A stretch of 61,922 nt of DNA, the filler included, from Choristocarpus tenellus KU-1152 (lineage: Eukaryota > Protista > Phaeophyceae): NCBI GenBank assembly GCA_964200185.2. It is 6 parts of 6 records of this genome, joined end to end, with 100 filler letters (N's around TTAATTAATTAA, not from the genome) between each part and the next. Parts side by side here need not be neighbours in the genome. Positions count along the whole stretch, not along the records: positions 1 to 15,657 come from CAXNAD020000954.1; 5 more parts are not named here. One strand, 5' to 3'. A model generated the notes under the pieces. That model was not told the DNA's origin and made no database searches. It saw only the letters and a program-made list of their open reading frames with translations. Positions within the stretch are counted from its first letter, which is position 1, and each line of letters starts with the position of its first letter. The translations under genes and the position numbers were made by a program. Positions 1 through 61,922 of this stretch are shown one piece after another.

Positions 1-156
1 AATATCTGGGACAACTCGTATGGCACGTACTATGCTTGTATGCTTGATAGGTGTCGACTGTTCCATACTTGGTATGCACCATGGAGTTGTAACGGTGACT
101 GATGATCTTATGATGAGGTACGAATGATGTAAATGTGAGTAACGACCTGTACCGAT

Positions 157-396
157 GAGCCAAAGTATCTTAGAGGGTAGAGCCGCGTCCATTGGGGGAC
201 CAAAACCCAATATTTTGGCTATCGTGTTCGTTAAAAAGTGTCAATATCCTTGTTCCGAATACATCTTTAATGACGTATACATCGTATCTAGTCCGAAATA
301 TCTTGTAGTAGGAAGATGTCATAAAACCCCCGAGGCAAGTCAAGCCCCAAATGGACAAACAGGGCAAAACTTGTACCCTCTAAGATACTCTCACTC
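157..396 (+). mobile_element. MITE family A (GAG...CTC ends, about 23-bp imperfect TIR, 4-bp TSD; Sola-like), copy with an internal deletion
   Basis: Starts GAGCCAAAGTATCTTAGAGGGTA and ends TACCCTCTAAGATACTCTCACTC; perfect 4-bp duplication CGAT at 153-156 and 397-400; body homologous to copies at 15126, 15892, 46664, 52362. Superfamily is inferred from GAG/CTC termini plus 4-bp TSD. Confidence 0.9.
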
Positions 397-2486
397 CGAT
401 ATGTGCGAATCAATAGTCAGTATGAACTGGTAATACTGTATCGTATCAATGACACAAAAGATGAGTACCCCATGTCTTACAAGATCACCTAAAAACTACT
501 ATTTTTGTAGGCCGTTTATTTCAGTGGGAGGAAACAAAATCTGAATTTATGATACATGATGTAAGTTTACCGCCGGTGGAGAGCTTGTTGAAACGAGCAG
601 TGTGGTGCGCATGCCCGTGCCCTGTTAGTGTTTTAAGCCGTGTTGTATCTACCCCACTCAATGATGATGACTATTGCTTTGTCATAACCCCATATGTTGT
701 GTGTGTGAACGTGCGTGTTGTTTCGGTTACCACTACTAATACACCTACTACTCCATACTACAAGTACTCCTATCACTATAATCCATTCATACACTGGCAG
801 CTGCAAGGAAAGGGTATTATGATTACTAAATGCACTCCCTCAATTCTTTCCTCCGCCTCTTCTCCTAGTGCTGTTGTTGTGGTTGTCAACATCATTACTC
901 CTCATTATCCATAATCAATGGTGTTTGCTTCGTTATTGTTTTGTAGAGTAATGGTGACATTTTCAACTTCAATTAGGACGGTTGTGAGTATTGCGTACTC
1001 CAGGAGAAAACATATCACGACAGAGATACCGCCAATGTTGTCTTAGGAAGCGATGGGCAGCAACAAGGAAAAAGAGAAGAAAAGCTGGTGAGAAAGTGCG
1101 TAAGAATTGGTTATTGCAGTACTACTGCTAGCTCTAGTGGGTATTAGTACTTAGTAACGGTAACGTTGAATGGACGAACAATTGTCAAACCATCTGCTGT
1201 CAATTGTGCCGATACAACGTAACAACAACAGCAGGCACCCACTTCACATCAAAAACATATAGGACAACATAACATTTCCTCACCTACATCGGCCTACTAC
1301 GATGCCCACATGCCACCAAAATACCAAACACAATTGTGCAACTACTACAGCGATCTGGGTCACCTCACAGGAACGAGAAGAAAAACACTGATACAGAACA
1401 ACAACGCCATTTATGACTTAAGGAAGGGGCGGGTGTATGAGGTAACAGTGATTCCTGTAGTGAGGAGGTTGTCCTGATCTCTCAAGAAAACGAATGGATT
1501 ATGAACACAAGAGGTTGATACAACGACAACAACAAGGACAAAAACAACAGACACATATCATGGTCAATTGGTTGTCTCCACCACAATGTCCGAGTGCAGT
1601 GCCTTCTCAAACAAGTTCGGAAGCAGCGATGGTGCTGCTTCAAAATCTTACCACACACAACAAGGAAGTAGACAATACAGCAACTATGATACTGATTTTT
1701 AAGAAAATGAGACTACAAAAGGCAAGAAGTATAACTACACCAGAACAGAAACGACATCAGCAGTGATATGAGCGAACCCACCCTGTGAAACAATAAGCAC
1801 ATGAAGGAAAACATTGGGGGTGGGTATCTACAATGAAAAATGCACCAACTTCAGAAAGAGTACACCAAGAAAAAGCAGCAAATGCAAATGATGTAAGCAA
1901 ATAATAATCACAAAGCTTGAAGCAGATGAGCTATTTTTCTCTCCAAGGTAATCAACAGTTGAACACCAGGAGGATACACACACGCTCGACATCATGCCAG
2001 CATGAGGCTTACTTTGATCGGACTCCTTCTCAGCAACCTCACCCTTGATAAAATACACTTGCATTATGTTCCATCTCAGAAAAACACTTCCTCTTCAAAT
2101 TCAGAATATATACTCCAGTACTTATCATTTACTCCTTTAAGAGTTCAACACGCTTTCAAAAAGATTTCTCGACAACGTTATATAAGAAATATCTACCGCA
2201 TACCTCCTTTATAATTACAACGAATATAGCAGAATAAATCGAAATCGATTAATAAAAAGAAATGTGATATTTGAAACAAATGCTCCAAAAAGGATATGAC
2301 CAGAAGAGTCCTATACTGATTTTAAGTGATTTCACAATCAGCTTTTATTCTTGTATGATCAGATTCTGTAAGTTTTTCGCCTTTTGTTACTTTCTCACCT
2401 TGTTTTACGTATACTAGCTTTATGTAGAATTGTTGAATGATACTTACGAATTATAAATCATATCACTTGTTTCAGAGATTGTTATT

Positions 2487-2576
2487 TGGATAAATTCTTT
2501 TATCTCCAATTTTACGATCAAGTATAATTTCGGAGTTACCTGTTCCTTTAAATTCTTCAAAAGTAACTTGATCCAT
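2487..2576 (-). pseudogene. rho: Fragment of bacterial transcription termination factor Rho (30 codons)
   Basis: Translates [30 protein letters not shown], matching the conserved Rho motif [14 protein letters not shown](S/M)E..LDRK..DKR..P; GNSE is the form I recall for Alphaproteobacteria; AT-rich codons. Similarity stops abruptly on both sides. Confidence 0.9.
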
Positions 2577-2721
2577 CATACAGGGGTAAAGGTAAAGGAA
2601 TAAAGGGTAAAGGTGAACAAAGGGTCTATAGTTCTTGCAATTCCAGCTCCACATACTTCACATAAATGACGTCAATGTTTTGATGATATGATGAAGTTTG
2701 CTGCTTGTGAAGATGTTCGTT

Positions 2722-2780
2722 CTATTTGAAACCAAGGATGGCACAAAAGTAGCTGTTGAAATACAACGCAAAGATGAGCA
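2722..2780 (+). pseudogene. Possible fragment of an Rpn/PDDEXK_2-family nuclease or transposase
   Basis: LFETKDGTKVAVEIQRKDEQ resembles the D-x-L-x3-DG-x3-(V/I)E(I/M)Q core of Rpn-family PD-(D/E)XK proteins; short, motif recognition only. Confidence 0.4.
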
Positions 2781-3291
2781 AGTAGGTGCAGAAGTACCAT
2801 GTTTTTTTGTTTTCATTGGAGACTTAAGATTGCTGGAAATTGTCCTTTACTTCATCTATCTACAAGAAAAAATTGTTTAGAAAACATTTTATTCACACGA
2901 GACATGAATATAACGATAAAGAGAGAAAATAATATCATTTACGCTAATGACATGGACTAGTAGCAAATAATTCCGAATTATGAGTGGAGTTAGAATTGTT
3001 ACGAGTATTTTTGTTATTTGTTGTTTAGAAAATATTGGAAAAAGTTGGAAATTAAAATTCTTCATATCATACAAAATAGGTATGTATGTATACATAATTT
3101 GCTGTACCTGACAGAAACATGGTTTGTTTGCCTTTCACTAAAAATTACAAGATAGATAATAGAAGTGATTGATCTTTAAATTACTTATTTCTACAGATTG
3201 CTTTTTACCAAAAATATTTAGTAGAACTTGAAAATGTGATTGAAAAAAATGTCGAGAAAAATTGAGCTCTACTTTGTTATTCGATTATCCT

Positions 3292-3360
3292 GATACTCTT
3301 AGATCGCTTGAAGATGCAATATTAGATTTTGCTGGTTAGATTTTTGTTATTAGTCACGAT
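3292..3360 (+). pseudogene. ettA: Fragment of ABC-F ATPase EttA/ChvD (23 codons, one internal stop)
   Basis: Translates DTLRSLEDAILDFAG*IFVISHD, matching EttA D(V)xTLRALExA(I/L)LxFAGxxxVISHD; AT-rich codons; no flanking EttA sequence. Confidence 0.8.
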
Positions 3361-3439
3361 ACAGGGCATTGATTTTATGTGGGATCGTTATCATCAATCA
3401 TCAGGGAACTAATATTAGTGAGGTGCTTTTACCAACTTC

Positions 3440-4650
3440 ATGACGAGTCCTTCTCACAAGCTGTTTGCACGAGCCCCACAGAGCACAGTCCTTAGGATTG
3501 TCCATCCACACCCTCCTTTCCTCAGATGTCCCCTCAGAAGATCTTGTAGAAATCATTGGCCAAGACTGGGTAACCTGGGGGGAAACAACATCCCCTGCAC
3601 CTACCCCAGAGGTACATATCCTAGCGGCTCATGACGCCAGGATCACGAGAAGGGCCCAACATGAGATCGCATGCCTCCTGAACAGGATCCGTTTCGACTC
3701 CTTCAGGACAAAACTGGCCGGCCTGCCTAGTGAAGCACACCAAGGGCGGGAAAGCTCCTCATTGGCCCTAGCGCGCCATGGGAGCCAGTGTGGACAAGGG
3801 GCAAACGCGTGGGCCTCAACTCAACCTCTGCAACAAGCATGCCAGATCACCCCTCTGGAATTCCCCAGGGAGGGAGGAGGTCGTATCCAACAGGTGTCCA
3901 GTGGCAGGGTGCAGGAGGCAAGATGTTGATACCAGACATGCCCGTACCTGCCTCAAGGCAGGGGGACAGGTACGACAGCACACCCCAACGGTGAAACGCC
4001 TACACCAACTATGCAAGGGGATGGTCATCCCTTGCTCTAAAGAGGACGGCAGCCCTTTCACAGCGGACAGGAATCTCCGCATGGATCTGGTGTTCCGTGC
4101 AGGGGCGTTGGCGGTCGCTGGAACAGCCCCCTACAGGGACAAAGACCTACTTGGTGTCACATACGCGGAGGTATAGGCAATCTCCCACCTTACCCACTCA
4201 TCCGCCAGTAATGGTGTAACTGCTGCGTCAGCCGAGCCGCGAAAGTGCACCCACTACGAGGGCTCTTTTGATCCTCGTAGTTATATCCTCAACACCTTCT
4301 CCGTGGAAAGGTTTGGGTGCGTCGGCAAGCAAGCGGAATGCTTCCTGGATGAGCTGGCTACTCACATGGTAGGGGGGCGAGGGGCTGGAGGTTATAGCAG
4401 GAAAGGAGTAGTTAAATCCCGGCTACGCCAAATTGTCTCGGTAACTACTCAAGTGGAACCATCCAGACGTGTCGTGCGTTTTAAGCTGGGATCACCAGGA
4501 AGATGGGCATGGAGGGGCTTACTGGAGATTCTTCGGATGCCTCCCTAGCTCCTCCACCCGGGGAGGCACAGGTATATAGGTAGATTGGAGACACAGGAAG
4601 TTAGTAGTACGACATATAGATAGTGAAGTAACAAATGGATTAGTGTCTTT
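3440..4650 (+). mobile_element. 5'-truncated, decayed CRE-like non-LTR retrotransposon (zinc finger plus restriction-like endonuclease region)
   Basis: Frameshifted ORFs 3465-3929, 3778-4176 and 4303-4548 give CPVAGC..DTRHARTC..GGQVRQH (CCHC-type finger), LRMDLV..LLGVTYA (RLE core), AEPRKCTHY, FSVERFGCVG and RLRQIVSV, the C-terminal layout of CRE-clade RLE elements. No RT domain; ends approximate. Confidence 0.75.
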
Positions 4651-5430
4651 CACATTCATGACATTATATTTCTTTAGGGCTTATACTGACAATGTGTATA
4701 TAGTTTTCATTAGTTTCCCCCTGACACATCTCCAAAATGTCAGAGGGAATAATAATGAATATATATATTACTATTATATATATAGCAGAATGGTACAGTA
4801 TCCAGTCAAAAACGCTGGTAGAGATCCTTGTGCCATCCCCAGCATCTCGCGGACAAGTAGATTCATGACCAAAAACTGAAAAACTTACGCAAACCCTACA
4901 CATGGGGGACATTTGGGGGAGGATTTGTCCTATGCACGTGAAAGTCATTCGACAAGGGCACACCGTGAACTTCAAGTGTACGTCGGTTCCTCGCTCCAGA
5001 GTAGATGTGCACCAAGCATATGCAAAATAAAAAAATAAAAAATATCCCTCCCCTCATTATTGTCCTATGTTTTCAATCGTCGCGTGATTCCTAAGTAATC
5101 TCCTACTCCTTCCTCCACCTCCCCGTTAACGCTCCATCCTTATACAGGCAGGAGAATCACACACATGCATATGTAGCGACATGCGACCAGCACCTTTACC
5201 ACCAAATGGCACAAACAAAGACATTACAGGTACACACCAATATTTCGTGTCTAGCCCAAAAAATACACAACAATACACTTTCGCATTAGATTTCATAGGC
5301 GAAATATGGTCACCTGTCAAGATTCGAACAAGGTGACGTTAACGACAAAAACATCAAGCCGCTATCCCATACCAGCTCGCCTTGATTGACACTCAACCGA
5401 GAAACAGTGTGCGTGCACCTCCAAACACTC

Positions 5431-7505
5431 CTACTGCACTGCGCTACCTGTGTATCTCATACACCTTAGGGCACACTGATAACGTAAAACGTTATTGATG
5501 CCACCCGCACCGCAGAAGTACACCTCGGTATTGGGGTCTGCATCCTGGATTATTTCCTGCAGCAAGGTGGAAATGGTCAAGAGGCAAGGTTGAGGGAGAG
5601 CTCATTAAGCATACACGTTTTTGTCGCTCGGTGACCTAGTAAGGAGAAATAGTTGCGACTACCATCTTATGGAATACAGACACTTTTGAACATGTTGATG
5701 ACTACGTTTGTTCGGAGAAGATTCTTACATACACTACTACATATTTGAGTATTTTTTTCTTACGTACCAAATTCAATATCATGATCGAAATTCCTGATCT
5801 TTTCTCTCAAATATCGATTCAATACACAACAAGCGTTGTTGCAAGCCATGGCTGCCCACCTTCATGTTTAAGCGACCCATTGCCAGCTGCCCTGCTTTAT
5901 CAGGGTTTGTAGAGTCGTGGAACTGCATATTTCGCACGAGATGGAGATGTGGATGAGGGTCGATGTAATAGATTTCGGTAAGACAGAGAGTGGGGTTGTC
6001 TGTGACTTCAGTTGGTTCATTCTTAGTGGAGTTCCTGGCAGGCGATGAGCAGTGAGATGCCCAAAATTGAGGTTCCAGATCAGTCAAGAAAAAACGGACT
6101 AATTGCCTTCCTGCCAAGCTCAACATTCTCCAGTTAGTTAACAGATAAGAAAATTGATGTTGAAGCTCTAAAACTGCTTTTGTCCTTTCCTCCTGGGCTA
6201 ATCTTACTTGACCGGAGTGCTCTCCTGCCAACACACTCGAAGCCTTTTGGAGTGTATAACGAATCGGACTTTCCTTTGCTACGTTTCCGCGAATTTCCAC
6301 TGCACAAATTAAATCGTCAATGCCGTAAATATCTCTACATATACCTGGATATCCTCATGCTGGGTAAGGGCCGTGCGAATCGTGAAATTAGGGTTCCTCT
6401 CTGTCAACAGCGTGTTGGTCACAAATTGCAACAGGGGAAGACTTGCAGCAGAGTAGCAAATGGTCACAGGATGATGTGACACGAGACCGTTGCTCTTTAC
6501 ATATGCTATGAAGTCTAGGACCAGCCCAGCTCCAGCGCCTGTACCAATCACCTGCACCGGTTTAAGAAGTCAAGAATTCAGGGTCGATTTCACAGGCAAG
6601 TCCGATTGGCAGATCATCGACCCTGAGCTCTTGGACAGGTTTTGCCACCGTAGATATGGAGAAGGGGGGATTTTGTGCTTCAAAATGGCCACTTGGCCAT
6701 GCCTGAGGCTATGCGTAGGAGAAGGTGTCCACAAACATCCTTCACAGTTACATTTTTTGCTTACTTTTCAATATAGCGGATATTGTCATTGTTCAGGGAG
6801 AACCACTAAACAGGGGTTGGAAGGTAGTATGCTACGGTAAATCAACACAGTGGAGTCGTGAATATGCAATGGGACATCCACAGCATCCCACGGGCGATAG
6901 CGTTCCTCACCAGGAGTGGTGGGAGGTTGGGGAACTCCGTCAGGCGACCATACTCGGAACGGTATGGTCCGTAAGTAGACACAGGGACGTTTGCGAAGCT
7001 CTTGTGCATGAGCGCTTCCTCATCTGATATCTTTGCTGTCTCTGGTTGGCGGAAGCCACGGTACTGATGCGTCATTCCAAAACATGTGCACTCACTGTAG
7101 AGAAAGTGTCAAGACGGGAACGGGGGGGTGGTCACAGGAGATTATATGTTAGGGATTGAGGGCTGTGGGGGTCATTTGGTCTGACGAATATTTGAGCAGT
7201 GCTTGATCGACCACTTGCCTATTATCCACTGTTTGTGTTTGTTGGGAGGGGATTCCAAGTGTGGTACACCATATACATACCACACACACATATATATATA
7301 TATATATATACATACCACATGAAGTACATACAAACGTAAACAATCTAACATGGCACAGAGGGGATGATTGTGCCCAGTTCCTTGCATTCACAGTTTCGTT
7401 GATACTGGTATGACCTACTTTGATCGACTACTACCCTTGATCCTCAATTTGTCCGCCTTGCACGTTCCCCTACAAGAATGACCTTGAATGTCACATGCAC
7501 GTACA

Positions 7506-7546
<41 letters not shown>

Positions 7547-10500
7547 ATCTTTACTTTCAAGAACCGTTACTACCCGATATGATAGAGGTGCGCTCATGAT
7601 ACTTGCAATGGGACTCAGGTATTGTCTCAGGAATCCTCGAGAAAGGGCTAGGAAGCCCGTTTGTAGGGTACATTGTTCTACTCTCGCTCATTTAAATTTG
7701 GTTCTTTGCCTAACCCACATTTTTTTTAAAAGCTCAATATTGATAACCAATAAAAGAGCAATAACTAAATATACATGTTATGTGTGTGTGTGGGAAACAT
7801 GATGCCAAGGACAAGTCAGACCCTATAGAAAGTTAGTATTGCAAATTACAACACCGAGAATGTTTCTATTGTAGTAGGAGTATAACCGCCCCTGGCACCT
7901 CAACATGATCTCAACCTCAGCACATACTCCAGAGTACAGGTAGAGTTCTACAGAGCTCGGCTTCTACAGTATAGAGTGGGCATACACACAGGTGTCACTA
8001 TGTTGCAGCAAGTCGTGTTTGCTATCAGACTGCATCATCAACTACTCTATGGAAGGCTTCTTTGTTTCGACCCGTAAGCTGTGACCGTGCTTGGCGGATT
8101 CCTGGCTTTGAAGTGTCCAATAAGGGTCTAATCGTCGCAAGGAACTTGTTAATGACCCCCCCCGCACAATATGATTCGTCCTGTGGGAGGATATACTATC
8201 AATAGCGAGAGTAAACACCATCACCTATAGTTCTGAATTGTTATCGTACCTAACCTGGCCGATAATGCGAGAATGGAAATAACGATCGATGAGTTGATTC
8301 ATCCTCTGTAAGATCCGTTCATACGTTCCAGGGCGTTCAACAAGTGACCAAAAAGTACAGGACAAGAGAAGGACATCCCCACACGCTATCAATTCATGTA
8401 CAATAGGGGTCACCATTCTTTCACAATCACAAGGATTGGTTCTTAGGGTTGATAATACTATCATAATCGACGATCTCTACAGTGACAATACTGTAATGCC
8501 GTTCAGAATTGATTTTCAATGTGTGCGGAAAATCTCCTGATGCCTATGCCCGGGGGCGATTCCGAATGACTACAAAATTTGATAATGTTCTGTTATGGGT
8601 GGCTGACGATGATACTGACCTCTACTGCGACAGCAAGGTGCATAACAATCAATTGATCAACCCAACAATTCTGCATCCACCTTCTCCATCCATTTCCCCA
8701 AGCAACCTCAAACTCTACTAGCTCGTACCCAGGTGGTCTTTAGTTAGAGGCGTTGGAGTGCTTGCTGGCGGATACAGCTAATCAAAGCTTCGATTCGAGC
8801 AATAGTTGTCCTACTAGCATACAATATCCCCTTCGCCCACTAAACAGGAAAAACAAGATTATGAGATGAGGTCTAATGGAAGCTTGGAGTTTGGTCGAAA
8901 TTTTCAACTTCCGACTTTATCAGGTTAGTGAGGACACAGTCCACCTCCATCACTCTTTCATAGCTCACTGGGGTCAGGACTTGAACCAATGTTCTTGGTT
9001 CTATAAATTATTGCCCTTGTGATAGAAGCTAAAATGTGTGGAGGAGTGTGACTGCTGCTGCGGGTAAAACACACCTGAATTCTGTATCCTTTCTTCGTTG
9101 TACGCGAATGATCGCCATTATATCCCACGATCCATCAGGAGCAGCTCTAACCAGACTGGGTAGTCGTTCCCGTCCGCTGTTATCCAGCTCAAAGTTGCGC
9201 TGGTTCAAAAATCTTGGTGTAGAAGTGCGCACAAGGCACGTGAGACCAGTATCGGCATGGTCCTTACTCAACCTGATGCACAAGGGAACCGTGTACTAAG
9301 TGTGAAAGCTGCTTTGACCTTTGGGGTTATAGAGACGTATACCGTACGGTATGAAAGGCGGCACGTGTTGTATATATCCAATACACCTTAGAAATAAATA
9401 CATACCTACAAACCTTGAGATGAATACATGCATACATAATAATACATCATTCATAATACATCATTCATAATACATCATTCATAATACATCATTCAAAATA
9501 CACAATACATACATACAATGTGCAGCAGCACAAAATTTTAGTGTGAGGTACAACGTGTACGGCCTGTTTTGTTCAAAGAAACTTGTCATGACACAGTGTT
9601 CGTATCAGGAACTACACCAACAAGGTATAGTAGAGAAAGATGGTATCGCTGCGTAGAAGAGAGTTTTCAGCGAGAGGCACAGTTTCGACATATCCTACAA
9701 TGCACTGACCTCAGAAAAGGGGGAGCTGGGACTGTGATGGGTCATTGAAATACATTCCTGGCATGTCTGCATTTGGTAGAGCGAGAAATGTCATTCCATT
9801 TTGGCCCTCTAGAACAGTTGGATGTCTAAATGTTATGCAAACACCAGAACGTCATCCTCTCTTGGCACACATATGTTTTAGATAAGGTACTACTTAGTAT
9901 CATAGTATTGGAGTATACCGTGGATCTGCTACGAATCTCTGGGCAATTCACCTGCCGCTTTGTTCCAAGGAGTCCTCAACTGCACGACGCACAGATCTCT
10001 GGGATGTGGTGGATGAATCGAGACCTGGTGGAGTGGTCGTTGGAAGTGAGGGAAACAAGTTAGATATATCTCTTACTCGCCACTATATTTGAGGGGGAGA
10101 TGATCAAGAACGCCGAGTGCACTGGTGGTGTGCATAAAGTGCAGAGATTATCGTGTCGTACAATCGAAAACGTTGCTGCTGGGACGTGTAATTCTTTCAA
10201 TCATAATCACATTGAAGAGACACTGTTACCGTAAAATATCGAGTCTCATGATTGGTGTCAGAACTCAGTGTACTTCAACCGAACTTCGGAGATACAGTCC
10301 ACTACAATCAAATAGAGTCCACTGTTGAACCGTCCATTAGCATTGGTTCCTTAGTGTGGAGTTACCCGTGCCACATGCATACCGCCCTACGCGGTATGTG
10401 ATCACAACTTGCAGTTTGCACCTACGTATGGCTATAGCATGCTTCATCCCTGGAATTGGTATATATATTCTTCAACATACAAACACGTTATGTGACACAC

Positions 10501-13500
10501 ATGAGTCGACAAAGAATTTGACTTTATCTCTTACATTTTCCTCACACAACAAAGGTAGAATCTCGTTTCATGTTCTTCTTAAGGTGTCGCCTCCCTCTTC
10601 AGGCTCGGAGTTCACACTCTACTGTAAGTGTGTTTATCTCTATTCACAACTGGATGGGATATATTCAGAGTTTATATCATCCACGAACTTCTCTACTTGG
10701 TAACAAGACTCTACTCCGAGAATTCATCCCTATCCTGCGTCTCACAGCACTCAATAGTATGTGATCCTTCTACAACAGTCAATCAGTCAATTCACACAGC
10801 ACATATCGCGAGATCTATCACAGTGAATTGCAACAGTTCTTCAGTGCACTGGGTCACCTCTTCGACTATAGGTCATGAAGCCTCTACACAGAGGACTTCA
10901 TGAGACGCAACGATTCATGTGAGTCTCACATGAGTTGGCTTCCGCATACTCTCGCAAATATATCACATTTTCAGACTATGCCATAACATCAGCTAGTCTC
11001 GAGTCCTGTAGATTTGGAGTACAAGAGAAACCCAATACATCTTGCCCCTGAACGCTGATTCGATAAGCCATTTTCTCGTCCTAGATTCACAACAAAGAAT
11101 TTATATAGTCGTTCAAGCACGTTACCCGTCTGCACCACAAGTGCCCCACTTCGTCACCAATAAACAATCGTACAAACGAAGAAATTTCGTCTATGGAATG
11201 TCTACTTTATACGTAAGACAATGGCTTCTATTCTCAATTAATTGCTTGTACCGAAGGAGCCAAAAGGACGTATGTAACCACTGTGGTTCTTCTCGCATAC
11301 AACTTGTTTAGGCTCCTTGCTCACTTTGTTAAGATTATATTTTCCAAATTTGGAATGCAGACCTTGACGACGGTTTGCTGGGTGGTGGGAGTTGGAAGTT
11401 ACTGAAGTTATAAATTAAAGCTAGAAATGGGCAGGTCACAAACGTAAGTTGAGTGCATTTCTACTAGGCCAAAACAAACACGAGTAAAATTTAGAAACCA
11501 AAACTCCTCTACTTCCAAGATGTAGAACCTATTTCTGATACGCGTGTTTGACACGCCCGTTCCCCACTATTCTTCTGATTGATACATTAATGATTATTAT
11601 ATTCACTTCAATCTTTGGAATATCCCAACCTGTGGTCAGAGGAACTTCACACACCACTACTTCTCAAGTTGCGTTTCGATCATCCTAACAAAACCAAAAC
11701 ACCACTCTCTTGGACGATATAAGCAAAATGACAACCCTCGAAACTGGTCATTGATATACACTATTGCAACTCACCTCATGTATTGCACATCAAGGTAACT
11801 ATTTCTTGTCCTGCATTCAACACATATTACACCATTCAGCAGCTTGTCGTACCTTACGTAACACGTTTTCAGTACCACTCACGGTCATAATTGCGAAATC
11901 GAACTCTTCAACACATCGCATATATAGTGTTTCAACAACATGGACTCCAAAAACGCGCCCACAATCAGCTAAGGAAGAAAAGAAGGCAAGGAAATAATCA
12001 TGGCGCCTTAACCTTGATGCCGAAACGAAGAAGAGGTTGTTTCAATGTTATGTTTCATGTCTTTCACTCACATTTGGAAAAAGTGTCTTGTATTGAGTGC
12101 AACTTGATATTTACGATTCAAGATTTGAAGATGGTATGATGAGAAACAACAACAAAGGGACAAGTGCATTTACTGATTCTATAATTGGTGTCTAATTTTG
12201 TGACCCTTTTGAGAGATGACGGACTCAACTCCATCTGGAAGGTGGGTCAACCATCTCTACCTTGTTTCCATTCAGAACAAAAGTGATGATGAAAACACTA
12301 ACAAAAAGGTTCACTACCAACACCGACAACAGTGCGTGCACTTCGCTAGAATTATATCCTCCCACAGGAAGAACCAGGGTCGGGGGTGGTCAACAACGGG
12401 TTCCTGGTGCAGAGAGTAGACCCTGTTGGACATACCAATACTAGCAATCCGCCAAGGACAACCCTACTGTGGTTACGAAATCGTTTTTGATTTGGTCGCA
12501 AAGTGTACACAATGCAAGGATAGTAAACATTCTCTCTCCACCAATAGAAAATACTAGAATTATCAGTAATATTATAGACCAATCAAAACCTTGTATAAAT
12601 TGAGAAAAGGGCATGTTTTGAGGGATGTATATATATATTGATATATATATATAGTTCTTGGTGTGGAACTGGAGAGGTTAAGGTGGACTGATTCTGATAC
12701 AAAACCAAGAATCAAATTTGTACCAGTTGACAGAAGTACGCTGGACTCTTAGGAAGATCTTGAACTACAAAAATCGTACGAAGATAGTCGAGTCGAAGAG
12801 TACTAGAGAAGTTGATATCTACAACGTAGAACCAAGGTTTTCAGCGTACAGTTTCGATATATTCGAACACAAGTACATTTGTCAGGCATGGATGGACTAC
12901 ACCATCGATCTCCTGCCATATTCGTAAACAAAACCCCTTGACATTCGTGAACTCACTCGCTGGCAAGTGTACTAACTCAACTGTACCGACTATTTTTTAA
13001 ATAACGACTTGACAGGTCAAGGAAGTGCGAATATTTTCGATGTTGACTGAAGTTATCACAGACAGGGCAAGCGAAAAATCACTAACCTTACTCAAGATTG
13101 ATTAGATCATTTGTTGGACAGCAAATGCTACACTCACCACCATTCGGGTCGGCTTTTAGCGTTCCAACCACCAGCTCTATTTCCTTCTTGTCCCCAAACG
13201 CATCAACTCCAACCATAGTGTCCTCTGGTTCCACTTCCTCAGGGAAATGTCCCACGTTGATGACCTTTCCCGACTTTGAAATGTGATCACTCGAATTGAT
13301 AGTGGAGCCAAACATTCCACTTTGCTGTTTGTACGACTTGTTTAGAGCGAGCCTCTCAGACATTGCTGAGGTAAGGGTGAAGCGATGCCCTGACCAGTTA
13401 ACGTCCGTCGTGATAGGCAACTCGATTGATGCCTTACCCTGCTTGTTTTCGAAATTTTGGTTATTCTGGTTAGTAGTTGGCAGGGGTTGTTACCAATCGT

Positions 13501-14676
13501 CGGGTGCGGTGTATGTGCCCGGATTCCGCACAGGTACAATCTTGGGAGCGTTTAGTGAGATAGGAGGCTGAATGCGACAAGGAAGTATTGTTCGTTCTTG
13601 CATGAACATCCTGAGAACGTTGCTATCTACTACTCCTAACTGAGGATACCTACCATGGAAGCACTTGATATTCCCGTGTTTCGGAGCTTTGTTTCGAGTT
13701 TCTTGTCCTCAGATGAAGGTCCTCCATGGATGCCTTGTGTGGGTATCAGGACCGGACTTTGCTGCCTCCGTAATAGTTGGAATGTGAGCTGAGCAGGTGG
13801 TGAATGGGTGTGGCATCTCCCCCCTCCACCTGCAGGTGGACAAGTATGATCGACGGCCGTGGAAAGGTTAGGGATGTGGAAAGAGCAGGGGCGACGGACA
13901 ATGGCTCTGTCACATATGCGCATACCAAGAACACCAAGGGTGTATCTATCGTATTCGAAACGAACATTGTTTCTAGCAACCTAGTGTCAAAACATTCGGT
14001 ATTGTTGTGCGACAAGGTCAGGTGAGAGGCCATGCATCTTGTACACCGTAGTCTCTTGTCACGTACAGCATGGAAGATCAGTAGATACTACACTAGTGGA
14101 AAAATCCATCAATCTTTCAAGACCATGAGAAGAAACATGCAAAAGACTCACGATTGGGGAGGAACACCAACAGGTTACTGGACGCTCAGTGCGGTGGGTG
14201 ATACTGAACCAATGGGGGACTATATAGTGCCCCAGTGTACATGCCACCTCCACTAGAAGAGTTGAGCAAAAGTACATCTATGACACTTCGGAGAGATATA
14301 GAGTAGCAGCCTTAGCACGACAAATTGAATTCTTGGTGTGGATTAGGACAGGGTGGCTGGTGACGCAAAGTATCTCGGGGGGGGAGAGGGGTCTACACCA
14401 GGATGTCCATTTTGCACCAAAATCAGGAAAAGTGCATTTACATTTTCCATCCGATGTATGCAACCAAATAGCCAATAATTGCGATATGAAATAATTGACC
14501 CCAAATGGACAGCCACCACCCCCCCCCCCAAATACTTTGAGCCTGGTTGCACCATCTTTTTTCGCTTCGGGGATCATCACTCCTGAGCCAGTAGATATCG
14601 CAGATTGTTTTGGGAATAGAGGTTTGCTTCCACAGCATCAGCATGTAGTTCTCGTCCAGTGTAATGCAAATATCCT
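5431..14676 (-). CDS. Ferric reductase/NADPH oxidase-like protein, FAD- and NAD(P)H-binding C-terminal half (multi-exon, possibly a pseudogene)
   Basis: GT-AG exons about 14676-14553 (DIYWL), 13829-about 13655 (WRGEMPHPFTTCS), 13567-13138, 10024-9952, 9272-9075 (WDIMAIIRVQ), 7094-6911 (STYGPYRS), 6551-6345 (VIGTGAGAG), 5922-5860 (MGRLNMK), 5556-5431 (EVYFCGAG, stop). Phases are consistent from the 13567 exon onward. Motif order HPFT, IR, GPY, GxGxG, GR, FCG is that of NOX/FRO enzymes. In-frame stops at 13711-13709 and 13492-13490; transmembrane exons not found. Confidence 0.75.
9439..9500 (+). repeat. 14-bp tandem repeat (ATAATACATCATTC) about 4 copies, intronic
   Basis: Directly visible. 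Confidence 0.85.
14362..14543 (-). mobile_element. MITE family B (GGC...GCC ends, G/C-run subterminal, 4-bp TSD)
   Basis: GACGCAAAGTATCT...AATACTTTGAGCC with perfect TGGT duplication at 14358-14361 and 14544-14547; homologous to copies at 35375, 49283, 50661, 53325. Confidence 0.85.
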
Positions 14677-15125
14677 CTTATGATTTCATCCTGGTGATAG
14701 GTTTACGGAATGGAGTGGGTACCTCACAACATCTGCTACATCGGGGTGGCTCGCACTCTCCTCATTGCAATTGCCACAATCTCAATTCAACTGTCCCTTT
14801 CACTGCCCCAGCCCTACAAGATCTGCGTATGACACTCTTTACGATGGTTTAGTTTGAACTACAGGAGTGCATCCCCATCTCTGAGTCCGGTGTGGCCAGT
14901 AAACAGGCTCAGAGCAACATTACAACCATTGGCGCACACCGATCATCAATATTGGGCAATGGCAATATATCAAATACCCAATGAATGCATATTCCTCCAA
15001 GACCTTGTGTGCATTCAGTCCACCTCAGCTTCACACCTTCAATATCACAACAAAGAGAGCTCTGAGGATTGCCAGACACAACAGAAATATTATGTCGTGG
15101 TGGTATGTGTTGGAGGAGCAGCAGA

Positions 15126-15383
15126 GAGTGAAATTTTCTTAGAGGATACGAATTTTGTCCTGTATATCCATTTGGGACTTGGCTTCCCACAGGTGTTTTA
15201 TGACATTTTCCTACTCCGATATGTTTCGGAGTAGGTAAAATTTGCACGTTATGAAAAGGTGTGTCCGGAACAAGGATATGGACACTTCTTCAAAAACATG
15301 ATAGTCAAAATTACATCAAAATCGGAACATTGGAATTTGACCCCGAAATGGACGCGGCTCTACCCTCTAAGATACTTTGGCTC
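15126..15383 (-). mobile_element. MITE family A, full copy (258 bp)
   Basis: GAGTGAAA...GATACTTTGGCTC with perfect CAGA TSD at 15122-15125 and 15384-15387. Confidence 0.9.
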
Positions 15384-15657
15384 CAGATTGTTGTTTCTAC
15401 AAAATAATGTTGCCCCGTTATTTTCAATAGGGCACCTACTCTACATTGGGATTGCATCGGATCAAGGAATATGTACAGTTCCCAGGCCTAGCATGTAACC
15501 TTGACCTAGACTCTTGACTAATTGATAGCTCACGTCCTTCACGATATGAAGGTCAAATGACATATCATATATCCAGTCAATACTATTTTTCATTTCCGAC
15601 AACACACACGAAACTTAGTCGATGGAGGTTGGGCACTATCGCATGAGAGATCTTGCC

Positions 15658-15757
15658 NNNNNNNNNNNNNNNNNNNNNNNNNNNNNNNNNNNNNNNNNNN
15701 NTTAATTAATTAANNNNNNNNNNNNNNNNNNNNNNNNNNNNNNNNNNNNNNNNNNNN
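15658..15757. other. Artificial contig linker (N-run/TTAATTAATTAA/N-run, 100 nt)
   Basis: The same six-frame-stop linker recurs at 35558-35657, 42881-42980, 54809-54908 and 58239-58338. Confidence 0.97.
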
Positions 15758-15891
15758 CCAAAACGCTTGTGATGCGGACTCTAATGTGCACATGGAGGCT
15801 GGTCAAGCCCGTGGTAAAAACGTGGGATTTGGAGGGCACTCCAAATCACCCAATCTTACTTCAAGCAGATGTTACCTTCAACATACAAAAA

Positions 15892-16149
15892 GAGTGAAAG
15901 TATCTTAGAGGGTACGGGTTTTGGCCTGTTTGTCCATTTGGGGCGTGGCTTCCCATGGGTTCTTTTTTGACATTTTCTTACTTCAAAATGTTTAGGAGTA
16001 GGTAAAATATGTATCTTATTATAAGGTGTGTCCAGAACATGGATATTGACACTTCCTAACAAACACAAAAGCCAAAATAATATCAATATCGCAACATTGG
16101 ATTTTGGCCCGAAATTGACGCGGCCTTACCCTCTAAGATACTTTGGCTC
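15892..16149 (-). mobile_element. MITE family A, full copy (258 bp)
   Basis: GAGTGAAAGTATCTTAGAGGGTA...TACCCTCTAAGATACTTTGGCTC; flanks AAAA/AATA (TSD with one mismatch). Confidence 0.9.
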
Positions 16150-16175
16150 AATAACAACAAAAGTAACATGAATAT

Positions 16176-16257
16176 CATGACGTTCAAGATTGGTCACCTT
16201 CGGGGTATACCTTCTACATGATGTTCAAGATAGGTTACCTTCAGGGTATACCTTCTG
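16176..16257 (+). repeat. 41-bp tandem duplication
   Basis: CATGACGTTCAAGATTGGTCACCTTCGGGGTATACCTTCTA followed by CATGATGTTCAAGATAGGTTACCTTCAGGGTATACCTTCTG. Confidence 0.85.
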
Positions 16258-16421
16258 TGGAATATGGCTCTCACAATCTCTGTTTTTGGACATCCAAATA
16301 ATAATAATGTAACAAAGTATAATAATATATTCCGCGCGCTTTTTCCGCGACTGATGGTCCAACTACTATTATCACTCTAATATTGTAGTGGAGAACACCT
16401 GTGGGAAAACGTTGTGTGAAG

Positions 16422-19226
16422 ATGAGGGGGACGAGCACGAAGGCAGGGCTTTGGCTACTGGCTCTGGTCCTGGTGGGATGTGCTAGCCTTAGTAATGCAC
16501 TGTGCTCCCCTTCAAATCGATTTTCGTTGTCAACAGGCACCACCACCGCCAGGTTGATTTGCTTGCAATGGTCATGTTGTTTGACTATGTCACTTGGTCG
16601 ATGTTTTACTTGAAACGAAGAAAAGGTGGACAAGGTAGACAAGGTAGAATTCAGGTTGATGATATTCTTGTGGACGTGGATACATAGTTACGCACGTTAC
16701 AAATATACCTTCCTTTAGGAAAAGATAGGAGTTGAGGCCTGTAACCTGTAGACGAAGAGTACTTCTCAAGATTCGTTTTTCCCACATTCAGGCGAGGGAT
16801 TGTCGGATGGCGGGGAGGTGGAGATATTTTTGGCAATGGAGGATCCTCTTCCCAGCAGCCCCTTATGAGTCTGAAGCTGGGCTTGGTTCGTGTGGCTGGT
16901 TATGGGATCATCGCAGGATCTCTCAGTCTGAAGGTGCAATTACCAAGAAAACATCATTCTGTATGCCTCAACTTGTGGTTGAGCTACGTACTTCTCTGTG
17001 GGATATCATCCTCTCTCTGCAACACCTGTTTTGTTATTATTGAATCAGTTGGTCTCATCATGGTACATTGTGTCATCACCAACCAAGAACTCTACTCTTC
17101 ACGCACTCTGCCCCCACCCTGTCCCCTACCACACAAAGTACTGTCAAGCTCTTTTCTTCCTTTTCTTTGCTCCTTCGATACTGTGCTTCCCACCGACTGA
17201 TCCAGGATCCCCATACTCTTCTTCCTAGGCACCTCAAATCGCTCGTGTGTGGAACAGTCGATCGGTGCTCGGACTTTCACCTGCTAGTATTTATGCTGAC
17301 GTCCTCCTGTTCACCAGCGGTGTTCTTTATCACGCCCTCAAAAGGAACCCATTCAGAGCATATGGAGAAACTATCATTGTTCTGATTCAAACCATCACTA
17401 TGGTAGGACTCCTCTGGGCCTTCGAGGGAAATAGTAGTGAGGGGACCGGAGCAGGTGATGGTGAGGGAACGAAAGCAGCACAAAGTGGTATGTGGAATGG
17501 TGCGGGCGGTAGGGTGAGACGCAATCTGGCCATTGTGACTGCTTACGCAGCTTTGGTGGCTGGATCGATTGCTTTCTTGCCTCCATCAGCCTGGGGGCTT
17601 CTGGTGTTCGTAGCCACACCATTTATTCTGGGAGTGCACGTTCCACAGATCTGGCAGAACTTTCAGCAGGGACACACAGGAGAGTTGGCAGTGACTACGG
17701 TGTTCTTGTCATTCCTTGGCTCGAGCGTACGCATTGGCACCACCATAGCGGTGAGGAGAAATTGATAGTATGGTATGTGTATCAAATTAGTTCGATTAAC
17801 AACTACTACATGCGTCGAATTTTCGTAGTACCGTTCATGCCGGTGTATATCTACCGTGTACGTACGCGAACATGCACATGAAGATCTGTTGTACCAGCTC
17901 TATAGATCGATTACAATGAACCTTTTAGGCATAGGCTATGGTGATTTGAGCGATATGTTGGTTACTTAAAAAGGGGAAGGGATACCTCAGCTATAGTATG
18001 AGCAGTAGATCTTTTTAGCCTTGAGTCAAATTCATACGGCATATTTGTTTTCTCGAATTTTGTCTGAAGGGGTGGACTCCCTTGTTTTTGTGGTGTGCCA
18101 GTTGCGAGTCCTCAAAGTGAAGGCCTTCTGCAGCATATAATGGCGAACAACTCCATGTCATGTTGGTACTTCCAGAGGACAGTGACAAGTGTCAAGCCAA
18201 CAATACTCCAAACAATACTCCAAAGATAATGTCTGTAACAAAGATAATATTTAAGTATTGAGTATGTTAATTGACCCTGTACTCCCCTGGCCGTGACCCC
18301 ATGAGTCAGACCATAAGTAAGCCTGCGCAATATCATTGGGCAATCCTGGCATAACTCCAAGGCCTTGTAGCTGTAGCATGACTTGCATTGTAAGGGTCCT
18401 ACTTTACCTACTTCTCTGGTACTTTCTTTGCCGAGTCCATGTATGACGACATTTGATCTCATCAACATACAACATATACTGGAGCAGTAGCTTCCTGTTT
18501 TCCAGGGATTCATTTTCCCATCTCAACCTGATACATCATTCGAGATTTCCATTTGAATATGGGAAAGAGCATCCTTCCTCCCCCCCCTCCCTGAAATCGC
18601 CAATGTTCTGCTCTATTCGTACAAACCGTAACCCCTACTTGGAATGAACATGACGACAGTAATATACTCCGGAATACAGGATACTGTAGTGTGTTTCTAT
18701 TGTCTTGGATGGCGCTAAGATTGAGAGGGCATCTTGAGTTGCGCCGGAAGCAACTTTTACACCAATGGAATAGCCTACTTGCAGGTAGTGATCAACACCC
18801 AGCCAATGGAATGCGTTCGCTTACCGTGCAACCCTAACCCTAACCCCGAAATCAAAATCTCATCACCTCTCTCTCCTTGGCCTTGAATAGGACCTCGGCG
18901 CAGATCCCTGGCTTCTGATGAACTATTCCATTGGTGCGATACTCAATGGTATTCAGTTGGTACAGATTTGGTTGACACGTGAGCAGACAGCTAAAGCAAG
19001 ACAAGCCTTTGCTGACGCTTTGGGAGGGGGGGTAGAGGTAAACGGAGAAGGAGTGTCGAACATGGTGTCGGCCTCGGAGGTGGCTAGTGGTACAACTGTG
19101 GTGGGGTCTGTGAGGGCAGGGGCGGATACTGGAGTGGCTACAGGGATAGAGGATACTGGAGTAGTGACTGATAAAAAGGACATTAATGTGCCATCTGCTG
19201 GGGGAGATAGTGCCCCTGCCTGCTAA
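16422..19226 (+). CDS. MPDU1: PQ-loop repeat protein, MPDU1/Lec35-like, with N-terminal signal/transit-like extension
   Basis: Exons 16422-16552, 16792-16933, 17229-17750, 18891-19226, all GT-AG and phase-consistent: GYGIIAGSLSLK/APQIARVWNSRSVLGLS..PFRAYGE..VPQIWQNFQQGHTGELA..GSSVRIGTTIA/DLGADPWLL..LNGIQLVQI. Two PQ loops; orthology to MPDU1 not tested. Confidence 0.88.
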
Positions 19227-22200
19227 AGGCTGGACCTTTCGATGGTGGGGTAGGTGTATGTCAAGGTCAACTGGTTGTGTCGTGATTTTGGGGTGTGGGT
19301 CAATAGGTTTGTGGAACTTCTTGTAGTCTACAAGCAGAAGGCACTTCATAGGGGTTCTTTGACTCCAAGTACCGAACATTTCTGTGCTTGTACTTCTTGA
19401 AGACTTGGTTAGGGTTAGGGTTAGGGTTAGGGTTAGGACTGTGACCTTTACCCTGGACCTGTTATGTAGGCCTGATCTTTGTTTAGGCCCTGCCCGCCTT
19501 GAAGTTTGACTGACGCCTCGCAAGGAAGTGCTGCGAGGTTTTAACTCTAGTTTTTTCATTTGTTTGCAGATAATAATAAAATTGTTTGATTTGTAGTGAG
19601 TGCAGGGGTGGCGTTAGGACCTGGAGTGAGTTGGACATCTCTGACCTTTCCCTCGATAGATATGTCCCCTGCTCCCCCATACCAGGTCTGAATAATGATG
19701 TAAACACCCTGCTGCAATCTGCGCAAGGTTAGTCAGGACGTAGCTGGGAAGAGGGGTGGATGCGAGGGGGAGGCAATGGGTTAACCCTAACCCTAACCCT
19801 AAGCTTGTCTAAATTTGTCAAACTTCTTAAGTGCTCTTGTTTTCTGTCTCAAGATGTTGGTGTTGCTTGGTGTAGGTGTAGTACTAGCATCGAGTTGTAG
19901 CTACAATATTTTCAAGTGAGGCAGTTAGACAGAAGTGGCTCTCTATTACCTGTCGAATGAAGTGAGTTTCATTCATGAGTGGAATGGTGTTTTTTTTTTT
20001 TTTCCTTGTGATTTTTTTTTTGTATTGAAAAGAGAGGTACAGGAGGGAGGGGGACAAACATATGTTTTGAACATGTGTTTTAATGCATAGTTTGTGTCCG
20101 TTTTTATTAAATTTTTTGTAACGTTTTTTGTGAAAAATTCAGAATAGACTGGTACTAGTGCACTTTTGTTTGCTGAGTTGGAGCAAAACCTGATAATTTG
20201 AACCTGCAGCATAATTCAATGATTCACTCTGTTTTGAAGTCATCGTTGGGCTCTGTGAGTACCATCTTTTGTTGTACATTTCGTTGCAAAACTTTGTGGG
20301 AATGTTTGATTGTTTACTTTTTTTGTGCAAATTACGACCGACCCTTCTCTTTAGTTGTTGAGATCCTGCTATCAAATAGTTTCTTGGTTTTCTTTCATGT
20401 GTTGGACTGATGCAGTTTTAGCTTATAACTTGATTTTTATTTTTTGTCCTACCACCCACCTTCAGTTGCAGTGCAATCTGGTATGCAGGCATGCTTCATA
20501 CTACTGTGGAGCAATACTACTATAAAAATAAAATAATTGATGAAGACACTAGCGAACGCTTTTTTTTTTTTTAAATGTCTGGAGCATGAATACGATTTAT
20601 AGACAGCTTGTCACTATTGGAGAAAAATAACTGAGATCACTGCATTCTACAGTGTAACGTACAGCCTCCAGCACTTCTGGATGATAGCAAATATACTACT
20701 TATCACTCTAGGTGGAATGGAATAACCGTGAAAGAGATTGGTGATATGAACTGTCAAACATATATACCATCATTGGTATATAGGTGTTTTTGTGATGTAC
20801 CTTTAGATGTCATACTGCTCCACTTATCTCTTCAGTATCTAATTGGGGGGAATCTCCGATTTGCCTTTATTGTCGACCTGACGATTTTTTGGTTGCATTT
20901 GCTGCTATGGGTTCGCAAAAAAAGCTTGGTGTTTTTCATGGTGTTTTACCTGGTGTTTTACCTGTTCCAAGTCTTCTTTCCATGCCTTCAGGTGCTCAAT
21001 GAATTGATTGCATAGTACCGCCATTGCACTTGGTCTAAGCTCATGATGTGACCTTGATGCAGGGTGGCCGTTACAGTGTGAGACTCTTGTCTTGATGTTA
21101 TTGCACGTCAGCATCAAATACCAGCCAGGCTGGGTAGGGGGTCCACCAATCACTATCTGTGATGAACAGATTGAACGGACTGGAGCAGGAAACTGGGAGG
21201 TGGCTATTCCCACCACAAGAGCCAATGGGTCCTCTTTCCAAACAGAAACGATGTAAGCACAGAAATCGTTCAGTCAGAACTGCAATGTGAAGCTGCGGCA
21301 CCAATTGGAGCATCGGAGAAAGAGACAGAGTTGGCGGTTGTCCAAGAGGAAAGCCTCGCAAATACACCATACTGTAGATTGGTCCGTCCATTGTGTCTTC
21401 TCCTGTCCACTTCAGGTACAGGCACTTACTTTGGCAACAGAAGAAGCACTGATATGTTGTTAGCTGTTAGGGTACTTCACAGGAGATAAAACATACAACA
21501 TTGCATGTTGTTTCCAAGAAGTTCGTATGTATGTGGTGCGTGCGTAATGCCCGAGAGGAGGAATACAATAACTTTTACTGTATAGAACTGCAGCAGCAAG
21601 GGGTTGGTAGGATGCTAGATACCTCTCTATATTTTATTGCATTGCTGTTTTTTATTGTGTCTTATGTCATTGACATATTGATAGTATGAATGCAATGCCT
21701 TCTAACCCAATTGAAATATATTGTGTGCAGTAGTAAGACATGGGATAGAGATCCTGTTATTATTGTTGATACGCACACGTATACATTTGCGTAGACTTGT
21801 AGCATGTAGGTACGCCGTTGGACTTTAGAGGAGGAATTTATTTTTGTAACATTTTAGGTTCTACAAGAAGGGTTACTCAACTACTACCACGAAGAAAATA
21901 TAACATCTAACAGTACTATTTTTATTTTTATTATTTTTTTCAACTTTCCCTATTAGTTTGCATGATTTCACAAACGAGATAGGAAAGGTAATCCAAAGAA
22001 GGCAACGAACAATTCTTGAGAAAAGTCAACAAGAACCACTAAAAAAAGCTGTCGCAGTGGAAAAAGAAAAGAAGGAATAAAAAAGAGAAGAAAAGAAGAC
22101 GAAAAGAAAAGAACAAAAGAAATGAAATGGAAGCCAAAAAAATCAACCGAACAAGAGAATATACTTGACAAAAACAGCATTCAACACACAGTGACAGAGT

Positions 22201-23329
22201 CGGTGACTTGGGCGATCTAGTCACTGGTTTGGTATGATGTACGTCAGGCGTCACTCATTTCTTGGCGTGCCATGAAGCTTGTCATACCGTTGAAGTGCAC
22301 AGGGGAACCCCCTCACTTCTTCAAACGAAGCTTAAGGTTATTCTTAACACACAGGTCAGGATTACGGTTTCAAAAACATGAATGACAGAGTGAAAAGTGG
22401 TGGATCCTTGAGAGGTAATGGTTCTCCAGTGCACACTGTACTGTTGCACCACCTCTTCTAGAATATTCCCTTGACTGGTCGGGGATATTTTTCACATGCT
22501 ATTTAGGATCAGTGCCCTTATCGTTCCAACCCTCAATCAACAGCCATCCCAAACTTCTTGCTCAAGGTCATGTTGGGGGCATCTCCACCAGTTCTTCTCC
22601 CACCCACTTCCCTTCCGTTTCCCTCCTGCAAGTTCCCCAAATATCAAGAATACCTTGAAACAAGTTTATATCGCTCTATTTTTTTTTTTTCGGACAAGAG
22701 CAGTACAGCCGTCGTCATCATAGGCATTCGCAATGATCAACATCTCCGATTTTTTTCTGGACTCGGCTAGTGAACGACTCACAAAAGCATTATCATGTAG
22801 TCAGTGGGAAGGACAACATAGTTAGGAGGTACGAGTGACATGAAACTCTCTCTTACGTTGACAATGCAATAACCAGCAACTACTCTCGACAAATCCAATG
22901 GCCTTGGTGTCAAACTCCTAACAGGATGATACATAGATATATATATAGCTGAGAAGTACGTACAACAAGAAGACTCACTTAAACAGAGGAGGCAAGCAAC
23001 ATTATAGTATTTGTTTCATTATCCCTCCACCCAATGTTGAGGAAGTTAGGTGTAGATGCACATGATCCACAACCATACCCCTCCAAATAAATGAACCCTA
23101 ACAAAATATAGATGCCACACGCCTTTTCTTGGAAGTGACCGTTAACCAATTCAGGGAGACCCCGATTTCTGTCGGCTGAACAAAATTGGAGATGAATGGG
23201 ACGGTATGGCAGTATGAACTTGATTGCTGACATTGCAAGGTACAACCAAAATAAAGAATGAAGTCTGAAGCAAGCGAATGATAGGACTCGACCAAGAACC
23301 ACAACAAGGACAAACATGCCAATATTTCC

Positions 23330-24290
23330 TTTCCATCATCATAATTTTGCTATTCGTATCGGTGCGGGCGTGAAACAACGTAATGAGAACGGCTTCGTAC
23401 CACCTGCATAAAAAATCACGTATCATTTGTAGGGATATATATATATATATATATGTATGTATGTGTGTGTGTGTGTACAACTAATGTGTGTGTGTGTGTG
23501 TACCGAAAGCAAACAAACAAACACACACACACATTAGTTGTACACACACAACATACATGATGCAATTATCTAGAAGTACAAGTACTACTACTGCAATATG
23601 AGCAACAAAATAAATCCATTGTTCCCGTCAGATGAAAGAAAAGGACATACACACAGGCAATTCCAATGGTGGGAGCAAGTAAATGTTCCTATTCGTACAA
23701 GAGGAAAAGAAAGTTCTCTACCATCACTAATAAAAAATGATTATATTTTACTACTACTGAGGCACAAAAAAAAGTGGTGACAGCTCCTCTTCTCTATGCA
23801 ACGTAACAAAAGTACTCTGAAATCTCAAGGGAGTATGTGCATCATCGTAACCATCGGAAACACGGAAGTGAAGCTATCTGCTTCGCTTCTTATCTTTTCC
23901 TCCTATGTTCCAACCTCCCTCGTCCCCTTCCTCATCTGCTCCTCTTTTCTCCTCTCTTCCCTCCCCCAACATCAAGCCAGATCTTGATGGAGGGGGGGAG
24001 GTGCTGGTGTCAACCTTCCCACTGGTGTCCTCCCGAGAGGTCTGTTGTACCAGCCGGGCTTGCTCTTGCTGTTTCTGTTCCCAAAAATTTCGTACAGCAG
24101 CTTTCTGCAGGTCCTCCACAACGTTTGTGCTCTTTCGAAGGGCGCCCCAGTCAAAGCTATCCACGTCGGAATTGATGCCCTTGCTCACAAAGAATTCCTC
24201 ACGCTCCTTAATTAGTTCACCAAAACGATTAATATAAATGCCATATACACCACAATACAAGAACCGCCACAGAAGAAGAATACGTCATGA

Positions 24291-24339
<49 letters not shown>

Positions 24340-27300
24340 TACATATGTATGTAAAATTATGTGCGGATAAGCGCCCCGCCCAATGGTAACATACACACCG
24401 GAGAACAAACAAAGACACACAAGTGAGTCCACAGACATTGGACGGCCACAGGGGGTGGAGGGGGGGGGGGGAGGGAGTAGGGTGAGTAAGTGAGAGATAT
24501 ATAAAAATAGGCATCAAACTTCAAAATGCAGTCTTGCCTTACCAGACCATGAACCCATGAATGGCCAACATCAGAACACTTCACTTCTGTGACCATCGTT
24601 TGTACTATAATAGCAACTAAAAGAAAACGAAGAGGAACCAGACTTGTATGATGGTGTATCACAAAACACATTTATTATGATAGTATACGATGACCCTAAC
24701 CCTAACCCTAACCCCAAACCAAACGGTACAATTGTTTTCGTTGATCCAAGACTAAAACCTGCTTACCCTATTCTTATAGTCATCCACAACACGACCACCC
24801 AGCCTTTGTGACAAGTCTGCTACGCCTCCCTCTGCGCCTCTGTCTCCCAAAGAAAGTCGCTTTGATTGTGTCCCTGTTGTACCCGTTGTACTTCCCCTTC
24901 CTGCAAGATCGGGTGGTCGGTAATTCCGATAAAAATCCGCTTTGTCAGCGGACTGGGGGAAGGAATTGGCTTGGGCAGGTCCCCCCACCCCCCCCTCACT
25001 AACAGAGGAACCTTGTACTGTGGGGGCCCCTTGTTGGGCCGGCGGTTGAGGTAACCCTGAAGTACCAGCTGTAGGAGAAGAAGAAGGAACTGTCCCAGAC
25101 ACATAACCCCCTGGGTAAGTGTATGGGGATGAAGCCGGGGCCGGGGAGATAGGAGTAGGTGCAGGGGTGTTGTAATATGTAGAAGGCCGAGCGGTCTTTG
25201 GCATTGGTGAGGTTGGAGAGGAGGGGGGCTGGGATGCTGTCTGACGTTTTTGGAGCAAAGGTATATCTTGAACTTCAACTTGTCCGGGTTCAGACTTGGG
25301 GTGGTGGGTTGTTGCCGATGGCAGTGGTTCTGGCATATATCTTCCATATCTTGGTGCCCTGTGAAACAAAAAGAACATTCCGCAGTCAATAAGATGGATG
25401 GGGGGGGGGGGGGGGGTTGCAGAAAAAAATAAAACGAGGGGGGGGGGGGAGGGGGGGGGGAAAATGGGGGGGGGCGAACTAGGAGGTTAATAAAGTAATC
25501 TAGGGTTAGGGTTAGGGGTACAGAATAAATTGCTCACAAAGAACTAATACCAGCACACCGTACTGCACTTTCATCCTGACTGTCTAATGAAGGAGAGGGT
25601 CCTCACCTCTCGACCTGACTACTGCCCATATGTATTGCTGTTGCCAAAGATGGACAAGGGAAGGATGACTCTAATTGACTGTTCAAATTGTCTTGGTTAG
25701 ACAGGTCATGCCCATCAACACTTGTCATGTTGATTGTACAAAATTGTGACTCATATATCTCATTGGTTTCTTCAACAAAACTGTTCCAAAGCCAACACCT
25801 TAGAAACAAGACAAACGTACAGCTACAACTCGATAGCATCTCACAAACAATTCCAGCACCCCCTTGCCATCTCAAGGATCAAGATCAACAAAAAAAATCA
25901 CTTATTGTGCCCTCACAAATCTACCCCTTTAACCCTAACCTCACACCTCCCCAGCCCCACACACAAGGCGACCCACCTTAGCCCTTTGGGAGGATACTGT
26001 GGTTTCTCCTTGCTATCCATCTCTGCCTCAGCCCCCACACCAACCTCTTCATTGACCACACCACCAAAGTCAGTCCCACTTCCTACCTCCACACCACTCC
26101 CAATCCTGGTTCCACTCCCACCTCCACTCACAGTTGTGGCCCCACTTTCAGATTCAGTTCCAGTTCCAAGACCAGTCCTAGTCCTGGTCTCGTTCTCAGT
26201 ACCAGTCCCAAGTACATTTCTCATTCCAGTCCTGACCCTCACACCCAGAGTCCCTTCTCCCCCTGCCCTGTTGTCCGGCAGGTACGGACTGAACTTAGCC
26301 TTGGGCTGGTCAGCCTTGCTCTGTTGGCTCCCACCCATTGCACTGTCATTGGCGATCACATGATACCTAGCCATCACCCCTTGTCTACTTGCCTCTTCAT
26401 CTTCCTCCACAACATCCACAAAGCCATCACCCCCTTGTCTTTCCCCTTCGCCTTCCCCCCTCTCTACAACTCCCCCCACAGCCTTGCTTTCGCTCTTGTC
26501 TACAATTCCCACCATATTCCCCTCCCCCTCCCCCTCCACTTCTTTCCATCCCCTGGAAACGCCTTCACCCAAGCTACCATACGCATCGCCATCCCCCTTG
26601 CCCACGGAGTGCAGTAGTTCTACCCCTAACCCTAACCCTCCCTCACCCTCATCGTTTTTTTCTTTTTTACCAATGCCGGCGCTGATCAAACCCAGTTTCC
26701 CCTCACTCTCATCACCCCCAGGCTCACTAGGAGTCAAGGCCGGTTTCTGGGGTACCTCTGCTACCACTGGGGGATGATCAGAACCAGAAAGAGACCCCCG
26801 GTTTGTGAGTACAGGTGTGATGGCATCAATTGCAGAAGACTGACCCCCCCCCCCCCCCAGTACAACTTCAATGGATTGTGGCGGTGATTTTGTGATGGAT
26901 TCAGGGCAGGTACTATTCTTGCCTGCTTGCCCTCGTTCTTGCTTTTCCTTGTTCCCATCCAAACTAGACAAACTAGACAGGTGTGCCTCAGACCGCTGGG
27001 GACATGCGCAGGAGTATACAGGGCTGGGATCAGTGCTACATTACATGTTCATATGATTTGTATAATTTTGTATCAGGGGTTCAGGATAGCAAAGGTTGAG
27101 GTTTAAGGTTTGGGTTAGACGTTTTTCTTTTTTTTGTGTGTGTGTAACCGACAACAGTTACACTTTCTTTCACATCCACTTCTGGAGTCACGAGGTTGGT
27201 GTAAATCCATACGGACCAGGTTGGATGGGCTGTTCTGGGTCTGTGGTACCTGTGATAAAAAAACTATTCAAGAAAATGATAGTCCCTTGTGGAATGAGGT

Positions 27301-30300
27301 GAGGTAATGAAGGTAGTGATGTCTAAGACATGTCGTATCATAGTGATGGTGTTACAAAAAGGTACAGATACCTGACCTAAGGCTTTAAGACAAAGAGACA
27401 CTAAAAGGTATAGAACAAGCAACGTAAGTGGTTTGTGGTCTCAATCATGGACAGCCTTGTCATCAATACACCAAAAAGGGAGGTTGTAGAAAAAATATCA
27501 ATTTTCTTGAAGTTGAAAGACTTGTCACATGTATTAGAGAGAGGGATTTTGGACGAGGAGAGGCATCACCACCCTCTAACCCTAACCCTAACCCTCAAGG
27601 TGATTTAATCATTTGTTCATTTGTTCATGACAGAAAGGACAATTTCAAGGAGGATGGGGGTGGATGAGGAGAGTACCAATTGCAACCCTAACCCTAAGCA
27701 GGAGCAGCAATAGTAATAGTAATAGTAGTAGTAGCAGCAGCAATAAAGGAACTGGGTCATCTCTTGGGAGGTAAATGAGAGGGGTATGTTTTGTCTTTGT
27801 CCTAGGAAAGACAAAAAAAGAACTAATCCTAACCCTAACCCTTCACGTGTGAGGGTCTGATGATGGGGTTAGGATGGACACACATATGAGAGTCAGTGAC
27901 AAGCATTACCATAGATTCGTTTTGAGCTATTGTACACTTGTACCTAGTGTACCTACCAAACAAAAAAAAATGAAAAAAAACTCCATCGTCCTGCTGACAT
28001 TTCTTGAGGTCAAATCGGAGATATCCGCCAATCATATCAAATTAGGGTACTGTCAAGTTAGGGTACTGTCTTGTAAATCTTCGATTGCATTATTTGTTTA
28101 TTCATTTGTATGCACATACAGTTAAATAAATAGTTTAAAGGTAGTTAAACAGTTTCTAGCTTGTGACAGTCAGTGAATGATACTAGTTAACACCAGAGGG
28201 GGAAGACAAATATTTATTATTATTATCTATATTTTTGAAAGATGCATGCCTCTGTTGATTTGAGCTGTCAGTGTTTACTATCTTTTTTTTTTTAATTATT
28301 AAACTTGGTGCTTTTGAATCACTTCATTAATGTCTTTATTATTAATGTCTTCACTATAGGGTTAGGGAGTTGTCTGAACCATGACTGATAATTGCAATTC
28401 AGAACAAATGGTAGATTTCTTACATATTATTTATGCAATGGGTGGTGTTACCTGAGGTAAATCTTGACCCCTACCCTAATAATATAATACCATTGCATAA
28501 TAAGAATCAAGATATGGGAGAAGATGATACTAGATTCCTAAAAAAAAAAGACTAACCAATTCTTTAAATTTCAGTCTGTCCACCCCAAAAGGTACTACTG
28601 TGGGGATGAGATAGTAAATGGCCAATTGTTATAGTTTTCAACAAAGGCGGAAGGCGTAGTTTGTGGTGTATACTTGAACATTTCTCTTTTATTGTTTATT
28701 TTGGTGGGACTACTATTCTCATCTCGAAAGCATCATGCTTTAGGGTTAGGGTTATGGATAAGCGAGATTTTTCTTTTTAACAGGAAATGTAGCCACATTA
28801 AAAACATACCATTGAGCAGTTGTGCTTGATGAGGTTTCAGTATGCTTACATTGAATTCCTGATAGTAGTAGTAGTAGTAATAATAATAACAATAATAATA
28901 CAGTAATAATAATAAAAAAATAAATAAATAATGGTGTGCGCATCACCCTTGTTTGAATCTCAAATCATTTAATAAATATGTTGAATAAAGAAAGAAGTAA
29001 GGTTCACACATTTGAAGTAGGTCTACCTTTAGTATATAGGTTTTTCATTGGGGGGAGGGGGGAGTGAAGGTACCCCCACCACAAAGGTCTCTTGTTTGTC
29101 ATACCACATACATACCTCATACATACCTCATACACACCTCATACGCCTCAATAAACCCTGCAGTCGGTTGATCCCCTAACCCTAACCCTAACCCTGCCTT
29201 AGTATCATTGCTACCTTTTTCCCATCACCACACTATTTTATTATTTTCATTACCATTATTATTTAATATTTATTATTCTAATTTTGGCAAGAACAGCATG
29301 GGGGAGGACCATAAATCCATTCCCAACCAAGTCATTGCAAACCCATACTCCATTTTAGCAGTCACTCAAGCATGTCCCAAGAAGTACCCTCCTCTACCTG
29401 TCTACCAAATTGTATGCAAGTCAAGTCTCTTACCTTTTATGTCTATTGGTTTTGGGTTCACCCTAACCCTAACCTCTTACCCTTACATCTACTGGTACAG
29501 CACACTGAAGTGAAGTAATAATATCAGTACAATTTAACTATTTGTACTCAATCATAATTAAAAAAAATAAACATAAAAAATACATTTACACAGTATTAAT
29601 ATCTAACATAAGTTGGACACCATGTTTTCAATCTCGTCCTCAGGGAACACTATGTTAAAATACATGGCATGATCAAACAGGCAAGGCATGTACTACAAAT
29701 AGTTAAACAAATTACATACACCAGAGTATCAAATAGTTAAACAAAAACTGTCAGTATGACTCATAACCTGATAACTACTGCGACAACTACTGACATACAA
29801 ACAGATGGTGTTATGAATCAAATTATTATTATTAATAATAATAATAATAAACAAAACATATGCGTTCATTTAGGGTCCCTCACTCCCCTTAATCAGCCCT
29901 AACCCTAACCCTAACACAACACCCTTGAAAAAAAGAAAGAGACTGACCTGCAACACCTCTTGTCTTCTCAGTAACATGACTAATTAGTTCCATGAAAAAA
30001 ACACAACCTATGAGATGTGCATCCAAAACACCTCAGCAAAATATCACAATTGTTCTACCTTAACCCTAACCCTAACCCTAACCCCCAACCTCAACCCATA
30101 CCTCTGCCAATTGCTGCGCCTCCATTAGCTGCTCCTCCAATCCCACAACCACCTCACCACCAGGGGTACTATCAGGGGTTGAGGCATTGTTGGGTTCCTC
30201 TTGATGACTTGACAGACTTGAGTTCCCTGTTGGTGTATCTACTTCAAGCTTCCTGCGAGCCTCTATCACCTGTACAAAAACATCCAATCACATCACAAAG

Positions 30301-32380
30301 ACATATGGAATATGTGTTGTAAGTTATGTTATAGGGTGTGTTATCAGATGTGTTGTAAGTTATGTTATAGGGTGTGTTATCAGATGTGTTGTAAGATATG
30401 TTATAGGATGTGTTATCAGATGCAGCGGAGCGAAAGGGCAATAATAAAAATATTTTACTCTCTTCATTATTGTATGTATAGCACAAGACCCAAGGGAGGT
30501 TGAGGACAGTCCAATAACAACAATAATAGCAATCTAAATAATAATAATAATAATAATAATAAAAGATGGCAGTTAGGTGTTGGGTGTGAAATGTAATGCA
30601 TACCATAATTAAGGTTAGGGATATCGGTGAATATTGAGATTGAGTCAAATAATAAAAATATGTAACATAGTAACATCCTTGTTGTACTTGTATATAATAA
30701 TGGCAGTTGAAAGTGCCTGGATGACCTCCTAGTACATTTCTTACTAGTTATTGGTAAATAATAACAACAATAATAGTAATAGTAACACTATCGTTTTATT
30801 TTAATTCACAATCTTATTAGTTGGTATATCTAGAGGAACAGAAATCATCACTCTCACCATTTTTTTTTTTTTTCCTTTTCCAGATAACTTACCTCATGTT
30901 ACGATATGTTACAGTATGTTATGATATGTTACGATAATCGACTTACCCAATACCCTGCAAACATCACATCCTGAAGGAGGTGTTGGCTGTTGCACTGGTA
31001 AGGAGAGTGCTACTAGTTGACTCCCCACCTCCCCTAACCCTAACCCTATGTATGCACATACCTAAAGTAAATAAATTGGTAAATAAATAGAAAAAAAACT
31101 TGTACCAACTAAACACAATGGAACAAAAAGTTAAAAATGTGAATACAAAAAGTTAAAAGGTACTGCAGTAGCAATAGCAATAGTAATAGTATGATTTTTA
31201 TTTCCAGTTATGATATAAACAGTAACAATAATAATACATCTATTTATTATAAATATTTCATGGGCCCTAACCCTAACCCTATCATGGTGGGAGAGGAAAG
31301 AAGCAACAGGTGTAATGCAAATATTACTAACAATATCAATATCATTAATATACTATCAAACACAAAAACAGATAGGGTCAAGGTGTGTTACACCTTCCTG
31401 CCCATTTCATGGTTGTTTATTCGAGCAAACCAGAGGGGGTATAGTACACACTATAGTATAGTATAGTATAGTATAGTATACTAACCAGAGTATATACTAC
31501 AAATTCCATAAAGACATCCAAACATTTTCTTGCCCTCTGAATGCCAATCAAGTTAAGGTCAACATTAGGGTTAGGGTTAGTAAAGGGGACTTCTTCATTC
31601 ACCATTTGGAATAGTACACTTCTCATTCCCATTTAGTGCCATTTAGTATCATTTCCAGTGATACTGTATTGTATGCATATTTTACTTTTAATATGTTTCT
31701 TAGAGTAAAACAAAAAACATTGGTGTGCTCTTCTTCTGCAAATTATTTTTATTATTATTATTTCTATTATTATTATTATTACCCAACACACAAGTTGTCT
31801 GCAATTCCATCCATCCATCCATATCATGAGTCACCCCACTCAATGAAAAGAGGATGAACTGTTACAAACAACCTCACATGTATTCATACCACTACTATAA
31901 AAGTAATATGTCATATTACATCATACTATATCATTCAAATAAAAATATTGTAAGAATAGAATCAAATCCAAACGATCCAGGCGCATCCTTCCCCAAAAAT
32001 TACATTTTAAAAAAAGAGAGAAATTTCCAAGAAACTTCTTCCATCACTTACCCACCCTTGTACTTCAAACACAGTTTAAAAAAATTGAAACGGAAATAGA
32101 CTATTGATAAAGAAAAACAATAAAGGTGTCTTACACTGTCACATCTTTCAATTAAGAAAAACAGAAAAACCCCTAGTACTCTGTATGTAGTATCTAAGTA
32201 TAATACTTACATTAAATACCCCCCCCCCCCCCCAAACGTTCTGTGTAGTAAGATTAATTATCCCATACACCAGGCACTACTCACCTTGGAGAGTATCTGT
32301 GCTGTCTCTATCAAGTTCTCACTTGGACTAACCCTAACCTCCTCTTCACGAAGCTCAGCTCTCTTAAAAAAAAACCATAA
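23330..32380 (-). CDS. Multi-exon gene of unknown function with long low-complexity (Gly/Glu- and Pro/Ser-rich) exons
   Basis: Long ORFs 25913-26971 and 24752-25378 join in phase (CTAAG|GT ... CAG|G); further exon-like segments near 32375-32285 (..TAQILSK|GTGAG), 30269-30158 (VIEARRKLE..), 24200-24050 and 23400. The full chain could not be phased; extent uncertain. Confidence 0.45.
30311..30422 (+). repeat. 36-bp minisatellite (12-bp subunits) about 3 copies
   Basis: ATGTGTTGTAAGTTATGTTATAGGGTGTGTTATCAG repeated. Confidence 0.85.
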
Positions 32381-33049
32381 AAAATCGTAAAGTGAAAGAT
32401 GAAGGGTTCATTAGTGTTCATACACTAGTTGATCAATTGACTTCTCTTCCCCTGCCCAAGTCGGAATTGTTGTATAAATCAATTGTTGTTTAAATTTGTA
32501 TCGAGTTATTCCAAGCATGGGTGCGTAATTGGTTAGGGATAGGGTTAGGGTTACTCCAACACACCTCTCCATGTTATGTACAACCTGTAGCCAATAAATA
32601 AACATCTGATCATAATGTGTAACAGTGGAATTCAAGTCAATAAAGTTAAATGACTGCCATGCTATAATAACAATAACTGTGACAGTATATAGAGTACATT
32701 ACTCCTTACTAGGGATAGTCAAGATGATAGATGTATTGGAGACCGGTGTGGTCATATTCCCACAAAGAGTAGACTATACATACACATACATACACATAAT
32801 GCCTGCATACATTGAACACCTCAAGAAAAAGATGAATAAACCAATCAAAGTAGAAGGACTGCAATTACAATGAACACAAACTTTATTATTATTATCTATA
32901 ATAATCCACAAGATGTGATAAAAATGAGACCTCTTTTCTTTTTCTTTACCTTGCTGTTGGTCAATGAACAGTAACGCCATGACAAGGCTATAACAACTGA
33001 CAATGATCATGTTTTCGGCAAGGGTGTGTGTTTTACAAGTGTGTAATGT

Positions 33050-33222
33050 AACCATATCAGTAATACTAATATCAGTAACAATAATAATAATAACATCAAT
33101 AATAATAATAATAATATCAGTAACAATAATAATAGTAATATCAGTAATAATAATAACAATAATATTAATATCAGTAACAATAATAATAAAAATAACAATA
33201 ATATCAGTAATAATAATAATAA
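33050..33222 (+). repeat. Degenerate (TAA)n microsatellite with recurring ATCAG interruptions
   Basis: Directly visible; source of spurious poly-Ile/poly-Leu ORFs. Confidence 0.85.
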
Positions 33223-33556
33223 GCAGTGTACACGACAATAAAAAGAAAAAGGGGAAGCAAAGGGCTGCAACAATAAGTGTTAATACTACTGCTAATATTA
33301 AAATAATAATAACAATAACGATGTTTGAGGTGGTGTTGTGAGAAGACTAAATGTAACTCAAGGTTTGTTTGTTAAATGCATTCTTCTCTACCTCCTGAAT
33401 TATATATTGAAATAGATTGAAATGAAATTAGTGAACATCAAGGACCACAGAAGAGAGGACAAATATGACCCAATGAAAAGAGTCAATGAAAGGAGCAGTA
33501 CTAGTGATAGAAGTGATAGAAGTAGGAACTGTCATAGTGCAATGGTAGTGGGGGGG

Positions 33557-33770
33557 TTAGGGTTAGGGTTAGGGTTAGAGTAGAGTAGAGTAGAGAAGGG
33601 TAGAGAAGAGAAGGGTAGAGTAGAGTAGAGTAGAGTAGAGAAGAGAAGGGTAGAGTAGAGTAGAGTAGAGAAGAGAAGGGTAGAGTAGAGTAGAGTAGAG
33701 AAGAGAAGGGTAGAGTAGAGAAGAGTAGGGTAGAGTAAAGAAGAGAAGGGTAGAGTAGAGAAGAGAAGAG
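33557..33770 (+). repeat. (TTAGGG)3 grading into a purine-rich 5-bp satellite (GTAGA/GAAGA/GAAGG)
   Basis: Directly visible; 30-bp higher-order unit. Confidence 0.85.
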
Positions 33771-35374
33771 ATGTGCGTCAGAGAGATATTGATGGTACCA
33801 ACAGGGTTTGTTTTTTTGTATGATAAAAAATGTCTCAGTTTATACTAAATGTTTATACTCTGCCTTGCTACCACTAGAAAAAGTGGTATAATCACAATAC
33901 TTGGTATTATTATTATTTCTTAAACAGTGTTTTCTTTTTATTTTGGAGAAAGTTCAAAGAGCCGTGCATAAGAGAAAAAATACAGAAATAAAATTCTCAG
34001 TATTTTCTTCCAGAGTTCATCTGTTGCGATCTTACACACATACAACTGCTCTCTGTCGGAAATTTCTTTTTCCTCTTTTCTTAGTTGAAGCTGGTGTCTT
34101 CACAGCAGGAGCATTATTTAACTTCTTAGGGTTAGGGTTAGGGTTAGGGTCAATAAATTTCTGTATTGTTCTCTTTTCTTAGTGAGAGGTTGACACAAGC
34201 ATCCACATGACGAGATCTGACAGGTGTGAAATAATAATAACAAAAATAATGTTAAATGTTTTTGTTCCTATTTGTAAGCTTGAGATAATAATAATAATAA
34301 TAATAATATTTTCAACACCAAAAAAAAAGGTTTTTCTTTCTGATGCGAGGAATGCCTCCCAAAGTTTTACAAAATCAGGTTACCTGATAAAAAATAAAAA
34401 TTGTTCCCAAGTAGTGCATAAGACCAACAATATTGTTGACAGATGAGGACAGAATGGTCCTTCAGGGTGTGTCACTACTGCGAAAATAATAATATAATAT
34501 ATATATATTAACAAAAAATGTGATCGATGAGGAGGAAGGGTATCACCAATACTCAAAGAAAGTATAAATAACAATTAAAAAAAAGCAGCGCGATGGCCAT
34601 GTCAATTCCAAGGTACACCTTAGTGGCGCCTTCCCTATCCAAAAAAGGTATACCCCAGAGTCAGCTCGTTGTTCATGAATGATACACATAGACCTCATAC
34701 CCGTTAGTGTAGAGGGGCAGATGGGGGTATACCTTTTTTTAGTTGGCCACTGATTGCAAAGTTAATTCAGTATCCACTGATTGCGCTAGCCAACTCAGGA
34801 AAATGCCTCCATATACAGGAAGTGGAACTCCCTCGGTTTTCACACGCCTCTATATACAAATGACTCTCACCACCCCCCCCACTGAAGTACAGCATAGTAT
34901 GTATGGATAGTAGGTACTATTGCTAAATGATAGTTGTACTGGGAATGTACACAAACACTCTAGTCAAATAACACATGTAAAAATTGTTTCAAAATCCCAC
35001 ATGATACATGTCTCTCAATGTATATATATATATATATATATATATTCCTGTGCATATATACACATACTCTATAGGTAAGAGAGTGTAGTGCATACAAAAT
35101 ATGCAGATAAAACTCAGTATTAAAAAAATAAAATCACCACACAAATAGAGAAATAGATACCATTCCATTCCATGTTTAAAAACAAAAGCAGTAAATCTTG
35201 ATTACACATATCCCTAACCCTAACCACATCACATAGATCAAAATAAATGAAATAAAACATCATTGGAATTTTGTCAACATAGAGTAAACACCTAGGACTA
35301 AAAAAATAATAATAAAAAAGAATACCTCATTGCATGTACACCCAGCATATACCAAATGAACATATGTCACTATT

Positions 35375-35550
35375 GGCTCAAAGTATCTGGGGGGGGGGGA
35401 GGTGGCGGTTGTCCAATCGGAGACAATTTTTTCATGTCATGATTTTTGTGTGATTTGGTTGCATACGTCTGATGGATAATGTAAATTCACTTTTCCTGCT
35501 TTTGGCCCAAATGGACACCCTGGTGTAGCAAAAACCCCCCTCCCCATCAA
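35375..35550 (+). mobile_element. MITE family B, 3' end lost at contig break
   Basis: GGCTCAAAGTATCTGGGGG...CCCAAATGGACACCCTGGTGTAG, homologous to 50661 and 53325. Confidence 0.8.
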
Positions 35551-35657
35551 CCTCGTTNNNNNNNNNNNNNNNNNNNNNNNNNNNNNNNNNNNNNNNNNNN
35601 NTTAATTAATTAANNNNNNNNNNNNNNNNNNNNNNNNNNNNNNNNNNNNNNNNNNNN

Positions 35658-35843
35658 TGGCTATTGTGTTTGTTAGGAAGTGTCAATATCCTTGTTGGGG
35701 ACACACCTTTTCATAACGTATACATTTTATCTACTACGAAATATTCTGGACTAGGCAAATGTCAGAAACCCCCCCCTGAGGGAAGCCAAGCCCCAAATGG
35801 ACAAACAGGGCAAAACTTGTACCCTCAGAAGATACTTTCACTC
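35658..35843 (+). mobile_element. MITE family A, 5'-truncated by contig start
   Basis: Ends CCCCAAATGGACAAACAGGGCAAAACTTGTACCCTCAGAAGATACTTTCACTC. Confidence 0.85.
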
Positions 35844-35944
35844 AGAATGTAATTGAGAGGATCAAGGTATTTCTTTCATTTCCTCCAAGAGATGCTTCAG
35901 TTCTGTTTTTCATAGAGCAACATTTTATTTATTTTCCCCAATAG

Positions 35945-38900
35945 GAGAAGCTGGTTTTGTCACATTTTCTGCGAATAGACGATTTGTTAACTACTGTCCC
36001 TCTCTGGTTCATGTGCCACAGCGAATCAGTCTTGGCAAGGATATGGAGGGAAGGCCGGTAGTGGTATTCACAGTCCGCAGCTGGCCAAGAAATGACAATG
36101 ATTGGCTGACCGCCCTCATCCATGTCCTGGAGGTATGTATGTATGTATGTATGTGTGTGTGTGTGTATGTGTGATCTGGGTTTGGTTTGGGGTACGTATT
36201 ATGTATTTATGTGTGTGTGTGTATGTGTTATCTGGGTTTGGTTTGGGGTACATATTATGTATTTATTATGATTTTATTTGTATATACTTCTTCTTTTTTT
36301 CATTTTTTTATATTCCCAATCTGAATGTGCCTGTGGTCTGAAAGGGGTTGTATTACGATGCATTGTGTTACTGTACAGTGTATTAGGGTAGAGTGTGTTA
36401 CCGTACAGTGTGTTACGATACATTGTATTAGATACAGTGTGTACGACGCATTGTGTTACAGTACAGTGTGTTCCAATACATAGTATTTTGATTCAGTGCG
36501 TTACAGTACAGTGTGTTGCGATACATTGTATTAGATACAGTGTGTTATGATACACTGTATTGCAATACAGTGTGTTCCAATACATAGTATTTTGATTCAG
36601 TGTGTTACAGTACAGTGTGTTACAATACATTGTATTTCGATACAGTGTGTTACGATACATTATATTTCGACACAGTGTGTTACGATACAGCGTGTTACAG
36701 TACACTTTGTTACGATACATTATATTTCGACACAGTGTGTTACAGTACACTTTGTTACGATATAGCGTGTTACAGTACAGTGTGTTACGATATAGCGTGT
36801 TACAGTACAGTGTGTTACAGTACGCTTTGTTACGATATAGTGTGTTACAGTGTGTTACGGTACATTTTATTCCATGTTGAGAGAAGCACATACCCGTATT
36901 GCAGCAGCAAAGAAAAAAGTAGATGAGCGTAAGTGAAACATAAGTGAGACATAAGTGAAACACAAGTGAAAAATAAGTGAAGCATAACTGAAACGCATCG
37001 AAAATAAAGAAAAAAGATAGATGCTGTTCAAGTGATAGTACTACTAAAAGTTAATAGTTCCGTGTAAACCTCAGGAAAGGAGTGGAAGGCTTTTGTATTG
37101 GCTGATGTGAACTCGATGACATCTTTTTGTTGGCATTGATGTTACATTTTTGTACAATACATGATATGCAATGTGTGGTGTTGGTGTGTTGAGGTGTTTT
37201 GGTTTGTGCATGCCTCTTAAGTTATTTTTATTAACCAGCTTGTTAAGCGAGAAAAACAAAGGTGCACGTCCCTACCGTTTCAACCATTTTTTTTTTAATA
37301 GATTGAATTTTCTTCATCTTACTGTTTTCAACGTCTTTTTGGTTGGGAAAAATTCTGATGGGGTTGACTAGGTATCATATTGCAATGTGGTACTTTTAAC
37401 TTTGTTGAATGCTGTTTGAAATGTGCAGTAGAAGAGACTGACTTGCTCTCCCTCAAAGGCTATTTACCATACAAAAATGGAATTTTAAGGACTGCTTTGT
37501 CCTTCAGAATTTAGAAGGAAATTACATTCCGTTGTACCCCTTTGAAAAGGATCACGTCTGGTGAAATAAATGACAATATTTTTCGTTTTATTTTGACTCT
37601 GATTTACACTGTTCTACTCCTCCATGACGGGTTGGAATATATTTACATTCTTTTCAAGAAATTTCCAAGCATTTTTTTCTTTTCTTCAAATATCAAGACA
37701 AACTAGATATTCATTCTGTACAATACTTCTTGAGGAAATTAAAAAAAATAAAAGTAAAAAAAAACTGTAACAGAGCTTTTCACCAGGCCAGGCAGTCAGT
37801 TATCGTGTTGGCTGTTGGTCATATAGTGTATAGTGATGTCATCTTGAAATGGTTGATGGCCATGGACTCGGTGATGTTCAAACTTGGTTGTACATGACCT
37901 ACCGGTGGCCCTGGTCATTTTAGAACATTTTATCTATGGGCGTCCATGTAATTTTTTTAAATGTTTGGGCGGGCCACGTCATGGCCATGCCTCCCTCTCT
38001 ATTTATGATTCACTATCTCTGTATTTTGTGTCCAATACTACAATACTACTATCGCTAGAAGTACTAAATGTAGTACATATATTGGTGTATTATTTTCTAT
38101 TTTTCTATTTCAGATGCATTTAAGAAATTGAAATTTGAGTGCAAATGCATTGTTTTTATGTTTGGTATTAGAGTGGCTGAGGTTATTTGTGACTTTAATA
38201 TTTTGACACATAAGAATAGTATGTAAATTAAGAAAAAAATTCCATGCATGTGTGCCTCCTGAGATTCTCAGTGTACATACAAATGTACATTTTCTTACTA
38301 GACATGATTTCAAACCAAGCAACTCCAGAGAGTATTTTAAAGAGTACTATCTATATACACATAATGCTGGAGTATAACTGAACCTTTGATATGTACACAT
38401 ACCCATCATGGACTAGCACCACATGTACTGGCTATGGTTCAGACATGCCACAATAAGGTTAGACCGTCCAGCCGGCAGACATGACCAGTATAATACCCAG
38501 TGGACATGGTGTCCGGACATGTTTGGGAATGTTAGAGCCAGTGTGGCTAGTGGACACAAGCTCAGGAGCGGTTCAACCCCTTGTGGAGATGGACAAGGAC
38601 ATGATAAATCAAGTAATTATTGGACAGGTCTGGTCAGCAGACGCAACCATTTTATTTTGACAGAACCAAAACCTGAAAAAAAAATGAAGTAGGGGATCAG
38701 TCTCTTGCGGGCATGGTAGGTATTGGTACTTTGTCCTTTGCTCCTACTCTGCTAGAAACCCTAACCCTATCTGCCTTGTCTCTCCTCTCCTGCTATTTAT
38801 ATTGATATTGATATTGATATTGATGGATTCCTCTTTCCCAGGCTGCTAGGCTCCAGCTGAGGGCTACCCAAGAGAAGGAGGATTCAATGGTAGACTCATG

Positions 38901-41165
38901 GGTTTGGTTGGTGGATCTAAAGGACTCTAATTTGTCCCACTCCCCATCGTTGGCCACTCTTCACACCCTTGATAAGATACTTTGGGAACATTACCCAGGG
39001 AGATTGGCTAGAGTTCTTCTTGTTGATGCCCCAGGTTAGTTGCTGAGAGAGGTAGTAGCTATGCAAGGCTTCTGCTCTCTCCCCCTCCCCTTCCTGCCAT
39101 CGATCTCTTGGGTTAGGGTTAGGGCGTATTGTTAAGAATGATCTCGAGCTTGTTGATCAATATATATTTTTTAAGATGACCTTTTTTGCCGTTTATTTTT
39201 TTATTTTTATATTCTTTTGTGGGCTGAAATAGGCTAAGGAACAAGTGAATAGGAATGAGTCTTTTGGAGGGGATGAGGATGAGGATGATCGGAGTAGTGT
39301 GTGTGTTGGTGAAATGACGTTTCCTAAAAAGAAAATTGCAAACCTTTTGTAACTGTAACGGTCTTTTGATACATTGTGGTGGTGGTTAGTATCCCACTGT
39401 GAGAGTGTAAAACCAAGGTAGATAATCAACCCTGTCAATATGTAACATTAGATGGAACAAGTAAAATATTTAATAGGCCTTGTAGGCGTTATTATTGATA
39501 TGACATGAGTAGGCAGTACTGTCAACATATTCTCAGGCAGGGAGTCCTTTGGTTGGTAGTGACACACATGGACTGTAGTGTATTATATGTTTCTAGAGTG
39601 AGGTGATAGTAATAGTGATGGTGATGGTGATGGGGATGGTGATAGTGTGTTTACTATTTTGTGTTTTCATCATGGAGAGGTGATAGTGATGGTGATAGTG
39701 TGTTTACTATTTTGTGTTGTCATCATGTGTTGTCATCATGGAGAGGTCGTATCCGTTCATTTTTTCTTTTAGGAATATGCTGATATGTAAGACACTAAGC
39801 GATACCCGCCTTCCATGGAGGAATAGATGGAAATGAAGGTTTGACCTAGTTGTACTCCATCCTTCACATGTTTGTTGCTAGTGTTGTACAACATGACAAG
39901 ATTGTTAGTGTTGTAGAGTATGGTACAGTGAAATGGTCCTAAAGAATTGTAACATCGTAAGAAATGTACCATCATAAGAAATAACTGAAGTGGTGTAGGT
40001 TTAGGGTTAGGTTTAGGGTTAGGAGCATATACTGACGTACATTGTATGACAAGATAAGGTGCAGGTCGAAATGGTTTTTGAATAAGGTGTTCTAATTTTG
40101 GGGTACAAGGGGAAGGTATCACAGGCACTACTTTATTCTCCTTGGGTTGATCTGATCGTACCAGTGTTGGTTGTCACGGTGACCTTTGATACACCTCATA
40201 GACTTCATCTTTAGACAATCCTTGGGTGAGCTATGGTCACTTAGGGGTCTGGTGTAGTAACACCTTTGCAAGGTGTTAAACCAAATTTTTATATTTTTTG
40301 CAAATGGTGGTGGTGGTGGGGGAGGGGGGGGCAGTTGTTTCTCAGAATGCATGCATTAAGGGGAGCCTTCATACAGCTGAATGTTTTTGAGGTCATCTTT
40401 GCACAGTATTTATTTATTTATTTTTATGCTTGGTGTTGGTTGTGTATACTACACCATTACTTTTTTTTAATCAGTGTGTTTGTGTGTGTCTCAGGTACCA
40501 TGTCAATCAACGAAGAGAGGGGATTTTTGGTGAATTGAGTGGAACGTTTTGACAATACCTTGGAGGGGAAAAGTATTTTGAATTTCTTTGAAGGAGTCCC
40601 TAGCATTGTGTGTATGCCCTACAATTGTATCCTCAAGCATCTCTTTGCTTAAGTTTGTGTCTCCTAAACCTGTAAGTTTTTTTTTCTTTAAAAAAAAATC
40701 TTTTTTGTTCTGTCCAATTTTAGTCACTCCACGACAAAGTCCTGCACTTTCTTGAAACTATGTAATGATAATAATACTAGTAATAGGAATTAAAAAATTA
40801 TAATATTTGTGTGCACCATCTCCGGTAGATGAAAATAATTTTCTTATAAAAAAATGCAGAAATATATAATTAGAACATGTATATTGTACAATGATATTTA
40901 TTGTCAATTAGTAAAAAAAATATAATGGGAGTACTCTCTCTCTCTTGTCTCCTTCTCCACTCGCATGTATGTGTGTGTGTGTGTTATGAAATGTCCATGG
41001 ATGAAATTTAGTTTTTTTCCGCATGTCCTATTCCGTCGTGGAGAGACTCCTCGATGCCAAGACAAGGGCCAAGGTAGTTCTGGTGGAAGACAAGGCTGTA
41101 GACCTTGGGAAGTTCATCAGTCCCTCACAGCTGGAGGGATGCTTTGGAGGGATGCTTGAGATGAG
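35945..41165 (+). CDS. CRAL-TRIO (Sec14-like) lipid-binding protein, internal exons
   Basis: Exons 35945 (or 36022)-36132 (LGKDMEGRPVVVF..HVLE), 38842-39034 (WLVDLKD..WEHYPGRLARVLLVDAP), 41012-41165 (VFFRMSYSVVERLLDAKTRAKVV..QLEGCFGG); phase-consistent, canonical CRAL-TRIO motifs. Confidence 0.88.
36345..36870 (+). repeat. 15-bp minisatellite (GTGTGTTACAGTACA/GTGTGTTACGATACA variants), intronic
   Basis: Directly visible; yields repetitive spurious ORFs such as (CNTLY)n. Confidence 0.9.
36928..36995 (+). repeat. 11-bp tandem repeat (TAAGTGAAACA) about 6 copies
   Basis: Directly visible. Confidence 0.8.
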
Positions 41166-41644
41166 GTGCGTTCCTTTTCATATTTGGTGTATGCTACTAC
41201 TCTACATACTCTCTCTACATAAAGTGTGACTATCGTCTTTGGTGAACATCTTGCTGTCTGTTGTTGGCATGTTAAAGCAACGTGTGCATTGCATGTTGGT
41301 GCCTCAGATAGACCCCTTCAGTAAAGAACTTTGCTGAAATAAACTGAAGTTAGGGTTAGGGTTGAGGGTTGAGGGTGAGGTTTTGGGTGTTCCGCATTCA
41401 ATTGTGTCTAGAGACACAGGGTAGGAGCTGTATTTTGAAGCTGTACGTGTGGTAGTACAGTTGACAACCCAGTCAACTGTCAGAAAAAAACCCCAACATA
41501 AACAAGCAACCCCCCCAGTATTAACTTTGTCTTTACTTGGATTTGAGGAACAGACATCCAGTAGAGTACGATTTGAGGGTTTTGGGTGCTTGAGTGAGAA
41601 GATGTGGAAGGACTGTGGGGCTAATCACATGCCTTGCTGGTGCT

Positions 41645-41684
<40 letters not shown>

Positions 41685-42980
41685 TGTGTGTGTGTGTGTT
41701 GAATTTTAGTCGTAAAAACAAAACAAAATATGTACTACAGTGAGACATGCACAGGTTGAGACCCCTCTGCGAAGAAGGTTCTTTGAAGCGCTTTTTTTCC
41801 CATTATTTTTTCCAGTATTTCAAGAATAGTGTGGTGCAGTTACCAGTATGCCTTGACTGTGTAATATACAGTTGGGGATTTATTAGTACATGTCAAGTTA
41901 TTCGTACTGTTGGTGGATCAGAAAAGGAGATTGGGTTTACATTTTATCTGTTTACTAGGTTGGGTGTTCTGTCAATGGTCAGAGTTGTATGCTCTGTTGG
42001 AATTTCCCCTGGGTGCTTGGTGTTTTGTGTGTTATGCTTGAAGCGCTTTGTGGGGCTTTTGATTCTAATTGAGTTAATGCATATTGAAAGTGTTGAATCT
42101 GATTTTGTTGACATCATTATCTCGTGAAGTATTCTTATTCGAATCAGCGTCACTACTATATGTTTTAATTAAGGTATACCTTGAGATGCATCAGTGCGGG
42201 GGTAATTTGAGATGTCACTTGTTGAAAATACTTTACTCCACTGAGTAGAGGTAGGTACCATGTATTTGAACATTGTGTTGATGTCCCTACTGTTGTCCTC
42301 TCCCAATTAGCTAGTAAGAATATGAAACTTGCCTACCATATGTTGGTGCATTAGTCTCTTAGAGGACGAGGTCATTGGTTCATGAACTATGGTGCTACAA
42401 CAGAAAAACTTATTGCAACTGTTCTACCAAACAGATGACCTTCCAGATGAAATGGTCCCTCAAGTGGTGTCTTGCAGGATGAGTTAATGTTACCTATCAA
42501 ATGACCCCAAGGGTTGTCTGTGGCAATGCTGTGCATGTTGCAGAGTAAACATTGCTGAGTATTTCAACTATGCAAGTATGCTATTAGGAAATTTGTTGCC
42601 TTTGGCAGTGGACACACACACACACACACATATTCTTATGCATTACATATTTTTTCCCAAGGCACTTCTTTAAAGTCTCTCTCTCTCTCTCTCTCAGTGT
42701 TTTTCAACCCATTTTTAAAAAATCAAACCATTGTGTGAATTGTACCTTTTTGTGTGGATTGTACCTTTTTATTAACGAATGATACGGGGCAGTGACACAC
42801 GGCAGTGTCATGATATATGTGGAGTTAGGGTTAGGGTTAGATGCAAAGCGTGCTAGGCGATGTACCTTGTAGAGTAACTGNNNNNNNNNNNNNNNNNNNN
42901 NNNNNNNNNNNNNNNNNNNNNNNNTTAATTAATTAANNNNNNNNNNNNNNNNNNNNNNNNNNNNNNNNNNNNNNNNNNNN

Positions 42981-43031
42981 GACCAAATCGGACGCCCCCT
43001 CGCAAACCTCCCCCCCCAGATACTTTGACCC
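42981..43031. mobile_element. MITE family B terminal fragment at contig start
   Basis: CCAAATCGGAC...CCCCCCCAGATACTTTGACCC. Confidence 0.7.
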
Positions 43032-43511
43032 TAGAATAGTTATGGTGGATTGATTGGGCTGAGTAGAAGAATCGGGCAGGAGGACCTATTGATGGGATGA
43101 GATCCATGTACAAGCCTTTGAAGTGGGGTAGATTGAGGCTATTGTGTGTGTGTGCGTTGGAAGGAGGGGTGTTTAGTCACCGCTTGTGGTAGAGTTCTGC
43201 TAAACAATAATTAATGGTGGACAACAATGCAAGTGTAGACCTCTATTCACTGCGTTACCCTGTCAGCTTACCTTGATGAGGTTCCGCTGCAGACCACTAC
43301 CATGCCACATGTCCTGTTTTTTCAATTGAGTACAATAACAGAACATGATATATTGATATTCCCTGACACCCCATCTCCTCTAGTGGCATTCTTGCACTCT
43401 TCTCTTTGTGAGGGTTTAATGTGGGCCTACTTTGCCTTCCTTTCTACACCAATCCTCCTCTCCTTCCCTTATTCATATAAAGCCTCACACCCACCTCACC
43501 TCGCTATGCAG

Positions 43512-46500
43512 CCCTTCTCAGCGAACAAGCCTCAAGGAGGAATGGGAACTATGATCTACAGCAGTGAGGACGAGGTATTTATGCTGTGCATTTCAGTCTT
43601 TTGGGAGAATATTTGATTCCCATTCCCCTTGAGACTGCATTAGGGTTAGCCTGCACTTTTTCAATGAATGGTCAGGTCAATGTTATGCTCAGCTCCGCAG
43701 CTTGAGTAATGGGGCTTGCAAAAGAATACATGCTCAGTTCTCAGCAATACCTTCGTTCTTGTTTGTGGTAAGAATGTTGCAATCCTACTTCTAGTTTGTA
43801 TCCAATAGATTGCTGTTACATCTGATATCATTTATAGTTTGGCACCAGGTGATCCATGTACTTATCACGGTATGTCTGAACCCTCCATCGAAGTGCTTTT
43901 CTACTCTCAGCCTCCACATGTATATCCATTTGGACCAAGTTATTGGTCTTTGGTGCAAAATACTATTGGTATTGGCATGTCTGAATTGATACCCCACCCA
44001 TGCATTTCACTCATATATATATATATATATATATAAATATGCAATTCTTTCCCCCTTTCTGTTGTCCCAATGTGCCGCCAATCACAGAACTACGTAATGT
44101 ATGAGGGGGATTGGGACATGGGCCTGTTCCACGGCTTCGGCAAACTGGTAGGGTACATGTATGACATAGAAGTCACTTAGAGGTGTACTCTACCAAACTC
44201 TACCAAACTGTGCAACAATTTGATTCGTGGACTATCTGGTTTGCTGCTTAGATTGCAGCAGCTTGATGATCATTGGTGGGGTCAAGCTGTATGTATTGGA
44301 GGAGGTTGCTATCTGAAGTACATTGTGCTAAACTTGATCATTCTAGATGTGTATCGCGTCTCCTTCCTCTATGGTGACCCCTGAACGTCAAACAGGAATG
44401 GAATGACCGCAGCGAGTTTGTATCCTTTACGGGCATGTTTGAGCAAGGTGAATTCACACAGGGCAAGGTGGTCTACAGGAACGGGGATACGTACGAAGGG
44501 GTGAGGTTGAGTAAGAGTACAGTGGGATAGGGAGTACAAGTAGAGCTCTAACTATTTCCCTTGACCAAGGGAACAAGACAGCCAACAATATGCTGCATCA
44601 CAGTTCAAAAGTTGATGGAGTGCATGGATGAGTGGTAGTGAGGCAAAACTTGTTGAGATGAGTGGATTATTTTGCAATGTGTGATAATAGGATACGGGGC
44701 AGATTGGTATTCTTTCCATGTTCTATTGTTGAATTGTTTGATGAGTCTTGCACTGCCACAAAACGCGTAAAAGAGTGAGCTCCCACATAGAAAGTGCTTT
44801 CAGTGTATTATGCTCACATGTTACACACAATGTAGTATATTACAAAGCGCTACGATTGAGCTACATGTGTCCTTTGTCAAGCTATTATCATGTACAACTG
44901 GTACATGAAACCACATGTTGAGAGACCCAGTACCCTTTTCCTAAGTCATACTAGGATAGGACGCTCCTCACCAAGAGAAATAGGTTCCTATCCCCCTCAC
45001 CTTCCAGACTTACCTTTTCTCCCCTCCTTTGTCGATTTGGAATCTCACCTCTACTTAACTTCACTTCACTCTTCGGGCTGGACCTTTCCTGCCATACATT
45101 CTTCGCCAAGCCTTTCTTGGAAAACATGCCTGAAGGAATAGGGGGAACTATGATCTATAGCAGTGAGGATAAGGTGAGTATTTTGCAATATAATTGTAGG
45201 CTCAAGGATTGTTTTCGGAGGAGTTCATCCCCAATCCCCCTTGGACAGTTTAGGGTTAGCTTGCACGACTACCTACAGAGTTAAGGACGGTGATATGCTG
45301 AGCACAACAAAGAGATCACAGAGGTTTGCGAGGAAGCGATTGTGTGATCTCTAAAGTAAAGTTTATCCAAGTTACACACCAGCAATGGTGTGCCTCTTCT
45401 GTGGCTACGTGCCCCACTATATGCTGTTTTTAGTATCCCATTTACACGGCACTTTTTCATTTTCAGTGTTGTGTATGTTCCTATTCTGATATATCTGAGC
45501 AGTTTAGATTGATGTCCTCCTATATTTAACTTCAGAGTATTGCTCATTGGTCTGCATCCACACGCTTCCTTTCTTAGTCAATTGTATGCCTGGTCTGTGC
45601 TTGCTTGTATTTTTGGGGTCCACTCGCGGATTTCATTTCGATAATTTTTGGTATTTGCAACCCTTGATCCTTTCCCGCCTCTCTCACTGTACGACAAACT
45701 GCAGAACTACATGATGTACAGTGGAAACTGGAAGATGGGTCAGTTCCATGAAAGGGGCAAATTGGTAAGAAACACTGGTGACTGATATTCTTTCTATGGG
45801 TTATGATTATTGTAATTCAAGTTAAACAGCGAAGATATTTGATCTTTGACAAAGATTAACTGATATTAGGATCGAAATCTTGGTTTAGACGGTCATTCAC
45901 TTGAGAGTACATATGGTGGGATTTCTGTTGAAAATGTATTGCAGGGCGCTTGGTAGTACTCAGTTATTCATGCGCCTCACCTCGAAATTTGCTTGTAGAA
46001 GCTTGCAGCACTTGGCAACACATACATTCTTCGAATACATCTAAAAGATTCATTTGTGCCAATTTGACTTATGATTTACCCTCCTTTGGATTTGGAGCAT
46101 AATTTTTTGTGAAGTCATACATTAATGCGTTGTGTTTATATTAGTAGCCAGTGGATGAAACCATGGTGATACCATGTGAAAACATCTCCGAATGATCATG
46201 ACTGAAAAGTCTGGTGCTGTAGCCTAATCATGCCATTCTTAAAATGAAACAATCTAACAACCTATATCTTGGTGGATCCGACATGCATTCTTATTTCACG
46301 CCTCTTACAATGCGATTCTACCATAACACAACTTACGTTTTTTGTACTACTTCACAATAGTGTTATCCCAACCATGGATGCCACCCCCACAACATTACAT
46401 TGACTTCCAAAACATACACAACACTCAAGTCCAAAACATATGTAAAACAATGTTGCAATTTGATCGTAGGATACATAATGTCAGAACTCAAAACGTAATG

Positions 46501-48767
46501 TACTTACATGAGGAAACAGCTTCACATTGTTTAAGTACGCACTCCCCAAAGTGTTACAATTGGCAGGATATCTCTTTGTGCTGGAACATAATATTACAAA
46601 ATAGCAGTGCTGAAATCATTAAAAACTGTTATGGGGGCATAATGTTATCATGATATGATATATGAGTCAAAGTATCTTAGAGGGTAGAGCCGCGTCCATT
46701 TGGGGGTCAAATTCCAATGTTGCGATTTTGATGTAATTTTGGCTATCGGGTTGTTAGGGAGTGTCAATGTCCTTGTTCCGGACACACCTTTTCATAACGT
46801 ACACATTTTACCTACTCTGAAACATATTGAAGTCGGAAAATGCCATAAAAACACCCATAGGAAGTCAAGCCCCAAATGGACAAACTAGGCAAAACTTGTG
46901 CCCTCTAAGATACTTTCACTCATATGCTAAACACCCTGTTTAAACCTAGGAAACCTTTGACAACAATGCACCCCTTGTTGTTGAGCTGCCCAACCAGCAA
47001 TTCTCTGTCAACCACAGAAATGTTACGGCGAATCTCCAGATGCTGCATGCCTAGCACCTTGTAGACCTCAAAGTGGTCTAAACAGAGAAACCCCTCTATG
47101 TTCTCCTGGAAGAGAGAAAACGTGGTGTCCATTCTCATACTCTCATTTGGCTTTGTCATCCTGTCGACAGAGTAGAGTGCTGTACCGCGTAGGAAATAAG
47201 GTTACAGGTTGAATGATTACAGGATTTGCGCTTGGTCAATTCTCGTTTTGGTGAAGACATAATTGAAACTGGAAGTCTCAAGTAGGGCATTTTATCTGTC
47301 TGGGTAGGTGACACAGCTTGTGCCCTTGGTCGCCAGGCCATCCTGGTCAAAACGTTATTGGCCAGGATAAGTACGACTTTGAATATTTGTTCGACCACGT
47401 TCTTCTCTAGCCATTGCCCAAGTCCGGTGTTAGTCTCTGACAGCCCGACATTTCAGAAATTTCCGAACCTGTCCAACCCATGGACTGGACAGGTTCCTAC
47501 TCGTGGTGTGTGTGGTCTGGACATGTCACAAAATATTGAGACTGCTCCGACTTGTGGACTACTTCCTTGCATTTACCCAGCAAGATGAATAGCCTTGGTC
47601 TTGAGTTGCCCTGACAATTAGTGTTAAGCATGAATGCAATGCTCAACTTTAGACCTTTCAGAGGAAATGAACTTGAGCCTTTACTGGATAACGTACATTA
47701 TGCAGCAGTTGCCCCCAAAGGTTCTTTTGTCAACTAACATTAAGGTGAAAATAGACCCTACCATTGTCCTGTACAACTTTACCTTGTACTCTAGCGCAAC
47801 TCTTTTGTTGAATGTTCCTTTGTCTGACATGCGCATCTTTAGAACATGAACAACCATACCTTGGAGTGCCTGCATCCTGCACTGCCCCAGCTCTAACAAT
47901 GTTTATTTCTCTCGGATTGCAGTCCCTTAATTGGAGCCCTGGTGCTCAATTAAGCTGTAGGCCTGCCCAACATTACGATCTCCTCAACCTGATTCTCCAA
48001 TTTCTATTCTTAAAAAAAAACTGTGTGTTATAGCTGTCTACTTCTCAATACATTGCCACTGACTGCAAACCCAGGATTGGAATATTCGGAGCCAGTTTGC
48101 GTCATATACCGGTATGTTTGATCAAGGCGAATTCACAGAGGGCAAGGTGGTCTACAGGAATGGGAATGAGTACAGTGGGGTGAGAATGGAGAGGAATCAC
48201 TTTAGGATAGAACATTCATGATTGCTGATGTTCTTCTTATCGCATGGGAGGAAAAGGATAGGGGACCACATGCCACAAAAGAGTTTGTGAGGTGATGGAG
48301 TTCTTGAAAGAGTGTGATTGAGGTGGATAGGTTGGAAGGAATATGTGGTAGAACATTTTAATGCGTTGTGATTCATACCCAGCAGTCTTGAAGCAGGGAA
48401 AGAGTTGTGTCAGTCATGTTATCTTCCAAACACTGATACAAAAAAAGTTAAGTATTGGGGGCATGACGGAATAGAGACATTGAAGCAAGGCCCTTCGGTG
48501 TTTTTGTGAAGATTAAGTCCTCCTTTTTTTCCAGCCACGTATGCTTGGATGTTCCTTTGTACAAGGTCTTGGTCTGGTGTCTCCTCACCATCCTCGCTCC
48601 ACATGTTCTCCCCTTTTTCTTTTGTCAGTTTACAAGCCCACACTAGCTAACTCCTATTCAGTTGCCCAGACTTTGCTATCGCCTTTTGCTATTACCATGC
48701 CGTGTAGGACTTCTCAGCCAACATGCCACATGGAGAAGGAAGTATGACCTATGGCAGGGAGGATGAG
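43512..48767 (+). CDS. MORN-repeat protein (internal exons, tandem three-exon modules)
   Basis: Phase-0 exons 43512-43574, 44088-44147 (YEGDWDMGLFHGFGKL), 44396-44500 (FTGMFEQGEFTQGKVVYRNGDTYEG), 45111-45173, 45705-45764 (YSGNWKMGQFHERGKL), 48075-48179, 48708-48767 (DFSANMPHGEGSMTY); MORN consensus YxGxWxxGxxHGxG. Confidence 0.88.
46664..46921 (+). mobile_element. MITE family A, full copy (258 bp)
   Basis: Perfect ATAT TSD at 46660-46663 and 46922-46925; TIRs as in other copies. Confidence 0.92.
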
Positions 48768-49282
48768 GTATGCATCATTGTTCGTTTGAAGAGTTTCGAA
48801 AAGGTGTTACATAACCCTCCATGTTCAGTCAACCCAACCAGTACTTTGTCTATAAATGGCAACAATAGTTTTATGCTTGCACAATAGCTAGAGAGGCGAG
48901 GTTTTGATGCAAGACTTTCTATGGCATTTACTATCCCTTCAAATTGCAGGGTGACGCTCCAGTTGATGTGTTGTTGAATGTATGCTCGGTGATTGTTGCA
49001 TACATCTTATCCTCTCTATCCAAAAGATTTGTGCATCTACTTTATAGTTGTATTTTTTTGTTTCCTTCTTGGATAAACCATCATTGAGAGTAGCAAAACG
49101 CAAAGGGTAGCTACTCCACTATTTGACAGTACCAACCATGGATTTCACATCAAGATTGCAAATTATCTGCCACTACTTGCCTCCCTCCCTCTCTATCTTC
49201 CTTTACAGAGATGTGTACCAAACAATGGACAGTGAGGGGTGGTGTAACCACGAGGTAGTATCAAACACAGTTTTTCTGCAAC

Positions 49283-49464
49283 GATTCAAAGTATCTCTGT
49301 GGTGGGGGGGGGGTCAACACCAAGGTGTTCATTAGGGCCCTGACCAGGAAAAGTGCACTTACATCATCCATCCAAAGCATGCAACCAAATCACCCAAAAA
49401 TCGCTACATGGAAAATGAGGTCTAAATGGACACCCGCCATCCTCCCCCAGATACCTTGCCGGCC
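49283..49464 (-). mobile_element. MITE family B, diverged copy
   Basis: GATTCAAAGTATCT...AAATGGACACCCGCCATCCTCCCCCAGATACCTTG; colinear with 14362-14543. Confidence 0.75.
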
Positions 49465-50660
49465 TAATATTTTGTCAAGTTGTACAGCATTGTGAATGAT
49501 GGGTGCATACCATCGTTCCAGGAAAGATTCCGCAAAATTTAATGCTAGAATATCTCAATACAGAGGGGAAACTTACTGTCCAAATATTATTGGAATGCTT
49601 CCATCTTCCATCAGCTCTACTCTAGAGATAGCTTTGGGGCTATAGAGAGTAGACAGCACAATTTTATAGGATACTAAGAAGATTTGCTCTAACTGGATAC
49701 ACCATACCCTCTTCCTCCTCTTGCACGTACAGAAATGGGGTACAACCCTCGATGGAAAATGGGATAATGGCGAATATCTTGGTCCATGGTAAGAGATAGG
49801 AGACCCCTTGCTTTTCAGCGAATTTGACTAATGAAGGCGTAGCCATTTAGTCATTATGCTGACTCTGGGTTACAACCTGTTTCATCTTCACTTTTCTGTG
49901 AGACCTTGATACATGGGTGTAAGACCAAAATATCGTAGCAAGTTGTAGTGTGGAGGTGAGCGTATCCTCTAGCTCTGTCAAAGGCTTCATTATTTCCATA
50001 AAGTCACACCTTGGAAACCTATACAATGTTTTTGTTAATTTGCTCTGCTGAGAGAATCCGACCATGGTCTATCACTCGCATATATCTAAAACCGGACACT
50101 CCAGGAGTAAGACTATTTCGTGTGGATGAATGTTTTAGCAGTCTGCGCAAGAATAACCTCAATGTACCCATGTGCCTCTCTTCCTGGTCTGACAGATAAA
50201 GATACCATGTATGCATGACTCCTTGCGGAACAACAGGCCATATTACAAGCTGCGGTGGCTAGTAAGACCAATCCACTAGGAGATGTTGAGTGTACCACTA
50301 TTTGACGGATGTGTTCCAACCAGAGAGTCCAGAGTAGTACCGGATGGGATAGGAGTTGTGTGTCTTGAACGACTGACTAGCGCTTGGGCTCAAGGTTTCT
50401 CAAAGATTTGGTAGCGTTGACAAGGTGGACTGGACAAATGGGCTTATCCCAACATTTTGTGTGAGAGAAGGAGATCACGGTATGATTCACTGGTGCCTGA
50501 ACAGGGTTATCCGCTCTTGGAACATTCTGAAAATGGAGTGATCTTACATTTTGTTGAAGTGTTATTTGTGCGTGTCTGGTTCCATGTTGTGATTTTTCTT
50601 GTTCAGTAGAGAGGACGCAGTCGCAAGAGTGGGACCACACCACATGAATGGTGTAATTGA

Positions 50661-50839
50661 GGCTCAAAGTATCTGGGGGGGGTGGCGGCTGTCCATTTGG
50701 GGTCAATTTTTTGTTGTCGCGATTTTTGGGCGATTTGATTGCATAGGTCGGGTGGATAGTGTAAATGCACTTTTCCTGGTCATGGTCCAAATGGACACCC
50801 CGCTGTAGACCCTCCCCCCCCCTCCAGATACCTTGGTCC
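50661..50839 (+). mobile_element. MITE family B, full copy
   Basis: GGCTCAAAGTATCTGGGG...CCAGATACCTTGGTCC; TSD ambiguous. Confidence 0.85.
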
Positions 50840-51049
50840 TGATGTTAGATAGTATAGAAGTGCAGGTGTATTTGGAGGGTCTTCAAATGGTGACCTGCAG
50901 AATGGTTGGGCCGAGAGAGGGAAGTTGTGTATGGGTGCTTTGATATCGATATGTTCTTCTAGATGTTGAGTGTCCACAGGATTGGGGGGGGTTAATATCA
51001 CCCCCCTTAATACACCAGAATGCATATTCAATCATGTAGAGGGGTACGA

Positions 51050-51670
51050 CACCCCCCAACAGTTTTGTGGAGGCTCATGTACGGGAAGAGGGGAACAAGT
51101 TTGTATTGTGTAGCTGGTTGAAGACGCCCATTCAGTATGGTGGTTAAGTACTTAGGGTATGTGTTATATCTATGTCATAATACACCGTGAAAGGGTGCAG
51201 AGGAGTATTCATTGAGGTGATGTAGTGTTGTAAAGTATACAGTACTGGTATGTTTTGTTAAGATTAAAATCTTGAAGAATGTAGATGACAACCACTCAGG
51301 GAAGACGGTAAGTACTTCAGGATATGTATTTCGAATTGCACTAAAGGATGTAATTATGTCAGTAGTGGAGGATTCATCGGTTGCTCAATTCAATTATTTT
51401 CAACAGTGTGGGGGGGAGTGCATTGTGGTGTTAAGCGATACAAAGCAATGAATATATTTCCCCAAGCATGTTTTGGATACGCAGATGAGTAGATACACCA
51501 CCTGTTTACTGTCAGTTCTATTCTAGGTGATTGGAGATATACTCCAGGACATTTTTGTAGGTGATACCACAGGAGGAGTCTTGTTCACGTCTCTCAAGTG
51601 TTTCACCACAAAGAGGGACATCTCCAACCCTACATACATCCCGCGCCACATTCTGCTCATTGTGGGGGGC
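51050..51670 (+). mobile_element. Highly decayed Copia RT/RNase H relic
   Basis: KTVSTSGYVFRI near 51302-51337 resembles the Copia RNase H motif RxSTSGYVF; the rest is heavily degraded. Confidence 0.4.
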
Positions 51671-52361
51671 GTTTCCTTATGACGTTTTTGTACGTCCTAC
51701 TTTTTCTTGGTAATGGAGTAGAGCATACCTCCTATCTAAATACTCGGAGTAGGATATTAGTGCTCTGCATTTTACTTTTTGAAATATTGAGTTGGACGAG
51801 AAGGTCCATAGGCGTTGAAGGTTCGTAACACTTGGTTGATGATAATTATTATGTATGGAACTAGGAGGTAGGAATATAGTCATACCTTCTGTAAATCTTG
51901 CTCGAAATAGATGTATGAGGTGAAGAGCAAGGAGGATCTGATAGTACGAGAAAATTGCTAGCACAAGGTATGAAACTATTATAGGTGCGTAGAGTTTGTT
52001 AGAATGGGGGGAAATTACACATTGCTGGCAAAAAGAGCGATATTTCTAAGGTTTACATGAGGAAGCATATACTGTCGAGATTGTTTTTTTGGTTCTTGTT
52101 TGGGTATAGGTGGTACTGTTGGCAGTGATACAGGGCTCGAGAAGTGCAAAATTTAATGTTGAGGTAACCTTCAAGAGTTTCGAAACATTTGGCGTACAAG
52201 GTGAAAATCAAAGAGAGCACGGATAATTGATGCATTCTTCTCATTGCAGACACTAAATAACATGTGTATCCCTGCACGTTACTGTGTGGCAATGACTTCC
52301 AGGCCTTGTTAATTGATGTTTAGGTCACTGAAGCATTGAACGTTTTGTGCTCATGCCCTGT

Positions 52362-52618
52362 GAGCCAAAGTATCTTAGAGGGTAGAACCACGTCTATTTG
52401 GGGTCAAAATTCAATGTTGCGATTTTGATGAAATTTTGGCTATTGTGTTTGTTGGAAGTGTCAATATCTATGTTCCGGACATACCTTTTCATAACATACA
52501 CACGTTACCTGCTCCTAAACATTTTGTAGTAGGACAATGTCATAAAATAACCCAATGAAATCCAAGCCCCAAATGGATAAACAGGGCAAAACTCGTACCC
52601 TCTAAGATACTTTCACTC
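52362..52618 (+). mobile_element. MITE family A, full copy (257 bp)
   Basis: GAGCCAAAGTATCTTAGAGGGTA...TACCCTCTAAGATACTTTCACTC; flanks CTGT/CTAT. Confidence 0.9.
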
Positions 52619-53324
52619 CTATACAATGATTTCTTCAGGTCTATAGACGGGATTCCATATCTCCATCCATCTCTTCGTTCAAATCCTCGCGCTCTTCATC
52701 ACTCTCTTCTACATTATTAATCTCAGCACTCAGGGAGTGCCATCCTTAGTCCAAGAATGAGGTTTTCCTACCCCATGTAGCTCTTTGGACATATCTCGGT
52801 CCTTTTCAGTTTCAGCTTTTTCAACCAGGCACATTTGGTATCTTCAGGTAGCTTCATTCAAGTCTAGCAACTCATTCTATTGTCTTCTTCCTCTTTTGAG
52901 CATTTGGACCCTTTCCCGCGTTCTAATATTGTTCTTACCCACGATCCAACCTGTAGCCTAGTCCTCAAAACCCCAATTTTAATATACCCCTGTGTGGATC
53001 ACTTGTATATCGTGAACAGCTTTGAGCTTTTTGAATCTGAGATCTGGGACACAGCGCACAGTCTCCCAGCTACGACATGGAGGAATCTGTTGCTTCATGG
53101 GATATCGTGAGGTTAAAATTATTCCAAACCCAATTGGTGTACCTCACATTGACCTCTCGGCCTCTACCCAACCCTGTGCAACCAGTAGGACTTTCCTGCA
53201 GACGAATTTTATTAATTCGTTGCTTAGAAGGAAGTGAAGTTCACCTGTTCGTGAGGATATCTACCTTGTTATCAATTGTTTTCTACTTTTTTGGCCAATT
53301 TCACTCTTCAATCTTATGTCGATA

Positions 53325-53505
53325 GGCTCATAGTATCTGTGGGGGCATGGCGGCTGTCCATTTGGGACCCACTTTTCCATGTCACGATTTTTGGGTGATT
53401 TGGTTGCATGCGTCAGATGGACAATATAGGTGCACTTCTCCTGCTTAGGGCCCAAATGGACACCCTGGTGTAGACCTCCCCCCACCCTCCCAGATACTTT
53501 GAGCC
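53325..53505 (+). mobile_element. MITE family B, full copy
   Basis: GGCTCATAGTATCTG...CAGATACTTTGAGCC; no clear TSD. Confidence 0.85.
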
Positions 53506-54908
53506 ACAACTTGCTCTTTTTCATACATTAATTCTTCCTACTTTTTCCGTTCGGAATTAAATATAACATCACATTTGCAAGCTCCGTTCTCGCCTAGGAA
53601 CGACCCACACAATAAACCCTCTGGACCACGCATAGTTCTCATATAGATTGGGAGGGGTACATAGTTCAAGAGCGTGGGCTGTCATGACTGTGGAGGCTCG
53701 CTAGTGCAAAGTCGACCAAGTCGCACTTGACAGGATTTTAAAGCCTCGTGAAACTGTCAAAGTGGTATTTATTGGGATGCCTAGGACGAAAGCCCTGTTC
53801 AAATAGACTCTTCCAACTGTAACGGATATCATTAGTAGTATACATGCAGAGTCAGAATACAAGAATTATTAGTTGGTTAACCCGTATTTGTTGTTGTATA
53901 CGAATCGATAGGAATTGATTAAATTAAGCATTATGTTTCGGGGTTGTATAAGGTCGCCTCCTCTGGTTGGGAATAATCACTTCTACAACATTCGCTAATA
54001 CTCCTGTATTTATCTCTTCTATACATACATGAGTCGGAGGATACTTTAACACAATATATTGGAACCGTAGGTTTCTACCTGTGCTTATCATGTCTTCCCT
54101 AGGAGAAAGGACACCACTCCATGGTAAGGGTCGAAGCGAAGCCATCTTTATTAAAGATCGTTATCTGCAACTCTCCTCTACCGGACTCAGCATTCAGAGT
54201 GATATCAGCCGGAGATTAAGTTCTTCAGCAGTATCATGATCTTCCTTTTGATCTTGATCCCTACAGGAGAAGGCAACAAACAAAGGCCCAACCACCCAAC
54301 CGCCCAAATTGGTGGTCAACTCCAACTGCCGTGATTGGAGAAGGCGGTTCATGATCCACATTAAGTACACTGGCTGTTTATCTGCACTAATTGCCCCAGG
54401 ACCGATCAATCAGGAGCAATCGCAGGAGGAACAACTTGCTGATGGGTTTAGTATGAATGAGATTTGGATGGCTGAGTTGTTACAGACGATATGTCTTGAT
54501 GGCGGTTTCATAAACGCTATTACGACACTGAAGTTCTAGATTTGATATATTTATACTTCTTGACTATTTATTTATTATTTGGTCATTATGGTCCCCGATT
54601 GTGTTAAGACATCGTAGACCAGTTCCTTTTTATATGATGATATTGATGATAATCCAAGTGAGAGATCCAGCATACTCAACAACTTGTGCATCAGGAGTCC
54701 CATACGTACATCAGTATCATCTATAGGCCCGTAGATTGGAGCTATACATCCTGTGGAGGTAAGCTTTCGGGGGCGCCTGTAACATGGAGATCCTACGGAG
54801 ACTTCCACNNNNNNNNNNNNNNNNNNNNNNNNNNNNNNNNNNNNNNNNNNNNTTAATTAATTAANNNNNNNNNNNNNNNNNNNNNNNNNNNNNNNNNNNN
54901 NNNNNNNN

Positions 54909-56396
54909 CCCCACCCAAACATTATTTAACAACAAACCAGACATCTCTTCTGCTCTAGCTCGATCCCATAAATCACATTCGAGAGAGCTACGTGCTGCTC
55001 TTACGGTCTTGGGTTCTGGAGGGAACTCATCCGCTAACACTCTAATAGTATCATCACTCGCACACATCACAAGGGTAGTTTCTATGGAAACAGAAAACAA
55101 GTAATAAAAAAATGGACATGTTAAAAACAGCAGCTTTGGCGGAAGTGGGATGATTGCCTGATCTGGTGCGGTGGGGAAGGATGTTGTCGTCACCGTTGTT
55201 GCCAATGCTGAGTCGTTGTAATTCCCTTTTACATTGGCTGTCCTTAGCCTCGTCCACACCATCATCATCACCATCATTATTGTCCTCAGTCTCGTCCACC
55301 TCGTCATTATTACTATCATTGTTGTCCTCAGTCTCCCTCACAAGTTCACCACTATCCCATGCGTCATCAGATTCATCACCATCACCTAGTCCCACCTTCA
55401 ATCCAGGTGATTTCATCATCATAATCTCATTCACCTTCTATGTCCTGGATTTCTCCTGTCCTTCTTCGTGCATGTAGAGGAAGGATGTACCCTGAAGTGT
55501 CATCCAAATCTTCATCAGTCCTTCTACGTGCATGTGGAGGAAGGATATACCCTGGAGTGTCTTCCAAATCTTCATGATCCCGGTCAACATCAGAGATTGG
55601 AAAACGGACTTTGCCATCCTTGGTGGGGTGCCAATGTATGTTGGCTCGCTAAGTACACGACTAGTAGTGAAGTCTAGTATGCGGAAAGTGCCACGGGGTT
55701 GATTATCAGATATACCAACCATGATGCACTGCTGCCCACGACTCCCAAGCTTGTGCCCTGGACTAGACTTGTAGTATCCAGGAGTACCAAAACCTGGGAC
55801 ACTCATTAGGGGTCCAATTTCCCCATACGAAGCTCGATAAGGGGAGGTCCCCTTATTAGCAACGGTTACACTTCTGTTGAGGATGTATAAGCTGAATGGT
55901 TGTATGCCTCTCCCCACAACCACATTTTGTTCTCCAATCCCACAGAATAAATGCTGTCCCTGGCACCACTATCCACTTGGGCGATTCGACATTCGACCAC
56001 ATCATTATACTGGGGTTTCCCTGTCCTAGTCATGTCCTGTACCGCACCCATTTTCAGTACCAAGTCCTGGAATTCCTCACTCCGCCACTCACCCCCTGGT
56101 TCATCATGTCGAATATATTGAATGGGTCGCCCACTGGGAAGTACCTCGGTCTTAAACCATCGCCCAAGAGCCTTGGCTGCATTGTTCTTCTTCTGGAGTA
56201 ATCATCTCCAGATGAAGCGAGTTGCACCATCGACGATTGCCAGAGCGTACTGAGCCCCACCAAGGGATTTAACTTTCTTCGGTCCTGTGAGGTCAAATAA
56301 AGATGCGAGTGAAGGGTCCCCTGTTAAAACATAGGCTACTCATCTGTTTGTTCCTTGATACGATACAGTTCCACCAGTCAACACTGACTGTTGATT
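54909..56396 (-). mobile_element. Ty1/Copia LTR retrotransposon pol relic (integrase, SH3-like region, linker, start of RT)
   Basis: DLTGPKKVKSLGGAQYALAIVDGATRFIW, IRHDEPGGEW, KPQYNDVVECRI, LWGEAYNHSAY, KLGSRGQQCIMVG, then EPKTVRAA..WDRARAEEMSGLLLNNVW; integrase-before-RT order is diagnostic for Copia; stops and frameshifts present. Confidence 0.9.
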
Positions 56397-57029
56397 NNNN
56401 NNNNNNGCATCAACTACAATCAGAACACCTTAGTACAGAACAGTCGCTCTGCGTTCCACACAAATATTATAGCATAGTGTACGTCACTTGAGTTACATCA
56501 CATATATTCGTTCAATTTTGTTCTGTTGTTTTCTTGTATGTTTTTCTTTCACTCTTTCTTCTTATCAGCAGAAGATGCCAGTTGTACGTTGATAGTTGAT
56601 TATTATTTCCGTTGTGACTGCCATTGATCCCTCTAATTGCACCAAGGTCACTCTGCAAACTGTCTACCAAACACACACGTGGATGTAATATAATCATGGT
56701 TAAAAACATCAGCAGAAACCCTTGCCAGCCAAGGTAACAAGTCTCTACACAGAGCATGGACTTCTTTCGTTTAGTATTTCATGTGAAAGAACACTGAATA
56801 TACATCACATCATTCTGGACTGAGCAACTAAGAATACTGAATTCACATCGCATCATTCTTGACTGAGAGATTAATGACCTCAGTTACAACAGAATAAATA
56901 CATCGGTACTTTGCAGCACAATCACACCTATCCATAGACTACGCATATCACTCATCGGCACTTTGCGACACTATGATTCCTCATCGCTTGTAGTCTACGC
57001 ATTTTGCTTACATGTACGATGCATTTGAT

Positions 57030-58170
57030 TCAGGTTTCAACAGGTTATGATCCTCAACACTTGATCGAAACATACAACAACACATTTGCCCGACCTTTTC
57101 TTGTACTTTCACCAACTGCACACTAGACAAACCCAATGTACCGCTATGGAATGCAAGCTAACACCACCTATTTCCCCTGGCGGTGACTCCCCCTGAACCG
57201 TGTTCGAAATCTTCTTCGTGAGCATCTGGAGCTGTGTGAACCCTTCGGACCCAGCGAGTTTTGATCCAGCGCGCTTCACGTCTTTTCACCACTGCTACTC
57301 CACCTACCATCCCATACGAGGAAGTTGACGACCAGCTGTTACACAGTCTCGTTGCTACCTGCCACGGACCTGCGCAAGATCTTCATGGACTCCAGCAGGG
57401 GGCAATAGTCCCGATCAGTGTCTCATGCACCTTCACAAGACAAAAAGCTGAGTCGGGGACCCCTCAGCCTTATTCCTATATTGATCGAGCTCTCCACTGC
57501 AGCTACTGTCACCGACCTGGACACCACCTGTGCCATTTTCCAATTGTCCTCCTGTCCCCACCTCACCACCACCCGATGCCCCCTCCCCACCATCAATCAT
57601 GACCAAGCACACACTCACAGTACAAGGCACACCCACAACCGACCTCACCACAATCATACCTCACCCTGATTGCACAGCTCCTCCCCTGGCTAATCCCTCC
57701 AGTCAAACACACCACCCACCACCTCTTGTCACACCCTCCCATTTTACCCCTGCCCACCCCATCAGTACCCCCGGTATTGGGAACCTCCATCTCCCTACAA
57801 ATTGGCAAGCCACCTTTACTGGACTGTTGCAGCAACATTCATCATCACCTGTCTCATTGTCCTTCATTGTCCTGCTGGTACCTGTTTCGAGCCGTCATTT
57901 GTGTACTCCACCTGTGCTATGGCGACTACTGGCTGGACTACAGTGACTACCCACACCCACATCTACTGAATTACAATGGCCAGACACGAATTTCGGAGCT
58001 TGGACGCTTTGTACTCCTTGGATTTCTCCCCGCGTGTCCCCCCTCCCCAATCCTCCACCTTCTCACCCACAACATCCCCACACCCGCCCTTCCGTCTTTA
58101 CCTATGCACTCCACCGACCAACTGACACCCTAAGCCACCTTGACTCCACCCCAGAACTTCACATCGTTCA
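57030..58170 (+). mobile_element. Decayed LTR retrotransposon 5' region (possible PBS and gag zinc knuckle), probably Copia
   Basis: CAACA/GGTTATGATCC near 57038-57053 resembles an LTR end plus Copia GGTTATG-type PBS; CSYCHRPGHHLCHF is a degenerate CX2CX4HX4C knuckle. Confidence 0.45.
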
Positions 58171-58175
58171 TGTAT

Positions 58176-58238
58176 GAGTGAACTATCTTAGAGGGTACGA
58201 ATTTTTCCCTGTTTGTCCATTTGTGGGCTTGGCTTCCC
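58176..58238 (-). mobile_element. MITE family A terminal fragment at contig end
   Basis: GAGTGAACTATCTTAGAGGGTACGAATTTTTCCCTGTTTGTCCATTTG. Confidence 0.85.
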
Positions 58239-58338
58239 NNNNNNNNNNNNNNNNNNNNNNNNNNNNNNNNNNNNNNNNNNNNTTAATTAATTAANNNNNN
58301 NNNNNNNNNNNNNNNNNNNNNNNNNNNNNNNNNNNNNN

Positions 58339-58357
58339 CCCCCAGATACTTTGGGTC
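58339..58357. mobile_element. MITE family B terminus at contig start
   Basis: CCCCCAGATACTTTGGGTC matches the family B TIR. Confidence 0.6.
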
Positions 58358-58997
58358 TCAAGTGAGATAGACACCTGAGGTGCTGTCATATTTTTTTTGG
58401 TTTTTTCAAAAAACATCTTCAAGCTTTCTGAATCCTCCTGCTGATCTCTGTAGTGATACAGGCATCCGACAGTACCTGACAGTACCTGACAGTACCTCTA
58501 AGGTATACAAACTATTCACTCTGTATCGTCCAGTGCCTTGATCTGCATGGTTAGGGCAGCCTAATTTGTAAGACGAAGACATGTGATATATGTCTCTAAT
58601 GTTAACACATTCACATCGAATGATCTGGCCACCTTCACAAGCTCTGTGATCTTGTGTCCCAAATTCCTTGGACAATGCTGACATCATCAGCATGAAGCAT
58701 AACCCACAAACCACTCAAGTGTTGTCCTACACCCTAGTGCTCCTCCTTCTGATCTGGTTGTGTGTGGTCGCTCTCTTGATGACAACGAGGTCCTTGGATA
58801 TGTATGGGTCAGAGGTGAACGTTTCACTAAAACATCAACAACAGCAACTCACGTACAAAAAAGTGTAATATCGCGCAGGTAGGTGTTGCTCGCGGTGTCA
58901 ACTTCGCGCGATAGGTAACCCCAGTCACAGTTCACATGACAAAGTAACCCAACACTGCGTGATTCTTGTTACCTAGTGGAGGAGTGACGGGGTCATC

Positions 58998-60204
58998 ATG
59001 CCCCCTCTATCCTGTGGGAGGGTACTCACGATGTTCACGTTGGCTCGAGCTTCAGTGGCCTTTGCACCTCACAATGCCGGATCTTGGGTGGGGAGGGCGA
59101 GATGGTCAGTGCCACCAAGAACTCGACCAACGCAGGTTTCTCGTTGGGCAACTTCGCAGGTAAGCAAGAAGAGGGGAGTACGATTTACCCTTCTTCTAGT
59201 TCTTCTATCGATTTCTTCCATGTACTGAAGCAGGAGATATGCTCACCTCCATTATCCTGATGTGTAATTGACAGGTGTGGTCAGTTGATCGGAGCATGAT
59301 GTCGATCGCAACTGGGGGTGCAGGAGGAGTGGGAGGGAACGGAGGTGGGAAGCCATACTACCTGACAACTCCAATATACTACGTCAACGATAAGCCTCAC
59401 ATAGGACATGCTTATACGACACTCGCGTGCGATGTCATCGCCCGCTTCATGCGCCTCGATGGGAGGAATGTCATGTTCCTTACAGGCACAGATGAGCACG
59501 GACAGAAAGTGGAACAGTCCGCCAACAAGCTGGGAATGACCCCTCAAGATTTCTGCAACGATGTATCACAAACCTTCAGGTGCGATACTTGCATTTGTTG
59601 GAATCCCCTCTCTCAACCGCAACAGCAACAACAGCATTCTAGGTGCTACTCATACTTCCTTTGGGCACTCCCAATACCACTTCTCATCCTCGACGATAAC
59701 ACCTGGTTGAGAAATCTGTAGAAGGAGTTGGAACCTGGAATACAGTGAAAATCGATCGAGTTATGGCAGAGTACAGTTTTGATCCAACCCCCTGGTACAA
59801 ATATCCAAGTGGCAATAGTATCTAACAGGTATCACATCTCACGCCTTGAAAAGACCTTAATTGGAGCCAACCATAATAGCAATACATGGTGAGGAAAATG
59901 GAACATACTATCAAGAGAGGGAATACCCAATTTACACAACCCTGGGTTAAAGTGAGACAGCACTTCCACCCCAAATCTTGCAACCTTGTCAAACCACAAA
60001 CATCCCTCAAGACGGTGTTTAGATGCACCTCAAACGCCGACCAACCTCGACCAACCCCCGACCCCAACCTCTGATCATCGTTGATGAACTGGGCAGGGAC
60101 TTGCTTGGGACAATGGGGTTCAGCAATGACAAGTTTATCCGCACCACAGATGCTGACCATATGCGGGGCGCCACCTCCCTATGGAATGCTCTTCAAGAAC
60201 AAGG
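58998..60204 (+). CDS. metG: Organellar (plastid/mitochondrial) methionyl-tRNA synthetase, first three exons
   Basis: Exons 58998-59159 (presequence with ASVAFAP), 59275-59579 (YYLTTPIYYVNDKPHIGHAYTTLACDVIARFMRLDG..LTGTDEHGQKV), 60097-60204 (DKFIRTTDADH); HIGH motif, phase-consistent; the gene must continue downstream. Confidence 0.95.
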
Positions 60205-61055
60205 GTACGAGGGGCCTGAGTATTGTTGCCCCCTGGTAGTCTTCGGGGTTGTGAGATTTTTTTTTAGCGTAGGTGTATTCTCTTGAGCAAACAGAACTAC
60301 TTGCCTACCATGCCTTGACACTATAGGCAATAGAGAATGTACTCCATTGCCACTCCTGAGGCTGTTTTTGGCCCCAGTATTTGAGACCATGGTGTGCCCC
60401 TAAGTGATCGAGCTGTTTGTGCTCATCAAGCCTCAATTTCTGTTCAGAATGCGAAATTTTATTGGCCTCTTGTTCTAGAATTCTTCGAACAAGGTGGAGT
60501 CTATGGTGTTATCTCGTGTGCGTGTCACTGTCTTCCTTGATGAGTTGAGCCTGTGTCTCCCTTTCTAACCTCTCAACCCTCCTCACACATGCCTACTCAA
60601 CATTCTATCCCCAACAACATGTCTTTCTCCCAAAGGTGTAGGGAGTGGTCTAGAGACAGGGCTAGGGTTGGGAGTTACTGATCTAATATCATGGACCGCA
60701 TCAGTTTCCCTCTTTCATTCACCCCAGGGTATTCATGTCGTGAGATATTTGAGGCAGAGTATCGACGGCACTGTCCTATTTTTGGATGCATACAGCACAT
60801 AGGAAAAACATCCTTTAGTAGGTTTTTTTGGATCTCTGGAAGATAACATTCGCAGGATTTTTGACTCTAGGTGCTGCTCTCGTTCTGAATCTCTGTTGCC
60901 GCTTGAAGGAAATTTTAGACGGAACAACAAAATTGGTTTGTTGCAATCACACATCACACATCACACATCACACGAGGTAGTCGTGGTTGTTTCTCATGAC
61001 TGTTTCATTAGCCTCAGGCTGCCCAGACCCATGGTCGGAAAGGTAGTCAGAATAA

Positions 61056-61090
<35 letters not shown>

Positions 61091-61922
61091 TGGAGATATT
61101 CGGTTAACTTAAACAGAAGTATATAGATGGAGGCGCATCGGCAGATAGCTGGAAATGTGAAAAGTGTCTCTTTTCAGCACCAATTATCACCGTGAATTGG
61201 GTGCTGTGAACTGGAGAAAATGAGACATATCTGTACTTTTGGGGTTAGGGCTAGGATTATCGTGTACGTGATTGCGTTCCCCCCCCTACCAAAAACCCTC
61301 CAAACGCATACCACCTTTCAGGCGTGTCTCTGTTTTTTTTCTGTAGGGCCTATTGTACAAGCGCATCTCCAAACACCTGCTCTCAAACAGTATACCTTTT
61401 TGGGGTCCGACACGTACCCTATTTCGACCTTGTTTTTGAAAACGATTCGCATTGTTCTCAGAGCTGTCAGTGTGTGCGTGCGTATATGCATGTGCCTTGC
61501 CGCCTCACCAAATTTTTTTTTAGGAAATTTCGACAAACTTTTTTTTTCAAGGAAATTTCAAGAGTTTTTTTTTTGTCGTTGCCATGTTTTTTTTTGTTTT
61601 GTTATTTTAAACGTTGTTAATTCTACAGTAACGGTATTTACAGTTTACTAGGATTAGGGTTGTGGACTGTATTGGGAGAGGCGGGGAACCGTGCTGCGTC
61701 TTAGAACGTAACTGTCATAATAACAATAATAAAGTGCTGGTGGGGACTGCGAGATGTTCGAGCGTCCCGTCAGGCGACCCTGTTGACAGACAGGCGGAAT
61801 GACAAATTAACTGAGAAAACAAATGAGTTTTTTTTTTTTTTTTTTAGTTGTTTTTTAGATTTTTTTTTTAATAACAATAATTATTAATGTTTAAAAAAAA
61901 AAAATTTAATCGTTATATTTAG

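Follow-up and report, generated by a model that had tools for sequence, protein, structure and literature searches.

Rickettsia-family gene scraps in an AT-rich patchwork on a contig of the brown alga Choristocarpus tenellus: a probable endosymbiont genomic fossil

Wolbachia genomic fossils have been described in nematode nuclear genomes, namely, those of Dictyocaulus viviparus (PMC4046930) and of Wolbachia-free filariae (PMC2882956); the Dictyocaulus fossil amounts in total to ~1 Mb (PMC4046930). Among algae, the nuclear genome of Volvox carteri contains a ~9-kb rickettsial region with 16S rRNA, murB, ddlB, and an ftsQ-like piece (PMC4324946). Furthermore, mosaic nuclear insertions of organelle DNA, in which a single nuclear site contains several non-contiguous donor fragments in mixed orientation, form by end joining (PMC6215612).

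The locus described here, a patchwork of bacterial gene scraps in the assembly of Choristocarpus tenellus KU-1152 (GCA_964200185.2), is best read, from its sequence, as a further case of the known phenomenon of endosymbiont genomic fossils. As in the nematode Wolbachia fossils, short Rickettsiales gene fragments were co-assembled with host DNA and scattered over many contigs, without an intact bacterial genome, and the fragments were interrupted, by stop codons and indels in the nematodes and by stop codons in the alga. The differences from the nematode cases are that the host is a plastid-bearing alga, that the donor belonged to the Rickettsia family and was not Wolbachia, and that the pieces were far shorter (70 to 200 nt) and formed non-colinear patchworks. 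The likeness to the Volvox region is that Rickettsiaceae-derived, apparently non-functional DNA lies beside transposon-like sequence in an algal nucleus, in a host lineage where such endosymbionts occur; in Volvox, however, the endosymbiont gene order was kept, whereas the scraps found here, of ~100 nt, derived from unlinked loci. The arrangement of the donor fragments is that of the mosaic organelle insertions, but the donor was a bacterium. Filler DNA occurs at repaired double-strand breaks, and nuclease-cut foreign DNA is inserted in transformed green algae. The patchwork resembles such break-repair filler in that short unrelated fragments appear to have been ligated and adjacent sequence lost (here, part of a transposon); it differs in that the filler is experimental or the cell's own DNA, whereas the patchwork consists of natural bacterial DNA old enough for decay.

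The analyzed window is a stretch of 61,922 nucleotides, filler included, made up of six joined parts of the genome, the first of which (positions 1 to 15,657) comes from contig CAXNAD020000954.1. An AT-rich block of about 1.4 kb had been placed at 2050 to 3430 in the initial annotation and was confirmed with slightly wider limits, at 2045 to 3437 (1393 nt, no strand assigned). Its overall GC content was 31%, and values of 0.28 to 0.34 held across the block, compared with 0.40 to 0.58 in the flanks. The block was single copy, matching only itself in the 164-Mb assembly of 27,310 contigs. Four validated gene scraps made up 25% of the block, or 33 to 35% if candidates were counted, and the longest matched bacterial stretch was 41 codons; approximately two-thirds of the block had no assignable origin after the family and protein searches. 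The matches were scored against G120, a reference genome of the donor family (1,111,496 bp, 28.9% GC), together with 40 dinucleotide shuffles of the block. The shuffles reached a maximum of 33.6 bits; in the real block, three pieces scored 67, 51, and 46 bits, and the remaining two scored 35 and 34 bits.

Searches of the remainder of the block and of control sequence were negative. No match below an E value of 0.1 was obtained with ten control frames taken from other parts of the window, and NCBIfam searches with 26 additional stop-free frames from the block had no match below an E value of 0.08. The longest open frame, 81 codons on the minus strand (2892 to 3134), was assigned to no family: it had no Pfam or NCBIfam family match, and a search of 1.84 billion representative proteins found no relative at E values up to 0.001. 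A distant blastn search of a plasmid collection with the block found nothing, and an Rfam scan of positions 1800 to 3700 found no structured RNA in the block; a fluoride-riboswitch match at 3540 to 3604 (Rfam, E value of 0.029) was weak and was taken as chance. A functional horizontally transferred gene was also considered and rejected, as no frame spanned most of a protein; the Rho piece, for example, covered 33 to 35 of the ~415 model positions.

One piece was a scrap of the transcription termination factor Rho on the minus strand (2487 to 2576; NCBIfam E value of 1.7e-12), a run of 30 codons with no stop that agreed with the Rho piece proposed at the outset. It aligned to positions 323 to 355 of the NCBIfam Rho model and was the sole Rho match in a profile search of the whole assembly. 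Both of its ends were sharp, the ultra-conserved neighboring Rho residues being absent on either side, in keeping with the abrupt ends that had been described for it. Of its 30 residues, 26 were identical to Rickettsiaceae-type Rho. Two others, Q3 and T5, replaced residues that did not vary among 117 alphaproteobacterial sequences, and neither was present at those positions in the six best readable Rho sequences of the order Rickettsiales. In the rho neighborhood of ~120 alphaproteobacterial loci, the other pieces of the block were not present.

The second piece on which the initial annotation had relied, 23 codons of EttA with a stop codon, was likewise recovered on the plus strand (3292 to 3360; tblastn E value of 8e-9). 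This scrap, from the second ATP-binding domain of the ABC-F protein, shared 19 of its 23 residues with the EttA of four genomes (G083, G120, G102, and G150) around a TAG stop at 3337 to 3339; identity was 81% over 73 nt at the DNA level and 93% over 15 aa in genome searches. With an 18-nt gap, the match may reach as far as 3265. Searched alone, the residues that precede the stop were not significant in Pfam, NCBIfam, and PDB scans.

Two weaker pieces had been proposed in addition, and they fared differently. The first, an “M23/biotinyl” segment at about 2345 to 2420, was a real minus-strand piece, but its M23 identity did not hold, and it was instead a scrap of a HlyD-family type I secretion adaptor (2301 to 2423, minus strand; TIGR01843, E value of 1.1e-4) with a TAA stop at 2322 to 2324. 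The scrap corresponded to the lipoyl-like barrel-sandwich segment (model positions ~54 to 93), was the best TIGR01843 match in the whole assembly (E value of 0.003), and showed 51% identity over 41 aa to G120:386775-386897 (tblastx E value of 2e-7). No closer donor was found for it within the family of G120, in which the best identity was 63%. The second, an Rpn-type PD-(D/E)XK core at 2722 to 2780 (plus strand), was not recovered: the stretch matched nothing in Pfam, NCBIfam, or PDB at E values up to 10, and a tblastx search of the whole G120 genome found nothing. An ABC1/UbiB assignment of the same stretch (Atlas score of 0.90, with a low shared-feature count) was also rejected, as tblastn against Rickettsiales UbiB was negative, and no family was assigned.

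A scrap absent from the initial annotation was found on the plus strand at 2802 to 2870 (tblastx, 34.1 bits). It contained the N-terminal 2Fe-2S motif of NADH-quinone oxidoreductase subunit G (nuoG) and matched G120:1002384-1002452, inside a 690-aa NuoG open reading frame (ORF). In a search that covered the family of G120 only, the scrap was matched in 116 of 130 genomes, with per-genome E values mostly of 3e-4 to 5e-3 and identities of 45 to 71%, and nearly all of the best matches lay in an ORF of ~670 to 735 aa. A further candidate, from the aspartyl-tRNA synthetase gene aspS, was borderline (2604 to 2711, plus strand; tblastx E value of 0.013). It showed 44% identity over 36 aa to G120:174761-174868, within a 606-aa AspRS ORF, scored 35.0 bits compared with the 33.6-bit maximum of the 40 shuffles, and contained a TGA stop at 2667 to 2669.

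The donor was sought in an order-wide sample of 151 genomes, drawn evenly from the order of a metagenome-assembled genome titled Rickettsiales. Six genomes, G083, G102, G120, G150, G024, and G059, gave the top matches for both EttA and the adaptor, and the same six were among the best for Rho, where a few other genomes reached the same 87%; each of the six is a member of the GTDB family of G120. The matches thus identify the pieces of the block as bacterial and as derived from a single AT-rich Rickettsiales lineage, the Rickettsia family. The Rickettsiales-like source suspected earlier is in this way specified to a family by Rho, EttA, and the adaptor, for which the order-wide best matches fell in the same family; nuoG, searched within that family, matched its NuoG ORFs, and the tblastx search of the whole G120 genome agrees with this source. 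The five block genes lie at 93.6, 174.8, 386.8, 652.8, and 1002.4 kb in G120. Because these loci are 80 to 350 kb apart and on both strands in G120, the block is not one colinear bacterial segment, as had been supposed from the pieces themselves; in the window, the five pieces lie within 1.1 kb, at 2301 to 3360, on the minus strand for two of them and on the plus strand for the other three.

As assembled, the block was embedded in host repeats. One gap-free contig contained the block, a high-copy repeat to the right of it, and a SINE-like repeat to the left. The right-hand repeat, transposon-like and on the plus strand (3438 to 4770), was truncated exactly at the right edge of the block. A first look gave 3831 candidate copies of this repeat, and the scored copies were 78 to 86% identical; in other copies, the sequence extended upstream for ~850 bp beyond the position matching 3438. 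The possibility that AT-rich filler generally accompanies the upstream end of this repeat was considered and rejected, as most of the “truncated” copies were cut by contig ends and the rest had no comparable block. No target-site duplication was found around the block plus the repeat. The flank at 1828 to 2044 was single copy, with only a self-match in the assembly, and of ordinary composition. Two sister contigs (94% identity), C21700 and C12967, ended in repeats before the position of the block, C21700 entering repeats at the point equivalent to 1827.

The initial annotation had assumed a single host locus, and this did not hold. Contig C3948 carried a second patchwork, with neighboring MscS-type and biotin-carboxylase-type scraps (E values of 8e-18 and 8e-6, respectively) that were 8 nt apart on the contig and 680 kb apart in G120; the rickettsial scraps directly adjoined a stretch resembling mitochondrial small-subunit rRNA. 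Further scraps lay on about six more contigs. The match table for an rpoB probe included scraps on C16841, C647, and C7107, and that for a dnaE probe included scraps on C1559 (75% identity over 63 aa, E value of 2e-23), C8234, and C16866. All of the scraps on other contigs were in short open frames, several with stops. With such scraps present on other contigs as well, the genome appears to hold the fossil traces of an intracellular bacterium.

In-frame stops were present in two of the four validated scraps, the adaptor (TAA) and ettA (TAG), and in the aspS candidate (TGA). In searches of the 164-Mb assembly with family models, no full-length dnaE and no second rho was found, only scraps in frames of 48 to 85 aa. 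Together with the replacements at invariant sites of Rho, the stops fit decay inside the host better than contamination, as had been suggested before, although host decay is inseparable from donor divergence because the nearest relatives of the scraps share just 51 to 87% of protein residues and ~80% of DNA positions.

We therefore favor, with a probability of about 0.68, the reading that the block is dead, fragmented DNA of a Rickettsia-family endosymbiont that was joined at a chromosome break and has since decayed, a non-functional genomic fossil of a kind that recurs elsewhere in the genome. The donor would have been an intracellular bacterium of the GTDB family of G120, a past or present endosymbiont. 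Its DNA would have entered the algal nucleus as fragments of ~70 to 125 bases from distant parts of the bacterial chromosome, cut before or during integration, and these would have been joined end to end, in both orientations, during break repair at or in a copy of the host transposon. The fragments would then have decayed neutrally, through stop codons, replacements of invariant residues, and possibly small deletions, and the same process would have acted at other places in the algal genome.

Two other origins for the same arrangement appear unlikely. Bacterial reads at low coverage, of a contaminant or of a live endosymbiont, may have been wrongly joined with one another and with host sequence into a patchwork that exists in no chromosome; the assembly is indeed fragmented, with many of its 27,310 contigs ending inside repeats, and the piece sizes of 70 to 125 nt are near short-read lengths. 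Such an artefact, however, would require at least six mis-joins within 1.4 kb, and neither the stops nor the Rho replacements are expected in fresh bacterial reads. The lack of an intact rho or dnaE leaves no sign of donor contigs, and the scraps elsewhere are also in short frames with stops; a contaminant or chimeric contig as such is disfavored by the stops in the pieces and the lack of full-length rho or dnaE. About as doubtful is one large colinear bacterial insert that arrived long ago and was cut down by deletions and inversions in the host. Erosion of old endosymbiont insertions is documented (PMC4046930, PMC4324946), and the degree of decay implies an insert that was not recent. This origin is opposed by the five gene-internal scraps with sharp ends and mixed orientation, which bring loci 80 to 350 kb apart to within 1.1 kb; more than 99.9% of a megabase insert would have to be lost through five or more deletions or inversions at exact positions, and the tight packing of unrelated scraps is repeated on C3948, where they are 8 nt apart.

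A function for the patchwork is far less probable than either of these origins. That the genome holds many patchworks, perhaps hundreds, produced by a regular pathway that cuts the DNA of a cytoplasmic Rickettsia-family bacterium to ~100 nt, mixes it with organelle DNA, and ligates it into chromosome breaks, some of them yielding anti-bacterial small RNAs as a eukaryotic, repeat-less counterpart of an infection memory, is a highly improbable proposal. Even slimmer is the chance that this particular block is a functional infection record, transcribed into small RNAs against the bacterium in the manner of a piRNA cluster. Foreign scraps on mixed strands beside a transposon are compatible with such a record; the block is single copy and without detectable structured RNA, and its conserved sites have decayed, as they would if the sequence were under no selection. 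Bacteria are not known to be targets of eukaryotic small-RNA silencing.

Under the favored reading, a decayed and probably functionless fossil, the scraps indicate that an intracellular bacterium of the Rickettsia family lives, or once lived, in the lineage of this alga. The only comparable documented nuclear trace is that of Volvox, which is colinear. The tiny, non-colinear pieces suggest that the bacterial DNA was shredded before it reached the nucleus, and such shredding bears on the route by which endosymbiont and organelle DNA enters eukaryotic chromosomes. Scraps of this kind may trip contamination screens or pass for horizontal gene transfers, and both calls would be wrong here. Should the scraps prove numerous across the genome, the gene content of the bacterium could be reconstructed from them and the symbiosis dated.

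Mapping of the AT-rich block at about 2045-3437 of the window (GC content, 0.28 to 0.34 versus 0.40 to 0.58 on both sides), in six frames, to the complete bacterial genome G120 (one contig of 1,111,496 bp, 28.9% GC) gave scores of 67 bits for a Rho piece, 51 bits for an adaptor piece, and 46 bits for an EttA piece, versus a maximum of 33.6 bits in 40 dinucleotide shuffles of the block. As a control, 10 comparably long frames taken from other parts of the window yielded no match with an E value under 0.1. The Rho piece, on the minus strand at 2487-2576 as proposed in the initial annotation, matched the NCBIfam Rho models with an E value of 1.7e-12, and its ends were abrupt: the 12 flanking residues on each side, which are near-invariant in 117 alphaproteobacterial Rho sequences, were missing from the window. 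The only other Rho-like sequence in the whole assembly was plastid ATP synthase. The EttA piece was likewise upheld, with 19 of 23 residues around an in-frame TAG (3337-3339) identical to EttA of Rickettsiaceae-type genomes (tblastn E value, 8e-9; DNA identity, 81% over 73 nt; possible 18-nt gap); cut at its stop, it was too short to give a significant family-scan match. The minus strand at 2168-2236, opposite in orientation to the confirmed scrap and 1 kb away from it, also weakly resembled the first EttA ATP-binding domain, but this match was not significant alone (E value, 0.7).

The segment initially annotated as M23/biotinyl type was indeed bacterial, but its identity was different: it is a barrel-sandwich segment of an HlyD-family type I secretion adaptor (TIGR01843 E value, 1.1e-4). 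Over all 164 Mb of the assembly, the top match of TIGR01843 was window 2304-2423 (E value, 0.003), read through one in-frame TAA at 2322-2324. The second-best HlyD-family match, C1596:2706-2819 on another contig (E value, 0.09), showed no similarity to G120 in a six-frame comparison and is probably due to chance. The mapping to G120 also revealed a piece at 2805-2873 with the N-terminal iron-sulfur motif of nuoG (34 bits). This frame was matched in 116 of the 130 genomes of the G120 family, mostly with per-genome E values of 3e-4 to 5e-3 and with nearly all best matches lying within a NuoG-sized open reading frame, and the piece is thereby confirmed. A piece at 2604-2711, read through a TGA (2667-2669), matched the aspartyl-tRNA synthetase gene aspS of G120 with 35 bits and is regarded as a candidate only. 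A low-complexity run rich in G and A, in which GGTAAAG-like units recur (2577-2620), begins within the 27 nt separating the Rho piece from the aspS candidate and extends into the start of the latter. The Rpn-type reading of 2722-2780 was rejected, as family and structure scans gave no supporting match, and an alternative lead from the Atlas, ABC1/UbiB, did not hold on checking. In total, about a quarter of the block was assigned to genes, or about a third with candidates; no recognizable origin was found for the remainder with family models on its frames or with representative proteins, as expected if its source was spacers or genes of low conservation.

G120 carries the five genes at 93.6, 174.8, 386.8, 652.8, and 1002.4 kb, and the five pieces, two on the minus and three on the plus strand, are packed into 1.1 kb of the window; thus, the pieces are not colinear with one bacterial locus, in agreement with the noncontiguity first proposed, and rho was not the only significant match.

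When species-representative genomes were searched with a degenerate Rho-peptide pattern, the matches were mostly in Alphaproteobacteria, and a few were in records labeled Acidobacteria or Myxococcales. The donor lineage was narrowed with 151 genomes, sampled evenly from the order of a metagenome-assembled genome titled "Rickettsiales bacterium." Six genomes recurred throughout (G083, G102, G120, G150, G024, and G059): they were best for EttA (93% of 15 amino acids) and for the adaptor (53 to 59% of about 32 amino acids; E values, 3e-7 to 4e-6) and were among the best for Rho (87% of 30 amino acids, tied with a few others). All six fall in the family of G120, which comprises 130 species and which we take to be Rickettsiaceae. 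No markedly closer donor was found among the 130 genomes of this family, the best adaptor identity being 63%; the donor genome itself is not in the collection searched.

The block lies in contig C954 (window 1-15657) of the 164-Mb assembly of 27,310 contigs, in which no second copy of the 1.4-kb block was found. Its right side adjoins a host repeat for which the assembly contains thousands of candidate copies; since other copies run about 850 bp further upstream, the copy in the window is a truncated one that breaks off precisely at the junction, 3436-3438. On the left are 217 nt that are single copy and unremarkable in composition, preceded by sequence shared with contig C21700 at 94% identity. 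The sister contigs C21700 and C12967 enter repeats and stop before the position equivalent to the block, and are uninformative on its presence in a second copy. These two contigs and C23742, all ending in repeats, match window 396-1827 and 3495-6900 at 94 to 97% identity and may represent either a second haplotype or recently duplicated sequence. A SINE-like repeat, about 240 nt long and likewise represented by thousands of candidate copies assembly-wide, occurs in opposite orientations at 157-396 and 15126-15383 and is missing from C21700 at the first site.

The initial proposal of a single host locus did not hold. A second AT-rich patchwork, identified by comparison with G120 at C3948:8247-9141, contained an MscS-type channel scrap of 68 codons (54% identity; E value, 8e-18; one stop) and, 8 bases beyond it, a biotin-carboxylase-type scrap of 27 codons (67% identity; E value, 8e-6), from genes 680 kb apart in G120; weaker G120 matches followed beyond both scraps, in an AT-rich stretch reaching the contig end. 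This contig was first reached by a search for bacterial small-subunit (SSU) rRNA, and an SSU-rRNA-like stretch (7515-8301; 57 bits) lies directly to the left of the rickettsial scraps. Its identity to host mitochondrial SSU rRNA was 72 to 79%, versus 72% over 174 nt to G120 16S rRNA; the stretch is thus closer to the former and may derive from mitochondrial DNA inserted long ago and coligated with bacterial DNA. The mitochondrial reference was contig C71 (32,342 bp), whose full-length SSU rRNA was taken as mitochondrial; the largest contig, C1 (120,357 bp), is a plastid genome, in which rps18, ycf3, atpB, and atpE are adjacent and a bacterial-type 16S rRNA occurs twice. The host is therefore a eukaryote with plastids, consistent with the algal origin stated initially. 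A 368-nt piece at C13979:600-978, 97% identical to the C71 SSU rRNA, has the appearance of mitochondrial DNA recently inserted into the nuclear genome.

The RpoB and DnaE sequences of G120, chosen as probes without reference to the block, yielded further scraps, all taken from match tables only. The rpoB scraps were at C16841:1770-1916 (57% over 49 amino acids, one TAG), C647:13410-13658 (37% over 84 amino acids, two stops), and C7107:1166-1258 (77% over 31 amino acids); they lie in open frames of 38 to 171 amino acids, two of the three contain stops, and their regions share little or nothing with plastid rpoB. The dnaE scraps were at C1559:332-520 (75% over 63 amino acids; E value, 2e-23; 85-amino-acid frame), C8234:4642-4797 (one TAG), and C16866:572-649. 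The general DnaE model, run over the whole assembly, found the same two strongest sites as the G120 DnaE probe and no others.

An assembly artifact could in principle produce such a patchwork from bacterial reads, but this is unlikely on internal evidence, namely, the stops, the replaced conserved residues, and the absence of intact donor genes. Family models detected no full-length Rho or DnaE anywhere in the assembly, and thus nothing pointed to contigs of a living bacterium. Residues 3 and 5 of the Rho piece are Q and T, at positions occupied by E/D and I/V in 117 of 117 alphaproteobacterial sequences and in the six best readable sequences of the Rickettsiales order. Together with the TAA, the TAG, and the TGA in the candidate, these replacements at invariant sites appear to fit neutral decay better than misassembled fresh bacterial reads, and decay in the host rather than contamination, as first suggested, was thus favored.

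The results show a bacterial origin from one donor lineage, noncolinear order, inactivation, a host setting, and recurrence on other contigs; when the DNA was fragmented, how it was joined, and its lack of function are inferred. The most economical account is that a cytoplasmic bacterium of the Rickettsia family was the source of DNA that became fragmented to roughly 70 to 200 bases. End joining would then have linked the fragments to one another, perhaps along with organelle DNA, and inserted them at chromosome breaks, one such break being located at or in the transposon copy at 3437; the inserts would have decayed afterwards and presumably lack function. The nearest parallels are the Wolbachia "genomic fossils" of nematodes (PMC4046930, PMC2882956), a rickettsial region in Volvox carteri (PMC4324946), and mosaic organelle insertions (PMC6215612). 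The Volvox carteri region is colinear and 9 kb long, whereas the pieces described here are noncolinear and very small; the present case differs from these precedents in combining an algal host and a Rickettsiaceae-type donor with such pieces packed together.
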